DNA of 64,000 nucleotides, taken from assembly GCA_964475205.1 (NCBI GenBank), contig CAYYVQ010000003.1, positions 13,915-77,914 on the forward strand, written 5' to 3'. Source of the stretch: an uncultured Victivallales bacterium. GTDB lineage: Bacteria; Verrucomicrobiota; Kiritimatiellia; UBA8416; CAYSRM01. Under the pieces are notes generated by a model that saw nothing but the letters and a program-made list of their open reading frames with translations, was not told the DNA's origin and searched no databases. Below, one piece after another: positions 1 through 64,000 of this stretch (its first letter is position 1; each line of letters opens with the position of its first letter). Made by a program: the position numbers and the translations under genes.

Positions 1-1156
1 TGATGCAGAGTCCGCCGGAGCTTGTTTCTGCAACGATCCTTTGATGGGCGCGTTTATTTGAGGCAAACAGGTAGAGCGCCAATGGTTTCGGGCCTGCCTG
101 GACCGTATGGATGGCTTCGTCCAGATTTTCGCAGGTAATAACCGGTAAAATGGGACCGAATATTTCCTCGTGCATCAGTTTGGAGTTTCTGTCGACTTGA
201 ACCATTATGGTTGGCGAAATTTGAAGCTTGTCTCGGTTGTATTTGCCGCCTGCGAACACTGTGCCGTGTTCGAGATAGCTCACAAGCCTTTCGAAATGGG
301 TGGCGTTTATAATTCGCTGCATGCTTTCGCCTGCATTACTGGCGTTCCCGCAAAAGCTCTCTTTCAACCTCTTCAAGAATGATTCCCTTATGTGTTTTTC
401 AACAAGAACGTAATCAGGCGCAACGCAGGTCTGTCCTGAGTTGAGGAGTTTTCCCCATGCTATGCGCCTTCCCGCTACTTCTATATCGGCATCTGAGCAG
501 ACTATGCAGGGGCACTTTCCTCCGAGTTCAAGTGTTACAGGTGTAAGATTTTCGGCTGCGGCGGACATGACTTCACGGCCTACATGAGTGCTGCCGGTAA
601 AAAAAATAAAATCGAAATCCCGTTGAACCAGTTCTTTGGCTGCACGCCAGTCGCCCTGCACTACGGCTATGTATTCTTCGGGAAACAGGTCTTTAAACAT
701 TGCCTGGAGCGCTTTGCAAGTGGCCGGAGCAAACTCTGAAGGCTTAATGACGACGCAATTGCCTGCGGCAATTGCGCCTGTAAGCGGTGAAATGAGAAGT
801 TGAAACGGATAATTCCATGGGCCTATGATAAGAGCTGAGCCGTAAGGTTCAGGATAAATGAACGACCGGCCGGGCCAGGCAATCAGTGGCGTTCTTCGCC
901 TTTTTTCCCTGTTCCAGCGGTGCAGGTTTCGAATTGCATGGTTTATATCGCTGAGCACAAAGCCGACTTCGGATGCATAACTTTCTGTCTCTGTCTTGCC
1001 TGTATCTTCTGAGAGCGCCTTTATGATCTGTGTTTCATTCTGTTCTATAGCCGTTTTAAGTATGTTCAGCGACCTGAGCCTGAAAGACAGGCTGCGGGTA
1101 TGGCCTTTTCGGATGAATTCTTTTTGTCTATTAATAACTTCTTGTGCGTTTTCCAT
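1..1156 (-). CDS. Aldehyde dehydrogenase, ALDH3/AldH-like (3' end runs off the window; not in ORF track)
   Basis: Manual minus-strand translation from ATG 1156 (alternative 1171): MENAQEVINRQKEF...PEPYGSALIIGPWNYPFQL...GAIAAGNCVVIKPSE...FFTGSTHVG...LELGGKCP...NSGQTCVAPDY...EEIFGPILP. These are the canonical ALDH motifs, including catalytic Glu and Cys. Confidence 0.93.
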   Translation of the reverse strand, partial: MENAQEVINRQKEFIRKGHTRSLSFRLRSLNILKTAIEQNETQIIKALSEDTGKTETESYASEVGFVLSDINHAIRNLHRWNREKRRRTPLIAWPGRSFIYPEPYGSALIIGPWNYPFQLLISPLTGAIAAGNCVVIKPSEFAPATCKALQAMFKDLFPEEYIAVVQGDWRAAKELVQRDFDFIFFTGSTHVGREVMSAAAENLTPVTLELGGKCPCIVCSDADIEVAGRRIAWGKLLNSGQTCVAPDYVLVEKHIRESFLKRLKESFCGNASNAGESMQRIINATHFERLVSYLEHGTVFAGGKYNRDKLQISPTIMVQVDRNSKLMHEEIFGPILPVITCENLDEAIHTVQAGPKPLALYLFASNKRAHQRIVAETSSGGLCI

Positions 1157-1229
1157 TGTTGAACAGAGCATATGTTTTTTGTTATAAGTAAAATTTAACA
1201 AAGATCTTTTTTAAAATCCAGATGGAAGA

Positions 1230-2729
1230 ATGCCTGTGTCTGCTCAGAAAAAGAAGAATATTATTGTTATAGGATCCGGGCTTGGAGGCATATCGGCAGC
1301 AATATCCCTTGCCCAGGCCGGACATCAGGTCGATATTTTCGAAAAAAACGAAAAGATCGGTGGGAAACTTAATTTTCTGGAGAAAGACGGCTACACCTTT
1401 GACCTGGGGCCTTCTATACTTACCTTGCCCCAGAACTTCCGCCGGTTGTTTGAACGGTCCGGACGCAGGATGTCGGACTATTTCACTATTCGCCCCGTCA
1501 GGCCACACTGGCGAAATTTTTTTGAAGATGGAACTGTTCTTGATCTGCACCCGGCCCCCGAAGTCATGGCCGGAGAGGCCCGTAAAGTGGGGGAACGCCC
1601 GGAACATATCCAGTCATTCCTTGAGTATTCCGCGCGTTTATATGACCTCGTTGAGAGGGGATATTTTCAGCAAGGGCTGGATACTCTGCAGGATTTCAAG
1701 CGGTTTTACGGCGTTTGGGATTTTCCCCGGTTTGATCTGCTCAGAAGCATGGATGGCGCTGTAAGAAAGCGCCTTCTTACTCCTTATTTTCGCGATATTT
1801 TTGATTTTTTTATAAAATATGTTGGATCCTCCGCCCTTAGATCTCCGGCTTTTATGAATTGTCTCCCGACAATTCAGTTCAGGCATGATCTCTGGTATGT
1901 GGATGGCGGGATGTACAACATTGCCAGGGGGCTGAATCGGTTGATGCATGACCTTGGCGTCAAGGTGAACTGCAACAGCGAGGTCAGCCGGATTATAACT
2001 GATGAAAATTCCGTTCAGGGAGTTGTTCTGGCCTCAGGGCGTGAGGTCAAGGCGGACGCGATCGTATGCAACATGGAATTCATTCCGGCGTGCAAGTTTC
2101 TGCTGGGCGAAGACAGCAGGCGCATAAACAAGCTTGAAAGAAAATATGAGCCTGCATGTTCAGGGTTGGTAATCGACCTTGGTCTTGATGTTACATATCC
2201 CCGGCTTGCGCACCATAATTTTTTCTTTTCCGCTGACCAGAAGAAGCATTTTCGCAGTGTATTTGAGCAGCACTGTCTTCCTGAAGATCCCACCCTTTAC
2301 GTTGTTGCAGCAGCAAGGTCGGATCGTGGAATTGCCCCCGAAGGTTGCGATGTGCTGAAGATTCTGCCGCACATACCCTACATAGATAATAACCAGCCGA
2401 TTCCCGATGACCGGTACAGGCAGCTGAAAGATGTTGTTGTTAGAAAGCTTGAGAGGATGGGCCTGGCCGATCTTCGAAGGCATATTGTAACCGAGCATTT
2501 CTGGACCCCGAAGGATATCTATAAGAACTACTACTCGAATCGCGGTTCGATTTACGGAGTCGTTTGCGACAGGTTCCGAAATTTTGGATTCAAAGCTCCG
2601 AAACGAAGCACGGAATACAGGAATCTTTTCTTTGCCGGCGGTTCTGTTAATCCAGGCGGGGGGATGCCGATGGTTGTTTTAAGCGGTCAGCAAGCTGCAG
2701 GGATGGTTTCGGATGTTCTTGCCCGGTGA
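1230..2729 (+). CDS. crtP: Phytoene desaturase family protein, CrtP/CrtNb-type (4,4'-diaponeurosporene/diapolycopene oxygenase-like)
   Basis: GxGxxG FAD motif, FDLGPSILT, FIKYVGSS, LAHHNFFF, KILPHIPYI, SNRGSIYGVV, GGSVNPGGGMPMV. These closely follow my recollection of S. aureus CrtP. Confidence 0.82.
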   Translation: MPVSAQKKKNIIVIGSGLGGISAAISLAQAGHQVDIFEKNEKIGGKLNFLEKDGYTFDLGPSILTLPQNFRRLFERSGRRMSDYFTIRPVRPHWRNFFEDGTVLDLHPAPEVMAGEARKVGERPEHIQSFLEYSARLYDLVERGYFQQGLDTLQDFKRFYGVWDFPRFDLLRSMDGAVRKRLLTPYFRDIFDFFIKYVGSSALRSPAFMNCLPTIQFRHDLWYVDGGMYNIARGLNRLMHDLGVKVNCNSEVSRIITDENSVQGVVLASGREVKADAIVCNMEFIPACKFLLGEDSRRINKLERKYEPACSGLVIDLGLDVTYPRLAHHNFFFSADQKKHFRSVFEQHCLPEDPTLYVVAAARSDRGIAPEGCDVLKILPHIPYIDNNQPIPDDRYRQLKDVVVRKLERMGLADLRRHIVTEHFWTPKDIYKNYYSNRGSIYGVVCDRFRNFGFKAPKRSTEYRNLFFAGGSVNPGGGMPMVVLSGQQAAGMVSDVLAR

Positions 2730-2839
2730 CCTCATGGAGGTTGGAGCCGGCAGAGATGAAGGATTGATTTTAAATGCTTGATGTTGATGTGACGGATTGT
2801 TCGAAGATTTCACTGGGGCAGGTGGTGACAGGAGTCGGG

Positions 2840-3625
2840 TTGCAGGTTTGCGTCCTGGGAAGCGGAAGTTCGGGAAACTGCACTTATGTAGGGTCGTCGG
2901 CAGGGGGAATCCTGATAGACGCCGGGTTGAGCTACAAGGAAACGGAACTAAGGCTGAAGGCGGCGGGCATCGTTCCGGGTATGGTTCAAGCCGTATGCGT
3001 TACTCATGAGCACGATGATCATATCTCGAGTCTGGGCGTTATCTACAGGCGTTTGGGCGTTCCATTGTATGCTAATGCCGGCACAATCAACGCCATTGAA
3101 TCCAGGGAAAAATTTCAGGGGCTTCCGTGGAATGTTTTTACAAATGGAGCATCATTTGAGATAGGCGGTTTGCGGATAGAGCCTTTTTCGGTTCCGCACG
3201 ATGCTTATGATCCGGTGGGCTTCGTGGTTGAGTCCGGAGGCGCCAGGGCCGGGGTTGTGACCGATATGGGCACGGCCACCGAGCTTATTCGAGACAGGTT
3301 GAAATCCTGTGATGTTATTGTTGTTGAGTGCAACCATGATAAAGATCTTTTGAGGGACTCTTCCCGGCCCTGGTTTCTGAAGCAGCGCATACAAGGCAGG
3401 CAGGGACATTTGTCGAATGACCAGACCGTTGAGTTTCTTTGCCAGACTGCCGGACCTCATACGCGCGCGGTATATCTTGCGCATATGAGCTCTGATTGCA
3501 ACTGTCCGGACGCCGCTCTTGGTTATGTGAAGCAAGGGTTGGTTGATGCCGGATTCAGTTCAATTAAGGTTAATTTGACTTATCCGGACAGGGTGAGCGA
3601 GGTATTTGATATGGGCCCGAAATAA
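2840..3625 (+). CDS. MBL-fold metallo-hydrolase, YycJ/WalJ-like
   Basis: LGSGSSGN, THEHDDH, VPHDA, TDMG, ECNHD, GHLSN, LAHMS. TTG at 2840 follows AGGAG; the ORF track start is 2774. Confidence 0.88.
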   Translation: MQVCVLGSGSSGNCTYVGSSAGGILIDAGLSYKETELRLKAAGIVPGMVQAVCVTHEHDDHISSLGVIYRRLGVPLYANAGTINAIESREKFQGLPWNVFTNGASFEIGGLRIEPFSVPHDAYDPVGFVVESGGARAGVVTDMGTATELIRDRLKSCDVIVVECNHDKDLLRDSSRPWFLKQRIQGRQGHLSNDQTVEFLCQTAGPHTRAVYLAHMSSDCNCPDAALGYVKQGLVDAGFSSIKVNLTYPDRVSEVFDMGPK

Positions 3626-3747
3626 GCGAGGATTTCGTCGCGAGAGTGCGCAGGCGCGGGCGATGGCTTGCTCGCAGCAGGAAGACTTGCTTGTTTCGGG
3701 CCCAGATCGGCATCAAGGGGCCTGAGAAGATGGCGGGGAAGAAGCAA

Positions 3748-3772
3748 AAAGGGCGAGGCCTGCCTCGCCTTT
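3748..3772. terminator. GC-rich hairpin between convergent genes (REP-like or intrinsic terminator)
   Basis: aaagggcgaggc-ct-gcctcgccttt, directly after the lpxB stop. Confidence 0.5.
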
Positions 3773-3775
3773 ACG

Positions 3776-4948
3776 TTATGCCTGTTGGGATATTTCGCGT
3801 TTTTTCAGTTCGCGTACGATGATGTGTGCGGCCTTTTCTTCGGAATTGCCTTCTCCAAGGTTTTCCCGGACCTTCTCCAGTTCATTAAGCATTACTTTCC
3901 GGGCGGAGCTTTCTTTCAAAAGAGGCACAGTTTTGGCAGCCATGTTGTTCGGCGTGGCTTTATGTTGAACAAGTTCGGGGCATATTTCCTTGCCTGCTAT
4001 GATATTGACCATGGCGATATTTTTGATCCTGATTAACGCTCTTGCGGCAAGATATTCCAGAAAGCCTGCGCGGTAAGTGACTACCATGGGGCAGCGCATC
4101 AGCGCGGCTTCTATAGTTGCTGTGCCGGAAGCGATAATGGCCGCTTTTGACTGGCAAAGAACATGCCGTGTCTGGCCTGTGACGATTCGCCATTGATGAG
4201 GCGGGAGCCTGCCTTTAGTCATTATATCGTTTGAAAGCGAGGCCATTTTTTCTGAGGGTGCGGCGATAATGAAAGAAGCATCTGGAAAAGTTTTTTCTAT
4301 CCGGCAGGCAGCCTGCTTCATCGCCGGCAGCAGCCTTGTAATTTCGTGTTTGCGGCTTCCGGGTAGAAGCGCTACCCGGGGTTGACCAGCCCATGGAAGC
4401 TGCGCAGGGGATTGAGAAATCACTGCTTTTGCTTCATCGACCAGGGGGTGTCCCGCAAAGTCGACTTTGAGCCCGGTTCCCTCGAAGAGTCCAGGTTCAA
4501 AAGGAAATATAGTTATGAGCCGGTCCAGCGAGCGAGCCATTTTTGGTATTCGTCCCTTATTCCATGCCCACACCTGTGGGGAGATATAGTAGATCACGCA
4601 AATACCCATTTCGCGCAGCCGCCTGGCCAGGCGAAGATTGAACCCGGGATAGTCGACAAGTATGGCGCATTCGGGACGTCTTTTTTGGGCAAGCTCAATG
4701 ATCGAGTTAAAGACCCTTTTAAAAAACGGGAGGCGCCGTATTACTTGTGAAACCCCCATGACGTCCATATTATCGGTGCTGAAGGTTATTTCCATTCCGG
4801 TTTTGGACAGACACGGTCCGCCAATGCCCCAGAAAGAACGGTCTGAAAGTTCCTCTTGAAGAGTTGAGATAACCTTGGCTGCATGCATGTCTCCGGAGAC
4901 TTCTCCGGTGACCACCAGAATATTTTTTTCAGAATCGCTCTTTATCAA
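3776..4948 (-). CDS. lpxB: Lipid-A-disaccharide synthase
   Basis: GEVSGD, VDYPGFN, YYISPQVWAW, GHPL, LLPGSR, SGTATIE. Confidence 0.96.
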   Translation of the reverse strand: MIKSDSEKNILVVTGEVSGDMHAAKVISTLQEELSDRSFWGIGGPCLSKTGMEITFSTDNMDVMGVSQVIRRLPFFKRVFNSIIELAQKRRPECAILVDYPGFNLRLARRLREMGICVIYYISPQVWAWNKGRIPKMARSLDRLITIFPFEPGLFEGTGLKVDFAGHPLVDEAKAVISQSPAQLPWAGQPRVALLPGSRKHEITRLLPAMKQAACRIEKTFPDASFIIAAPSEKMASLSNDIMTKGRLPPHQWRIVTGQTRHVLCQSKAAIIASGTATIEAALMRCPMVVTYRAGFLEYLAARALIRIKNIAMVNIIAGKEICPELVQHKATPNNMAAKTVPLLKESSARKVMLNELEKVRENLGEGNSEEKAAHIIVRELKKREISQQA

Positions 4949-5895
4949 GATGGATTTTCCCTTATGTTACGGCATATTTCCACTGCAAGATGCAAAGCAG
5001 CCGAGGCGTGTTGTCCTGATACGACCGGGTCGGATTTTGTCTTTACACATTTTAGAAATGCTTCGAGTTCCTCGGGCAGGGGCTCTCCTGTTTCTATTGG
5101 AACGTTGGACGAAGAAATTGACCTGCCCTGTTTTGTATAGAGCTGGCCTGACTGGCGCAGGTAGTCGAGTGACATATAGGTGTCTTTCTGGAATACCCTG
5201 ATTTTACGTGTTTTTTCCATGCTTATTCTGCTGGCAGTAAGGTTGGCCACGCAGCCGTTTTCAAATAGCAGCCGGACGTTTGCTATGTCTTCTGTAGGGC
5301 TCAAAACCGGAACGCCAACTGCGTGGATTTCTTTGCAACGGGACTGAACAATATGAAGGATGATATCCAGATCATGGATCATGAGGTCATGCACAACACT
5401 CACTTCAGTCCCTCTCGGTATCTGGTTTTCTCTTGGCGGAGGATAGGGCGCCAGGCGGACTGCTTCTATAAACTGAGGCGATTCCAGGTTGCCTTCCATG
5501 AAGCGTATTACCGGGTTGAATCTTTCAATATGCCCGACTTGAAGGATCAAATTTCTATCTTCAGCAAGTTCAACCATTTTTTCGGCTTCCACAGTGGTTG
5601 CGGCTATAGGCTTTTCCACAAGCAGGTGTATCCCTTTTCTCAGGAGACCCATCCCGACGTCGAAATGTTTATCGGTAGGGACTGCCACGCTGATTGCAGC
5701 GGCTTCATCGGCAAGTGCATCGAGTTCTTTAAATGGAACGGTATTATATGTACGGGCTATTTCGTTAAGATGATCTTCATTTGTATCATATATGCCGACC
5801 AGTTCCGCGGCCGGGGATTCCGAATAAACCCGGACGTGATGCTGTCCGAGTGCGCCTACGCCGACTACGCCTACCTTTACAGGGTTATTTCTCAT
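4945..5895 (-). CDS. Gfo/Idh/MocA oxidoreductase, GnnA-like (UDP-GlcNAc 3-dehydrogenase candidate)
   Basis: GVGALG, VEKP, VGHIERFNP, DLMIHDLD, TASRIS; lies between lpxI and lpxB. Confidence 0.85.
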   Translation of the reverse strand: MRNNPVKVGVVGVGALGQHHVRVYSESPAAELVGIYDTNEDHLNEIARTYNTVPFKELDALADEAAAISVAVPTDKHFDVGMGLLRKGIHLLVEKPIAATTVEAEKMVELAEDRNLILQVGHIERFNPVIRFMEGNLESPQFIEAVRLAPYPPPRENQIPRGTEVSVVHDLMIHDLDIILHIVQSRCKEIHAVGVPVLSPTEDIANVRLLFENGCVANLTASRISMEKTRKIRVFQKDTYMSLDYLRQSGQLYTKQGRSISSSNVPIETGEPLPEELEAFLKCVKTKSDPVVSGQHASAALHLAVEICRNIRENPS

Positions 5896-6075
5896 GTAAG
5901 TTGTCCTATGCTTTTGTTGTCCGGTTTTTCGAAGAAGAGATTACCAGTAAGAGGGGGATTATCAATCCCGAAAGGCCGGAGTGAAGGGCAAGTGTCCGGG
6001 CCTTGTATGAGTTTGTTGCCCGTATGGAGCAAGTCGAAAATTCTTAGCATTTTGAATTCCTGAGAACAAAACTGT

Positions 6076-6897
6076 CTATTTTTTAACCGAGACGATAGCA
6101 ATACCTGCCTTGTCGGCAGCACTGATCAGATCATCCCGGTTGAGCATAATAGCTTTACCTGCCTGTAACGCGAGCGCTGAGGCAGAATATTTTTTCAAAA
6201 TCCTTATTGTGGTCGAACCGACAACAGGTATATCAAACCTCATATCATGGCCTTTTTTGGCGGTCTTGACTATCACCGTGCCTTTACCTGCCAGGCGGGC
6301 TGCTCTTTTGATGGTTTCGTTGGTGCCCTCGAAAGCTTCAACTGCCACGATGGTTCCGCCTTTTACGATAACAGTTTGCCCGATTTCAAGATTGCTTGTC
6401 GCAGTGGCGACGGTCAGACCCAGCCGGATGTCCCTCCATTGATCTTCACCTGGTTCGCGGCAAGTCAGCACGCCTTCGGGCGCCATATGTTCTTCCATAA
6501 ATGTTGAAGCGGAAGCCAGGCTGATTCCGTTTTCCGCAAGTTTATCAGCCACCGCGCCGAAAATGCTATGGGCATTACGAGCGGGCAGTGAGGCCAGAAG
6601 CTTGATCATCTCCATATCCATCCTTACCCGAAACAGATGTGTGGGAGTAATCTGGCCTGCCATGACGGCGCGGCTGACGTTATGTTTCTTTAACGCATTG
6701 ATGAGGGAGGCCAAACCGCCTATAGGCAGCCACTCGACCGTGTCGGCGAACTTTTCGATATTCCTGCTGGTTTCTTTTTTGAACGCAACGGCGCATATTT
6801 TTTTAACGCCTTGTTTTTTTGCAGCCTCCGCAAGCAGGATAGGATATTCCCCTTTTCCTGCAATTATCCCCAGGATGGAATTTGTGGTATCAATCAT
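6076..6897 (-). CDS. lpxI: UDP-2,3-diacylglucosamine diphosphatase LpxI
   Basis: GIIAGKG, IGQTVIV, AVEAFEGT, DMRFDIPVVG; context next to lpxB. Confidence 0.93.
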   Translation of the reverse strand: MIDTTNSILGIIAGKGEYPILLAEAAKKQGVKKICAVAFKKETSRNIEKFADTVEWLPIGGLASLINALKKHNVSRAVMAGQITPTHLFRVRMDMEMIKLLASLPARNAHSIFGAVADKLAENGISLASASTFMEEHMAPEGVLTCREPGEDQWRDIRLGLTVATATSNLEIGQTVIVKGGTIVAVEAFEGTNETIKRAARLAGKGTVIVKTAKKGHDMRFDIPVVGSTTIRILKKYSASALALQAGKAIMLNRDDLISAADKAGIAIVSVKK

Positions 6898-6974
6898 GGA
6901 AAAACTATAGTGTTATGATGTTGTTTAAAAAAGTCAAATTTAAGGGATCTGTATGCCTGTAGCTATGATTTCCG

Positions 6975-7838
6975 CTACGTTGAGTGTCGTGGATTGCGTA
7001 CAAAAATTATGTCGCCAAGCTTTACTTCCAGCTCTCTTGCGACCAGCTCGCACTTTGCCTTTAGAAGGAAATAAATATTTTCGGGTCTGTCATTGCAGGT
7101 TTCAAAGTTTCCCTGACCCTTGCTTAAAACTATGTCAGCCTGCTTCAAATGGGCGATAAATTCGGATGAGGCGGATTCCCAGTTCACCCCGATATCATTT
7201 GAGCCTGTTTCAATAACGCGGGCCACATCGCGCATGTTGACTGTTTCTGCGTCTTCCATGGTGGCGTCGTTGATAATAGGTCCGGACTTTACTGTGAAGG
7301 TTACATCGAGTCCGAGTTGCACGAGCTGTTCTATGAGGAGTTTGTCGAACATGATTTCTCCGGCGTTATCGCCTAGATAGAGTAAACGCTTGTTTTTTGC
7401 GAGTTCCCGGCGGAACACATCAATATCAGATTTGGCGAAGCCTCTATCCATTAATATTCGTAAATCGGCAAGAATGTCGAAGTCATGGGTTATTCCCATA
7501 TCGATAAGGTTGCCCGCGGCAGCAGCATGCAACGCCTTGTCAATCGGATCGGCGGATTCTTCTATCTCGACGCGGATTTCCTTTGCAAGTTCCATTGCAG
7601 TTATGTTGCTTTCTTTCTTGTCTTCGTAATAAGGATCTTCGACTCCCATCACTTCTTTCAAGGCGGTATATGCCGGTTTGGAAAGGTTCGCCGGAGTTTG
7701 TTCCAGAGAAGAACTGGAAAGCAGACCTGCCACGTGCCGCAGGACTTCTGCTTGCGTTTCCGTGTCATCGGTAAATTTTCGCGCGGTTCTTAATGCCTGG
7801 GTAAACGCGCAAATTATACATTCGGGTTTTGCTTTCAT
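6975..7838 (-). CDS. DUF89/ARMT1-like damage-control phosphatase
   Basis: CIIC near the N-terminus, DPY, AGNLID, DNAGE, IINDAT, KGQGNFE, LLKAKC; probable start MKAKPEC at 7838. Confidence 0.9.
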   Translation of the reverse strand: MKAKPECIICAFTQALRTARKFTDDTETQAEVLRHVAGLLSSSSLEQTPANLSKPAYTALKEVMGVEDPYYEDKKESNITAMELAKEIRVEIEESADPIDKALHAAAAGNLIDMGITHDFDILADLRILMDRGFAKSDIDVFRRELAKNKRLLYLGDNAGEIMFDKLLIEQLVQLGLDVTFTVKSGPIINDATMEDAETVNMRDVARVIETGSNDIGVNWESASSEFIAHLKQADIVLSKGQGNFETCNDRPENIYFLLKAKCELVARELEVKLGDIIFVRNPRHST

Positions 7839-7968
7839 CTTCTTTTCTTTCCATGGTCGTGGCGCTTCACATGTATTGGAATGCCGGCAAAGCACTTGAT
7901 TTAACAAAGTCCTCTATATTCGGGCGGATACTCATGATCGCACAATAAATTTTCGTGTATCATGGCCC

Positions 7969-8394
7969 TTATCCTGCCGTCTTATGTTGGGGTGAAGAAA
8001 AATATTTATTCGCCGGATCTCGAAAAAGGAAAAGGATTATTATGACAAATATGAGAAGGCCGGGCAGCACGTCGGCTTTGGCTGGTGCGGTTACGGCGCT
8101 AATGGCGAATCCAATGATGCTCCAGCCGAGGAACAGGAGGCGGCCCCAGTTTTGTCCTTTGAGAATGCCTGCGCCGGATATAATGTAGATCAGGAATCCC
8201 CCGAATGTTATTGCGTAGTAGGCCGGCATGGGCAACGGATGTTCTGAGAGATATTTTTGCATAGCTTCAGTATTCAAGTTGCCTGCCGCAGCAACCGTAA
8301 GCATTCCGCCTGTTATTATCAATATCCAGCCTATGGCCGTTATGGATTTAGGGCGTTGTATCTTTTTTTCCTGTCTTTTCATATGCTGTTTCAT
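7969..8394 (-). CDS. Small four-TM membrane protein (RPxxIT...NWGR type, YbjO/DUF2593-like)
   Basis: RPKSITAIG, GQNWGRLLF, ANKYF; four hydrophobic segments. Confidence 0.65.
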   Translation of the reverse strand: MKQHMKRQEKKIQRPKSITAIGWILIITGGMLTVAAAGNLNTEAMQKYLSEHPLPMPAYYAITFGGFLIYIISGAGILKGQNWGRLLFLGWSIIGFAISAVTAPAKADVLPGLLIFVIIILFLFRDPANKYFSSPQHKTAG

Positions 8395-8717
8395 AGTTAC
8401 ACTGCCATCGGCGTCAGTGGGATCCTCGGTTGAATTCCAGCGGCGTTGATGTCAATCCGGACTTACGCCTCAGGCCGCCTTTGGCCGCAACAAAGGTGGT
8501 CCTTAGGGCGTTAGCCACCGGATCGCCAGGCCGCGTCATTTTCGTCCTTCCGTCTTTGCTTCGTTGCGGCATGGCGAGGGAGGGCGAGTCATTTGCGGCT
8601 ACGGCGCGTCAGTGGCTCGTTTAGCGTCGGTCATTTTTTTGTTTCCATTCGTGCGTGAATATCACAGTGTTGATCGAATTTTCTACGCGGAACCCACAAA
8701 ATCTACGGTTTCAGAAT

Positions 8718-9143
8718 TTATTCCCCGGATTCTTCAACGACTGTGAGTTCGAAAGTCAGGTCTTTGCCCGCCAGGGGGTGATTGGCGTCTAGCTTGACCT
8801 CATTTTCCTTGACTTCTATGACTCTGACGGGTATTTCACCCTGTTCAGACTGCATTTTGAGCATCATTCCTTCTTTGGGCGTAATATTGCCAGGGAATTT
8901 ATCTCTTGGGATAGCTGCAACCATATCTTCCCGGTGATCACCGTATGCTTCTTTTGAAGGAACCTCAACTTTTCGGGTCTCGCCTTCCTTCATCTCGATT
9001 ACCGCTTTTTCTACGCCCTGGATCATCTGGCCTTCGCCGACTGTAAATGACAGCGGTTCCCGGCCTTCTGATGAATCAAAAACTTCCCCATCTTTTAGCA
9101 TGCCCTTGTAACGTACTTTGACGTTTTTACCTTTTTGTACCAC
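8718..9143 (-). CDS. FKBP-type peptidyl-prolyl isomerase (SlyD/FkpB-like, no His tail)
   Basis: FDSS, VGEGQMIQG, AYG, LDANHPLAGKDLTF. Confidence 0.93.
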   Translation of the reverse strand: MVQKGKNVKVRYKGMLKDGEVFDSSEGREPLSFTVGEGQMIQGVEKAVIEMKEGETRKVEVPSKEAYGDHREDMVAAIPRDKFPGNITPKEGMMLKMQSEQGEIPVRVIEVKENEVKLDANHPLAGKDLTFELTVVEESGE

Positions 9144-9431
9144 TTGTTTTCTCCATCCTGATTAGTTTTGCCGGGATAATGCAATGGCGGCGTTTCCGTC
9201 AGCGGCAGATGCGCATGCGGACTTATCGAATTCCTGGCAGAACAATTCGGCCACACTACGCCGCCAAACAAGGAGAATACTTGATTTATATTATATTTAA
9301 AGGGAAAATTGAGCAGTAAATTCTTATATGGGGCTTCGGGGGTCTACCCTACGGCAGCGCTTTCCCGACTCTCGTTACGAAATCCTTTGCAATTATTGTT
9401 TTGCCTTATTGGTGTATAGGTTCTTATTATT

Positions 9432-10439
9432 ATGGGAATGGAAATATTACCTTCAGATTTGGAAAACATGCAGGGCCGCAGTTTTCTCAAACTTGCGGAT
9501 GTGAGCGATGTGGAAATGATGGCGTTGCTTGATCTTGCAGACGCGTTAAAGATCGAAGGTCGCAAGGGCAGAATGCGCCTCGCCGGCCGAAGCGTTGCGA
9601 TGCTGTTTGAAAAAGCGTCCACCCGGACCCGTTGTGCGACTGCCGTGGCAATGGCGTCGGAGGGTGGACACGTGGAATACCTGTCGGGAAAGGAGATTCA
9701 CCTTGGGAAAAAGGAGTCTGTCGCTGATACAGGGCGAGTCCTCGGGAGGATGTTTGACGGTATTATGTTTCGAGGTTTCAAGCAGTCCACGGTTGAAGCA
9801 TTGGCGCGGAGCGCCGGAAAGCCGGTCTGGAACGGATTGACCGACGAATGCCATCCCACGCAGGCGCTGGCCGGGTTGATGACGGTGCGGGAGCATTTTT
9901 CTGAACTTCAGGGTTTGAGGTTTGTCTATGTCGGAGACGGCAGGAATAACGTGGCCTCTTCTTTTATGCTTGGGTGCGCAAAAGCCGGAATGGATTGTTG
10001 TGTGTGCGCTCCGGCGGAGCTGGCTCCAAGAGGAGACGCAGTAAATCAGGCTGCTGAAGTTGCCGAATCAAATGACGCGAGAATCAGTTTTATGGAAGAC
10101 CCCGAGGAAGCCGTTCGGGGCGCAAATGTTATATATACTGATGTATGGGCATCCATGGGCGAGGAAAGCAGGTTGAAAAAACGTATTGAGGTTCTCAGCC
10201 CATACCAGGTTAACATGCGGATGATTCGCCAGACCGGCAACCTGGAGGCCGGACGGGTAGTTTTTCTGCATTGTCTTCCCGCTTATCATGACAACAACAC
10301 AGATGTTACAAAGGAGCTTGGCGCGCTGGAAGTGACTGACGAAGTTTTTGAGTCAGCTTTTTCAAAAGTGTTTGATGAGGCTGAAAACCGGCTTCACACG
10401 ATAAAAGCATTGATGCTGGCAAGTATTTGCAGGGATTAA
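9432..10439 (+). CDS. argF: Ornithine carbamoyltransferase
   Basis: FEKASTRTR, HPTQ, GDGRNNV, DVWASMG, FLHCLP, AENR. Confidence 0.93.
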   Translation: MGMEILPSDLENMQGRSFLKLADVSDVEMMALLDLADALKIEGRKGRMRLAGRSVAMLFEKASTRTRCATAVAMASEGGHVEYLSGKEIHLGKKESVADTGRVLGRMFDGIMFRGFKQSTVEALARSAGKPVWNGLTDECHPTQALAGLMTVREHFSELQGLRFVYVGDGRNNVASSFMLGCAKAGMDCCVCAPAELAPRGDAVNQAAEVAESNDARISFMEDPEEAVRGANVIYTDVWASMGEESRLKKRIEVLSPYQVNMRMIRQTGNLEAGRVVFLHCLPAYHDNNTDVTKELGALEVTDEVFESAFSKVFDEAENRLHTIKALMLASICRD

Positions 10440-10456
10440 GAGAATCGGGGGGCGTG

Positions 10457-10493
10457 TCCGCGCAGCAGGAATTCTGTGAGAAATGCGGGTTAA
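10457..10493. repeat. Partial end of MITE family B
   Basis: cgcagcaggaattctgtgagaaatgcgggttaa matches the reverse complement of 24496-24530. Confidence 0.75.
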
Positions 10494-10554
10494 AGGCCCC
10501 GGACATCAGGGGTAGAAAGGTAGTGTCAAAAGTTTAATGAAGAGTAATGAAAGC

Positions 10555-10727
10555 TGTGTGTGGGTATGTGAGTGTGTGGGTGAATAGGAGTTGGCATGGT
10601 TAAGCATTTCAGGGAACTGAGGGTATACCGAGAGGCGTTTGACGCGGCCATGCGGATCTTCGAATGCTCAAAGGAGTGGCCGAAAGAACCTCACATACTC
10701 ACGCACTCACATACCCACACACCCATA
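10555..10727. repeat. Inverted pair of 8-nt tandem arrays flanking a gene fragment
   Basis: Left array tgtgtggg-tatgtgag-tgtgtggg (10555-10582); right array ctcacata-ctcacgca-ctcacata-cccacaca-cccata (10690-10727). Confidence 0.85.
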
Positions 10728-10769
10728 AACGTGGGGGAGAATAACCAATCCGCTACAAGTCTTTTATGA
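10596..10769 (+). pseudogene. Truncated four-helix-bundle protein (TIGR02436 / 23S rRNA IVP family), N-terminal 31 codons only
   Basis: AGGAG RBS then MVKHFRELRVYREAFDAAMRIFECSKEWPKE, matching the family N-terminus F-x-[DE]-L-x-V-[YW]...[FW]P-x-E. The frame then runs into the octamer array (PHILTHSHTHTP...) and stops at 10769. Confidence 0.8.
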
Positions 10770-10837
10770 AAAGCAGGTTAACCCAGCAAATAAAGTAGAA
10801 AACTTGACAGAACGCCCTTGCGGAACAGGAGGTTCGG

Positions 10838-11905
10838 ATGAAGAGCTTGCGCGATATAGCCTGGGAAGAATTTAAAGATCTGGATCTTGAAGAAAAGGCG
10901 GAGTACTTTACGATAGACAGTCGCCCCTACCACACGTTGATTGCACAACAGTTTGACAGGCGCCAGCTCGACAGTTTCGGGAAGCTCGCCACAAAAATAA
11001 GATTTATTGCCAAGGATAGGGCGGGCATGCATTTTCTGCAGTCTCTTCTGTCTGACAAGAGAGTAATGCTTTATTTTACCCAGCCAAGCACACGAACCTT
11101 TCTGTCTTTTTGTGCTGCCGGCCAGATATTGGGGATGCGGACAGGCGAAGTTCGGGACACCGCTACCTCCAGTGAATTTAAAGGTGAATCAAATGAAGAT
11201 TCTGTCAGAACATTCAGTTCCTACTTTGATATGATTGTGCTGCGCAGTCCAGTGGGCGGGCTGGCCGAGAGGATGGCCTGGGTTTTAACCAATTCAGACC
11301 GACCGGTGCCTATTATCAATGCCGGTTCGGGCCGGGATCAGCATCCCACGCAGGCATTACTCGATATCTATACCCTTCAACGGAGCTTTGAGAACAGTGG
11401 CGGGATAGAAGGCAAGAAGATCGTATTTGTCGGCGACCTTGCACGCGGCCGGACCGTGAGATCGCTCTCTCTGCTGTTGCTGAAATATCCCGGAGTTAAA
11501 CAGTGTTTTGTTTCACCTGAAAAACTCCAGATTGGGGCGGACATCCTGGGCATTCTTAAAGGGCACGGTGCCAGCTATGAAGTGTCGAATGATTTTGAAT
11601 CCCATATTGGTTCGGCAGATGCCATATATATGACCCGTCTTCAGGATGAGTGGGATAAGCAGAGTGGAGACAGCGACAAGATTGATATTTCCAGTTTTTC
11701 GTTTACCTGCGGCCATCTGGCAAAACTTAAAGACAGCGCTATTCTGATGCACCCGTTTCCGCGCAGGGAAGAGATTGCCCCGGAAGTTGACCAGGATCCG
11801 CGCGCGGTTTACTGGCGCCAGATGCGCAATGGCATGTGGATTCGATCGGCTCTTATAGCGACCGTTTTCGATATTGATGAACAAATAATGGATTTTGAAT
11901 GCTGA
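10838..11905 (+). CDS. pyrB: Aspartate carbamoyltransferase catalytic subunit
   Basis: PSTRT, KGES, INAGSG..QHPTQ, GDLARGRTVRS, MTRLQ, MHPFPR. Confidence 0.92.
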   Translation: MKSLRDIAWEEFKDLDLEEKAEYFTIDSRPYHTLIAQQFDRRQLDSFGKLATKIRFIAKDRAGMHFLQSLLSDKRVMLYFTQPSTRTFLSFCAAGQILGMRTGEVRDTATSSEFKGESNEDSVRTFSSYFDMIVLRSPVGGLAERMAWVLTNSDRPVPIINAGSGRDQHPTQALLDIYTLQRSFENSGGIEGKKIVFVGDLARGRTVRSLSLLLLKYPGVKQCFVSPEKLQIGADILGILKGHGASYEVSNDFESHIGSADAIYMTRLQDEWDKQSGDSDKIDISSFSFTCGHLAKLKDSAILMHPFPRREEIAPEVDQDPRAVYWRQMRNGMWIRSALIATVFDIDEQIMDFEC

Positions 11906-13371
11906 TGGAGAACTGTTGTCTGATGCGGAAAAATTACTCTGTCGTGATTTTGATTTGTTGTGCTTTCTGTGCTCTGCGGGCACAACCTCGGGCTACTGCC
12001 TCTTACGGAAATTCGGCCGATGTAGATCTGGCTCCTCTTTTTCTGTCTGATCAGGCTGTCACGGGAGCCGAACGGGTACGTGCTATCGGACCGGTATTGG
12101 AATGGCAGCGGGTCGGAAGCGGCATCCTTAAAACCGAAAATGATATTTTCAGAGGTCCGGACCGCAAGTATTTCGGAATTCGTCCTTTTGTAAGTTCAGT
12201 CACCGTCGGAGAAGGCGATAAGCAACTGCTTGACCTCTTGTGGCCCCTGGCGTCATGGCGGCGTGACATGAATGAGACAAGTTGGCGATTTGTTACAGCG
12301 TTTGGCCGCAACAGTGATGTCAGCGATCCTGGTTCGAAATACAATTTCATGGTTTTTCCTGTAATATTTGCCGGCAGAAGCGAAGAAAGCAGGCCGTATT
12401 TTGCGTTGTTCCCTGTGGGTGGTAAAATTCGAGATGCTCTGGCGCATGACAAAATTATCTTTGTTCTATTCCCCTTGTATTTGTATCTGGAGCAGGGCGA
12501 GAAGGAAGCCCACAATTTTCTCTGGCCGCTCATATCAAGGCGCAAGGGCGGCGGAGTCGATGCGCTCAGGGTGTTTCCATTTTATATGCATTCGGATAAG
12601 GCGGGGCAATGGGAGAAGACTTCTGTGCTATGGCCTTTCTGGAATACGGTAAGATACAAGTACGAGCATGAAAAAGGCGGCGGATTCATATTTTTTCCTT
12701 TTTTCGGCCGGGTATCCACGGGCAGGCAGACAACCAGCTGGATTCTTCCACCGTTTTTCAAATGGGCTGAATCGGATGACGGCAGGCAGATCCACATGCC
12801 ATGGCCCTTTGTTCAATATGCTTCAGGAAAGACCGAAAGATTGTATCTATGGCCGCTGTGGGGCAGCAAAAAGGCCGGCGAAAGAGAATCAGGTTTTGCC
12901 TTGTGGCCGATCATTCATTTCAGTAAGACCAGGCAAGTGGACGAAGTTACCCGTAATTTCAAGGTGTTGCCTGTGTTTTATTACGGGGACCATGTAGTGG
13001 AATCTGATAACTTACGCGGTGATGCCGGACAGGATGGCCGACGCAAGACCTTGTCGAAGTACATCAAGATCTGGCCGCTGGGATTTTATCGCCGCAACGG
13101 AAATCAGCATTTGCTTCGGATTCTATCGCTTTGGCCTGCCAAACAGAGTCCGCCGATAGAGAGAAACCTGGCGCCAATATGGTCTTTGTTTACTTCAAAG
13201 CGACTAGGTGATTGCAGGGAAGACGAGCTTTTATGGGGGCTTATTTCCAGGGAACGTAACGGGGCCTCCTATAAAAAATGGTCTTGGCTGATGGGTTTAG
13301 TTCAATATAAAAGGGAGTCAGGACATAAGCAACTGCGTCTTTTACATTTTTTAAAATGTGATTGGAAATGA
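11899..13371 (+). CDS. Exported protein with many aromatic W/F-P beta-hairpin repeats
   Basis: Signal-peptide-like N-terminus; recurring LWPL/LFPL/FFPF/PWPF motifs; directly upstream of mlaE. Confidence 0.75.
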   Translation: MLMENCCLMRKNYSVVILICCAFCALRAQPRATASYGNSADVDLAPLFLSDQAVTGAERVRAIGPVLEWQRVGSGILKTENDIFRGPDRKYFGIRPFVSSVTVGEGDKQLLDLLWPLASWRRDMNETSWRFVTAFGRNSDVSDPGSKYNFMVFPVIFAGRSEESRPYFALFPVGGKIRDALAHDKIIFVLFPLYLYLEQGEKEAHNFLWPLISRRKGGGVDALRVFPFYMHSDKAGQWEKTSVLWPFWNTVRYKYEHEKGGGFIFFPFFGRVSTGRQTTSWILPPFFKWAESDDGRQIHMPWPFVQYASGKTERLYLWPLWGSKKAGERESGFALWPIIHFSKTRQVDEVTRNFKVLPVFYYGDHVVESDNLRGDAGQDGRRKTLSKYIKIWPLGFYRRNGNQHLLRILSLWPAKQSPPIERNLAPIWSLFTSKRLGDCREDELLWGLISRERNGASYKKWSWLMGLVQYKRESGHKQLRLLHFLKCDWK

Positions 13372-13387
13372 CTTATAAGGCAAAAAT

Positions 13388-14197
13388 ATGATAACACGAG
13401 AGCCTGAGTATTATCCCCCTGCAAAGAATGTATTGGGAGTTATAGGGCGCTGGGCCATTTTCGGTATTCGTGAAATTGGTCGGGGCGGCCTGCTGCTTGG
13501 CGCTGCGGTGATCAATATACGTTTTCTTTTCACCCCGCGGTCCTGGCGTGAAACAGTGGGACAAATGTTTGTTTACGGGATTAAGAGTCTCGGGGTTATA
13601 ACCGTAGTGGCGGTATTTACCGGAATGATCCTCGCGTTACAGACGGGATTGGAACTTCAGCGCTTCAACCAGGAGGCCAACATTGGAACCGCCGTAATGG
13701 TCTCGATGCTTCGCGAGATGGGGCCGTTCATGACCGGTTTGATACTGGCTGCATGCGTCGGGTCGTCCATGGCGGCTCAGCTTGGCACCATGGTTGTTTC
13801 CGAGGAAATAGCAGCCCTCGAGGTCATGTCTATAGACCCGGTAAGGTTTCTTGTCATGCCGCGTCTTGTAGCAATGTGTGTCATGACTCCTGCTCTAGCT
13901 TTTTTCACTTGCATTATGGGTGTTTTGGGAGGAGGGATAGTCGGGGAGACTCAGCTTGGTGTTTCCTGGGCGGCGTATATAGACAACGCCACGACTTTTG
14001 CTCATAAGAAGGACCTTTATGTCGGACTTTTTAAAGCTTTTCTCTTTGGCATTATAATTACAACAGTTTCATGCCATGCGGGACTTGCAACTACGAAGGG
14101 AGCCGTGGGCGTTGGTCTGGCCACGCGGAAATCAGTTATTGCAAGCTTTCTTCTTATATTGATTGTTGGATATTTTGTTACGAGGCTTTTCTATTGA
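13388..14197 (+). CDS. mlaE: MlaE family ABC permease
   Basis: LREMGP, AQLGTM..EEIAALEVM.IDP..FLVMPR, GVGLAT. Confidence 0.94.
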   Translation: MITREPEYYPPAKNVLGVIGRWAIFGIREIGRGGLLLGAAVINIRFLFTPRSWRETVGQMFVYGIKSLGVITVVAVFTGMILALQTGLELQRFNQEANIGTAVMVSMLREMGPFMTGLILAACVGSSMAAQLGTMVVSEEIAALEVMSIDPVRFLVMPRLVAMCVMTPALAFFTCIMGVLGGGIVGETQLGVSWAAYIDNATTFAHKKDLYVGLFKAFLFGIIITTVSCHAGLATTKGAVGVGLATRKSVIASFLLILIVGYFVTRLFY

Positions 14198-14221
14198 TTG
14201 CTCTTTAATCGGACGTGGGAA

Positions 14222-14977
14222 ATGATTGAATTCAGAAACGTGAGAAAAAATCTTATGGGCAAGCCAGTCCTGCAAGACCTGAATTTCAAGGTGCTAGAAG
14301 GCGAGACTTTCTGTATCGTCGGGTCTTCAGGATCGGGGAAGAGTGTGACACTTAAACATATGGTCAGACTTATGACTCCTGACGCAGGCGAAGTGTACGC
14401 AAAAGGCAAGGCGCTCAGCGCGTTGAGCGGAACTGAGATGGAAAAAGTGCGGGAGATGTTCGGCTATCTTTTCCAGGGCGCTGCGCTGCTGGCCTGGCTT
14501 ACAGTGGGAGAGAATGTTGCGCTTCCGCTTCGTGAGAAAACCGATATGTCGGAAGACGAGATTCAGTCGCGGGTTCACAGCAGGCTGGCTATGGTCGGAC
14601 TTGAGGATGCAGTCGACAAGCAACCTTCGGAAATATCCGGCGGGATGCAGAAACGGGCCGGATTGGCTCGAGCGCTTGTGAGGGATCCGGATATTGTTTT
14701 GTATGATGAACCTACATCAGGGCTTGATCCTGTGACGTCGCGAACGATAGACAGGCTGATTGAACAGATGAGAACCGACATGGGCATAACCAGCGTGGTT
14801 GTGACGCATGATTTGCACAGCGCCTTGTCTATTGGTTCGAGGATAGCCATGCTTCACGGCGGAAATTTTGTTGAAGTTGCAAAACCGGAAAATTTTGTTG
14901 AGTCAGAAAACGAGCAGGTCAAAAGCTTTATGGAGTCTCAATATATTACTAAAACGGGTTCCTGGGAAAGGACGTAG
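14222..14977 (+). CDS. mlaF: MlaF family ABC ATPase
   Basis: GSSGSGKS, ISGGMQKR, LYDEPTSGLDP, VTHD; ATG at 14222. Confidence 0.93.
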   Translation: MIEFRNVRKNLMGKPVLQDLNFKVLEGETFCIVGSSGSGKSVTLKHMVRLMTPDAGEVYAKGKALSALSGTEMEKVREMFGYLFQGAALLAWLTVGENVALPLREKTDMSEDEIQSRVHSRLAMVGLEDAVDKQPSEISGGMQKRAGLARALVRDPDIVLYDEPTSGLDPVTSRTIDRLIEQMRTDMGITSVVVTHDLHSALSIGSRIAMLHGGNFVEVAKPENFVESENEQVKSFMESQYITKTGSWERT

Positions 14978-14979
14978 CA

Positions 14980-15978
14980 ATGAAAAAAGACTGGGTTGCC
15001 AGGGAATTGACAATAGAGGTGATAGTAGGGGTCTTTATTGTAATGATTCTGCTTGGTATGAGCTATTTCACGATAATTATTGGAAAGCATAAGTTCTTTC
15101 AGCGCACTTACTTTGTCGAGGTGGTTTTTCAGGATGTGATGGGCCTGAAAGAGGGAGACAGGGTGGTGGTCCGTGGAATGCCTGTGGGGAAAGTACGGGA
15201 GCTTAGCCTCAAAAACAACGGAGTCCATGTGCTTGCCGAACTTGAGGAGCAAATAGATCTCAGGAGTGATTACGTAATTTCGATAGTGACTTCATCCGTG
15301 CTTGGAGGAAGGCACTTGAGCATTTATGAAGGTTCAAACGAAGGCGATGACATATGTGAGGACAGAATTCTGATAGGTCAGGAACCGTACGATATGATGA
15401 CGGATGCGGCCGAATTGATGAGCGCGCTAAGAGAAAATCTGGCTGAGGAAGGCGGGGTTGTTGACAACCTCAAGAGCGCTGTAGCCCGGATGAACGAGGT
15501 TATGACCCGCATTAGCGAAGGCGAGGGAGCTTTGGGCAAGTTGGTTGCTCCTGACAGCGCTATATATGAGGATCTCAGTTCAACGATTGCTTCATTGCGG
15601 GAATTTACAAAAAAAATGGAATCCGGAGAAGGCACGCTTGGCAAGCTTTTCACCGAAGATGACCTGTATAATGACCTGGGTTCTCTGGCATCAAGGGTTG
15701 ATAACATTGTCGGCAAAGTTGAACAGGGCAAGGGTAATGTGGGCATGCTGATGAACAGGGATGACCTTTACACAAATCTTGTTGCTACAGTCAATTCGAC
15801 CAGGGAGATCATGGATCGTATAAAGAAAGGCGAAGGCATGATCGGCAGACTTATTAATGACGAGGAACTCTACGTAGAAATAAAGCGCACAGTTCAGGAA
15901 GTTCGCACGGCGGTGGAGGATATTCGCGAAACAACTCCGATTGTGACTTTTACCAGTGTTTTCTTCGGAGCATTCTGA
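14980..15978 (+). CDS. mlaD: MlaD/MCE family protein with long helical tail
   Basis: N-terminal TM, MCE domain (GLKEGDRV..RGMPVGKV, SVLGGRH), repeated GEG(T/A/M)(L/I)G(K/R)L units. Confidence 0.9.
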   Translation: MKKDWVARELTIEVIVGVFIVMILLGMSYFTIIIGKHKFFQRTYFVEVVFQDVMGLKEGDRVVVRGMPVGKVRELSLKNNGVHVLAELEEQIDLRSDYVISIVTSSVLGGRHLSIYEGSNEGDDICEDRILIGQEPYDMMTDAAELMSALRENLAEEGGVVDNLKSAVARMNEVMTRISEGEGALGKLVAPDSAIYEDLSSTIASLREFTKKMESGEGTLGKLFTEDDLYNDLGSLASRVDNIVGKVEQGKGNVGMLMNRDDLYTNLVATVNSTREIMDRIKKGEGMIGRLINDEELYVEIKRTVQEVRTAVEDIRETTPIVTFTSVFFGAF

Positions 15979-16062
15979 GCTGAATGATTCACAAAAAGGG
16001 AAATTTACCACAGAATGATAAAATCAGTGTTATTGCTGGGAAAGGACACTAACAACCGGATT

Positions 16063-16185
16063 TTAGCCCTCATATCTCACGGAATTTCTTAGCAGCCGGT
16101 CCGCCATCTGGCGTTTTGTCACTTCGCGGCCTCGCAGTGGCGCTATCCGCGCTCGCAGCAGGAATTCTGTGAGATAGGCGGATTA
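16063..16185. mobile_element. MITE family B, internally deleted copy
   Basis: Ends ttagccctcatatctcacggaatt ... gctatccgcgctcgcagcaggaattctgtgagataggcggatta; inverted relative to 24496-24678. Confidence 0.75.
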
Positions 16186-16188
16186 TCC

Positions 16189-16274
16189 CATCTTCGTCCC
16201 GATCCTTGTCTCGATCATTATCGACAAAGATCGGGACAAAGATCGTGATAAGGATAAAGAGAATCAAGATCGGG
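16189..16274. repeat. Inverted 12-nt tandem array (imperfect hairpin)
   Basis: atcttcgtcccg-atccttgtctcg-atcattatcg | acaaagatcggg-acaaagatcgtg-ataaggat. Confidence 0.7.
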
Positions 16275-16343
16275 CAAACCGGTTTTGGTCTGCAATGGCT
16301 GTGCTATGGAACGTTTATGCCTGAGGAGTGTGAGAAATGCGGG

Positions 16344-17828
16344 TCAGGACCGGTAATTCGGAGCTTCCTTCATTATCTTAACGTTATGCGGATGTGCTTC
16401 GCTCAGGCCGGCAAGAGAAACGCGCACCATGTGTGCTTTCTCTTGTAGTTCGCTTATGCTGCGGCAACCGCAGTAACCAAGTGAAGAGCGCAGTCCTCCA
16501 CAGAACTGGGTCAGAACTTTTTCAACGCTCCCGGAGTACGGAACCATGCCTTCGATTCCCTGCGGAACCAGCTCGCTCTCCTGAATTTCCTGCTGCTGGT
16601 AGCGTTCGCGGCTTCCCGATCCTTCGCGCAACGCTGCGAGGCTTCCCATGCCGCGGTAAATTACATATTGCCTTCCCTGGTGAATGATCTTTTCGCCTGG
16701 ACTTTCTTCGGTGCCGGCAAGCACAGAGCCCATCATGACTGTATCGGCTCCTACCGCAAAGGCTTTTGGCGCATCGCCGGAGTGTCGTATCCCGCCGTCG
16801 GATATGACAGGAATGCTTCCCTTAAGCGCCGTTGAGCATGCATGGACTGCAGTGACCTGCGGAATGCCGACCCCGCACACTACACGGGTCGTGCAGATTG
16901 AGCCCGGCCCAATGCCGACCTTAACGCCATGGGCTCCTGCGTCGCGCATTGCGACTGCGCCTTCGGAGGTAGCTACGTTGCCTGCAATAATGTCTATATC
17001 CGGATAGTTTTTTGCAACCCAACGGATCATCTCAATAACGCCAAGGGTATGGCCGTGGGCCGTGTCTATTACGACAACGTCCGTGTCTTCATCCGCGAGC
17101 GCTTCTACCCGCTCATAGTCGCCCGGGCTGACTGCGGCCCCCGATCTTAGCCTATGATGCGAATCTCTGTTGTATAAAGGATGCGAGTTTTCCACGAGCG
17201 CGCTTACGTCCGAAAAACTGTACAAACCGACCAGTTTGCCCTTCTTTACGAGCGGAAGTTTGCCGATTTTATTCTGAAGCATGATTTCATACGCCTGCTG
17301 CAGATTGGTGTCGAGGTTGCCTGTAATTACTTTTTTTGTCATTACGTCAGATACCGGCGCTGCGCGGTCCCGGGCAAATTTTATGTCCGTAGCAGTAAGA
17401 AGTCCTGCCAGGTTGCCTTTCTTGTCAACAATCGGAAATCCGCTGAAAGAGTAGCCCTTCTTTTCCCGTGTTTCGGCAACAGTTTGCAGCGTGTCGCTAT
17501 CCTCGAAGACAACAGGATCCCTGATAAGTCCGTGCATGTGATGCTTGACTGCGGCAATCTGTTTGCACTGCTCTTTGCAGGACATGTTCTTATGAATAAT
17601 GCCTATGCCGCCGAGAAGGGCCATGACAATAGCTGTCCGGGTTTCAGTAACAGTGTCCATCGCAGCGCTGACAAAGGGTATATTCACGTTTATTCGTGTC
17701 GTCAGGCGGCTGCTGATCTCTGTCTCGTGGGGCAGAAAATCCGCATAACGGGTAACCAGGGAAATGTCATCGAATGTTAGCCCCTCATTTTCGAAGCGCG
17801 CCATCAAAGAATCAACAAAATCATTCAT
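16344..17828 (-). CDS. guaB: IMP dehydrogenase
   Basis: [12 protein letters not shown] pair, [23 protein letters not shown]. Confidence 0.97.
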
Positions 17829-17855
17829 AATGCCATGGTTTCCTTCTTTTTCTGT

Positions 17856-18036
17856 CTAGCCTGATCTATTCATAAAAATCTATTACGAGTGTTCATGTCA
17901 CTTCATCTCAACGACTTTGCTGGCCAGCCGATCTTGACGTATGTTCATACGCCTTCACCCGGCTATCTGCGCAAAGCCATTGATCTAAAGCGGGCTGCGC
18001 ACTCTCATTACGAAGTTTACGCATAGATCAGGCTAG
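17856..18036. mobile_element. MITE family A (181 bp)
   Basis: 14-bp terminal inverted repeats ctagcctgatctat / atagatcaggctag; no ORF inside. Confidence 0.8.
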
Positions 18037-18171
18037 AGAGCATGCTTTCTGTTGTGAATCGGCCACTCATTTGTTCTCTTTCCCAAGGATTTTTGCCTTG
18101 TTTGGCTGTTCGCGTCAAGAAGTAATTGGCCGTTGAAGAATGTTGTATCCGCGAGAGTCCTCACCTTTATA

Positions 18172-18228
18172 AACTCACGCACTCACATACCCACACACAG
18201 GACGCGCCGGAAAGTCATACGCTTTGAA
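18172..18228. repeat. 8-nt array plus degenerate internal segment of family C
   Basis: ctcacgca-ctcacata-cccacaca followed by caggacgcgcc...catacgctttgaa, similar to 24992-25046 and 55155-55191. Confidence 0.7.
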
Positions 18229-18390
18229 CGGCGGCGGGTATTCTCTTGAGGCATGCAGCCGGCGCATCTTATAATTCAAGTATATGTAATCTTGGATGCC
18301 GTTGAAAAACCGATAAGTTCTGTGTGTTCATATAAAGCCATAGACAGGATGGGAAGGCTGATTGCGTAGAGGCGGCAAAGGTGGAAGGGA

Positions 18391-18474
18391 GAATATCCAA
18401 TATCCAAGACGGAATATCCAATGATTAAGTGACATGCACACTCGTAGTAGATTTTTATGAATAGATCAGGTTAG
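18391..18474. repeat. 7-nt (aatatcc) array joined to an inverted family A end abutting a start codon
   Basis: gaatatccaatatccaagacggaatatccaatg; 18424-18474 is close to the reverse complement of 17856-17908. Confidence 0.75.
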
Positions 18475-19746
18475 ATGATAAAAACTACATTCCTTTTTTT
18501 GATATTGAGCTGCAGCGCTCTGCTTGCGGGCTCTCCGGGCCGGTATAATTCTGCCCGAAATACTGATCTTGCCACGGCCGATGAAATAGCGGCTGGTGCG
18601 TCAGCAGCCGGCGCAAAAGATCTGGAAAAGCTTGCGGCTTTTTTTCGAGCCAATCATGGCGGAAGCGAGCTGATTGCGGCCAGGCTGATTTGCCGGTGGA
18701 TTGCTGAAAATGTGAGTTACGATATTGAGCAGCTTAAAGCCGGTAATTTGAATCGAAACAAGACAGCCCGGGAGGCCTTTGAAACCAGGAAATGTGTATG
18801 CGGGGGATACGCGAACCTTTTTCTCAAGCTGGCTGAACTGGTGGGTCTAAAAGCTGTAAAAATAACCGGATACAGCAAGGTTTACGGTTATTCGCAGGGT
18901 GAAGATGTGCGAGATAACAGCCATGCGTGGAATGCGGTTCAAATCAAGGGCCGCTGGCGCCTGGTTGATCCGACCTGGGCATCAGGATATGTTAACGACG
19001 AGGATAGATTTGTCAGGCAGTTTAATGAATTTTATTTTATGGCGCCCCCGGAGACCCTGATTCTTACACATTTTCCGGAAGACCCCGCGCACCAGTTGCT
19101 GCGTCAGCCGGTTTCGATGCAACAGTTTGAAAACTTTGTTTATCTTCGCCCCCGTTTTTTTCGTTACGGGATTGTTTTAAAAAGCCACAGGAACGGGCTG
19201 ATCGAAGCAGGTTCGGACCTCGAAGTCAGCCTTGAAGCAGACAATCGGACTTCTTTTGCTGCTTCGTTGAGTCGAAACGGAAAGAAACTGCCCGACACTG
19301 CAGTTTTTATTCAGAACCCTGGCGGGCATGTTCAGGTCAATGCTGTTTTTCCTGAGAAGGGAGCATATAACCTTGATATCTATGCGAAGAAGGAGAATGA
19401 GGAAGGGGCCTATGGCCATGTGGCGATGTACAAAGTTGCTGCGTCTGAAGGCAAAGGAGATCGTATTGGGTTCCCGCGCATATACCAGGCATTTGCAGAA
19501 AAGAAATGCAGGCTTATTGCTCCCATGACCCGGCAGCTCAAGGCGGGCCGAAGGCATAATTTTAAAATACGTATTCCTGAGGCAACACGTGTTGCTGTTG
19601 TCGTTGGAGAAAACGACTGGAAAAGCCTGACCCGCGGGATGTACTTTCACGGGACCGTAGTGGCGCCGCGGGGAAAAATCATGGTAATAGCAAAGTTTCC
19701 CGGATCTCAGACATACAGGACAGTTGTTGAGTACGAGGGATACTGA
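18475..19746 (+). CDS. Secreted transglutaminase-like protein (kyphoscoliosis peptidase/hillarin-like) with C-terminal beta domains
   Basis: Signal peptide; VCGGYA (Cys), HAWNAV (His), VDPTW (Asp), THFP. Confidence 0.85.
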   Translation: MIKTTFLFLILSCSALLAGSPGRYNSARNTDLATADEIAAGASAAGAKDLEKLAAFFRANHGGSELIAARLICRWIAENVSYDIEQLKAGNLNRNKTAREAFETRKCVCGGYANLFLKLAELVGLKAVKITGYSKVYGYSQGEDVRDNSHAWNAVQIKGRWRLVDPTWASGYVNDEDRFVRQFNEFYFMAPPETLILTHFPEDPAHQLLRQPVSMQQFENFVYLRPRFFRYGIVLKSHRNGLIEAGSDLEVSLEADNRTSFAASLSRNGKKLPDTAVFIQNPGGHVQVNAVFPEKGAYNLDIYAKKENEEGAYGHVAMYKVAASEGKGDRIGFPRIYQAFAEKKCRLIAPMTRQLKAGRRHNFKIRIPEATRVAVVVGENDWKSLTRGMYFHGTVVAPRGKIMVIAKFPGSQTYRTVVEYEGY

Positions 19747-19752
19747 CCTGGT

Positions 19753-22188
19753 TTAATGGCGCGTAATCGTGACCTCTTTTTCTTCCGGCAGTGAATCGAT
19801 AATCAGGAAACCGTCTTTATCGGAAGTCAGTGTATGACCGGGCAGTTGGTATGCTGTATTCGGAGTGGCGCAGGTAATAAGACAACGCATTCCTTCTGAA
19901 TGGTTGATCTTAACGGTGTGGAGCGTCTCGTTATTTCGCGCAAAAACAACAATTGTTCTGCCTATTGCCGCGGCGTGCGTATTTTTACCGCTTTTAACCA
20001 GCCTGACTTCGGGCAGCGGTTTTTTATCTTCTATATGGCGCGGCAGCAGAATGTTGAGAAACCGTGTATGCCTGCTTGTACTTGCAGGTTCGGTCTCCGT
20101 GCGCCAGAAACCTATGTGAGTGGTTTTTCGCTGTTTAAGAGCTTTTTCTTTCGGGGTAACAGTTAGATTGTCGCCGTCAAATCCATTGCGCTGGTTGCCG
20201 TCTGTTTCGACGTAACACTGGTAATCAGGTCCGCCAATCTTAAGTATTCTCATATTCTCTGGAAGGAGGGCATGGTGGATGAGTTGTCCATCTTTATGCT
20301 TCGAGAGCAGCATGCGTCCTTGCGACTTGATAATCCCGTTATTCAGGCCTTTTCCTGCAAGAAGCGTTTCTCCGGAGCTTATCGGCTTTGAGAGGTGATG
20401 AAGCAGAAACTTGGGAAGGTAGGAGGCGTCGGTGGTGTTAACCCGGTCATAAACTACAAAAGCCTTTTCGGGTCTCAAGTAGACAAACTGGCGCGTTACC
20501 AGTGAAACTTTTTCAGGAGCTCCGGGTTCAGCCCATACCGTTGAATTGTAGGCTGCAGTGATATCAGCAGCCACATAGTCAAACTCATCGGGGACGCTTT
20601 TCCATGCAGTGATTGTTGCCCGCTCCAGGTGCGGTCCACTATCTTTTATCTCGCGGTAGTGCTTCATGCTTGCGCACCAGAAGCTGGTTGGTCTTATCAC
20701 GCGCTGGCCGCCCGCAAGTTTGTCTCTAATATTGCGTCCGGATAGTTTCTTGTGGTTAAGGTAACTGCTTGTTTCTCCCGGAGCCAGGACCAGCAGGCTA
20801 TTGGCCGAGACAGTCTGCACCGCGTAGCCAAGCCGATGATCGCTCCAGTAACCGACACTGTAGATTCCAGTCTGAGGAGCCAGCATCCCCCCGCATTGAA
20901 TGCTGAAGTGACCGGCATCATAATGGTCGTGGTGCGCCATAAAATCCCCTGCCTTGAAGGACGCGTAAGTCTCGTGAGGGTTCCCCCATTTTCCCCGGAA
21001 ATAAGCAACCCCCATTGATTCCCGTCCGAAGAGCTTTGCCTGGGGCAGTTGGTTACGCATCCATAGTTCCGGTTGTTCAGGGTTGTAGTCTCCGGTCAAA
21101 GGCCTGGTGGACGGGTCATAGGTCAAGGCAATGTACCAGTAGTAGGGACGCTTGCCATAGGGACGCAAAGAGCGATTGCGCAGGTAGTCTGCTCCAGCCA
21201 TAAGTCCGGGATCGCGTGAGAGCCTGGCAAAATAATCAACAGTAACCGTCCACCATCCTGTCTGGCCAAGGCGCAATGAACCAGACGAATCGCCGTAAGG
21301 TTCAAATACGCCGTTCGGGCCGTACTGGTAAAGCGACCAGTAACCGATTTTCTTCATTATTTCGCGGATTGAGACCCCGTCTATTGTTTCTTTTCCGAGG
21401 GCGCTAAGCACACAGTCAGCAGCCATGGCGTAAGGCCCCGCTCTGTTATATATCCAGTAGCTGGCGCCTTCGGGCCAGCCCTCGGAATATTGCAGCGCCC
21501 TGATGGTGTCGATGTAGTGCGCTAATGCCCGCTGCAGTGTCTTCTGATCAAGATGTTCGGCTATTCCTAGAGCGGCGATCATTACTCCGTTTGCAGCCTG
21601 GTTTCGCCCATGCCATAAAGCCATTCCGGTGTTGTCAAGGCGATCAAGTTCTGTTGCAAGTCTTGCTTTGATAGTATCTACGACCTTTTGCTTTTCATCT
21701 TCCCGGAAGCCGGGATAATTGTACAGCCAGTCGTATGCCAGGGAATGTGACCAGAGTTTTGAGGGATGGGGACCGCCTTGTGCCTGCAGGGGTTCTTTCA
21801 GCATTTTTCTGATTGCTGCTTTGCCGTAGCTTTCTTTTCCGGTTACAATCCATCTTGTTGCCAGTGCAGCGGGATGTTGCCAGCCGTTGTCAATTTTCAC
21901 TTTAAGCGCATCGTCAAAAACAGCCTTGAATACCGGATCAGTACGATAAAGGTTGCGTACCTCTGCTTTGGTGCGGCCCCAGTTCTTTCTGTCGTCCGGA
22001 CGGAATATGCATCGTGGATGAGATCTGAAATATTCTACCTCAATCGCGGTTCTCGGGGGGTGCTCTGAAGGCGGAGCTTCCCAGAATAGCTGGCGCTGAT
22101 TCGGTTCGCCCGGGGCTGAGGATATTGTGATGGCAAGTGTCAATTTAACTAAAATTAAGCGAAGCGCAAAACGTGCCTGGTTAATCAT
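19753..22188 (-). CDS. Heparinase II/III-like polysaccharide lyase
   Basis: LAYDWLY, GWPEGASY, HHDHYDAGHF, RQFVYL, VVYDRV; signal peptide; start 22188 follows AAGGAG. Confidence 0.8.
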   Translation of the reverse strand: MINQARFALRLILVKLTLAITISSAPGEPNQRQLFWEAPPSEHPPRTAIEVEYFRSHPRCIFRPDDRKNWGRTKAEVRNLYRTDPVFKAVFDDALKVKIDNGWQHPAALATRWIVTGKESYGKAAIRKMLKEPLQAQGGPHPSKLWSHSLAYDWLYNYPGFREDEKQKVVDTIKARLATELDRLDNTGMALWHGRNQAANGVMIAALGIAEHLDQKTLQRALAHYIDTIRALQYSEGWPEGASYWIYNRAGPYAMAADCVLSALGKETIDGVSIREIMKKIGYWSLYQYGPNGVFEPYGDSSGSLRLGQTGWWTVTVDYFARLSRDPGLMAGADYLRNRSLRPYGKRPYYWYIALTYDPSTRPLTGDYNPEQPELWMRNQLPQAKLFGRESMGVAYFRGKWGNPHETYASFKAGDFMAHHDHYDAGHFSIQCGGMLAPQTGIYSVGYWSDHRLGYAVQTVSANSLLVLAPGETSSYLNHKKLSGRNIRDKLAGGQRVIRPTSFWCASMKHYREIKDSGPHLERATITAWKSVPDEFDYVAADITAAYNSTVWAEPGAPEKVSLVTRQFVYLRPEKAFVVYDRVNTTDASYLPKFLLHHLSKPISSGETLLAGKGLNNGIIKSQGRMLLSKHKDGQLIHHALLPENMRILKIGGPDYQCYVETDGNQRNGFDGDNLTVTPKEKALKQRKTTHIGFWRTETEPASTSRHTRFLNILLPRHIEDKKPLPEVRLVKSGKNTHAAAIGRTIVVFARNNETLHTVKINHSEGMRCLITCATPNTAYQLPGHTLTSDKDGFLIIDSLPEEKEVTITRH

Positions 22189-22233
22189 GAGATCTCCTTT
22201 GGCTTTGCAGGGAAGCAACAAGGTGAATGGATC

Positions 22234-22794
22234 CTATTTTGTCTTATCCGGCTCTATCATTACAACGCCGTTCTGGATGTCCCATCGCAGGTTGCAGACC
22301 TTGCAGACGATATTCATAACATCGAACAGAGAGGTTTTACGGGCAGAGAAAGTGATGAGTTGGTCTTCGGGCGGCTGATACAGTTCGAGTGGTGGTTTGC
22401 CGAAGGGATCAACATCAGATGGACCTGAATTTGTCTCCGGACTGTCGGATGAGCGGTCAAGATTAAGAACCATATTCACGCCTTGACGACCATTCTCTGG
22501 TCTGGAATCGAACTCGACGCTTGCCTGCTGTAGGAACTCAATCACGCAATGAATGTTTGCCTGACGGAAATTGATCGCGGGGATGATGATGTTTTTCATC
22601 TTCTCCTGTATCTTCCCTTTCTTATCAAGTATCTTTGAGATCGTGTAGCTCTGTCCCGAGATGTATACCGTTTCGCCCTCCTTGAACGCAATCGGACCGT
22701 GGTTCCTGCCTTTAGCGTCAGTCATATAAAATTCTTCAGCATTTGCTGAAGTCAGCAAACTGGCGACTATGATTGCAGTGATTGTATGTCTCAT
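22234..22794 (-). CDS. Exported hypothetical protein with secretin-N/STN-like domain
   Basis: Signal peptide; IIIPAINFRQA...GVNMVL...ITFSAR..SLFDVMNIVC...W.I....V.I. Confidence 0.6.
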   Translation of the reverse strand: MRHTITAIIVASLLTSANAEEFYMTDAKGRNHGPIAFKEGETVYISGQSYTISKILDKKGKIQEKMKNIIIPAINFRQANIHCVIEFLQQASVEFDSRPENGRQGVNMVLNLDRSSDSPETNSGPSDVDPFGKPPLELYQPPEDQLITFSARKTSLFDVMNIVCKVCNLRWDIQNGVVMIEPDKTK

Positions 22795-23107
22795 TGCTAA
22801 TCTCCTTCGGTCCAACGAAAAAATGATCCACGTTGTTTCCTGTAGCCAATGTTAGCCTTAATGTCTGTATTTCTGCCAGAACTTTTCCGTATTTTTCTGC
22901 TGCAGAAGAAAACTCGCCACAGGAAGAGCTCCGCACGAATTCACGCGACCTCTTCTCCGTGCCTCAGTGTCTCTGTGGTATGTCCCCCTTTCCAGTATGG
23001 GACGCTGGTGAAACCTGGTTATGATTTGCTTGTTGAACGGAATCAGACATAATAAAGTGTCAATAATAAGAAGGATTAACAGAGCTGGTTTACATAAGGA
23101 GTGAGCA

Positions 23108-24499
23108 GTGAGCAGAAAATTTAACCTGGTGTTTGTTTTTGCTGATCAGTGGCGCTATCAGGCCACCGGCTATGCCGGAGACGCAAATGTGGCAACTCCC
23201 AACATCGACAGCTTTGCGGCCCGGAGTTTCAATTTTGCAAACGCCGTTTCGTGCTGTCCTGTGTGCAGCCCGTACCGTGCATCACTGATGACGGGCGTGT
23301 ATCCTAATCGTCACCGGATGATGGTTAACGACCAATGTCTGTATCGGCTTTATGACGGCCCCTTTCTGGCAGAATGCCTGCGCGATGCTGGTTACCAGAC
23401 TGCCTACATCGGTAAGTGGCACATAGACGGAAACGGCAGGAACGCTTTTGTTCCTCCCGAGCGGCGTCTCGGATTTGACTGGTGGAAAGGTTTTGAGTGT
23501 ACGCACGACTATCAGTCATCATATTACTATTCCGGCGATGATCCCATTCCGCATAAATGGCAAGGGTATGATGCTGCAGCACAGACTGATGAAGCATGCC
23601 GGTACATCAATGAAGAAGCGGGCAATGATCCTTTTGCGCTTTTTCTTTCGTGGGGTCCGCCGCACAATCCGTTTGGGAGCGCCCCTGCTGAATTCGAGGC
23701 GATGTATGATCCCGCGAAAATACAGCTTCCCGCAAATGTGTCGGAAGAGATCGCAAATGAGGCGCGCAGGCAACTGGCGGGATATTATGCACACTGCTCG
23801 GCGCTTGATGCCGCATTTGGGCGTCTGCTTGACACGCTTTCCTCAACCGGCAGAGATCAGGATACCATTGTGATATTCACCTCTGACCATGGTGATATGC
23901 TTGGGAGCCAGGGGCAGTTTCGAAAACAGAGGCCATGGGCCGAGTCAATACGTGTTCCTCTGCTTGTGAGGTATCCGGGCGGGGCAGGGGGAGGAACAGA
24001 CAATACTCCGGTAAATGCGCCTGACCTGATGCCGACTATTCTATCGCTTTGCGATGCGCCGGTTCCTGAAGAGGTCCAGGGGCATGATTTCAGCCGAACA
24101 ATCAAAGACGGAACTCCATCACAAATCAAGGACGCGCTATTGGCTCTTTATCTGCCCTTTCATGAGTGGCGATACGATAACGGGGGCCGGGAATACCGAG
24201 GGCTGCATACGACCCGCCACACATACGTTCGCAGCCTTCAGGGTCCCTGGATGCTTTACGACAACGTGAATGATCCATTGCAGCTACAGAATCTTGTTGA
24301 CGATTCCAACCATGCGGCGCTTGTTGCTGAACTTGACGCAAGATTAACCATTCGGCTTAGTGAGGTTGGAGATGATTTTGCTTCCGGCGCTGAGATCATA
24401 GAGCGCGAAAAGTTTTCGCTCAATGATGCAGGCGATATTGCCATAATGCCTTCAGATCTGCCTGTCTGCGCCTCTCATGGATCCCCCGAAAAAGGCTAA
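23108..24499 (+). CDS. Sulfatase (S1 family, Cys-type)
   Basis: FADQWR, CSPYRASLMTG, GKWH, PPHNP, TSDHG. Confidence 0.95.
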   Translation: MSRKFNLVFVFADQWRYQATGYAGDANVATPNIDSFAARSFNFANAVSCCPVCSPYRASLMTGVYPNRHRMMVNDQCLYRLYDGPFLAECLRDAGYQTAYIGKWHIDGNGRNAFVPPERRLGFDWWKGFECTHDYQSSYYYSGDDPIPHKWQGYDAAAQTDEACRYINEEAGNDPFALFLSWGPPHNPFGSAPAEFEAMYDPAKIQLPANVSEEIANEARRQLAGYYAHCSALDAAFGRLLDTLSSTGRDQDTIVIFTSDHGDMLGSQGQFRKQRPWAESIRVPLLVRYPGGAGGGTDNTPVNAPDLMPTILSLCDAPVPEEVQGHDFSRTIKDGTPSQIKDALLALYLPFHEWRYDNGGREYRGLHTTRHTYVRSLQGPWMLYDNVNDPLQLQNLVDDSNHAALVAELDARLTIRLSEVGDDFASGAEIIEREKFSLNDAGDIAIMPSDLPVCASHGSPEKG

Positions 24500-24678
24500 C
24501 CCGCATATCTCACAAAATTCCTGCTGCGAGCGCGGATAGCAATACTGCGAGGGCACGAATTGGAAAACGCCAGATTGCAGTATGTCTATACGGCTGTTCC
24601 GGCGTTTTACGAATTTGCACCCCCGCAGGAGCACTCTCCACGCTCTCGCTACGGAATTCCGTGAGATATGCGGGTTAG
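24496..24678. mobile_element. MITE family B, full copy (183 bp)
   Basis: Perfect 18-bp TIR ctaacccgcatatctcac / gtgagatatgcgggttag; its left end overlaps the sulfatase TAA. Confidence 0.85.
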
Positions 24679-24733
24679 TAGTGAATGGCGCTTAGATAAT
24701 GCTGTTTGGGATTGAATTTGACGATGGGCATTG

Positions 24734-24900
24734 AACCTGGATTCGGCAGTTGAGCGCGGCGCTGAAGCACAATCTTCATGCCCACAGGGCGTTCCGAACG
24801 GCGCTCGAAGCACCCTCCAGGTGCGCCTTCGGCCCTTTGGAACGCCCTGTGAACGCGAATCTTGCACTTCAGCATCCACGTCAACTGCCGAATCCAGGTT
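24734..24900. mobile_element. MITE family D (167 bp) nested in family C
   Basis: Perfect 20-bp TIR aacctggattcggcagttga / tcaactgccgaatccaggtt; largely palindromic interior; absent from the 55.1 kb copy. Confidence 0.88.
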
Positions 24901-24910
24901 GAAAATCCTT

Positions 24911-25017
24911 GTATGTGGGTATGTGAGTGTGTGGGTATGTGGGAAAAGCGAGAACGGGGCAGGCAGGGTTGATCTCTCTCATCCTGACAAACTCACATAC
25001 TCACACACTCACACACA
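24911..25017. repeat. Inverted pair of 8-nt arrays with short non-coding spacer
   Basis: tatgtggg-tatgtgag-tgtgtggg-tatgtggg ... ctcacata-ctcacaca-ctcacaca; same units as 10555-10727. Confidence 0.85.
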
Positions 25018-25106
25018 GGACGCGCGGTGAAACTATACGCTTTGAAAAGGGCTTAACTAAGCGCCATTCCAGGCTAATGTCCTGTGTAGCTGAGCATTAT
25101 TGTTGC

Positions 25107-26459
25107 TTACGTTGTGGCAGAGTCTGTGTCAGGCAGGTAGGCCCCATGCTTTATGAGTATTTTTCGGAGCCGATCTGTGTCTACTGCACGTATATCCGGC
25201 CTGGCGTCGGAGGCTGCCATTGCCGCCGCAAGTCCTGCTGCTTCTCCCATGCAGAGGCAGACCGGCATAACTCTTGTGCTTCCCTGCACTTCCCGATCAG
25301 TAGAGATGCTTCGTCCGGCGACTAGCACGTTGTCGAGTCCGCGCGGGGTCAGGCACCGGTAGGGAATGCCGTGTGACTCCCCTTTTTTCAGACGTATAGC
25401 CTTTGAGGCTCCTTCCTTGATTGACCCAACTTCATTCTTCTTATGATGCACATCAATATAATAGGAATTGCGGCAGATCTCGTCGGGGAACGATCTAAGA
25501 CTGCTGAAGTCATCAATGGTGAGGCGATAATCCCCAATGATGCGTCGTGTTTCTCGAATGCCCAGCAGCGAACCGGTCTGTGTCAGGTGCGCATTGGCAA
25601 AAGCCTCGGGAAAGAATTCGGCGCATGCGTCGCGGAAGGCTTTTGCAATCTTCCTGCCCTGTATCAGCCCCTTGCTTACTGAAAGCGGGTCGGTATTGTC
25701 CACCGACCAGATGTGGCCTGCGTTGAATCCGATTGCTCCGGGTCCAACGATGTTGTTGCAGGCGTGCCGATCCGGGATTTCCGGATATTTGCCGGATTCG
25801 ACAATGTCATCTATGGCGCTGCCGTTGGGGCTGTACTTGATCCCCCCGCAATACTGATAGGCATACATGTCGACATTGGTAAGCGTAAAGCAATGTGTGG
25901 CCGGCTGGAGGTCACCGGTCTCGTCCCCTTTTTCAACTTCAGCTCCGGCCCATGCTGCAAGGTCTGCGTCGCCGGTAGCGTCCACGTAAAGTTTCGCCTT
26001 GTATGCAGTAAGTCCGGACTTGTTTGATACCACGATGGCATCGACATTGTTGGATCCGTCTTTTTCGACTGCCGCCAGAAGTGAATTGAACAGCACTGTT
26101 ACGCCATGACCGGTTACAAGTTCGTCGTAGATACTCTTGAGAAGTTCAGGGTCGATAGGTGTCCAGTTGAAACGGTCTTCGGGCACATGGGGCATTCCGG
26201 CGATGCATTTTTTGAGGATGTTTTCCGCCATCCCGCCGTATATTATCCGTTCTTTGTCGGTGAAAGGGCACCAGGCGGGAACCAGCCCGGAAGTTCCCAT
26301 GCCACCGAGAGCGCCGGTTCCTTCGATCAGCAAGGTCTTTGCTCCTTCTCGCGCGGCTGCAGCCGCTGCTGTGCAGCCGGACGGGCCTCCGCCGGCAACG
26401 ATAACGTCCCATGAATCGTCAAGGGTAAGGGCGCGCTCTTTCAGTAAATATTCTGACAT
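25107..26459 (-). CDS. FAD-dependent oxidoreductase (FAD_oxidored, PF12831-like)
   Basis: GGGPSG, VDATGDADLA, GIRETRRI, IPYRCL, AGRSIS, RVMPVC; start 26459 follows AAGGAG. Confidence 0.9.
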   Translation of the reverse strand: MSEYLLKERALTLDDSWDVIVAGGGPSGCTAAAAAAREGAKTLLIEGTGALGGMGTSGLVPAWCPFTDKERIIYGGMAENILKKCIAGMPHVPEDRFNWTPIDPELLKSIYDELVTGHGVTVLFNSLLAAVEKDGSNNVDAIVVSNKSGLTAYKAKLYVDATGDADLAAWAGAEVEKGDETGDLQPATHCFTLTNVDMYAYQYCGGIKYSPNGSAIDDIVESGKYPEIPDRHACNNIVGPGAIGFNAGHIWSVDNTDPLSVSKGLIQGRKIAKAFRDACAEFFPEAFANAHLTQTGSLLGIRETRRIIGDYRLTIDDFSSLRSFPDEICRNSYYIDVHHKKNEVGSIKEGASKAIRLKKGESHGIPYRCLTPRGLDNVLVAGRSISTDREVQGSTRVMPVCLCMGEAAGLAAAMAASDARPDIRAVDTDRLRKILIKHGAYLPDTDSATT

Positions 26460-26534
26460 GTCTGTCTGCTCCTTTAATAGTGGTTTTTGTCCGCAGCCAA
26501 AACCATTGGTCATTTTTTTGCTTCGCGAAAGTCA

Positions 26535-26601
26535 TTAGCCTGATCTATATCCGAACAGCTTACAACTTGCTTGGCTTTTTTCATGAATAGATTCAGGTTA
26601 A
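26535..26601. mobile_element. Minimal family A element (both ends, about 67 bp)
   Basis: ttagcctgatctat ... atgaatagattcaggttaa. Confidence 0.6.
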
Positions 26602-26677
26602 TTATCAGGTAATATGTAATGCTATTAAACTATCGAACTTGATATCGTTGCGCAATCAGAATATGCCGTGCAGCCGG

Positions 26678-26728
26678 TTAACCCGCATTTCTCAAAGAAT
26701 TCCTGCTGTGAGCGTGGATAGCGCCACT
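26678..26728. repeat. Partial end of MITE family B
   Basis: ttaacccgcatttctcaaagaattcctgctgtgagcgtggatagc resembles 24496-24540. Confidence 0.75.
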
Positions 26729-27516
26729 TATATCATAAGGTCACAGATGTTGTCACTTTCCAAAAGCACGGTTCTTTCATCAAGTTGTTTGGCTTTGTGT
26801 GTAAGATAATCCTGGATGCCGACGCCTTCTTTGACGCGTATTTCCTGTGCGTAAGGCGGTTCGACAATGACTGGAGGGATGTTACAGATGTCATCTGCAG
26901 CCTTTCTGGCTGTCTCTCGTATGAGTTCCTGTGCAGCCTTCGGAGACAGATGCAATGCAAGTTCATGTCCCAGGCCTTGTTTGACGGTTGCAGCGTGGAT
27001 TTGAGGGACGAGCGCTCGAGCTTCGGCAACTGCCTTGTCGTCACCGGAAATAAAGACAGTCGGCACACCAAGTGTTCCAGCCATGATCGTTCTTGCGCCG
27101 AACTCTCCCACGAATTGGTCGTTGAGCTTGTAATATTCGATTCCCTTTGATGAGTATGTATGACAAAGGGGAGCGTTTTTTGTTCCTGCCATCGCGTGTT
27201 GACCGACAAAGAACACGCCGTTGAATGACGAGTCCAGATAATAAGGCGGTTTGATTGGCCCTCTAGTAATCAGTTTTGCCTTGGGATGGAAGGACATGAT
27301 ATCGATTCCGCCGCTGCCGTGTCCGTCCCATACAATAATTTCCGATTGTGGATTCGTGTCCAGTATCCCGTCAACTGCCGCATTGACTTCGCCGGTTAAC
27401 AACTGCATGGCTTGTTGTTTAAGTTTTTGATTTTTTGGCTCGCCGCTTCGGCGTGTCTGGGCGAAGGTTGAAACCATTGCCGGTCCTTCAAGGTCGGTCA
27501 TTATGTATATTTTCAT
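26728..27516 (-). CDS. dppA: M55 family D-aminopeptidase
   Basis: MKIYIMTDLEG, DGHG, GQHA, HTYS, GE, SGDD. Confidence 0.9.
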   Translation of the reverse strand: MKIYIMTDLEGPAMVSTFAQTRRSGEPKNQKLKQQAMQLLTGEVNAAVDGILDTNPQSEIIVWDGHGSGGIDIMSFHPKAKLITRGPIKPPYYLDSSFNGVFFVGQHAMAGTKNAPLCHTYSSKGIEYYKLNDQFVGEFGARTIMAGTLGVPTVFISGDDKAVAEARALVPQIHAATVKQGLGHELALHLSPKAAQELIRETARKAADDICNIPPVIVEPPYAQEIRVKEGVGIQDYLTHKAKQLDERTVLLESDNICDLMI

Positions 27517-27716
27517 TTTTCCGTTTCCGTATTCTGACGATCAAAGCAATAATTGCCGCAATGATGAAGACTGACAAAGAGCGTAACAACAATCGTGACG
27601 ACTATCAATCCGGATCGGCGTTGTTTTTTCGCATGTGAAGGATCGGGGCTTGTTTTATGCTGGAGTCCGAGCGTGATAGGTGGATAATGAGGAAAATGTA
27701 AAAGGAGGGTTTTCAA

Positions 27717-28790
27717 ATGGCTGGAAAAGGATCAGGAATGGATTATGCGCCTTCTGCGGCGAAACCGGAGCCGGTTGTTGGCGCGGGCGATTTCAAATTC
27801 GGAGCTGCTTATTTTGATCATGGTCATATAAACGGGGAGATCAATAGCCTGGTCCAGGCCGGCGGTGAGCTGGCGGTGGTTTATGACCCTGATCCCGAGA
27901 GGCTTGATTCTATCAGGAAAAGGTATCCGGAGGCAAAGGTAGCGCGAACTTTCGAGGAAATGCTGGAGAGCGATATTAAACTTGTTGCCGCGGCGGCCAT
28001 TCCCTCGGACCGCGGGCCGATCGGGTGCAAGGTTATGGAGGCCGGGAAGGATTATTTTTCTGACAAATGTCCTTTCACTTCGCTGGACCAACTGGAAGAC
28101 GCCAGGAAGATTACAGAGCGCACCGGTCAAAAATATATGGTGTATTACGGCGAACGCATACACTCGGAGTCAGCGTGGCATGTAGACGAGCTTATTCAGA
28201 ATGGGGCGATCGGTGACATTGTGCATATGGAAATTTTCGGCCCGCATCGGCTCAGCAAGGAAAAACGACCTGCCTGGTTTTTTGAAAAAAAACGTTATGG
28301 CGGGATACTTACGGATATAGCTTCGCATCAGTTTGATCAGTTCCTGCATTATGCCCGGTGTGATGAAGGAAAGATCGTGCACGCAATGGTAGATAACCGC
28401 GCTAACGCCGATAAGCCTGAGCTCGAGGATGTCGGCCAGGCTTGTCTGTTGCTGGACAATGGTGTTCAGTGTTTTTCGCGCGTAAACTGGTTTACCCCCG
28501 ACGGCATGCGGGGTTGGGGTGACGGGCGGACATTTATCACCGGCACAAACGGCGTTATCGAAATCCGGAAGTACTTTGACCTTGGCAGAAGCGATGAAGG
28601 CGACATTATCATTCTGGTGGATAAGGAAGGTGAGAATGTGCTGAAGGTTCATGGAAAGATAGGTTTTCCGTTTTTCGGTCAGCTCATTCTCGATTGCCTG
28701 AACCGGACCGAGAATGCAATGACTCAGCATCATGCTTTTCAGGCCGCCCGGCTGTCGATGGAAGCTCAGAAGCTGGCGGATGAAGGGTAA
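27717..28790 (+). CDS. Gfo/Idh/MocA oxidoreductase
   Basis: DHGHI, FSDKCP, GPHR, GGILTDIASHQ, WFTPDG...WGDGR. Confidence 0.9.
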   Translation: MAGKGSGMDYAPSAAKPEPVVGAGDFKFGAAYFDHGHINGEINSLVQAGGELAVVYDPDPERLDSIRKRYPEAKVARTFEEMLESDIKLVAAAAIPSDRGPIGCKVMEAGKDYFSDKCPFTSLDQLEDARKITERTGQKYMVYYGERIHSESAWHVDELIQNGAIGDIVHMEIFGPHRLSKEKRPAWFFEKKRYGGILTDIASHQFDQFLHYARCDEGKIVHAMVDNRANADKPELEDVGQACLLLDNGVQCFSRVNWFTPDGMRGWGDGRTFITGTNGVIEIRKYFDLGRSDEGDIIILVDKEGENVLKVHGKIGFPFFGQLILDCLNRTENAMTQHHAFQAARLSMEAQKLADEG

Positions 28791-29015
28791 GAATATTTAA
28801 TATTCAACATGGAATGTGCAATAATGAAGGGGGATGGGACGGCGCAGAGCACCGTTCTGCTTTGGTGGGGGTGTGGTCTGTTATCTGGTGTTGTTGCGGG
28901 GATAAGTTCGTGGGTTTGTGGGGAGGAAGAACAATTAAGGGGAAAGATTAGGGAGATGGATTAAGGGGGGGTATCTGTGGCCTGTAGTCTGTAAGCTGTA
29001 GTCTGTCGTCTGTGG
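28791..29015. repeat. Composite intergenic repeat cassette
   Basis: Degenerate aatatcc array (28791-28832); gtttgtggggaggaagaac shared with the top6B-top6A spacer; six 7-mers tctgtgg-cctgtag-tctgtaa-gctgtag-tctgtcg-tctgtgg (28974-29015). Confidence 0.75.
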
Positions 29016-29016
29016 G

Positions 29017-30435
29017 TTATTCTCCGGCTTTGTTGCGTGGGTCGCGCCATACTGGGACTTGTCCGGTTTTGAGGGTTTCGCCGTCCGAGAGGTTTTCGGG
29101 GCGGCCGTGGAGTTCGCGGGCGAGGGTTGCGCGTAGTTGAGCGAGGGTGTCGGCATGATCCGGCGAAGTTGAAAGATCGCAGAATTCGTGAGGATCCTCG
29201 GTTCTATCGAAAAGCATTTCTTCGCCGTTGATCGGGTTCCAGATGTATTTCCATTGGTCTGTTGTAATGGACTGGTATGCATTGTCGGGTGTATAACAGG
29301 GTGAATGTTCATGGTGGTAGTATTCCCGCCATTGGGATGGCCGGGGTTCGTCTTTGAGCAGCGGCAGGACGCTTGAACCTTCGACAGTCCCGGGGACCGT
29401 CACGTTTGCGGCTTCCAGGAAAGTCGGCATGAGGTCTTCAAGGCCGACAAGAGATGAATTTTCGGTATTAGCCTTTATTTTCCAGCTTTTAGGCGGGCGG
29501 ACGATGAACGGTATACGCGCGGAGCCGTCGCATGCCTGGACTTTTCTCCACAGGTTGTGGTCGCCGAGCATTTCCCCGTGATCGGCGGTAAATACTATAA
29601 GAGTGTTGCTTAAGAGACGGGATCGGTGGAGATATTCGGTTAAACGTCCTATCTGGGCGTCCAGGTAAGCGAGGTAGGCATAATAGCCTGCTCGGGCGCG
29701 ATGGTTGAGTTCGGGACTGAGTTTTCCCTGCCATGCGGTAACGTCCATAGGGTAGGATGCTTGTTGAGCATGTTTTTCAGCCCATTCTCCTGCGTAGGGT
29801 TGAGGAATATTTTTTTTCATGAAAAGATCAAAGTAGTACTGTGGCGGGCACCATGGCGGATGCGGGCCGTTGAACGAGAGACAAAGAAAGAAGGGACGTT
29901 CCGGGTCACGTTTATCAAGTCTTTCCATGGACTGGTTGGTGAACCATGTTTCTTCCTGTTCGTATTCCGGCAGGTGATTCGGGCGTGCCATCCACGAATT
30001 GCCGTGTACTCCGTGAGCGTATTTTCCGCGTGTAAGTCCGTGTTTCTGGTTTATCCATTCTGCATAATCGTCGGTAATTATGAGTTCTTCGAAGCCCAGG
30101 TGCAGGCGCTTTGGATGAAAGTGTGTTTTGCCGACGTTGATTGTCTGGTATCCGGCGCGCGCCAGTTCGCCGGCGAGTGTAATATGGTATGGCCAGGGTT
30201 TGCCGTCTCTATAGCCGAGCATGCCGTGGGAGTCGGGTTTCATCCCGGTCATAATTGACCTGCGCGCCGCGATGCATGAAGCGCATGGAGTGAACGCGCT
30301 TGTAAAGGTGACACCTTCAGAAGAAATGCTGTCCAGATGCGGGGTTTCGGCAACGGGGTGGCCAAGACGTCCCAGGCTGTCGCCGCGCCAGTGATCGGTA
30401 AGAATCAGGATGATATTGGGTCTGTCATTGTTCAT
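29017..30435 (-). CDS. Arylsulfatase-like sulfatase (CxAxR variant)
   Basis: PNIILILTDHWR, CIAARRSIMTG, GKTH, PHPP, TADHG. Confidence 0.93.
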   Translation of the reverse strand: MNNDRPNIILILTDHWRGDSLGRLGHPVAETPHLDSISSEGVTFTSAFTPCASCIAARRSIMTGMKPDSHGMLGYRDGKPWPYHITLAGELARAGYQTINVGKTHFHPKRLHLGFEELIITDDYAEWINQKHGLTRGKYAHGVHGNSWMARPNHLPEYEQEETWFTNQSMERLDKRDPERPFFLCLSFNGPHPPWCPPQYYFDLFMKKNIPQPYAGEWAEKHAQQASYPMDVTAWQGKLSPELNHRARAGYYAYLAYLDAQIGRLTEYLHRSRLLSNTLIVFTADHGEMLGDHNLWRKVQACDGSARIPFIVRPPKSWKIKANTENSSLVGLEDLMPTFLEAANVTVPGTVEGSSVLPLLKDEPRPSQWREYYHHEHSPCYTPDNAYQSITTDQWKYIWNPINGEEMLFDRTEDPHEFCDLSTSPDHADTLAQLRATLARELHGRPENLSDGETLKTGQVPVWRDPRNKAGE

Positions 30436-30661
30436 CTGATTGTCCTTCCTGAATTATACTGAGGATTCGTTTTTTATACTGTTCAGGCGCCTCCACATGG
30501 CCCCAGCCTTTCTGCAGACTGAAGAGCCCGTCAAATGCGTTCTCATGGTAGCTTTTCATGATGTGTGGAATGTTTTCTGTCTTGAGGCTTTCTTCGAGAA
30601 ACCGTGCCTGCACTTCGCTTTCCAGGACAGCTATTTTTTTGAAACGGGATTCAGAATTCAT
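30425..30661 (-). CDS. Small DUF2007-like protein
   Basis: EVQARFLEESL..ENIPH, YHENAFDGLF..QKGWG; tightly coupled to both neighbours. Confidence 0.75.
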   Translation of the reverse strand: MNSESRFKKIAVLESEVQARFLEESLKTENIPHIMKSYHENAFDGLFSLQKGWGHVEAPEQYKKRILSIIQEGQSDEQ

Positions 30662-30663
30662 AT

Positions 30664-32601
30664 TTATTCCTTGAAAATATCGCCGTTGCGGAAGCGAGCC
30701 CAGGCAGTCTCGAACCAGGAATCTACTTCCGGGATGGGACGCCGCTGGACCCAGTGGTTTTCGACTTTTCCGTCAGGCGAAGCGTCTGTTTCGAGGACTT
30801 TTTCTCTGAAGTCCGTATTTTCGGGGAGAATTTTCCAGCTATCGTCCAATTGTTCGTGGATTTTCTTTCCTCCCGGGTCGAGCACGATCGCAGAGCCCCG
30901 GCTGCCGACTCCGTCCTGGAGCGCTGAACGGACTGCTTCGAGATAGACACAGTGTGCGAAGCAGAGCTGGCGGTTGCGAAGCGCTTCTCTGCGTGCTGTG
31001 GGATTTGGGCATGAGCAGCCCTTATCGTTAAGGCGTTGCCACTGGTCCCAGGATTCCTGTACAGCTTTGTCGAGTTCTTCAACAGAGCGAATATGCGCTC
31101 CTGCGCGAGTCATGCGTTGCTGGAATTCCTGTCTTTGTTCCTGCCAGGAGACATCTGCTGATTCGCACTCTTCCAGCCATTTATTTATAGAATCGAGCGC
31201 TTCACGGGCCGACTGTCCGGCGGCTTTTGTGTCCAGCGAAGACTCTTTGCATGCTCCGGCTATGAATTCGGCGGCTCGAATTGACGCGACCTGTCCTGAA
31301 TTAAGCGCGGATCCGCCGGGCCGGTAGACGCCATGCGAGCCGTTAACCTCCCCGATCGGGAACAGGCGTTCGATATTTGATGACTGCCACCAGTGATCCG
31401 TTGCCAGGCCCCCGTTATTGTGCTGGGCGCATACGGCTATTTCCAGAGGTTCGCGTGTTATATCGATGTTATGGTCTTTATAGAGTTCGACGGCCCCCGG
31501 GTTCATTGTCTGAAGCCGTTCAATGGGAGTATCCAGGAGCGCATCTGATTTTTTGAGATATTCGTATGCTTCTTCGCTCAGGTCTTCGAATTTGAAATCC
31601 TGCGGGTTTTTCCTGAAGTCGAGGAACACTCTGCGTCCTTTGAGCACGGTTTCTATATAGACGAGAATATCCACAATAGAGGAACCGCCGATTACCTTGC
31701 GGGAATCGAAGGGCCACTGATATCCTTTAAGAAAGACGTTGGAATTCATTTCTCCCGGCGCGGCGAAGTATTCGCGCATGAATTCCTTTTCATCGCTTGA
31801 CCCATCGGCCTCTGTGCTGATGAACCTTGGCACGACCTGCATGTATGTGCCGGAGACGTTCCAGCGGAACTTTATTGATGCCATCCCGTACTGTGATTCC
31901 GGCAAGCTCTGGGCCTTTGCGCCGGCGAGGAGAGCCAGTCCGATAGCTCCGGTGTGTACATTGGGGTAGACGCTGGTTTTATACAATCCGCCGGGTCCGC
32001 CGGTGGCGAAGATCACGTTTTCGGCCAGGATTGACTCCAGTTCACCGTCTTGATTAATGACAACTGCGCCGCATGCGCGCCGGCGGCTGGAATCTTCTTT
32101 CGGTATGGTAAGGAGTTGAACTGCATCTGTCTTTTCCCTTACCGGGATATTGCGTCGCTGGATTTCCTTTATTAACGCCCGGCACATTTCTCTGGAAGTA
32201 TAGGGCCCGATGGAGGTGGCGCGCTGTCTCGGGTCGTGATCTGTCTTATAGCCTATAAACTGGCCGTATTTATCTCTCGGGAAGGGGACGCCGAGATTGA
32301 CGAGATTTATAAACGCCCGCGGGGAGAGAGCCGCTTCCACCAGGGCCAGGTCGCCGTGCATGCTGCCGCCCTCGTAATAGGTTTTGGCCATGATTGCAGG
32401 GGAATCTGCGTCTTCGCCGCCGAGTCCGAGCTTGTAATAAGTCTGCTTGTCGCTTCCAGTATTGATCGATGTTCCCATTTGGAGCCCCTCTGTGACTACA
32501 AGGATATCATCGATGCCGTTGAGTTGTAACTGGAGCGCCGCATTGAGTCCGGCTGCGCCGCTGCCGATAATAAGGGTATGAACTTGTCTTGTTTCTGTCA
32601 T
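30664..32601 (-). CDS. FAD-binding protein, SdhA/NadB superfamily (orphan flavoprotein)
   Basis: GSGAAG, ATGGPG, QHNNGG, GEVNGSHG..RPGGSAL; has GTSINTGSDKQTYYK in place of the covalent-FAD His motif. Confidence 0.88.
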   Translation of the reverse strand: MTETRQVHTLIIGSGAAGLNAALQLQLNGIDDILVVTEGLQMGTSINTGSDKQTYYKLGLGGEDADSPAIMAKTYYEGGSMHGDLALVEAALSPRAFINLVNLGVPFPRDKYGQFIGYKTDHDPRQRATSIGPYTSREMCRALIKEIQRRNIPVREKTDAVQLLTIPKEDSSRRRACGAVVINQDGELESILAENVIFATGGPGGLYKTSVYPNVHTGAIGLALLAGAKAQSLPESQYGMASIKFRWNVSGTYMQVVPRFISTEADGSSDEKEFMREYFAAPGEMNSNVFLKGYQWPFDSRKVIGGSSIVDILVYIETVLKGRRVFLDFRKNPQDFKFEDLSEEAYEYLKKSDALLDTPIERLQTMNPGAVELYKDHNIDITREPLEIAVCAQHNNGGLATDHWWQSSNIERLFPIGEVNGSHGVYRPGGSALNSGQVASIRAAEFIAGACKESSLDTKAAGQSAREALDSINKWLEECESADVSWQEQRQEFQQRMTRAGAHIRSVEELDKAVQESWDQWQRLNDKGCSCPNPTARREALRNRQLCFAHCVYLEAVRSALQDGVGSRGSAIVLDPGGKKIHEQLDDSWKILPENTDFREKVLETDASPDGKVENHWVQRRPIPEVDSWFETAWARFRNGDIFKE

Positions 32602-32878
32602 GTCGCGTTTTCCTGTTTCCTGCTGTGGTAATTCAAGTTTTTGTTAAAATATTAAGATTAAGATAGCAGGCGCAGCGGGACGGGGCAAGCGGGAAGCATG
32701 GGGAGGAGCAGTAAACTACGAAATACTCTAAAAGGCGCGAAAGGGCAGCAGGTTACGGGATAACCTGCTGTACTTGGGAAAAGAGGGACCGGGTCGGCAC
32801 AGGGATGTTCCTGTGCGGTTTGTTTTCTCTACTTGATCTTGACAGTCGGGGTAGTGAAATATCAAACTCTGTTCCCTT

Positions 32879-35491
32879 ATGAAAACTCCGGAACATGAAA
32901 GATTTCACATCAAGACGTTGGACGATCTTCGCAGGGAGATTGATGAGCTTAATTTGTCGATTACGGTACGGGAAGACATTTCGGTTCTGAATTCCGATCT
33001 GAAAGTCGGGCAGTACAGAATGCCGAACCGATTCAGTGTTCAACCGATGGAAGGGTTTGACGCCGGGCCGGACGGGTCGCCGGGCACTTTATCTTTTCGC
33101 CGGTACAGAAGGTATGCTGCGGGAGGCTTTTCTCTGATCTGGTTTGAAGCTACCGCGGTGATGGAAGAGGCCAGGTCCAACCCGGGCCAGTTTTATATTC
33201 ATCAGGACAATGTTGACAAGTACGCTGAGCTGGTTCGGGCCGTTAGAGAGACTGCGCGGCAGGAGCATGGGTATGAGCCGGTGCTGATTATCCAGCTTAC
33301 GCATTCCGGGCGTTACAGCAAGCCGCATGGCAAGCCTGCGCCGATAATTGCCCACCGCAGTCCGATTCTTGATCCAAAGCACAATCTGCCCGCCGATTAT
33401 CCCGTGGTTACCGATGAATATCTTGACCGGTTGCAGGACAAATATGTTGAGGCCGCTAAACTCTCGGCTCAAGCCGGGTTTGACGGGATAGATATCAAGG
33501 GGTGTCACCGGTACCTGGTATCTGAACTTCTGGCGTCGTTTGCCAGGGAGGGTAAATATGGCGGAAGTTATGAAAACAGGACAAGACTGCTGGTTGAGAG
33601 TCTTGAAAGAATATGGCGGGAGGTTCCAGAGGTTTTTGCCACCACGAGGATGAATGTGTATGACGCCATCCAGTATCCTTACGGGTGGGGCGTGGATAAA
33701 GAAGATTACAACAAGCCGGATTTAAAAGAACCGTTGAAACTTATAGGCAGGATTAAAGATATGGGCGCGCCGGTTCTCAATATGTCGATAGGCAATCCGT
33801 ATTTCAATCCGCATGTGGGGCGTCCTTATGATTTTCCCATCAAGGGTATGAAGCCGCCGAAGGAGCATCCGCTTAATGGCATGGCCAGGTTCTTCGGCAT
33901 TACCAGGCAGGTGCAGGAGGCTTACCCTGAGCTACCGGTAATTGGCTCGGGCTACAGTTGGTTGAGGCAGTTTCTGCCTTATGTGGCAGCGGCAAATTTG
34001 TCGACCGGAGGAGCTTCTATAATAGGATTGGGCCGGGGCGCCTTTGCGTATCCGGATACGCCGAAGGATGTGCGTGACAAGGGGCGGATGGATCCGGCGA
34101 AATGCTGCGTTGCGTGTTCGGCTTGTACTCAGATAATGCGGGACGGAGGCATGACAGGCTGTGTGGTGCGGGACAGCGAGATTTACGGACCGCAATACAG
34201 GTTGGCCAGGCGTTTTGCCATGGATCGGTTGAAAGAGGAAGCGCGCCGTTGCAGGGACTGCGAGGCGGCTACATGCTCGATGGGCTGTCCTGCGCTGGTG
34301 AATGTTCCCGGTTTTATCAAGGCATTTGCCGATGATGATATCGAGAGGGCATACGCGATACTAACTGAGTCCAATGCTTTACCCGAGGTATGCGCTTACG
34401 TGTGCCCTGCGGAAGTTCAGTGCGAGGGCGGATGCCTGGAGACCATTTTTGAAGAGAATCCTGTTCCTATACGCGACATACAGCTTGTTACCTGTCGCCT
34501 TGCCCGGGAACAGGGAATAACCGGCGTATCGCTGCCGGGCGAAGCTTCCGGCAGGAAAGCGGCCATAGTAGGGGGCGGGCCTGCTGGAATATCTGCTGCG
34601 ATAACTTTTCTTGAGCGTGGCCATGAGGTGGTGATTTATGAAAAGGACTCTAACCTTGGCGGAACCCCTGACGCAATTATACCGCAGAGTCGTTTTAAGG
34701 ATTCCAGCGCAGAAGTCAGCGCTCGCTTGAAGCCGGCTTTTGACTCCGGACGCCTGAAGATGGAAACCGGCCGGGAATTTGGCGCCGACCTGTCGCTTTC
34801 TGAACTTCAGGATGATTTTGATGCCGTGATTCTCGCCATGGGACTGGGTGGAGCGACTTCGATGGGGCAGGCCGAAGGTGTTACCGACGCATTAAGTTTT
34901 CTGCGTAAGGCCAAGGGATCTTCAGGAATGCAGGTGCCCGACCGTGTTGCTGTGCTGGGCGGGGGCAATACTGCGATGGATGCGGCTGTTACTGCCAGGG
35001 AGCTGGGCGCGCGGGATGTTTATCTTGTTTACCGGAGGTCTTTTGAGGAGATGCCGGCCTGGCCGGAGGAAACTGAAAAATTTATGAAATCCGGCGGGCA
35101 TCTGTTGCTTCTTTCGCAGCCGACCGGTTACGAGGTCGACGAGGCGGGAAAACTGCGGGCCTTGAAGCTTGTAAGAACTGAGCTTGGCGAACCGGACGCG
35201 TCAGGAAGACGCAGGCCGCAGGCTGTTGCCGGCAGCGAAACGTCTTTGCCAGTGGATCTTGTGGTTGAGGCCATAGGGCAGAAAATTCCCCGGGATGTCA
35301 GGGAGGCTTTGAAGGATCTTGAGCTTGCCGATAACGGGCTTGTCAAAGTTGCGCCGGACTCTTTTGCGACAAGCCTGGCCGGTGTCTTTGCCGCAGGCGA
35401 CCTTATAAGCGGCGGGACCACCGTGGTGAGGTCGATATCGGAGGGGATGAAGGCAGCCAGGGAGGCCTGCGGGTATTTGGGAAAGCTCTAA
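32879..35491 (+). CDS. NADH:flavin oxidoreductase (OYE-like TIM barrel) fused to a GltD/PreT-like Fe-S/FAD/NAD(P)H module
   Basis: QPMEG, QLTHSGR, DIKGCHRYL, CVACSAC; then EARRCRDC..CSMGCP, CAYVCP..QCEGGC, GGGPAG, GGGNTAMD, FAAGD. Confidence 0.9.
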   Translation: MKTPEHERFHIKTLDDLRREIDELNLSITVREDISVLNSDLKVGQYRMPNRFSVQPMEGFDAGPDGSPGTLSFRRYRRYAAGGFSLIWFEATAVMEEARSNPGQFYIHQDNVDKYAELVRAVRETARQEHGYEPVLIIQLTHSGRYSKPHGKPAPIIAHRSPILDPKHNLPADYPVVTDEYLDRLQDKYVEAAKLSAQAGFDGIDIKGCHRYLVSELLASFAREGKYGGSYENRTRLLVESLERIWREVPEVFATTRMNVYDAIQYPYGWGVDKEDYNKPDLKEPLKLIGRIKDMGAPVLNMSIGNPYFNPHVGRPYDFPIKGMKPPKEHPLNGMARFFGITRQVQEAYPELPVIGSGYSWLRQFLPYVAAANLSTGGASIIGLGRGAFAYPDTPKDVRDKGRMDPAKCCVACSACTQIMRDGGMTGCVVRDSEIYGPQYRLARRFAMDRLKEEARRCRDCEAATCSMGCPALVNVPGFIKAFADDDIERAYAILTESNALPEVCAYVCPAEVQCEGGCLETIFEENPVPIRDIQLVTCRLAREQGITGVSLPGEASGRKAAIVGGGPAGISAAITFLERGHEVVIYEKDSNLGGTPDAIIPQSRFKDSSAEVSARLKPAFDSGRLKMETGREFGADLSLSELQDDFDAVILAMGLGGATSMGQAEGVTDALSFLRKAKGSSGMQVPDRVAVLGGGNTAMDAAVTARELGARDVYLVYRRSFEEMPAWPEETEKFMKSGGHLLLLSQPTGYEVDEAGKLRALKLVRTELGEPDASGRRRPQAVAGSETSLPVDLVVEAIGQKIPRDVREALKDLELADNGLVKVAPDSFATSLAGVFAAGDLISGGTTVVRSISEGMKAAREACGYLGKL

Positions 35492-35521
35492 CCAGCATGT
35501 TGAACATAATCAGGAGGTTTT

Positions 35522-36301
35522 GTGATGGGAGACAGGAAAGTTGCATTGGTAACCGGGGCCGGGCGCGGCATTGGCCTTTCAATAGCCGGAAGTCTTGCAG
35601 ACGAAGGTCTTGATATTGTGGTTTGTGATATACACGCAGCCCAGGATATTGATAAAAACCTTAAGACCATAAAAGAACACGGAGCCGAGGTTTTCTATTG
35701 CAGGGCTGATGTGTCTGATTCTGAAGCAAGAGAACGGATGCTTAATGAAATACGCGGGCATTTCGGCAGACTTGACGTGCTTGTTAATAATGCCGGAGTG
35801 GCCCCGAAAGTGAGGGCTGACCTCCTGGAGGCGACAGAAGAGAGTTACGAACGGGTCATGAAGATAAACCTTCAGGGTCCTTATTTTCTGACCCAGTCAG
35901 TTGCCCGCTGGATGATTGAGCAGCGCGAGAAAAGTTCTGATTTTGACGGCTGTATTATAAATATATCTTCTATTTCTGCTACTGTAGCCTCACCCGGACG
36001 CGGGGAATATTGCGTATCCAAGGCAGGTGTCAGCATGGCGACCAAGCTCTGGTCTGCCAGGTTAGGCGAGTATGACATTCCGGTGTACGAGATAAGGCCG
36101 GGTATTATCATGACCGACATGACAAGCGGCGTAAAGGGAAAGTATGACAAACTGATAGCCGATGGGCTTCTTGTGCAACAGCGATGGGGACTTCCCGAAG
36201 ACATCGGCAAAGCCGCGGCAGCTCTATCCAGGGGGGATTTCAGGTACTCGACGGGCCAGGTTGTGATGGTTGACGGCGGATTCTCGGTGGACCGGCTTTA
36301 G
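35522..36301 (+). CDS. SDR oxidoreductase (3-ketoacyl-ACP reductase-like)
   Basis: TGAGRGIG, NNAG, YCVSK, RPGII, VDGG; AGGAGG RBS. Confidence 0.92.
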   Translation: MMGDRKVALVTGAGRGIGLSIAGSLADEGLDIVVCDIHAAQDIDKNLKTIKEHGAEVFYCRADVSDSEARERMLNEIRGHFGRLDVLVNNAGVAPKVRADLLEATEESYERVMKINLQGPYFLTQSVARWMIEQREKSSDFDGCIINISSISATVASPGRGEYCVSKAGVSMATKLWSARLGEYDIPVYEIRPGIIMTDMTSGVKGKYDKLIADGLLVQQRWGLPEDIGKAAAALSRGDFRYSTGQVVMVDGGFSVDRL

Positions 36302-36415
36302 CTTCGAAATAATTGGCCGGGAGCGTGTTTCTTATCTTGCTGGCCCTCCTCATTCTCCGTTATATTTAAATGCATTGCGCAAATAGCGCAGTTACAGCAA
36401 TGAGTGGAGACCGAT

Positions 36416-37654
36416 ATGGGCAATGTGTTTGAAAACACTATGAAACAGATTGAGCGGACGGCGAAAATGGTTGGCATTGACCAAAGGTATCCGGGAAGCC
36501 AATTTGTGGAAAGGATGCGTGAACCTGACAAGGTTATCATGTTTCGCGCGACCCTGCTCAAGGATTCAGGCGAAATAGAGGTGTTTCTCTGTTACAGGGT
36601 TCAGCACAGTGATGTGCTGGGACCTTACAAGGGCGGGATCAGATTGAGTCCGCTTGTTGACCTTGAAGAGGTCAAGGCGCTTGCAATATGGATGACAATG
36701 AAAACTGCGCTTGTGGACATACCCTTTGGCGGCGCCAAGGGCGGCATTGCTGTGAACCCGCGCACTTTGAGCGAACCTGAAACCGAACGCCTGGTGCGGA
36801 AATATGCGCACAGACTGGTCAATGATATTGGTCCCAACATTGACGTTCCCGCGCCTGACATGGGGACGGGTTCGAGGGAAATGGCATGGATTTATGACGA
36901 GTATCGCAAGCATTGCGATGCCACACCGGCTGTAGTTACAGGCAAGCCTGTTGAGCTTGGCGGGTCTGAGGGCAGGATGGCAGCAACCGGTAATGGTGTT
37001 GTTTGCGTTATGAACCAGGCCGTTGAAGAAATGGGCCTGAAGGACTATTCTGTTGCTATCCAGGGTTTCGGAAACGTCGGACGAAGCGCCGCGTTGTCTT
37101 TGAGCTCAAGAGGTGTACGGATTGTCGGGATTGCCGATGTTACCGGCGCTGTTTACAATGCCAACGGACTTGATATTGACGGGTTATGCGATCATGTTGA
37201 CAGCGCAGGCGGTGTCACCGGGTTCAGCGGGGGCCAGTTGCTGGGTGACATTATAACATGTGAGTGCGATGTGCTTTTGCCTTGTGCTGTAGAGAATGTC
37301 ATTCGCGCAGACAACGCTTGCGACGTGAAAGCCGGCCTGGTTGTTGAAGGCGCTAATGGTCCTACCACGCCTGAAGCCGACCAGGCGCTTGCCGAAAGAA
37401 ATGTTATTGTGGTTCCGGACATTCTGGCCAATGCCGGCGGCGTTATTGTTTCCTATTTTGAATGGGTGCAGAATCGTGAGGGTTTTTACTGGGACGAGCA
37501 AATGGTTAACGACAGCTTGTACAAAAGGCTTGAGAAGGCATATCGCAGGGTTGTCCAGGAGGCCCGCGAGAAGGATTATTCATTGCGCGACGCTGCATAC
37601 TGTCTTGCTCTCGACAAGGTTGCAAGAGCTACCATCGCCCGCGGGATTCAATGA
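36416..37654 (+). CDS. gdhA: Glu/Leu/Phe/Val dehydrogenase (glutamate dehydrogenase)
   Basis: GPYKGGIR, GGAKGG, PAPD, VVTGKP, QGFGNVG, EGANGP, NAGGVIVSYFEWVQN. Confidence 0.93.
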   Translation: MGNVFENTMKQIERTAKMVGIDQRYPGSQFVERMREPDKVIMFRATLLKDSGEIEVFLCYRVQHSDVLGPYKGGIRLSPLVDLEEVKALAIWMTMKTALVDIPFGGAKGGIAVNPRTLSEPETERLVRKYAHRLVNDIGPNIDVPAPDMGTGSREMAWIYDEYRKHCDATPAVVTGKPVELGGSEGRMAATGNGVVCVMNQAVEEMGLKDYSVAIQGFGNVGRSAALSLSSRGVRIVGIADVTGAVYNANGLDIDGLCDHVDSAGGVTGFSGGQLLGDIITCECDVLLPCAVENVIRADNACDVKAGLVVEGANGPTTPEADQALAERNVIVVPDILANAGGVIVSYFEWVQNREGFYWDEQMVNDSLYKRLEKAYRRVVQEAREKDYSLRDAAYCLALDKVARATIARGIQ

Positions 37655-40062
37655 GGCGCAGTGATGCCGAGCCCGCAAAGAGGCAGGATCTCTTTCAACG
37701 AGGTCTGGTTAAGCTGGAAAATGGTGAACCCGCCTGTCCCGTATTGTCGCGTGACCTTGATTTTTTCGATAAGAGAATGGATGTCGAACGGTTTTTTCCA
37801 TGTGCTGAGTCCGATTCCGGGATAGAGGGAAGCTTTATTGCTCCACACCCTCTGCTGTTGTACAAGCTGGGCGAACTTGTCGGTAGACGGAGTATAATTC
37901 ATCGGGCACACAAAATCGAGATATCCGCGCCGGCACCATAGCTGCCAGTCCTGCCCTATACTATCGCGGGTAACCGGCCAGTTGGAGAAGACCGCCGCAG
38001 ATATTTCAATGTCCGGCCTGATTTCGCGCGCGCGCCGGCTGACATGCATTACGACGCGGGTAATGTTGTTTCTTCTGAATTTCAGCCATTTTTTCCTAAG
38101 GTCCGAAGATTCCAGGTCTTCCGGCCAACGCTCAATTTTCTGCCCCGCGAAGGTCTCGAATCGATCGCGGCATCCTTCACAGTAGCAGCAATTGCTGTCG
38201 GGATAGCGGATATAGTCGAAATGAAGACCATGCACCGGGTAATTCTCCGCGATTTCCACCATTGCTTTTACCTCGAGACGGAAGTTTTCCGGGTGTGAAG
38301 GGCAGAGCCATTCGCGCATGATTTTGCCATTGATGTTTTTCTGGACCCTTTTTTCTCTCGCCATGAGTGACATGAATTTATCTGGTGTCCGGCTGCCCAT
38401 CTTGAAGTTCACTTTCCAGACATGGCACTCCACGCCGTACTGCCGGCAAGCCGCGAGGCATTCTGCGATCTGATCGCCTTTTTCCCGGATCCCCTCTGCC
38501 ACAGGCAGAACATTGCTCTTGTAATAGGCGGCTCCGCCCCATGACATATTGGGGATTATGACGTTAAATCCGTTTTCACTCAGTGTGCGAATTGTTTCGT
38601 TCCAGCTCAGTCCTTCGACACCGTAGGGTTCATGGCACCAGAAGGCACGGTGTTCGCCCGGCAGCGGGTTTTGTGTTGAAGCGTAAGCTTTCAGTTTTGC
38701 GGCGCGCGCGTTTTCGGCAGCGTCCAGAGATTTGATATACTCTGAGGAATTCAATAGTGATTGAGCCTGTTTCTCGAACTTTTCGGCCTGCCTGATGTGT
38801 TCGCGGGCGGTTGGTCCTGCTTTTTCTGAACAGACACTTGCAACGTCAAGTGTGGATATTGCTTCTTCCGCGGCCAGTTTCCACAACTCCGGGATGAAAT
38901 GACCTGTTAAAGCGAGCATGAGTCTTTTTTTGCCCGCTGGATCGTCTTTAAGGAGAACATGGGTCACGAATATGCAATTATCCGAAACCAGGATAGCAGG
39001 TTCTCCTGTATATTGGCCGCGGTGGTCGAACCACAGGGCGGCCGTAGCGCTTCGTTCCTGGACAGGGCGGGCTTTCTGGATGTTCCATGAATTCTGAGAG
39101 ATAACCGACGGCAATCTTTTTATCCTGTTTGACATTGCATGCATGGATGAGAACTCGCCTTTGTATCTGCGTTTTCCATGCTCTGTCAGATTGATTCCGG
39201 TTGTTTTTTGAAGGGCTGAAGGCAGATTATAGAAACAGATAAGCTTTCCGCCTCCTGAAAGAAAGTTCTGCAGTGCTTGTACGCTTTTTTGAGAAAGGGC
39301 TGGATTGTATGGCAGGATTGCCAGCTTTTTGTTCTTGAAGTGAGACGATTTCAGATCAAGATCGCTCATGAAAGCGAAAGGAATGCCTGCGGCTTCCATG
39401 AATTGGGCGACATTTCCGGTGTAAGAGCGGACTGCGTCTAATTTTTCGGGATCGTTGCCTGCTATCGAGTCCGAACGTATTACGGCGACCGTGCTGTCGC
39501 TGTTAAGAAGTCCCAGGTCGGCCAGGTAGAAGACAGTGTCGGCGCCGTCGCCTTTCCACGCCGAAAAGCGTATTGCTTCAATACTGCTCCATCCTTCCGG
39601 TGTGCCTTCCAGTCTTGTGTCGGATTTGTGAATGACCACATTTCTCCAATCGGCGGAGGATACGGCTGAAAAAGAGGCCGAATACCATCCCGAGCCGCTC
39701 TTGAGGTATAGGGTGAAAGCTGAAATCGGGGAGCTGTTGGCGCATAGGATCTTGAATTGCAGGCCGCGGCAGTCGGTAAGATCGAGTTTGACTGTTTTAT
39801 CCCAGACGCAACGTTTTACTTCTGATTCGGTGAAGCGGCATGGAAAGGCCAGGACATTTCTTTTGCCTGCCGTGGCTGTCTGTACGGGTTGGGCGGCCCA
39901 TTTTGCCTCCCACTGTGAACGCGCGCTGTTGTTGTCGGAATAATCGAAACTTTCGATAAGACTGTAAGGTTTGCTGACAGGTTGGGGTAGTTTCCCGTGC
40001 GGCGCTGCACACGCGAGCGTAGCCGCGCAAATCGCCGCTGTTATGAGTATGCTTTTTTTCAT
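37648..40062 (-). CDS. Secreted GHL10/DUF187 glycoside hydrolase-like protein with N-terminal accessory domains
   Basis: Signal peptide; EHRAFW, WLCPSHP, GLHFDYIRYP, SAAVF, QDW, DFVCPMNY. Confidence 0.85.
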   Translation of the reverse strand: MKKSILITAAICAATLACAAPHGKLPQPVSKPYSLIESFDYSDNNSARSQWEAKWAAQPVQTATAGKRNVLAFPCRFTESEVKRCVWDKTVKLDLTDCRGLQFKILCANSSPISAFTLYLKSGSGWYSASFSAVSSADWRNVVIHKSDTRLEGTPEGWSSIEAIRFSAWKGDGADTVFYLADLGLLNSDSTVAVIRSDSIAGNDPEKLDAVRSYTGNVAQFMEAAGIPFAFMSDLDLKSSHFKNKKLAILPYNPALSQKSVQALQNFLSGGGKLICFYNLPSALQKTTGINLTEHGKRRYKGEFSSMHAMSNRIKRLPSVISQNSWNIQKARPVQERSATAALWFDHRGQYTGEPAILVSDNCIFVTHVLLKDDPAGKKRLMLALTGHFIPELWKLAAEEAISTLDVASVCSEKAGPTAREHIRQAEKFEKQAQSLLNSSEYIKSLDAAENARAAKLKAYASTQNPLPGEHRAFWCHEPYGVEGLSWNETIRTLSENGFNVIIPNMSWGGAAYYKSNVLPVAEGIREKGDQIAECLAACRQYGVECHVWKVNFKMGSRTPDKFMSLMAREKRVQKNINGKIMREWLCPSHPENFRLEVKAMVEIAENYPVHGLHFDYIRYPDSNCCYCEGCRDRFETFAGQKIERWPEDLESSDLRKKWLKFRRNNITRVVMHVSRRAREIRPDIEISAAVFSNWPVTRDSIGQDWQLWCRRGYLDFVCPMNYTPSTDKFAQLVQQQRVWSNKASLYPGIGLSTWKKPFDIHSLIEKIKVTRQYGTGGFTIFQLNQTSLKEILPLCGLGITAPH

Positions 40063-40179
40063 GATGTTATTCTGCGCGAGGTTTTATAAGGACGCAAGGG
40101 TATTTACTTCTTGAATAGATGACGCGGGTTGTACATAAACTGCCTGAATCTTGAAAAGGGAAACAGCGCTGGAGGTTAT

Positions 40180-43044
40180 GTGAAAAAGAAAACAAGGTAT
40201 ACGTCGTTCTCGAAACAGGCCGAAATGATCTTATCGTTGCCTGTAGACTGCAGGGTCAACGAGCTGGGGGGCTACGGGCCTTCCGGTGAAGTTATATATA
40301 CCGGGCATCCCCGGGGATGTCCCTCTGCGATTGTGGACAGTCGGGAAGGCGCCACTGTCTCTTTGATGTCCAACGGTTCTGTGGAGTTTACCGTTGCCAA
40401 TCAAAACGGCGCGACCGTTCCTGTGCTTGCAAAGAGTTTTGATCCGGTTGAGAAACGCGAGATATCTGTTCCATCACAGAATGTGTGGATAAGTCTGCCC
40501 GAAAAAAAAGAAGCGCTGGCTTCGATTGTGAATCCTTCAATATCTTGCGGGTTGAAAACGCGGTGGATAAAGATTGTAAAAATTGGCGAACCGTTTCGAC
40601 AGATGTGGCATTGTGCAGAGTTTTCGGCGCGAGGCTGCAGAATACAGACTGCGTTAAAACTGGCTTTGGTAGTAACAGAAAGCGGGCCTGCTCTGTTCCG
40701 GGGGATTTATGTGCTAAACTCCGGCACGCGGCCGGTTAATGCCGATTTATGGACTTTTTTCAGTCTTCATGGAACGCAGCGCTTTGTTTACAACAAGGCA
40801 ATCTGGTATGACTCCGGTCTGCCTCTGACTCCGAGAGAGACCGTGGTTTGCGCTAGAATTCCCTACACTGATGACTTGCAACTCAAAAGGATTTCAACGT
40901 TTACACAGAACGCGGACTGTGTTGAAAGCACTTGCGACTACTCCTGTTTTGCCGGAGACACGTCAGCATCCGCGCTGTTTCCCTTCGCGGTCAGAAACGG
41001 CAGGCTTGGACCGGGGGCGGCCGGACGTTTGAACCGGTTTGCAACCCCTGCCGTAGCCGCCTCGCATTTGAAAGTCGATCTTGAAGCGGGCGCTTATGCA
41101 GTGGCCGGGCAGAGTTTGCTTTATGTTACCGATCCAGATGTTCTGGACAGTTTTGCCCGGGCTTCGGTCGCCGAGGAACCGTCTTACAAGGCAATTGCCT
41201 CAAAGTTCAAAAGCGCTTCGACCGGGCTGGTCAATTCGACTCCGGGCGCAAGGGACTCAGCGAGAAGGTTGTTGATACAAACAGGCGGTGGCTCTCCCAG
41301 TTTCAGTTTTGAGGCGGAAGGCAATAGAATGATATCGGAATATGCCGGGTCGGTCTGGACTGGTGTTGAGGAGTTGTACGAGAACTGCAGGGCCCATGGC
41401 GCTACTTTAGCCGAGGGGATAGAGCTTGGGACCCGGGACCGTGGCCAGGACATGTGGCCCAAGATGAAGGCTGACCCGGGCCGGGTGAGAAAGGATCTCG
41501 TGCATGCGTTTTCGTTTATGTACGTGACATGTGAAGAACCGGTTGCCAGGAAAAGGAAGTTAACTCTCAAGGAAAAGCTTCACGGAATGTTCCCCAGACA
41601 ATATCCCAGCCGTTGGAATGACAGAAGCGCCGAAATTCCCAACGACAACAGGCCTTATGCAGACAGTCCATTATGGCTGGTGAATTCTCTTGTAATGTAT
41701 ATCCGTGAAACCGGTGATGTGAGCATACTCCAGGAAACGGTTCCGACAGTGCGGCTGATAAATCCGGATGATCCTGAGAATTCAAGCATGACCGGTAATT
41801 CCCTTGAATTGACTGTAATTGAAGTTGTGATGGAGATATTCAGGTGTTTCGGGAGGCATGTAAAGGACAGTCCTTACGGACTTGCGCAGGTTATGTACGG
41901 AGACTGGTGCGATCCGATTGACATGTTTGGAACCTCAGCGGTAGGCGATGCTGCGACGCGCGGTCGGGGCAGGGGAGTGCATTTGCGGCTGACCGGTCAT
42001 CTTTTTGAATGCCTGGTCCAGACGCTCGATCTTTTCCAATCTGCCGATGTCCGGAATGCTGCCGCGGGTTGCTCTGTAAGAGATGCTGCCGGTGAGCTTG
42101 TGCCTCTGGCCAACCTGATCCGGCATAATGCGGTAAAGTGGGCATGGGAGGATACAGGACAGGGATGTTCGGGTTTTGTCAGTGTTATACATGAACTCAA
42201 GGCCGACGGCAGTGTGCCTGATTATAAATCCGGAGAGCGCGGTTACACTCTTGGAAGCATGCAGGGAGATGATTTTGACGGCGTAAACAGGCGCGACCTT
42301 GCGGCGCAGGCTTATTGTATGCAGATGTTGCAGACAGAGCGAAAGTACCTTGAACCTGTTCCGGGCAGTGAGGGGATGGTTCGGGCTATTATGGAGTGTG
42401 TGGATCAGATGTTCTATGATGAACGGCTCGGGTTAAGGCTCTTTACTACGCCGATAGCCAATAATGAACAGGCAGTGCGGCTGGTGGGCAGAATGGGTGT
42501 TTTGCCCAGCGGCACGGCTGAAAATGGCGAATACCATCATGGCCAGATAATGATGCACGTTTATAGACTGCTTGCGAATGCCGAAACAGACAATGTTTGG
42601 GAGCAGTTCAAGCCCATGCTGTCGGTGTTCCGGGGTAAGGAAATCTGTGGTCCTTTTGACATGCCCTGTACTTCCTATGTTGCCGACAGGGACGATCCGC
42701 ATTACGGCAAGGGAATGTACTTTGGCTTGTCAGGTTCCACAGACTGGCTGATCAGGTTTTTTGAGCAGATTGCAGGAATTGATCTGAATCTTCATGACAG
42801 CACATTGCCTGATTTGACTGTCCAACCGAAGTTGCCTTCGGGTCTTGGCGGGAATCTGCGTTTGTCGCGGATAATTCATGTGCGCAGTTGCGATGGCTAC
42901 AAGCTCGTGCCCCTTACGGTGAAAGTTGGCAGGAAGAAGAACGAGAAGTGCCCGCGGATGTATGTTAACGGCGAGCCTTGTATAGAGGACTGTGTGCCTG
43001 ATGTTGCGAAGTATGAGAGGGTTGAAGTTGAGGTTTTTGTTTGA
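40180..43044 (+). CDS. GH94-like glycoside phosphorylase
   Basis: GTRDRGQD, DSPLWL, YIRETGD, GDWCD, ENGEYHH, SGST.W; GTG at 40180 follows GGAGG. Confidence 0.78.
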   Translation: MKKKTRYTSFSKQAEMILSLPVDCRVNELGGYGPSGEVIYTGHPRGCPSAIVDSREGATVSLMSNGSVEFTVANQNGATVPVLAKSFDPVEKREISVPSQNVWISLPEKKEALASIVNPSISCGLKTRWIKIVKIGEPFRQMWHCAEFSARGCRIQTALKLALVVTESGPALFRGIYVLNSGTRPVNADLWTFFSLHGTQRFVYNKAIWYDSGLPLTPRETVVCARIPYTDDLQLKRISTFTQNADCVESTCDYSCFAGDTSASALFPFAVRNGRLGPGAAGRLNRFATPAVAASHLKVDLEAGAYAVAGQSLLYVTDPDVLDSFARASVAEEPSYKAIASKFKSASTGLVNSTPGARDSARRLLIQTGGGSPSFSFEAEGNRMISEYAGSVWTGVEELYENCRAHGATLAEGIELGTRDRGQDMWPKMKADPGRVRKDLVHAFSFMYVTCEEPVARKRKLTLKEKLHGMFPRQYPSRWNDRSAEIPNDNRPYADSPLWLVNSLVMYIRETGDVSILQETVPTVRLINPDDPENSSMTGNSLELTVIEVVMEIFRCFGRHVKDSPYGLAQVMYGDWCDPIDMFGTSAVGDAATRGRGRGVHLRLTGHLFECLVQTLDLFQSADVRNAAAGCSVRDAAGELVPLANLIRHNAVKWAWEDTGQGCSGFVSVIHELKADGSVPDYKSGERGYTLGSMQGDDFDGVNRRDLAAQAYCMQMLQTERKYLEPVPGSEGMVRAIMECVDQMFYDERLGLRLFTTPIANNEQAVRLVGRMGVLPSGTAENGEYHHGQIMMHVYRLLANAETDNVWEQFKPMLSVFRGKEICGPFDMPCTSYVADRDDPHYGKGMYFGLSGSTDWLIRFFEQIAGIDLNLHDSTLPDLTVQPKLPSGLGGNLRLSRIIHVRSCDGYKLVPLTVKVGRKKNEKCPRMYVNGEPCIEDCVPDVAKYERVEVEVFV

Positions 43045-43100
43045 GCGCAGAGGGAGAAGAGTAGTTAACTACGACGATACACTGTCCGTATTCGAGAGGC

Positions 43101-43129
43101 TTGACTGTGGATGAGAGTATGCGTATTCT
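43101..43129 (+). promoter_or_regulatory. Putative sigma70 promoter of cysK
   Basis: TTGACT-N17-TATTCT. Confidence 0.5.
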
Positions 43130-43138
43130 TGTCTTATT

Positions 43139-44044
43139 ATGGAATTTTATACGAACATATTGAATGCGATAGGGAATACGCCTTTGATCGAATTGACGCG
43201 TATTTCCAGGGTGCCTATTTTTGCCAAGGCCGAGTATATGAATCCGGGGGGGAGCATTAAGGACAGGGTTGCGCTTTATCTTATTGAGGAAGCTGAGAAA
43301 GAAGGCTCCTTGAAGCAGGGCATGCGGATAGCGGAGGCTACTTCCGGGAATACTGGGATTGGCATGACTTTTGTGGGTGTGCACAAGGGTTATGGGGTTA
43401 CAATCGTTATGCCCGAGGATATGAGCGAGGAACGTAAGAAGATAATCAGGGCTTTTGGGGGTGAGATTGTTACCACTCCTGCCGCGGAGAGCCTGGCCGG
43501 TTCGCTGAAGAAGCTTGAAGAAATAAAGCGGGCTGATTCTGCAGTTTTCGTGCCGGGCCAGTTTGAGAATCCGCGTAACCCGGAAATTCACTATATGGCG
43601 ACTGCATCCGAAATATGGAGGCAGATGGAGGGTAAAGTTGACGCGTTTGTTGCCGGTGTGGGCAGCGGCGGAACGCTTGGAGGCGTTGGCAGGTATCTCA
43701 AGGAAAAGGACAAAGACATCCAGATTGTAGCCGTAGAACCTGCAAATTCGGCCGCCTTGCTTGGGCACGAGCCCGGCCTGCACAAGATCCAGGGAATCGG
43801 TGACGGGTTTGTTCCGGCTGTTCTTGATACTTCCCTGATAAACGAGGTTCTGACCGTCACCGATAATGACGCGGTTGAAACGGCTCGTAAGCTTGCTGCA
43901 AAGGAAGGAACGCTGGTGGGAACTTCTTCGGGCGCGAATGTATGGGCTGCTTTGATATTAAGCGACAGGCTTGGACCTGAGAAGAATGTGGTTACGGTAT
44001 TGCCTGACAGGGCGGAGCGGTATTTCAGCACGGCTCTTATTTGA
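43139..44044 (+). CDS. cysK: Cysteine synthase
   Basis: IGNTP, NPGGSIKDR, EATSGNTG, QFEN, GSGGT, HKIQGIG, ERYFST. Confidence 0.96.
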   Translation: MEFYTNILNAIGNTPLIELTRISRVPIFAKAEYMNPGGSIKDRVALYLIEEAEKEGSLKQGMRIAEATSGNTGIGMTFVGVHKGYGVTIVMPEDMSEERKKIIRAFGGEIVTTPAAESLAGSLKKLEEIKRADSAVFVPGQFENPRNPEIHYMATASEIWRQMEGKVDAFVAGVGSGGTLGGVGRYLKEKDKDIQIVAVEPANSAALLGHEPGLHKIQGIGDGFVPAVLDTSLINEVLTVTDNDAVETARKLAAKEGTLVGTSSGANVWAALILSDRLGPEKNVVTVLPDRAERYFSTALI

Positions 44045-44045
44045 G

Positions 44046-44285
44046 AGTCATCAGTCATTTGTCTGCTCGCCTAAAGCCTGACAATTGGTTTCCGCTCCTT
44101 TAGCCTGATCTTATCATCAAATTAATGCAATTTCGTGTTTTTAGCGTATTTCGTAGTTTCTTTCTTCCCATCTCCTCTGTGCTCTCTGTGGTTACAATCT
44201 TTTTCTTTTCTACCCCTTCAACATTGGATATTCCGTGTTGGATATTCTTCTCCTCCGTGGTCTGTAAGCTGTAGTCTGTTGTGAG
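44046..44285. repeat. Stack of several short-repeat families between convergent cysK and tsaE
   Basis: Family A end (44100-44114); 9-mers ttcgtgttt-ttagcgtat-ttcgtagtt; ctctgtgct-ctctgtggt; 7-mer ggatatt array; tccgtgg-tctgtaa-gctgtag-tctgttg. Confidence 0.7.
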
Positions 44286-44747
44286 TTATCCAGTCGGGGT
44301 GACTGTGATTTTGCGGTTGTCCGGTTCTTCGGTTGCTTCGAAGTAGATATGAATGGCTGTTTCCGGGATAAGTTCTTCAGCCTTTTCGGCCCATTCAATC
44401 GCGATTACTCCCGGGGTTTCCAGGTAACGTTCAAATTCGAGGGAGAATGCATCTTCGGGTGAATTCAGCCGGTAGAGGTCGATATGATAGAGAGGGGTTT
44501 CCGCCGGGTATTCATTTATCAGGGTGAAGGTCGGGCTGGTGACCGGTCGGTTAATTCCGAGCGCTCTAGCCAGGCCTTTCACAAAACATGTTTTGCCGCT
44601 TCCGAGGTTTCCATGTAGCGCTATTATGCATGTGGAACACCCGGCCGGCGATGATCTCTTGTCGCATGCCTCACGGGCAATTTCTTCCGCGAGTTTCATT
44701 GTTTCCCGAGGGGAGCGGGTAATTACTGTTTTTCCGGATATTGTCAT
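44286..44747 (-). CDS. tsaE: tRNA t6A biosynthesis ATPase
   Basis: GNLGSGKT, VTSPTF, HIDLYRL, IEWA. Confidence 0.96.
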   Translation of the reverse strand: MTISGKTVITRSPRETMKLAEEIAREACDKRSSPAGCSTCIIALHGNLGSGKTCFVKGLARALGINRPVTSPTFTLINEYPAETPLYHIDLYRLNSPEDAFSLEFERYLETPGVIAIEWAEKAEELIPETAIHIYFEATEEPDNRKITVTPTG

Positions 44748-44749
44748 GA

Positions 44750-45661
44750 TTAAAAATGCCGGAATTCAGACAGTTCAATAATTCTGTTGTCCAGCAGGAC
44801 TTCCGCGTTGCCCGAAGAAACTTTTCCTATATGTGTCAGAGGAGTCTCAAAATGTTGCGACCATTCCTTCAGGATTAACGGCAGGTTTTCATGTTCTGTG
44901 GTGAAAAGCAATTCAAAGTCTTCTCCGTCGTACAGCGCCTGTTCGACGGCCGAGCCGGGTTGAAGGTGTTTGCTCAACGGCAGTTTTGAAGCGGTTATAT
45001 TGATCCGGACACCGCTTTCTTCGGCCAGGTGTGTTGCGTCCCTGGCCAGGCCGTCGCTGACATCTATCATGGACTGTGCGTAGCCCTTTTCTCTCAACCA
45101 TGCGCCTTCTTTAACCCTCGGTATAAAACTCAGGTGTTTGCCTGCGGATGCCCCGCCGAGTTGTCCTGTAACCAGCAATGCATGGCCCGGCCGGGCGCCG
45201 GATCGGAGGATGCCCCGGCCTGTTGTAATGGTTCCCGCACAGAAGACATGGATTTGAAGGGAGTCTGCGCGTGACAGGTCTCCACCGACAATGGCGCATT
45301 CGAATTCGCTTGCGATCCGGTCTGCGCCTTTATAGGCGCGTTCCAGGTAGCTCGACTCGACATTCCCGGGAGCGGCTATGTCAATCAGTATAAAGCGGGG
45401 CATCCCTCCCATTGCGGCGATATCGCTTAGAACTCTGCCGACGGCTTTGCGGCCTACAGATTCGGGCTCGGATTCCTGCGTAAAATGAGTTCCGAATATG
45501 ACCGGGTCTGAAGTAAACAGCCATTCTAGCTGACTTTCCCCGGAGGTCTTTACTATCGCGCAATCGTCGCCGGCGCCGCGGATGACGTCCGGAGAGCCGG
45601 TCAGTATATTGGAAAGCCGTTCGATTGTTTTGTGTTCGCCTTTTTTGCCAAGGGTTGTCAT
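44750..45661 (-). CDS. thiL: Thiamine-monophosphate kinase
   Basis: GDDCA, SDIAAMGG, GGD, IDVSDGL, GEDFELLFT; alternative start 45697. Confidence 0.94.
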   Translation of the reverse strand: MTTLGKKGEHKTIERLSNILTGSPDVIRGAGDDCAIVKTSGESQLEWLFTSDPVIFGTHFTQESEPESVGRKAVGRVLSDIAAMGGMPRFILIDIAAPGNVESSYLERAYKGADRIASEFECAIVGGDLSRADSLQIHVFCAGTITTGRGILRSGARPGHALLVTGQLGGASAGKHLSFIPRVKEGAWLREKGYAQSMIDVSDGLARDATHLAEESGVRINITASKLPLSKHLQPGSAVEQALYDGEDFELLFTTEHENLPLILKEWSQHFETPLTHIGKVSSGNAEVLLDNRIIELSEFRHF

Positions 45662-45693
45662 GGTTTGAAGTTTTGCCGCTTTGAGGAATTTTG

Positions 45694-46788
45694 TCAATGC
45701 CCTCCGGCAATCAGCGGCGCAAGATGGTTTTTGAGTTCGGCCGATATTTCTCTGGCGAGGTAGCGGTGCATTCTTTCATGCTGCCGGGCCAGTACTGCAT
45801 TTCTCAGTTTTGCGTTCAGGATCAATTCGCTTGCTGTTTCGGCGATAAGCGGATAATTTTTTTCGCGGAAAAGAATGCCTGCCTTGTCCATCGTGTCGGG
45901 GATTGCTCCTGCGGCGTAGGCCAGAACCGGAACCCGGTGGGCCATTGCCTCGAGAAGGGGGATGCAGAAACCTTCGTGTTCGCTCATGCACAGGAATATG
46001 GATGCGGACTGGTAAAAGCCGGAAAGCTGTCGTTGTGTTACAGATCCGGCGAAATATGCATGCCTTTCCAGCCCCAGTTCCCTTTGCAGGCTGAGCAGGA
46101 GGTGGTAATAACGTTCTGTTCCGGCAAAGGATCCTACATGTATCAATCTGGCATCAAAGTCCGAAGTCAAACGGATACAGGCCATTGCGTAAAGCAGATC
46201 TTCGATTTTCTTGTTCGGGGCGCATCTGCCGACAAACAGGATATTTTTTTTGCCGTCGTTAAACCTTTTCATCACCTTTCTGTCAGGAGGCGAGGTGATG
46301 TCCTTGATATTGAGAAGTATCGGCAGAACATTGACGTTTGAGTATCCTGCCTGGCGCAGTTCTGCTGCGTTGAACTCGCTGTCGGCCAGGTTGATTTCCG
46401 CGGAGTCTTTGAGAGAGCGTATTTGTTTCCTTCCCTTTTTCAAGTTGGCTGCGGTGCTTCTGTTGATGAGTTCGAAGTAGCGATGGGGGGTAATGTTATG
46501 ATACCTGATGACTTTACGACAGTTGAGAGTTTTGAATTCTTCGTTGACCGGGGAGCCTATGGAAAGGTGGAGAAGCATGATATCGTGCGGACTGAGATTG
46601 CAATGCGCCCGGGAGAAATCTTTGGCGTCGTGTCTGAGTTCGGGAAGAATCCTTGTTTTTTCGCTGAAGATTTCCGATTCATAGCCCCAGCTTCTGAATG
46701 TTTCTCGGTATTCGCGGGCCTCGTTGCTTATAGCATCGCCGTTTGTCATGCCTGCGGTCAGTTGATGGATTGCACGAGTTTTCGTCAT
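45694..46788 (-). CDS. Glycosyltransferase family 4
   Basis: GDAISN, YHNITP, LFVGR, SEHEGFCIPLLEAM. Confidence 0.92.
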   Translation of the reverse strand: MTKTRAIHQLTAGMTNGDAISNEAREYRETFRSWGYESEIFSEKTRILPELRHDAKDFSRAHCNLSPHDIMLLHLSIGSPVNEEFKTLNCRKVIRYHNITPHRYFELINRSTAANLKKGRKQIRSLKDSAEINLADSEFNAAELRQAGYSNVNVLPILLNIKDITSPPDRKVMKRFNDGKKNILFVGRCAPNKKIEDLLYAMACIRLTSDFDARLIHVGSFAGTERYYHLLLSLQRELGLERHAYFAGSVTQRQLSGFYQSASIFLCMSEHEGFCIPLLEAMAHRVPVLAYAAGAIPDTMDKAGILFREKNYPLIAETASELILNAKLRNAVLARQHERMHRYLAREISAELKNHLAPLIAGGH

Positions 46789-46845
46789 TATTATATGTCG
46801 CCAAGGCAGTTTGAATGAAAAACTTTGAAAGAACCTGGTTCCGTT

Positions 46846-48327
46846 TCAGCGGTCAGCCTGCTTTTCTTCCTCTGCTTTTTTCTGAAGTTCATCCGTGTTT
46901 ACGCCATGGTTGCGCAGTTTTTCCAGGACTGTCTTGTTTTCCGGATCGAGGATGAAGCTCTTTTCCCAATTAGACAGGGCTTTTTGTGTCTTGCCCAGCT
47001 TTCGGTATATGTCTCCGAGGTGCTCCAGGAGAACAGGATCTTCGCCCATCAACTCCAGCGCCAGTTTGATTTCATCACGGGCTTTTTCAAACTTTCCCTG
47101 TTTGTAGTATATCCATCCGAGAGTGTCAACGTATGCTCCGTTTTCCGGTTCTGCTTTCAAAGCCACCCGGACATAATCGAGAGCCTTGTCGAGGTTGGTG
47201 TTGTTTTCCGCCCAGGTATAGGCGATGAAATTGTGCGCCTGGTGGGACCCGGGATACTTGCGCAGGGATTCTTTTACAATGGCTATTGCCTGTTCGGGTT
47301 TTCCTGTCTTGTCCAGAACTGCGCCATAGTGCAGGTAAAACTCCAGTGGCGGTGGTTTTATGTTGTCGGATTCTTCCCATGCCTGCAAGGCCTTTTCGAA
47401 AGTTTCGATTGATTCGATGTGCATTTTTTCTATGGAGTATAACTGTGCAAGCCGGTACAGGATCGGGAAGTCGTCTTTGAACCTTTTTGTTGCCGACTCG
47501 AGAAAGCGGATGGATTTTTTATAATCTTGTGCGCTGTAAACGGCTGCCAGTTTTATTACCGGATCCGGACTATCCGGATTGGCTGCCGCGGCTTTTCTCA
47601 GAAAGTCGGCGCCCTTTTCGAGGTTGCCCGCAGAAACATACAACTCACCAAGGATTTCCTGGAAGTGTGCTTTTCTTTCGCCTGCATGTTCCCCCATGAG
47701 TTCGAAGAATGGAATAGCCTGCCGGATCTGTTTTGCCTGGATATGCCGCAAAGCTATGTTATAGCAGTATGACATGACCGGTTTTTTGTCCGGAAGATTA
47801 TTCATAGCCGTCTGCAGAGTTTGTAAGGCCTCTTTGTCATTGTTGTTTATGACATGTATGGCGGCGAGCTGCCGGTAGAGTTCCCAGTTGTCGGGAGCGA
47901 GATCAATGGCCGCGTTGTACTGGCCGGTTGCCTTCTTATGTTCCCCCCTGCCAAGGTAGATCAATGCCAGGGAAATCCTTGGTTCCGGGTCGGAAGGGTT
48001 TTGCCTGACCGCCTCTTCCAGGATGTCTAATGCTTTTTCGTGCTTGTTGTTCCTCATGCATAGTCCCGCGGCATGAGTGTACAGTCCGAGTGTGGCGGGA
48101 TCTTTTTCGATTGCCGCTTCGAGGTGCCAAAGCGCCTTGCTGGTGTCGGGCGCAGAGCTTTCTTCGTGCAGCAGCGCAGCGCCGTAGTGGGCAAGCGCGT
48201 CAACAAGACGTTCCTGGTTTTTTTTGAGCTGTGCGCCCCCGGGCTCAATCTTTTCACCCGGGCGCAGCGAGCCGCAACCTGCAGTGCAGACCAGCGCGGT
48301 TGCAAAAAACCATTTTAAGAAGGTCAT
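46846..48327 (-). CDS. TPR-repeat lipoprotein
   Basis: Lipobox TAGC; tandem TPRs; NFIAYTWAE, DTLGW, EHLGD. Confidence 0.88.
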   Translation of the reverse strand: MTFLKWFFATALVCTAGCGSLRPGEKIEPGGAQLKKNQERLVDALAHYGAALLHEESSAPDTSKALWHLEAAIEKDPATLGLYTHAAGLCMRNNKHEKALDILEEAVRQNPSDPEPRISLALIYLGRGEHKKATGQYNAAIDLAPDNWELYRQLAAIHVINNNDKEALQTLQTAMNNLPDKKPVMSYCYNIALRHIQAKQIRQAIPFFELMGEHAGERKAHFQEILGELYVSAGNLEKGADFLRKAAAANPDSPDPVIKLAAVYSAQDYKKSIRFLESATKRFKDDFPILYRLAQLYSIEKMHIESIETFEKALQAWEESDNIKPPPLEFYLHYGAVLDKTGKPEQAIAIVKESLRKYPGSHQAHNFIAYTWAENNTNLDKALDYVRVALKAEPENGAYVDTLGWIYYKQGKFEKARDEIKLALELMGEDPVLLEHLGDIYRKLGKTQKALSNWEKSFILDPENKTVLEKLRNHGVNTDELQKKAEEEKQADR

Positions 48328-48347
48328 ACAAATATCTTTGCAGATGA

Positions 48348-48437
48348 CTATTTATTCTTGTGTCTGTTTTCTTTTTTCCGTTTGCGGTACTTGTGTTTTG
48401 TGATCTTTTTTGACCGCTTCTTTTTGATTGATCCCAC
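48348..48437 (-). CDS. Small basic ribosomal protein bS22/mS38-like (AURKAIP1/COX24 domain), 29 aa; not in ORF track
   Basis: AAGGAGG RBS, GTG start, MGSIKKKRSKKITKHKYRKRKKENRHKNK, TAG stop. Confidence 0.85.
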   Translation of the reverse strand: MGSIKKKRSKKITKHKYRKRKKENRHKNK

Positions 48438-48473
48438 GTTTTTTCCTCCTTGTGGATCTGATTGTCGGGTCTG

Positions 48474-49346
48474 TCAGGGGATGACCTTGTTTAACGGCAA
48501 CTCAATTATGCCTTCAGCTCCGGCGTCTTTGAGCTCCGGTATTATCTTCCTGACTACCCGTTCTTCTATTACAGATTCGATGGCTATCCATCCTTCAGTG
48601 TCCAGGCAGTTTATTGTCGGCGCATGGAGAGAGGGAAGGATCTCGGTAATTTTTTTCACGTCCTGCTGTTTTGCGTTGAGTTTGATCACCACCCTGCTTT
48701 CTGCGCGCAGGGCTCCTTCAAGCAACATGGATATTTGCTCGATCTTTTTTCTCTTCCATGAGTCTTTCCATGCATCGTGATTTGCTATCAGCCTGGTTGT
48801 TGATTCCAGGACGGTCGCAAGTATCCGCAGGTTGTTGGCTCTGAGCGAGCTGCCTGTTTCAGTCAATTCCACTATTGCATCGACCAGTTCGGGTGTTTTC
48901 GCTTCAGTCGCTCCCCATGAAAATTCCACATCAGCTTCTATATTGTTTTCTGCAAGGAATTTTTGAGTCAGTCCGACAGCTTCAGTTGCTATGCGTTTTC
49001 CATTGAGGTCTGTAAGTGATTTGATTTCTGAGTCCAGGGGTACTGCGACCACCCACTTGACTGGGCGGAGCCCCTGCTTTGCGTAGATGAGTTCGCAGAC
49101 TTCAAAAACAGAGGAATCGTTTTCGGTTATCCAGTCGTAGCCGGTCATTCCGGCGTCCAGCGCTCCCGATTCGACGTATCGGCTGATTTCCTGTGCGCGA
49201 ACCAGTCTCGCATCTATTGTGTCGTCGTCAATATCAGGGACATACGACCTTGACCCGGCGCTCACATTGAAGCCGGCCTTCTTCATCATGCTGAAGGTCG
49301 CATCCTGCAGGCTGCCTTTAGGCAGTCCTAGTGTTAGTCTATTCAT
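48474..49346 (-). CDS. hisG: ATP phosphoribosyltransferase (long form)
   Basis: LPKGSL, SWGATE, ELTETGSSLRAN, C-terminal regulatory domain GAEGI. Confidence 0.96.
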   Translation of the reverse strand: MNRLTLGLPKGSLQDATFSMMKKAGFNVSAGSRSYVPDIDDDTIDARLVRAQEISRYVESGALDAGMTGYDWITENDSSVFEVCELIYAKQGLRPVKWVVAVPLDSEIKSLTDLNGKRIATEAVGLTQKFLAENNIEADVEFSWGATEAKTPELVDAIVELTETGSSLRANNLRILATVLESTTRLIANHDAWKDSWKRKKIEQISMLLEGALRAESRVVIKLNAKQQDVKKITEILPSLHAPTINCLDTEGWIAIESVIEERVVRKIIPELKDAGAEGIIELPLNKVIP

Positions 49347-49503
49347 GTCTTGTCTCCGATTCTTTCCTGCTTTGGGACGCGGTAATATTATTCAGCATTG
49401 CCAATGAGTCAAGGGGTTTACCCGTTTTTTGTCAGAGATTTACGCAAATTGATTTTATGGCAACCTGTTGTTGAAGGTCCGAAGAGACCTTTTAAGAGGC
49501 TTT

Positions 49504-50151
49504 TCAAGATATTCCAGGTGCAATGTTTACGCGACGGCCTTTAACGCTTAAGCGCCCCTCGGCAATGAGCTGTAGGGCGTCCGGGTATGCCTTGTGTTCC
49601 TGTTTCTGGATTCTCGCGTGCAGTGATTCCGGGGTGTCATCCTCGAGAACAGGCACGGATTTCTGTATTATTATAGGCCCGGTATCGGTGCCTTCGTCCA
49701 CAATGTGGACTGTGCAACCTGTAATCTTGACTCCGTAGTTGATGGCCTGGGTCCAGCTTTCGACGCCTGGAAAGGCAGGCAGCAATGAAGGGTGGATATT
49801 AAGTATGCGGTGCTTGTATGCCTGCAATAACCCTGATTTGACAATACGCATGAATCCGGCCAGGGCAACAACCTGAGTCTGGTGTTTTTCGAGGCGCTTG
49901 AGGTACTCTTCTTCGGCCCTGCCTTCAAGCTTGGTCTGGAACGGTTCACCTGAGATGAAGTAAGTCGGTATTTTCCGTTTTCGGGATCTTTCCATAGCGC
50001 GGGCATTTTTTATGTCTGAGATTACACATACTACTTCCGCGTGTAGCGCGCCTGAATCTATAGCGTCAATTATAGCCTGCAGGTTTGTGCCCGAACCTGA
50101 AGCCAGTACCCCGATTTTAAGCGGTTTTCTTTTTTGAGCTTCTTTTTGCAT
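49504..50151 (-). CDS. purN: Phosphoribosylglycinamide formyltransferase
   Basis: SGSGTNLQ, LAGFMR, NIHPSLLP, GCTVH, DTGPII. Confidence 0.97.
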   Translation of the reverse strand: MQKEAQKRKPLKIGVLASGSGTNLQAIIDAIDSGALHAEVVCVISDIKNARAMERSRKRKIPTYFISGEPFQTKLEGRAEEEYLKRLEKHQTQVVALAGFMRIVKSGLLQAYKHRILNIHPSLLPAFPGVESWTQAINYGVKITGCTVHIVDEGTDTGPIIIQKSVPVLEDDTPESLHARIQKQEHKAYPDALQLIAEGRLSVKGRRVNIAPGIS

Positions 50152-50210
50152 AGGTTATTAGTGTCAGAGCCAGGGGCGTGAGGTGTCAAGAGTTTTTGTG
50201 TCAGTGCGGC

Positions 50211-50238
50211 TTGACTAAGAAAAAAAATGGGTTATTCT
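50211..50238 (+). promoter_or_regulatory. Putative sigma70 promoter of tRNA-Val
   Basis: TTGACT-N16-TATTCT just upstream of the tRNA. Confidence 0.45.
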
Positions 50239-50254
50239 ACATCTTTCCTTGTCA

Positions 50255-50328
50255 GGGCGGTTAGCTCAGTTGGCCAGAGCGCCAGCTTTACACGCTGGAC
50301 GTCGGGGGTTCGAGTCCCTCACCGCCCA
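50255..50328 (+). tRNA. tRNA-Val(TAC), CCA not encoded
   Basis: Acceptor stem gggcggt/accgccc, D arm gctc/gagc, anticodon arm ccagc-tt-TAC-ac-gctgg, T loop ttcgagt. Confidence 0.97.
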
Positions 50329-50440
50329 TATTCCTGAAGAAAGAGCCGATTTTTTTCTCTTTTGGTTGACATGCCTGCGGCAAGTGCGATTCTCATAGTA
50401 AAGCAAATGGTTCAGACAGGCCATTGTCGGAGTACATAAA

Positions 50441-52732
50441 ATGGCAGAGGAAAATGAAGCGTTTAAAATCTCATACAAATGGGACGAGCTTAGCGAGGAA
50501 GAGCGCGGGCGGCTGCGCCGGGTACTGCCCCAGGGGCTTTCAATAAGGCTTGCCGCATATTCAGATCTTTGTATTTACGGGACTTACGGGCAGAGCGTTC
50601 TGATCGTGACTGATAAGGAATTTCTTGTTGAGGAGAAGAACCGGGTTTTAAAGAGCGTCGAGCTTTCAGATGTTGCCGCGGTTTACTATGGCGATTTCGT
50701 AGGCAACGGTGTGCTGGGCGTGACCACGCGCAATGAGGAGCGGATCGAGCTTGTTCGCTATTCAAGGACCTTATCTGAATCTTTTGAAGCTCTCTGCGGT
50801 GAACTTAACAGCGATCTGGGTGTCAAGAGAAGCAAGGCCGAGGAGCAAAAGGACGAACTTGCCAAGATTGCGGGGGCGAAGGAGGAACGGGAAGCCTACA
50901 GGTGTCCCAAATGCGGGCATCCGTTGCAATACCCGACTGATCCATGTCCATTCTGCACCAGTAAGCGCAAAATTCTTGGTCGGCTTGGCGGTTATCTTGC
51001 AGGGCACAAGCGGCTGGTGCTAATAGGACTTCTGACGAGCATTGCTGTTGTGGCGGTGAATTTGAGCCCGCCACTCCTTGTCCGGCTGCTTATCGACAAG
51101 GTTCTACACAAACCGGATCTGCCTCAGGATGTGCGGCTCAACAGGGTCTCCATTCTCGTAGGGGCCTTCTTTGCGCTCATTGTATTCCGTTTTATAGTGC
51201 AGCATATAAGGATCAAGACCATGGGGCAGCTTGCTGCTACGGTGGTGATGGATCTGAGGCGCGATCTTTTTCGATCTCTACAGAGATTGAGCCTGAGTTA
51301 TTATGACAACGAGCACACCGGAAGGATTATGTCTAGGGTCCTGAGCGATACCAGGCATGTCCAGCAATTCGTGGTTCAGGGAATGCAGCGGATGGCCGTC
51401 CAGCTTCTCATGGTGATAGGTATTCCGCTGATAATGTTTCTGGAGCATTGGAAACTTGCGCTGATAGCGCTGGCGCCCATTCCGATTGCCGCGTTAATGG
51501 GCAAGATTTTTTCCGAACGCTACAAGACCGTGTTTCGCGTACTGAAGAGGCGCTTTGCGTCTTTATCCGCCGCGGTTTCGGATACAGTTTCTGGGATAAG
51601 GGTTGTTAAGTCCTTCACAAGTGAAGACCGGGAAATGAAGGCCTTTGACGTGAAAACCAGGGACATTTATGATGCTCACATGGCCGCTGCCGGGACCCGG
51701 GCGTTATTCAATCCGTCGGTGCTCTTTATAATGACTATGGGTACGATTGTCGTCTGGCTTGTTGGCGGGCGTTGGGTGATCCTCGGGGTGGGAGCGCTTA
51801 CAACGGGAATGCTGATCCAGTTCATTTCGTATATGAATCAGTTGTATAATCCGGTTCAACAGCTTATCCAGTTGGCGGAGGTACTGCAGCAGAGCGCTAC
51901 TTCCGCTGAGAGGGTATTCAGCATAATGGATATGCCTTCGGATGTGGGGGACCGAAAAGACGCAAGGGAACTCACCGATATTCAAGGAAAAGTTGAGGTT
52001 CAGGATGTATCTTTCCGTTATGGAGACGGGAAGAAGGTCCTGAAGAATGTTGATTTTACTATTGAGCCCGGGGAGATGATTGGTCTTGTCGGCGAAACGG
52101 GATCGGGCAAGAGTACTCTCGTCTCGCTGATTTGCAGGTTCTACGATCCGACTGAAGGAAGCATATTGCTTGATGGGGTTGATCTGCGCAACATCAGGGT
52201 GAAGAGTCTGCGCAGTAATATTGGCATGGTGCTGCAGAGCACATATCTTTTTGCCGGGACTATTCGGAACAATATAGCGTATGGCAGACCGGAGGCAAGC
52301 GAGCGGGAGATTATCGCCGCGACCAGGGCGGCGAATGCGCATGACTTCATAATGAACCTGCCTGACGGCTATGATTCGGAAGTGGGCGAGCAGGGTCGAG
52401 GCCTTTCCGGCGGCGAGAAACAGCGGATTGCGATTGCGCGAGCAATATTGAAGGATCCGCCCATACTCATTTTAGATGAAGCCACCTCCGCGGTTGACAC
52501 TGCCACTGAACAGGCTATACAGGAAGCAATGGACAGGCTTGTATCCGGGCGCACGACCATTGCTATAGCCCACAGGCTTTCGACTTTGCGGAATGCGAAG
52601 ACGCTGTATGTGCTTGAAGATGGCGAGGTAATTGAAAGGGGCAGCCACGAGGAATTGATGGTTTCGAATGGCAAATATGCCAGCTTGTGCAGGATACAGG
52701 CTGAATTCTCTGAGCATCTTGAGGTTACGTGA
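50441..52732 (+). CDS. ABC exporter (fused TMD+NBD) with N-terminal extension and CxxC/CxxC motif
   Basis: CPKC...CPFC; TM helices; GETGSGKS, LSGGEKQR, ILDEATS, IAHRLST. Confidence 0.93.
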   Translation: MAEENEAFKISYKWDELSEEERGRLRRVLPQGLSIRLAAYSDLCIYGTYGQSVLIVTDKEFLVEEKNRVLKSVELSDVAAVYYGDFVGNGVLGVTTRNEERIELVRYSRTLSESFEALCGELNSDLGVKRSKAEEQKDELAKIAGAKEEREAYRCPKCGHPLQYPTDPCPFCTSKRKILGRLGGYLAGHKRLVLIGLLTSIAVVAVNLSPPLLVRLLIDKVLHKPDLPQDVRLNRVSILVGAFFALIVFRFIVQHIRIKTMGQLAATVVMDLRRDLFRSLQRLSLSYYDNEHTGRIMSRVLSDTRHVQQFVVQGMQRMAVQLLMVIGIPLIMFLEHWKLALIALAPIPIAALMGKIFSERYKTVFRVLKRRFASLSAAVSDTVSGIRVVKSFTSEDREMKAFDVKTRDIYDAHMAAAGTRALFNPSVLFIMTMGTIVVWLVGGRWVILGVGALTTGMLIQFISYMNQLYNPVQQLIQLAEVLQQSATSAERVFSIMDMPSDVGDRKDARELTDIQGKVEVQDVSFRYGDGKKVLKNVDFTIEPGEMIGLVGETGSGKSTLVSLICRFYDPTEGSILLDGVDLRNIRVKSLRSNIGMVLQSTYLFAGTIRNNIAYGRPEASEREIIAATRAANAHDFIMNLPDGYDSEVGEQGRGLSGGEKQRIAIARAILKDPPILILDEATSAVDTATEQAIQEAMDRLVSGRTTIAIAHRLSTLRNAKTLYVLEDGEVIERGSHEELMVSNGKYASLCRIQAEFSEHLEVT

Positions 52733-52746
52733 AAAAAAGTTGATTT

Positions 52747-53259
52747 ATGAATATCGGACACAACACAAGTGAATATGGCCGGATGACAATATCTGGTAAA
52801 GATGTCAAGTGCAGCCGCGATACGAACGGTCGTTTAGTTCTGCATGTCGGCGAAAAGGAGATTATCGGAGCTCATGTTGTTGCCGCATTTCCTCTGAGCT
52901 GTTGGGGGAGCATGATTTCCGTTCGTGATGAAGGTGGAACTGAAGTCGGAATGATAGACCATATAGGCAATCTTAACCCCAGGTCCAGGCAGATAATGAA
53001 AACCGAATTGGAGAAGAGTTATTTCATGCCGCGGATCCGGGACATACTGTTCTGTGAAGAAAAGCTGGACGTGATTACCATGGAAGTTGAAACCGATCGC
53101 GGGTGCCGGACGGTGCAGATAAGGAACGTTCGTAAAAACATTAGGAATCTTCCGCATTACAGGGTAGTTATCAAGGATGTGGACGGCAACCGGTATGAGA
53201 TATGCGACTGGACTCAGCTTTCAGGGCCAGCCAGGTCATTCCTGATGCAGTATATATGA
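52747..53259 (+). CDS. DUF1854 domain protein
   Basis: AFPLS, EVGMI, YFMPRI, VETDRG, DVDGNRYEI; usual partner of this ABC type. Confidence 0.85.
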   Translation: MNIGHNTSEYGRMTISGKDVKCSRDTNGRLVLHVGEKEIIGAHVVAAFPLSCWGSMISVRDEGGTEVGMIDHIGNLNPRSRQIMKTELEKSYFMPRIRDILFCEEKLDVITMEVETDRGCRTVQIRNVRKNIRNLPHYRVVIKDVDGNRYEICDWTQLSGPARSFLMQYI

Positions 53260-53460
53260 GGGTAAAAGGGGCGCGGAGTCATTGGTCATTTTCGCCCTTT
53301 GCACGAGTCATTTGCCTGGATGCGCTTATGCGCTCGGGACGTCATTGGGGGAAGATGGGCCGTAATTGTTGTCTGTAAGAGGGCTTTTGAGGGAGTGTGC
53401 TTGACATTGTTGGCTCGAATATGAATATTCAGTGGTTTTTTAAATAAAAAGGGAGGGAAA

Positions 53461-54561
53461 ATGTCAAAATTTATCGGAAGATTGTCTGAAGAGGAGTTAA
53501 AGGCAAAGGAGACTGCGCAAAAGCAGCTTTTGTCGTGGAAACCTGAGAACAAGTTTCTTTGCTGTTTTGATGTGGACGGGCATCTGCTCGATAATATGAC
53601 ATCCAAGCAGATGATTGTCTTTCAGCCGCATTTCATGGATATTTTCGGATTGCGGGATATAGAGACTTTTTATCGGCTGCATGCGGAGCACCATAATCTA
53701 TGGGGCAAGAATCGTGGATGCGACAGGCACGAAGCAAAATCCCTTACCCTTGGTTCTCTCCTGGAAGACCCGCAGCTTGTTCCCGGCCTGGATCAGGGCA
53801 TGAAGGATAAGCTGAAGGGCATCAAAGTTTCCATTGACAAGTATATAGACCATATTGACAAGACAGGTAACGCTTACGGGTTTGATTCGCTGCATGAGTT
53901 CTACAAAGAAAATCCGGATGACGACAACCTGATGCGGCTGCTGGTGTGGAGTAAGGCGTCGGATTTGACGTTTCCTTTTGTGACCATCCCAATGCTGCCT
54001 TTCCCGAAGGTGGCGGAGACTTTTGGTTTTGTGTCATCCGTGGCTGATGTTTTGATTGTTTCCAAAACTCCCTATGTTGACATCTGCAACTGGCTGGAGC
54101 ATCATGAGCTTGACCAGTATGTGACGGCTGTTGCCGGAAAGGAGCAGGGCGGCAAAGATGAGCACATCTGCCTGGCCATGGGCGGAAAATTTGACGCGGC
54201 GACGAAGACAATTGTGGAGCAGGGCAGCAACTATACTCCGGACCACGTGATCATGGGAGGCGATGGCGGCGGAGATCTTAAGGCAGCCAGGAAAAATGGA
54301 GTCTTTTTCTTCCCGACTCCGCCCGGGCACGAGGAAAAGGCTTGGGATGTGGCTCAGGAGGAAGTGTTCCAACCTTTATTCGATGGCAAGTATGCTTCCT
54401 TTGAAATGGCCAAGATCAAAGAATTTGAAGAGGCAATGCTGCCTGTCGGCCCCTGGGAGGAAAAAGGCTACGATCACAAGCGGGAATACAGGAAGCTGCA
54501 ACCGAAACGTCAGCAGCTTTATCAGCAGCTTAAGCCGGGTGGCAGGCTGGCAGACATTTGA
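53461..54561 (+). CDS. HAD-superfamily hydrolase
   Basis: FDVDG motif I, VSKT, K, GD...D motif IV; GGAGG RBS. Confidence 0.85.
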   Translation: MSKFIGRLSEEELKAKETAQKQLLSWKPENKFLCCFDVDGHLLDNMTSKQMIVFQPHFMDIFGLRDIETFYRLHAEHHNLWGKNRGCDRHEAKSLTLGSLLEDPQLVPGLDQGMKDKLKGIKVSIDKYIDHIDKTGNAYGFDSLHEFYKENPDDDNLMRLLVWSKASDLTFPFVTIPMLPFPKVAETFGFVSSVADVLIVSKTPYVDICNWLEHHELDQYVTAVAGKEQGGKDEHICLAMGGKFDAATKTIVEQGSNYTPDHVIMGGDGGGDLKAARKNGVFFFPTPPGHEEKAWDVAQEEVFQPLFDGKYASFEMAKIKEFEEAMLPVGPWEEKGYDHKREYRKLQPKRQQLYQQLKPGGRLADI

Positions 54562-54609
54562 TCTTAAAAGTATGCGCTTTCCGCCGATTGTGCGCCATGT
54601 GAATCCATG

Positions 54610-54647
54610 AAAAAAGCCCGGCCACCGCAAGGTAGCCGGGCTTTTTT
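54610..54647. terminator. Bidirectional intrinsic terminator
   Basis: A6-gcccggc...gccgggc-T6 between convergent genes. Confidence 0.85.
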
Positions 54648-54669
54648 ATACACTCTTTTTGAAAAAAAA

Positions 54670-54843
54670 CTATTCAAGCGTTATAGCGTCATTGGGGCAT
54701 TCATCGACGCAAACACCGCACTCTGTGCAGGTTGCCCCGTCGATTTCCGCTTTATCGTCGTTCATCGAAATAGCTTCCACCGGACAGGCATCGACGCAGA
54801 GGCCGCATCCTGTGCATTTTTCTTTATCAACTTTGGCTGCCAT
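54670..54843 (-). CDS. 2[4Fe-4S] ferredoxin, 57 aa; not in ORF track
   Basis: AAGGAG RBS; MAAKVDKEKCTGCGLCVDACPVEAISMNDDKAEIDGATCTECGVCVDECPNDAITLE, with two CxxCxxCxxxCP motifs. Confidence 0.95.
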   Translation of the reverse strand: MAAKVDKEKCTGCGLCVDACPVEAISMNDDKAEIDGATCTECGVCVDECPNDAITLE

Positions 54844-55094
54844 GGATTACTCCTTTCTTTGTATATTAAGTAGATCCTCCTTTCAGCCGACTAAGGCAGG
54901 ACCTGATTACACAACAATAGATCGGGAATTATAGGATGCGATGCAGGCACACTGCAACATAAATTCTTGTAGTTTATGAGTGTGCGTATTCGGCTGATAA
55001 CAGTATGTGGATCGTCGGAAACGCTGCTGCGCCTGGATGAAATTGTTGAGATTGAATCCGCTTGAAGGAAATTGCATCTTTACGGCGTAGTGCC

Positions 55095-55214
55095 GAATGG
55101 CGCTTAGATAACGCTGTTTGGGATTGAATTTGACGATGGGCATGGAAAATCCTTCACACACAGGACGCGCGGTGAAACTATACGCTTTGAAAAGGGCTTA
55201 ACTAAGCGCCATTC
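55095..55214. mobile_element. MITE family C (120 bp) with perfect 12-bp target-site duplication
   Basis: TIR gaatggcgcttag / ctaagcgccattc flanked by direct repeats cggcgtagtgcc (55083-55094 and 55215-55226). Confidence 0.92.
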
Positions 55215-55315
55215 CGGCGTAGTGCCCAAATATCATGAGCTTGCGAGAGTTGGGCAACACGCCGTTTACTGTTCTGTTTTCTTGAATTCGTTCGGAAAAT
55301 CGCGCAATATGCCGC

Positions 55316-56992
55316 ATGCCGAAAAAACAGAAAGCTAAAGAGACTGCCGAGAGCATGGGGCGGAAACAGAAAGATATCTCTGTTTCCGAATTTTTTCTTA
55401 AGAACAGACATCTGCTTGGCTTTGACAATTCCAGGAAAGCGCTTCTTACAACCGTGAAGGAAGCTGTTGACAATGCCCTGGATGCGTGTGAGGAAGCTGA
55501 GATTCTTCCGGAGTTAAGCGTTGAGATCAGGCAGACTGCGGAAAAGCGCTTCAAGGTTGCCATAACCGACAACGGTCCGGGAATTGTTCGCAGTCAAATT
55601 CCAAAAATATTTGCAAAGCTTCTTTATGGCTCAAAATTTCATCGCCTCAAGATGTCGCGCGGGCAGCAGGGAATAGGAATCAGCGCCGCAGGAATGTACG
55701 GTCAGCTTACAACTGGAAATGCCACCAGGATTCTGTCCAAGACTCGAGGCAAGGCGAAGTCGCACCTGATTGAGGTTCAGATTGACACTCGAAAGAACAA
55801 GCCGACGATTCTAAAGGACGAAGAGACTGACTGGCGTCCCGGGTTTTTCCCGCATACGGATGATGGAGCGCCCCTGAAGAAGATTGAGTCGGCGCATGGC
55901 ACTTGTGTTGAGATTAATCTTGAGGCGGCCTATGTCAGGGGCAAGCTGTCTGTTGATGAGTATTTGAAACAGTGCGCGGTAGTGAATCCTCATTTGCAGC
56001 TTCACTATCGAGTCATTCTGCTGGCAAAAGACGAGTCAAAGCAGGAGGAACAGGATAATCTGCCATGGACAACTTTCGAAAGAGCAATAAAGGATGTGCC
56101 TGAAGAACCCGGGGAGATAAAACCCCATCCGCACGGAGTTGAACTGGGGCTGCTTATGCAGATGCTGAAGGATACTTCCGCTCGAACTCTTCGGGCAGCT
56201 TTGACTGAAGATTTTTCCAGGGTGAGCAGTAAGAATGCTTTGCGAATATGCGCGGCTGCAGGATTGAATCCCCGGGCGAGGCCGTCCAGGATAGCTCACA
56301 AGGAGAGTGAGGCGCTTTACAACGCTTTGAGCGAGGTCAAGCTGATGAGGCCTCCGACCGATTGTCTTTCGCCGATTGGCGAAGAGCAGATAGTCGTTGG
56401 TCTGAAAAAAGAGATAAAGGCTGATTTCTATACGGCGGTAACCCGGTCTCCGACTGTGTACAGGGGCAACCCTTTCCAGGTGGAAGCCGGGCTTACTTAC
56501 GCGCGGCCGGGTGAAAATGATGATCTTGGCGCCGATGAGCCGGTCCGGTTGTTGCGATTTGCCAATCGGGTGCCCTTGCTATACATGGCGGGGGCTTGCG
56601 CTGTCAGCAAGGCCGCCAGTTCGGTGAACTGGAAGAACTATGGACTGCCTCAGCCTCGCGGTTCTCTGCCTGTGGGGCCGATGGTTGTTATGGTGCATAT
56701 AGCAAGTGTGTGGGTGCCTTTTACCAGCGAGAGCAAGGAAGCTATCGCGCATTATCCTGAGATAATCAAGGAAGTCACTTCATGCCTACAGGAATGCGGC
56801 AGAAGACTTTCGGTTTATCTCAACAGAAGGCGCAGGCAGGCTGAGGTTGAGCGCAAGAAGAATTACATGGCTCTGTATATCCCGCATCTGGCCACTGGAC
56901 TCAAGGAGATTCTTGAACTTAACGAGAAGCAGGAAGGGCAGATTGTTGACAGACTGAATAAGATGCTGGAGAAGACGCATCTGGAGACTTGA
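55316..56992 (+). CDS. top6B: DNA topoisomerase VI subunit B
   Basis: SVSEFF.KN, KEAVDNALDA, DNGPG, GSKF, SRGQQGIG, KPHP, RFANRVPL, VPFTSESKE. Confidence 0.95.
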   Translation: MPKKQKAKETAESMGRKQKDISVSEFFLKNRHLLGFDNSRKALLTTVKEAVDNALDACEEAEILPELSVEIRQTAEKRFKVAITDNGPGIVRSQIPKIFAKLLYGSKFHRLKMSRGQQGIGISAAGMYGQLTTGNATRILSKTRGKAKSHLIEVQIDTRKNKPTILKDEETDWRPGFFPHTDDGAPLKKIESAHGTCVEINLEAAYVRGKLSVDEYLKQCAVVNPHLQLHYRVILLAKDESKQEEQDNLPWTTFERAIKDVPEEPGEIKPHPHGVELGLLMQMLKDTSARTLRAALTEDFSRVSSKNALRICAAAGLNPRARPSRIAHKESEALYNALSEVKLMRPPTDCLSPIGEEQIVVGLKKEIKADFYTAVTRSPTVYRGNPFQVEAGLTYARPGENDDLGADEPVRLLRFANRVPLLYMAGACAVSKAASSVNWKNYGLPQPRGSLPVGPMVVMVHIASVWVPFTSESKEAIAHYPEIIKEVTSCLQECGRRLSVYLNRRRRQAEVERKKNYMALYIPHLATGLKEILELNEKQEGQIVDRLNKMLEKTHLET

Positions 56993-57004
56993 GGGGACGA
57001 TATT

Positions 57005-57097
57005 TAGTGAGTTTGCGGGTGGGTGTGAGTTTGTGGGGAGGAAGAACGATTAGGGGGATGTTTGTTGTCGGTAGTCCGTAGTCTGTTGCCGAGGGTG
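57005..57097. repeat. Composite repeat cassette between top6B and top6A
   Basis: gtgagttt/gcgggt-type units, gtttgtggggaggaagaacgatta, 7-mers tttgttg-tcggtag-tccgtag-tctgttg. Confidence 0.65.
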
Positions 57098-57147
57098 GAC
57101 AGGAAGGGCGGGAAAGAAGAGAAAAGGTAGAGAAAGTCGGGGATTAA

Positions 57148-58371
57148 ATGGCGGGTTCAAAGCAGAAAAAGACGAAAGCTGACAAAGGCGCACGTAAAAA
57201 GACTACGAAGAAGAAGGCCACGAGAAAGGCGGGAAAGAAGACGGTGCCTGCTAAGAAAGAGGCCGGCGCCGGCCTTGCCACCAGGAAACAGGCCGGGGCA
57301 AAGATAATAAGTCTCGGAAGCAGGATATATGACGACATAGTGAAGCGGAAGAAACCCAGGATGAGTTTTCCTGTCCGGTCACTGTCGAACGTCAAGTATG
57401 ATCTCAAGCGCGGACATTTTGAGATCAAGGGGCGGAAATCAACCCGGACTCTTACTTACAATACTGTCAAGACATTCGCTCAATCGATGAGGCTGATGGC
57501 TACAACCAAGAGGGATCTGCTGGACAGGGATGATATAGCCGGGAAGCGCGAGATCTATTACAACAGCAAGGGGTGGGGCGATTGCCGGTTTGAGCAGCAG
57601 CATGAGAGCGACAGTCTGCTCGACGACATAGAGGCGCTGCTGGAAGTAAACAGGGAACAGCTTGGTTACATACCTGAAGAGCGCGGCGGCGATGTTGCCG
57701 GGCCGCTTGTAGTGATAGACCGCAATCCTGCGACAGGTGAAGAAGTCAGGATTGACTGTTCACGCCTTGGAACCGGCGCGTGGAGCATTCCCTCAAGGGT
57801 GGAGCGCCTCAAGTTTGAAACCAGGGCCAGGCTTGTTATTGTGATAGAAACCGCTTCGCTTTTTCAGCGATTGGTGCATCACAGGTTTTATGAGGACGCC
57901 AATTGCCTTCTTATTTCGATGAGCGGCGTTCCAACCAGGGCTTGCAGAAGGTTTGTGCGTCGTCTTGCGGACGATCAGAAAATGGAAGTCATAGCCTTCA
58001 CTGACGGCGATCCTTATGGGTACTGCAATATTTACAGGACATTGAAGGTTGGTTCCGGCCAGGCGGCCCACATAAACCGTTTTTTCTGTGTGCCCCAGGT
58101 TAAATTTCTTGGTGTTACGCCCTGGGATATAGTTGACTATAACCTTGAAGACGCGACCCATCCGCTTGAAGATGTCGATATAAAGCGGGCAAAGGACGCT
58201 TTGAAGAACGATCCGTTTATCGCCCATCACAAGCCTTGGCAGAATGCGTTGAACCAGATGCTTAAAATGGGAGTGCGCATTGAACAGCAGGCTTTCGCAA
58301 AACACGGGCTTAATTTTGTCCTTGAGACCTATCTGCCGGAGAAGCTTAAGAAAAAAGATTTTCTGCCATAG
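57148..58371 (+). CDS. top6A: DNA topoisomerase VI subunit A (Spo11-like) with Lys/Ala-rich N-terminal tail
   Basis: KREIYY (catalytic Tyr), F..Q.ESD, VIET, TDGDPYG, LKVGS, EQQA. Confidence 0.94.
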   Translation: MAGSKQKKTKADKGARKKTTKKKATRKAGKKTVPAKKEAGAGLATRKQAGAKIISLGSRIYDDIVKRKKPRMSFPVRSLSNVKYDLKRGHFEIKGRKSTRTLTYNTVKTFAQSMRLMATTKRDLLDRDDIAGKREIYYNSKGWGDCRFEQQHESDSLLDDIEALLEVNREQLGYIPEERGGDVAGPLVVIDRNPATGEEVRIDCSRLGTGAWSIPSRVERLKFETRARLVIVIETASLFQRLVHHRFYEDANCLLISMSGVPTRACRRFVRRLADDQKMEVIAFTDGDPYGYCNIYRTLKVGSGQAAHINRFFCVPQVKFLGVTPWDIVDYNLEDATHPLEDVDIKRAKDALKNDPFIAHHKPWQNALNQMLKMGVRIEQQAFAKHGLNFVLETYLPEKLKKKDFLP

Positions 58372-58381
58372 CCCGGCCTGT

Positions 58382-59587
58382 TTATGCGCCGAATTTTTCC
58401 AGCCGCAGGGCGTTCGCCAGGGCCAGCGGCAGAAGGTTTTCAGCCGGGAAATTCGGACCGAGCCCTCCTGTTATGCAAGACCTTTCCCCAAAGGACGAGA
58501 CATTGTCCGGGCGGCACACCGCAGAGTGCAGCAGGGCCGGCACCGGTTGCCAGCCGTGGCTCTTAAGTACGCTTGGTGTAGAGTGGTCTCCAGTGACTAC
58601 AACTACATCTGGATTAAGATCCAGTAGTGCCGGGATCTGTTTGTCGACTTGTTCCACAACGCTTACTTTACGGTCAAAGTCCCCGTCTTCGCCGGAGCTG
58701 TCGGTTGGTTTGACATGCAGGAAGAAGAAATCGTAATCGTTCCAGCAGTTCTTAAGTGTTTCAAATTCGTCTTCGATTTCCCCGCCGGTGTCCACCACCT
58801 CCATGCCTACGAGTTTAGCTACTCCCCTGTACATGGGATAGGCCGCTATGGCGCCGGCTTTAAGGCCAAAAGCTGTGTCAAATGTGGGCCAGTCGGGTCT
58901 TTCGGCGAACCCGCGCATAAGGGCCATATTGGCGGGATGTTTGTCTTTCAATACTTTCCCGGCCTGTTCCAGGAACTGGTTGACGAGTTCGGCTGTGTGT
59001 TCGGCTTGTTTTGTTTTAGCTATTGCTTTAAGGGGTGGTTTCCCGGTTTCCTGGGGATCAGTATCCTCGATGCTGCCGCACAGATTCTTTCCTCGGAACA
59101 CCAGGAGGAACCTGTGTTCCTTGACTGTTTCAACAAATATTTCTACGCCCGGGATTCTTATGTTTCTGAGGAGTGAGACCAGCGCCCTGTTTGTATCGTT
59201 ACTGATCCGTCCCGCCCGCCGGTCCGTAACTTTGCCGTTTTCGTCGATTGTGCAGAAATTCCCGCGCGCGGCAACATCGCCATGACGGAGGTCAAAGCCT
59301 ATGCCAAGAGCTGCAAGGACGCCTCGTCCTACCTGGTATTTGACCGGGTTGTAACCGAACAAGGCAAGATGTCCAGGTCCGCTGCCCGGAGTAATTCCGG
59401 CCCCGACTGGTTCGTGGAGTCCACAGATTGATCTGGATGCAAGTTCGTCGAGATTCGGAGTGGCGGCAGATTCCAGCTCGGTGGGCCCGCCAAGTTCTTT
59501 CGGAGCCCCTCCAATTCCATCCATGACAAGTAAAACTATTTTGCTCTGGTTCTTTCTTTTAAGTTTCTGAATTATTTCAAGATCCAT
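58382..59587 (-). CDS. apgM: 2,3-BPG-independent phosphoglycerate mutase, ApgM type
   Basis: VMDGIG, TPGSGPGH, DRRAGRI, DTDP, HVK.TD..GED, TGDHSTP; probable start MDLEII at 59587. Confidence 0.92.
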   Translation of the reverse strand: MDLEIIQKLKRKNQSKIVLLVMDGIGGAPKELGGPTELESAATPNLDELASRSICGLHEPVGAGITPGSGPGHLALFGYNPVKYQVGRGVLAALGIGFDLRHGDVAARGNFCTIDENGKVTDRRAGRISNDTNRALVSLLRNIRIPGVEIFVETVKEHRFLLVFRGKNLCGSIEDTDPQETGKPPLKAIAKTKQAEHTAELVNQFLEQAGKVLKDKHPANMALMRGFAERPDWPTFDTAFGLKAGAIAAYPMYRGVAKLVGMEVVDTGGEIEDEFETLKNCWNDYDFFFLHVKPTDSSGEDGDFDRKVSVVEQVDKQIPALLDLNPDVVVVTGDHSTPSVLKSHGWQPVPALLHSAVCRPDNVSSFGERSCITGGLGPNFPAENLLPLALANALRLEKFGA

Positions 59588-59817
59588 AATTTGTCTCCCG
59601 GAGTCTGGTTTTATAATATGATCTGCAAGATTTACAGGTCGCGTTTTGGGTGTCAAGCTGGAAGTGGGTTTGTTTTGTGAATTGAAGGCAGTCGCCGCTA
59701 TCATGCTTGCTGAGACAAGGGCGGTATTCTGATGAGGCTAAAATGGCTGTTATGGAGGCGGGCATTAAGAATTGGTCGAAGTTTTTTTAATGTTTTTTTA
59801 ATTCCTGGTTTTTTTAT

Positions 59818-60015
59818 CAGCAATTCTCATTATGGCCTCTTTCCGCCAAAACCTATTTGTATAACGATGTGCGTAGTAGCGCGGGCTTCACCGAAGCCCA
59901 GCGCTGTTGGGGCCTCGGCTTCGGTGAAGCCGGGCCTACTCGCGCGTGGCTGCAATATCGTGCCGGAACTCTGGCCACGCCAAACGTGGCAAAATGGCCA
60001 TAATGAGAATTGCTG
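59818..60015. mobile_element. MITE family E (198 bp) containing a GTAG-type REP doublet
   Basis: Perfect 20-bp TIR cagcaattctcattatggcc / ggccataatgagaattgctg; internal gtag-cgcgggcttcaccgaagccc ... ggcttcggtgaagccgggc-ctac (59876-59939). Confidence 0.85.
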
Positions 60016-60172
60016 TTTTTTTTCTTGACCTTCATATATGCGGGTTGCATACTGCTCAATTCTTGGATTCATTGTGATTCACGGTGCAGATTGCTTCTCA
60101 AGCCTTAGACGAATCAATCCTGATTATCGGTATTGTCGAATCACCTTAGAACAGACAATAGAATAAATTGAG

Positions 60173-63100
60173 ATGAATCAATCGAAATTAATAATGTTTC
60201 TATGGCTGGCGTTTTTTTCCGGCGCTGGCCTTTGCCTTGCTCAGGAAGCAGACAAATCGCAGGCTTCGGCCGTTGAGCAGCGGTACAAAGACTATGAGCC
60301 CGACTTTCTGGATAAGCGGCTGTACGAAGGCCGGCGGGGTCCGGATTCCGAAGTTATGAAGATTTCCACAGAGGAATCTTTTTTAACGTTGAACCTGTTG
60401 CCGGAGTCGGATCGCGCATATGCGCTGATTAAGGCTGCCAGGGAGCGCGAAGCCCAGGGCCAGTACGCCGAGGCATTGGAAATATATCAGCAGGTCATCG
60501 ACAGGTATCCGGGCGAGCTTTATCGCGTGAGCCAGTATGGTGTCTTTGTGCCGGTCACGCAGTATTCGCAGCTACGGATGCTTGGGTTTCCGAAAAATAG
60601 CCTGGAGCAGTATCGAACTAAATATGATGCGCGCGCCCGTGATACGTTTGAATTGGCCCGGCGGAATAATTCACTTGAGGGGCTGGCGCATGTGCGTGAC
60701 TTGATGCTGGCAACCTCATACGGGGCGCGGGCGATACTGGCGCTTGGCGATTCTGCGCTGGATCAAGGCCACTGGCTGGAGGCGCTTGAGTATTATCGCA
60801 TGGTGCGGGAGCATTTTCCTGATTCAGATGCGCGTACGCCTGAATTGCGGCTTAAGATAGCTTATTGTGTGCGGATGCTTGGTGATAAGCCAGACAACAA
60901 GGTCGCGGTCGATAGCGAAAGCAAGAGTCAACTGAAACCGGAGATATTGAAGGCATTCGAGGAGGAACTGGCTGCAGCTAAACCCTCGGTTTCCAAACAT
61001 TTCTCTCAGCAAAGCTGTCCTCCTAATCTGACGGCCAATGACTATCATCTGATGCCTCCCACTGACGATCCGATGGGCTTGAAAGCGCCGGAATGGCGGG
61101 CGTCGCTGCCTTATACAAGGCGTGATTTCTACGTCTATTCCAACCCGGTGATTACACGTGACAGCGTGATCTATCGGCACAAAAATATTGTATACAGCCG
61201 TTCACTTCTCAACGGAGAGCTGCGTTGGCGCAACGATATGGGCGGACGGGTCAGGTGGCAGAATCCCCCTGAGCGTAAATACACGCACGAGGACGTGCTG
61301 GTACAGGACGGGCTGGTATTCACTTCGATACATCAATCGGGTCCAACCCTGGTGGCGCTCGATGAGATTTCCGGTCAAATGCGCTGGGCCTACGGGCCTA
61401 TGGCGGCGACATCGCAGGATGAGGCCAACATGCGGTTTGAGGCTGCGCCTGCGGGCGGGCCTATGACCGTGTTTGCCGGTTACATACAGGACAATATCGA
61501 GGGGGATACGCATACTGACACCGAATACGGGGTGATAGCCTTCGATAGCGTTACCGGACGTATTCGATGGAAAAAACGTTTAAGTCGATTGCGCCCCGGA
61601 CTGTTTGAGTCAGGCTCAATACGTCGGCGTAACCGGATTCTGAGCTTTGCTTCACCTCCTCTATACAACGAGGGAACACTCTATTACACTACAAATGCGG
61701 GCGCTATTGCCGCACTCGATGCCTTGTCAGGTCGCATTAAATGGATCATGCGCTATCCGTACTATGCGTATAACCGGGATCATGCGGTTCACGACGCAAC
61801 CCGGAAGTTCGGAGAGGGCGGCGGGTCGATCAAGGGCGCGTATATTTACCCGCACCGCCCGATGTTCTGGTATGGTCAGCGCCCGTTGCTGGTTGATGAA
61901 GACCTGTACGTGCTGCCTGTAGATTCAAAGTTCATGTTCAAGCTTGACCGCCGCACCGGCAAAGTCCGGTGGACATCCCCAAAGAGATCGGGCGCCACTC
62001 ATTTCCTCGGGCCGCTGCCTTCCGGCGAGCTGGTCATGGCCAGCAGCGGGCGTTCGGGACGAACTGGCGAGAAGGGTCCGATGGTTCTGCTCGATCCTGA
62101 GACCGGCAAGGTAAAAGAACATCTTGAAGACCCGGTTGCGCGTGAATCAAAAAATACGCTTAACATTCGCTATGACCGCACCCCAACGCGTTATCCGGTG
62201 TATATTCGATGCCTGAACCATAGAAGCATGAATTATCAGATTCAGTGTCGCCCGTTTCTGAGTAAAACCGGACAGCTCATTGTGGGAGGTGTAGCTCACT
62301 GGGGCTATCCGTATTGGGATCACGCCGTCAACATGGCGGCATATAATTTATTCAAGGAGGATCGTCCGTTAACCGACAGGCGCCACTATTATGGCCCTGC
62401 TTTGCTGGCAGCGACCGAAAAAACCATCAATGAAAGCGTCAAATGGTTGAAACAAATGCAGGAACAGCCCGAGAACAGGAGGGGAGAAAATGAGAAAAAG
62501 GAAATCGAGCTGTTGAAGGAGATTATCAAGGAAGAGCCTGCCGAGAACGAACATCCGCAATTTCTTCCCTTTGCGCGAATGACCTTCAAGCGTTTCGGCA
62601 CACAGTTTGAATTGAGGTTCGGCCCCCGTAAGGTTGAAATGGTGTATGATGAAGATGTAGTAAAGCAGAATCTTTCGGGAAGGCGCGACGCAAGCGGTCT
62701 GTTTGCATTGGCAGAGGTGGCCATAGGAGAAGGCCGCATATCAGAGGCGGCCAAGCTGATGCAGGAGTGCCTGGCAGCATTGCCGTCCGAAGATGAAGAC
62801 TTTCGTACCTTGGTTAAGCAGCAACTTTACCGGGCGCACAGGATTCTGGCGCGCAGCAGCATTCGTGCGGCCGATTCAGGTCGGGAAACAGAGCATTGCC
62901 TGGGTATGACCCGAACGGTTACCAGTATGGACGGCGAGTTGGAGACGCGTTTTGCGATCTCTGACGCCTATAAGAGGAAAGGCGACTTGCGCAATGCCGC
63001 GCTCCAATTGCAGTCAGTCGTTTCGACATATGGCCATTACGGCTATCCTGTCTCTTCGATTAGTGGAGCGGATCGCGCCAGGCTTTCCAAGGCATCTGCA

Positions 63101-64000
63101 TCCATTCTGGATCGGACTAAAGCATACGTAAGCGATATTCCGCATTCACCTGCGCTGAAAAATGCGGCGGACCTGGTAAAAGGAGGTATGCCGCTGTATT
63201 ACGGTGCGCTTTCACCGCTGGAGAAGGATCTGACAGTGAGGGCAGGAGGATGGGCTGCTCGACAGTTAAATCGTCTTCGAATGGATTCCGATTCGTTTGC
63301 GGCTGATTTCGAAACCATGGCTGAGGAGGCACTGGAGGAGGTGAATGGAGAGGAAAAGATTCTCCGCATGCAGGAATATCCCGGAACGGAAGCTGCCCAA
63401 AAAGCGTTAAATTCGATGCTGGATGAAACAGATAGCAGTATGAATGAGTCCGGTTCGAGTTTGAGCAAAATAGCAGCAACCCGGAAGCGACTCTGGAGAC
63501 TGGCGGATATAGCTCGAATTGCCGGATTGACTTTGCCCGAAAACTATGCCGCGCGGCTGCTGGCGCCCCCGGCGACCGTACCGGCGGAAATTGCTTTTCC
63601 GGTTAAGGAAAAAGAGGCCGATTTTGAAGAGGAGCGCACACCTGCATGGCTGTTGCTGGAGCGCAAAGGTCAAAGGAAAATTGAGCCTGATCTGCTGTTT
63701 CTCGGCGGACGCGTTCGAACGCGATTCGACAACAAGTTCCTGCTCTATTCAGTGGAGTCTGGAACGGGCGAGACACGCTGGAAGGCAACTGAAAAGCGCG
63801 GCGAGACCTGGTTCGACGAGATTCGGCTTGAAAGAAAGGGCAATGAACCCGGATTTTTTGAGGCGTATGTCTACGATGACATAGTTGTTGTGCACGGCCA
63901 GTTTGATGTGCTGGCTTTCAACCTGTCGGACGGGAAGCTGAAATGGCGCTATCGAGTGCCTTTTAATTTTGAAATCAGGCACTCACTGATGAGCGGGGAT
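60173..64000 (+). CDS. Large exported TPR / PQQ-like beta-propeller protein (>1270 aa, runs off the window; not in ORF track)
   Basis: MNQSKLIMFLWLAFFSGAGLCLA signal peptide; TPR-like helices; propeller motifs ALDEISGQMRW, AFDSVTGRIRW, ALDALSGRIKW, LDRRTGKVRW, AFNLSDGKLKW. The frame at the window end matches the start frame. Confidence 0.88.
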   Translation, partial: MNQSKLIMFLWLAFFSGAGLCLAQEADKSQASAVEQRYKDYEPDFLDKRLYEGRRGPDSEVMKISTEESFLTLNLLPESDRAYALIKAAREREAQGQYAEALEIYQQVIDRYPGELYRVSQYGVFVPVTQYSQLRMLGFPKNSLEQYRTKYDARARDTFELARRNNSLEGLAHVRDLMLATSYGARAILALGDSALDQGHWLEALEYYRMVREHFPDSDARTPELRLKIAYCVRMLGDKPDNKVAVDSESKSQLKPEILKAFEEELAAAKPSVSKHFSQQSCPPNLTANDYHLMPPTDDPMGLKAPEWRASLPYTRRDFYVYSNPVITRDSVIYRHKNIVYSRSLLNGELRWRNDMGGRVRWQNPPERKYTHEDVLVQDGLVFTSIHQSGPTLVALDEISGQMRWAYGPMAATSQDEANMRFEAAPAGGPMTVFAGYIQDNIEGDTHTDTEYGVIAFDSVTGRIRWKKRLSRLRPGLFESGSIRRRNRILSFASPPLYNEGTLYYTTNAGAIAALDALSGRIKWIMRYPYYAYNRDHAVHDATRKFGEGGGSIKGAYIYPHRPMFWYGQRPLLVDEDLYVLPVDSKFMFKLDRRTGKVRWTSPKRSGATHFLGPLPSGELVMASSGRSGRTGEKGPMVLLDPETGKVKEHLEDPVARESKNTLNIRYDRTPTRYPVYIRCLNHRSMNYQIQCRPFLSKTGQLIVGGVAHWGYPYWDHAVNMAAYNLFKEDRPLTDRRHYYGPALLAATEKTINESVKWLKQMQEQPENRRGENEKKEIELLKEIIKEEPAENEHPQFLPFARMTFKRFGTQFELRFGPRKVEMVYDEDVVKQNLSGRRDASGLFALAEVAIGEGRISEAAKLMQECLAALPSEDEDFRTLVKQQLYRAHRILARSSIRAADSGRETEHCLGMTRTVTSMDGELETRFAISDAYKRKGDLRNAALQLQSVVSTYGHYGYPVSSISGADRARLSKASASILDRTKAYVSDIPHSPALKNAADLVKGGMPLYYGALSPLEKDLTVRAGGWAARQLNRLRMDSDSFAADFETMAEEALEEVNGEEKILRMQEYPGTEAAQKALNSMLDETDSSMNESGSSLSKIAATRKRLWRLADIARIAGLTLPENYAARLLAPPATVPAEIAFPVKEKEADFEEERTPAWLLLERKGQRKIEPDLLFLGGRVRTRFDNKFLLYSVESGTGETRWKATEKRGETWFDEIRLERKGNEPGFFEAYVYDDIVVVHGQFDVLAFNLSDGKLKWRYRVPFNFEIRHSLMSGD

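Follow-up and report, generated by a model that had tools for sequence, protein, structure and literature searches.

We refer to the whole stretch of DNA analysed here, 64,000 nucleotides from an uncultured Victivallales bacterium, as the window. Its argF and pyrB genes are separated by a spacer that contains the start of a four-helix-bundle (4HB) gene between two arrays of an octamer repeat, the right array being inverted with respect to the left (Table 1). The arms at 10556-10581 and 10697-10722 are 26 nt long, 92% complementary, and 115 nt apart, and both of their two mismatches are G-U-compatible on the + strand. RNA folding of the sequence from 10517 to 10813 yields a 27-bp array stem (-103.3 kcal/mol, z = -6.3), and none of 200 shuffled sequences folded as well. 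The sole Rfam match of the element, mir-466, scores 32.5 bits against a gathering score of 85 and is an artefact of the TG/CA-rich hairpin. Likewise, a CRISPR array is ruled out since the units are 8 nt long and carry no spacers between them.

Table 1. Features of the argF-pyrB spacer and related arrays in the window
Feature	Position	Strand	Basis or remark
argF	9432-10439	+	left neighbour of the element
Entire element, 296 nt, a probable MITE (internally deleted mobile insertion cassette)	10519-10814	+	alignment of genome copies
Left shell with terminal inverted repeat (GGTAGTGTCAAAAGTTT...)	10519-10554	+	15 left ends in the genome
Left octamer array, TRTGTGRG, 3.4 units	10556-10582	+	Tandem Repeats Finder, period 8
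Shine-Dalgarno-like AGGAG, 5 nt 5' of ATG	10586-10590	+	read from the sequence
First 31 codons of a 4HB gene (TIGR02436/PF05635), remainder deleted	10596-10688	+	profile matches and identity to L058
57-aa ORF, continuing through the right array	10596-10769	+	ORF listing
Right octamer array, reverse complement of the left	10690-10725	+	Tandem Repeats Finder, period 8, 4.2 copies; also period 16, 2.1 copies
Right inner shell, containing GGGGGAGAATAACCAATCCGCT	10726-10794	+	motif also 3' of the intact 4HB gene in L069 and in the L159/L160 elements
Right end (...AAACTTGACAGAACG)	10795-10814	+	reverse complement pairs with left terminus GGT[AT][GC]TGTCAA
pyrB	10838-11905	+	right neighbour of the element
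Single right-type octamer arm, followed by a CAGGACGCGC.. repeat	18172-18198	.	same repeat as at 25017, past the hairpin
Gene-less hairpin of the same octamer family, no shell	24911-25016 (to 25017)	.	arms 24911-24943 and 24976-25016

The family link of the 31-aa piece is best seen in a comparison with a complete protein. By profile, the piece aligns with the N-terminus only, both of PF05635 (positions 1-27 of 106, E 0.012, 16.2 bits, cut-off 33.8) and of NF008911 (E 0.011), and these matches are weak because the piece is short. Stronger evidence is provided by the full-length TIGR02436 protein L058 of the relative G010, to whose N-terminus 24 of 30 residues are identical, and which itself scores 88.8 bits for TIGR02436 (cut-off 24) and 101.5 bits for PF05635. 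Thus, the fragment stays below the family threshold as a whole protein and belongs to the family by descent from a member; it is best read as a remnant of PF05635/TIGR02436 rather than as a member protein. The preliminary description of the locus, in which a left array is followed by a ribosome binding site, 31 codons of a 4HB gene, and an inverted array, is borne out by the 26-nt arms and the identity to L058.

Copies in the genome define a unit that extends beyond the arrays

Alignment of four long and six shorter copies from the same genome defines a repeated unit that starts with GGTAGTGTCAAAAG (10519 in the window) and stops with CTTGACAGAAC plus one base (10814). Hence, the repeats first noticed at this locus were correctly observed but placed within too narrow an extent. 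The unit is bounded by terminal inverted repeats, with GGTAGTGTCAA as the left terminus and (C/G)GTTCTGTCAA as the reverse complement of the right end. We term the end sequences outside the arrays the "shell". A 107-nt core occurs in four copies at 99-100% identity, on contigs C3 (the window), C80, C1, and C109, and identity over the whole unit is 89-96%. The genome has 15 left ends in total. Left and right ends are paired in 10 cases, at lengths of 88-311 nt, with the short pairs consisting of shell, one array arm, and shell. All are small, none carries a transposase, and the only ORF is that of 57 aa.

Exact 8-bp target duplications flank four of the ten pairs (GGTTTTGG, ACCGATTC, TACCAGTA, TAGATCAG), and two further pairs have duplications matching at 7 of 8 positions. 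None was found at the window copy, C80, C45, and the degenerate C14 copy when all ten pairs were inspected. The duplications adjoin the terminal inverted repeats, which lie 37 nt and 89 nt outside the arrays, so that the arrays do not delimit the mobile unit as had been supposed. Even the short copies C29 and C79, which retain one array arm and no gene, are flanked by 8-bp duplications.

Sister genomes lack the element at this site. In G002, whose argF-pyrB region is 92-95% identical on two contigs, the spacer is 13 nt long and without the element, and the spacer of G001 (76% identity) is likewise without it. Together with the near-identical copies, this confirms that the unit is mobile. The search for an empty site succeeded in showing absence; the junction is no clean footprint, as the window has about 29 nt more than the G002 spacer to the left of the element. 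The two G002 contigs, C69 and C70, carry the argF-pyrB region twice at 92-95% identity, which may reflect either a duplicated region or a bin that mixes two strains. The window sequence is also present in microbial-mat metagenome runs of two studies; contigs from these runs break inside the element, and none spans argF-pyrB with or without it. A joint of 10577 to 10777 in the run contigs corresponds to the short MITE form at other loci.

Array hairpins and dispersed repeats elsewhere in the window

The cargo-free inverted arrays reported at 24911-25017 are real, with arm pairings of 23 nt at 91% and 31 nt at 81%. Other copies of this hairpin lie at C63:247-424 (99.4%) and C53:1-109, the latter beside a shell left end. 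The single arm at 18172-18198 is equally genuine; no inverted partner was found for it, and it is present in diverged form in the sister genome G002. Truncated, gene-less, and single-arm forms thus coexist, as the preliminary description had it. Its ordering of them as three decay stages of one lineage at one type of site is unsupported, since the 24911 copy and the 18172 arm lack the shell and abut a different repeat of 65 nt.

This 65-nt dispersed repeat (CAGGACGCGCGGTGAAAC...) abuts the gene-less hairpin at 25011-25075, recurs at 55154-55215 and on at least six other contigs, and in diverged form adjoins the lone arm at 18199. A different MITE, abundant and roughly 180 nt long, with ends CCTGATCTATTCAT... 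and flanked by YTAG, has a copy at 17860-18030 (- strand), which is absent from the same site in G002, and a right-end piece at 18423-18470. It gives 92 BLAST rows in the window genome, 59 of them with full flanks, and about 120 matches are listed over three sister genomes; matches to this MITE in the query dominated the sister-genome comparison of the 24911 hairpin site. A 33-nt repeat (GCAGCAGGAATTCTGTGAGAAATGCGGG...) at 10461-10493, just left of the argF-pyrB element, looks like the left end of the abundant MITE in a variant form and has more than 100 matches listed across G001-G003. Further, a 43-nt piece of the 4HB fragment occurs at C25:7404-7446 of the same genome, 100% identical, in an unrelated context and adjoining an abundant-MITE end.

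Solo GAATATCCAATATCCAACACGGAATATCCAATGATGAAGG arms are found at 18387-18429 of the window and on contigs C32, C13, C20, C88, C14, and C58 of its genome (G000). They equal the left arm plus start codon of the one intact 4HB cassette type of this genome, which lies at C6:70815-71099 between perfect 18-nt inverted repeats. In the window, ATGA(T/G)(T/G)AAG marks the point at which this arm is joined to the abundant MITE's right end.

Full-length parents and other deletion derivatives in relatives

PF05635 genes occur in 29 of the 31 genomes of the order that were searched, the window genome included. The full-length parent that had been postulated is represented by L058, in which an intact TIGR02436 gene lies between inverted arrays of the same octamer family as in the window. 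In L069 (G030) and L034 (G021), both shell ends enclose arrays and an intact 4HB gene, as expected of mobile insertion cassettes (MICs), in which an intact passenger gene lies between the ends; the window copy has no such intact passenger. L026 (G016) also has the shell around an intact gene but runs into the contig end. Because such parents with the same arrays exist in relatives, the window fragment derives from an array-4HB-array cassette, in agreement with the initial proposal.

Other gutted forms accompany these parents. L163 (G016) and L232 (a PVC-group MAG) share their shell and TRTGTGRG arrays with the window element, as well as the protein N-terminus MSVVKHFRE..., which is truncated at a different breakpoint, and two more G016 copies, L159 and L160, bear other internal deletions. 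Therefore, many derivatives of a cassette-bearing element have arisen by internal deletion, the window element among them. Across relatives, the shell holds interchangeable cassettes with different repeat units.

The shell matches the ends of an insertion-sequence family

We searched the order with a left-end pattern of 19 specified bases, allowing at most one mismatch, and found it in 30 of 64 genomes and 19 of 39 genera; the reversed control gave 0. In a species-representative collection, the exact pattern occurs in at least 118 stretches, whose sequence records assign them to Nitrospirota, Calditrichota, Bacillota, Acidobacteriota, Omnitrophota, Desulfobacterota, Verrucomicrobia, Victivallales, and others. 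Many of these stretches are MITEs with 8-bp duplications, and MITEs that share the ends and have duplications of 8-9 bp are found in relatives as well as across many phyla. Outside the order, a 4HB gene lies behind just one of 41 shell ends, so the shell is primarily an IS or MITE end. In an Omnitrophota MAG (L224:49-600) and in L200, L190, and L211, the same shell contains a GxxExxY gene (TIGR04256, 144.7 bits) or remnants of one, placed between inverted CACAGAG-type arrays. By these sequence matches, GxxExxY genes form a second family of cargo that is packaged in this way in other phyla.

In distant phyla, a DDE transposase of 390-507 aa adjoins the end motif in 6 of 18 ORFs tested. It matches Pfam DDE_Tnp_IS240 and, in some copies, also rve_3, and scores 67-83 bits for the NCBIfam IS6 model (NF033587, cut-off 125) and up to 46 bits for the IS66 model (cut-off 180). 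The autonomous partner would accordingly be classed as IS6-like rather than as a member by NF033587. We presume that the transposase of roughly 490 aa belongs to the ISBst12 group of IS66. A Bacillus representative of the family has copies, 66-70% identical, on Geobacillus plasmids, and an IS66/ISBst12 element is listed on one of these plasmids, with ISBst12 classed under IS66, in a table of a published survey (PMC8024623, Table 4).

Two complete autonomous elements connect this transposase to the shell. L297 (G019) spans 116-2049 with the target duplication ATCCAAAC, and L295 (G058) spans 1267-3244 with the duplication CGAATTTA; duplications of 8 bp, as both have, are a trait of the IS6 family. 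Both elements comprise the shell left end, a GGGGGAGA motif at the same place as the right inner shell motif GGGGGAGAATAACCAATCCGCT of the window, and a TTTGACAGAAC end, arranged around an ORF of 489-507 aa (NCBIfam IS6 71.8 bits, Pfam DDE_Tnp_IS240 and rve_3). Between the ends and the transposase gene, both carry array hairpins, which in L295 include TRTGTGRG units and an AATCGT hairpin. The left shell of the window is identical to the L295 left end at 28 of 36 positions (z 9.1), and the likeness of the right ends is weak beyond the two motifs (z 1.5-2.6). Based on the shared ends, motifs, and hairpins, we assign the shell to the two ends of this IS6-like DDE-transposase IS family. The element is hence not the uncharacterised transposase-free system that it was first taken for, as a cognate autonomous IS with the same ends is present in relatives. 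In G019, an intact 4HB gene (L297:2074-2300) begins 24 nt past the right end of the autonomous IS.

Taken together, 10519-10814 is probably a MITE, an internal-deletion derivative of a mobile cassette in which IS ends carry an arrayed 4HB gene, mobilised in trans by the cognate IS. The IS ends would have enclosed a hairpin cassette, the 4HB gene between two inverted 8-nt arrays, from which an internal deletion would have left the ribosome binding site and the first 31 codons between the arrays. The DDE transposase that the cognate IS encodes would then have mobilised the copies in trans, presumably through staggered 8-bp cuts. This reading draws on the copy number, the terminal inverted repeats, the 8-bp duplications elsewhere, the absence from sister genomes, the parents, and the autonomous relatives, all of which are established. 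Counting against it are the missing target duplication of the window copy, the imperfect footprint in G002, the weak likeness of the right end to that of the autonomous IS, the 17 terminal nt shared with an IS256-family IS, and the distribution of the transposase, whose profile detects it in 3 of 64 genomes of the order against 30 of 64 for the shell end. A profile search did not find the cognate transposase gene in the window genome (94% complete, 137 contigs), so the copies may now be immobile.

Arrays and 4HB genes are co-inherited

To compare cassettes, we sampled 90 4HB genes from the window genome and 29 relatives (30 best loci and 60 further matches listed), skipping contig-edge matches and internal stops; 85 of the 90 have enough flanking sequence. 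The best upstream/downstream stem score has a median of 17 over these 85 loci, compared to 8 for mismatched upstream/downstream pairs. Stems exceed the 95th percentile of this null at 72-74 of the 85 intact genes and the 99th percentile at 43. Repeated 7-mers common to both arms are inverted at 61 of 81 loci and direct at 13 of 81. The preliminary description had staked its reading on a family match of the peptide and on arrays beside intact homologues, and both were found.

The repeat unit varies from locus to locus and follows the protein. In all 12 locus pairs with a common unit, the proteins are 56-92% identical, against a median of 22% over all pairs, and no permutation out of 999 in a Mantel test of unit sharing against protein identity matched the observed association. 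Arrays and 4HB gene are thereby shown by sequence comparison to be co-inherited as a unit, which is distinct from recognition of the arrays by the protein. Just 10 of the 34 pairs with proteins at least 60% identical still have a common unit; therefore, the arrays turn over faster than the gene. An amino-acid-to-base "code" relating protein to unit is rejected, as the data show co-inheritance and no case of unrelated proteins with the same unit among the compared loci. In 72 array stems, sense-strand G-U-type mismatches show no excess over A-C-type mismatches (78 versus 62, p 0.20; 189 other mismatches), so neither an RNA nor a DNA role is favoured.

Joint inheritance would also be expected if the array-gene-array unit itself were mobile via its arrays, with the 4HB protein or a host factor acting on them and the shell being incidental. 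Just 4 of 88 sampled cassettes lie inside a shell of the window type, so most cassettes travel otherwise, yet inverted arrays are the rule. Moreover, a shell-less 4HB cassette of 606 nt with AATCGT arms in G003 (L030:1344-1949) is absent from the corresponding site in the window genome (C68:2009-2013) and is flanked by a 7-nt direct repeat, GAGAAGG. However, some 50-65 nt of imperfectly inverted sequence lie outside the arrays at either end of this cassette and could belong to another outer vehicle, and within the window genome the duplications flank the outer terminal repeats rather than the arrays, even at the single-arm, gene-less copies C29 and C79. We therefore regard array-driven mobility of the window element as unlikely.

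A second transposase family with near-identical termini

The MITE reading could hold with a different source of transposase. IS256-family elements of the order, L125:199-1610 (G028) and a similar IS in the sister genome G001 (L119), agree with the shell over the first 17 nt of their terminal repeats. L125 is a complete IS (NF033543, 312 bits) with 35-nt terminal repeats starting GGTACTGTCAAAAGTTG, and its end differs from the window copy at two of the 17 positions. IS256 elements generate target duplications of 8-9 bp, in keeping with those seen here. The likeness ends after these 17 nt, in contrast to the IS6-like IS, where the match extends over the entire left shell (28/36) and includes the inner motifs and the internal hairpins, and an IS256 transposase was not found in the window genome. 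With the match so confined, mobilisation by an IS256-family transposase is rather improbable and is kept as a minor rival to the IS6/ISBst12-like one. Consequently, two unrelated transposase families with near-identical termini occur in one order. ISL3 was also considered as the source of the ends and discarded: PF01610 is absent from the window genome, and the ISL3 terminal repeats in relatives are unrelated.

The insertion in its argF-pyrB context

The fragment and both neighbouring genes are on the + strand, and after transcription the arrays of the MITE would pair into a stem of 26-27 bp. By analogy with the RNase III-cut stem of 23S rRNA intervening sequences (IVSs), RNase III could cut this stem. 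One could imagine from the shared strand and the strength of the stem that the insertion has been co-opted. The hairpin might then act between the two genes as an insulator or a site of RNA processing, or pyrB might draw a -35 box from the TTGACA that points outward at the MITE right end, 30 nt before the pyrB start. Such a role is quite unlikely given that the sister genomes keep the gene pair with spacers of 13 nt or about 50 nt and no element, and that the same unit sits in unrelated contexts elsewhere in the genome.

The 57-aa ORF is open in all four long copies (57, 57, 92, and 57 aa); its tail is probably translated repeat without meaning, and the truncated ORF is probably a dead remnant. 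That it encodes a functional mini-protein, helix 1 of the bundle with a repeat-encoded tail, is extremely improbable: although the ribosome binding site is intact, the core is 99-100% conserved while the arrays vary, and N-terminal-only derivatives with a different breakpoint exist in two other genomes (L163, L232), the sole two substitutions within the 31 codons among the long copies are both non-synonymous, three of four helices are missing, the tail varies among copies, and high identity is expected of recent copies, next to arrays that mutate fast by slippage.

Discussion

The window element resembles known MITEs and MICs in its terminal inverted repeats, fixed-length duplications, lack of a transposase, many copies, internal deletions, and cognate autonomous IS. 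As in MICs, of which MIC231 with IS231 ends is an example, its full-length relatives carry a passenger gene between IS ends. It differs in that the passenger is an IVS-type hairpin cassette, in that cassettes with different repeat units are interchangeable within the shell, and in that the autonomous IS itself bears hairpins. The cognate IS resembles IS6 and the ISBst12 group of IS66 in having one ORF, for a DDE transposase, in its 8-bp duplications, and in ends that begin GG.nCTGT, to which the ends of IS26 and IS257 are similar. Its transposase differs by an N-terminal cysteine-rich region and by scores below the NCBIfam cut-offs; the IS26 transposase is about half as long.

The cargo itself recalls the IVSs of 23S rRNA. 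Both combine the same protein family with inverted repeats whose stem, about 26-28 bp long, encloses the ORF in a loop and lies well within the range of at least about 20 bp expected around an IVS ORF; both also have a patchy distribution that suggests horizontal spread. In Coxiella burnetii, the IVS with S23p has a 28-bp stem that RNase III cuts in the middle; an ORF-bearing IVS of Leptospira is cited in the same article, where horizontal transfer of ORF-bearing IVSs is suggested (PMC4990558). In contrast, the window element lies between the protein genes argF and pyrB rather than in an rRNA helix, its arms are tandem arrays of 8 nt, and it is placed inside transposon ends with target duplications. 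"23S rRNA IVP" is also named among novel CRISPR-adaptation associations in a figure legend (PMC10910872).

Other systems are more remote. Avd, the accessory protein of diversity-generating retroelements (DGRs), belongs to the same four-helix-bundle fold family, and L058 scores 26 bits for NF033474, below the cut-off of 80. Among the ORFs neighbouring the element, there is no reverse transcriptase, and no template/variable repeat pair was found beside it. REP/REPIN sequences mobilised with RAYT are likewise short, dispersed, hairpin-forming intergenic repeats; the window family differs by its terminal inverted repeats, 8-bp duplications, and DDE transposase in relatives, and no RAYT linkage was found for it.

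Our literature searches returned no paper on array-flanked 4HB cassettes or on MITEs that carry them. MITEs and cargo-bearing IS derivatives are known as such; IVS-type hairpin cargo, the exchange of cassettes at one position of the shell, and near-universal locus-specific arrays are undescribed in the literature searched.

How ORF-bearing rRNA IVSs and the highly abundant 4HB genes spread has been a question since the 1990s, and the window points to a vehicle that is concrete and open to testing, namely an IS family with a DDE transposase together with its MITEs, distributed across many phyla and carrying hairpin cassettes as cargo. These elements swap cassettes at one set position immediately within the left end, and gutted copies remain behind. 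Nearly every sampled 4HB gene sits between inverted tandem arrays, the unit of which is locus-specific and passed on together with the protein. For annotation, this means that such 31-codon "genes" and 8-nt arrays are transposon debris rather than small genes or CRISPR-like arrays.

Beyond the MITE reading of the window copy, we tentatively raise a broader possibility, which we hold to be doubtful at present. The 4HB gene and its matched arrays may form a self-contained selfish module, whose protein, plausibly a pentamer like its solved relatives, would recognise its own repeat units as DNA or RNA. Such a module would settle in non-coding DNA prone to form hairpins, including the ends of several IS families and their MITEs, intergenic spacers, and rRNA helices, and would ride these vehicles between genomes. 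The nearest solved relatives, 2RLD and 2GSC, are uncharacterised and were each deposited with five chains. If this were true, the GxxExxY genes in the same shell would be a second cargo using the same packaging, and the intervening sequences of rRNA would merely be the first-noticed landing site of a widespread class.
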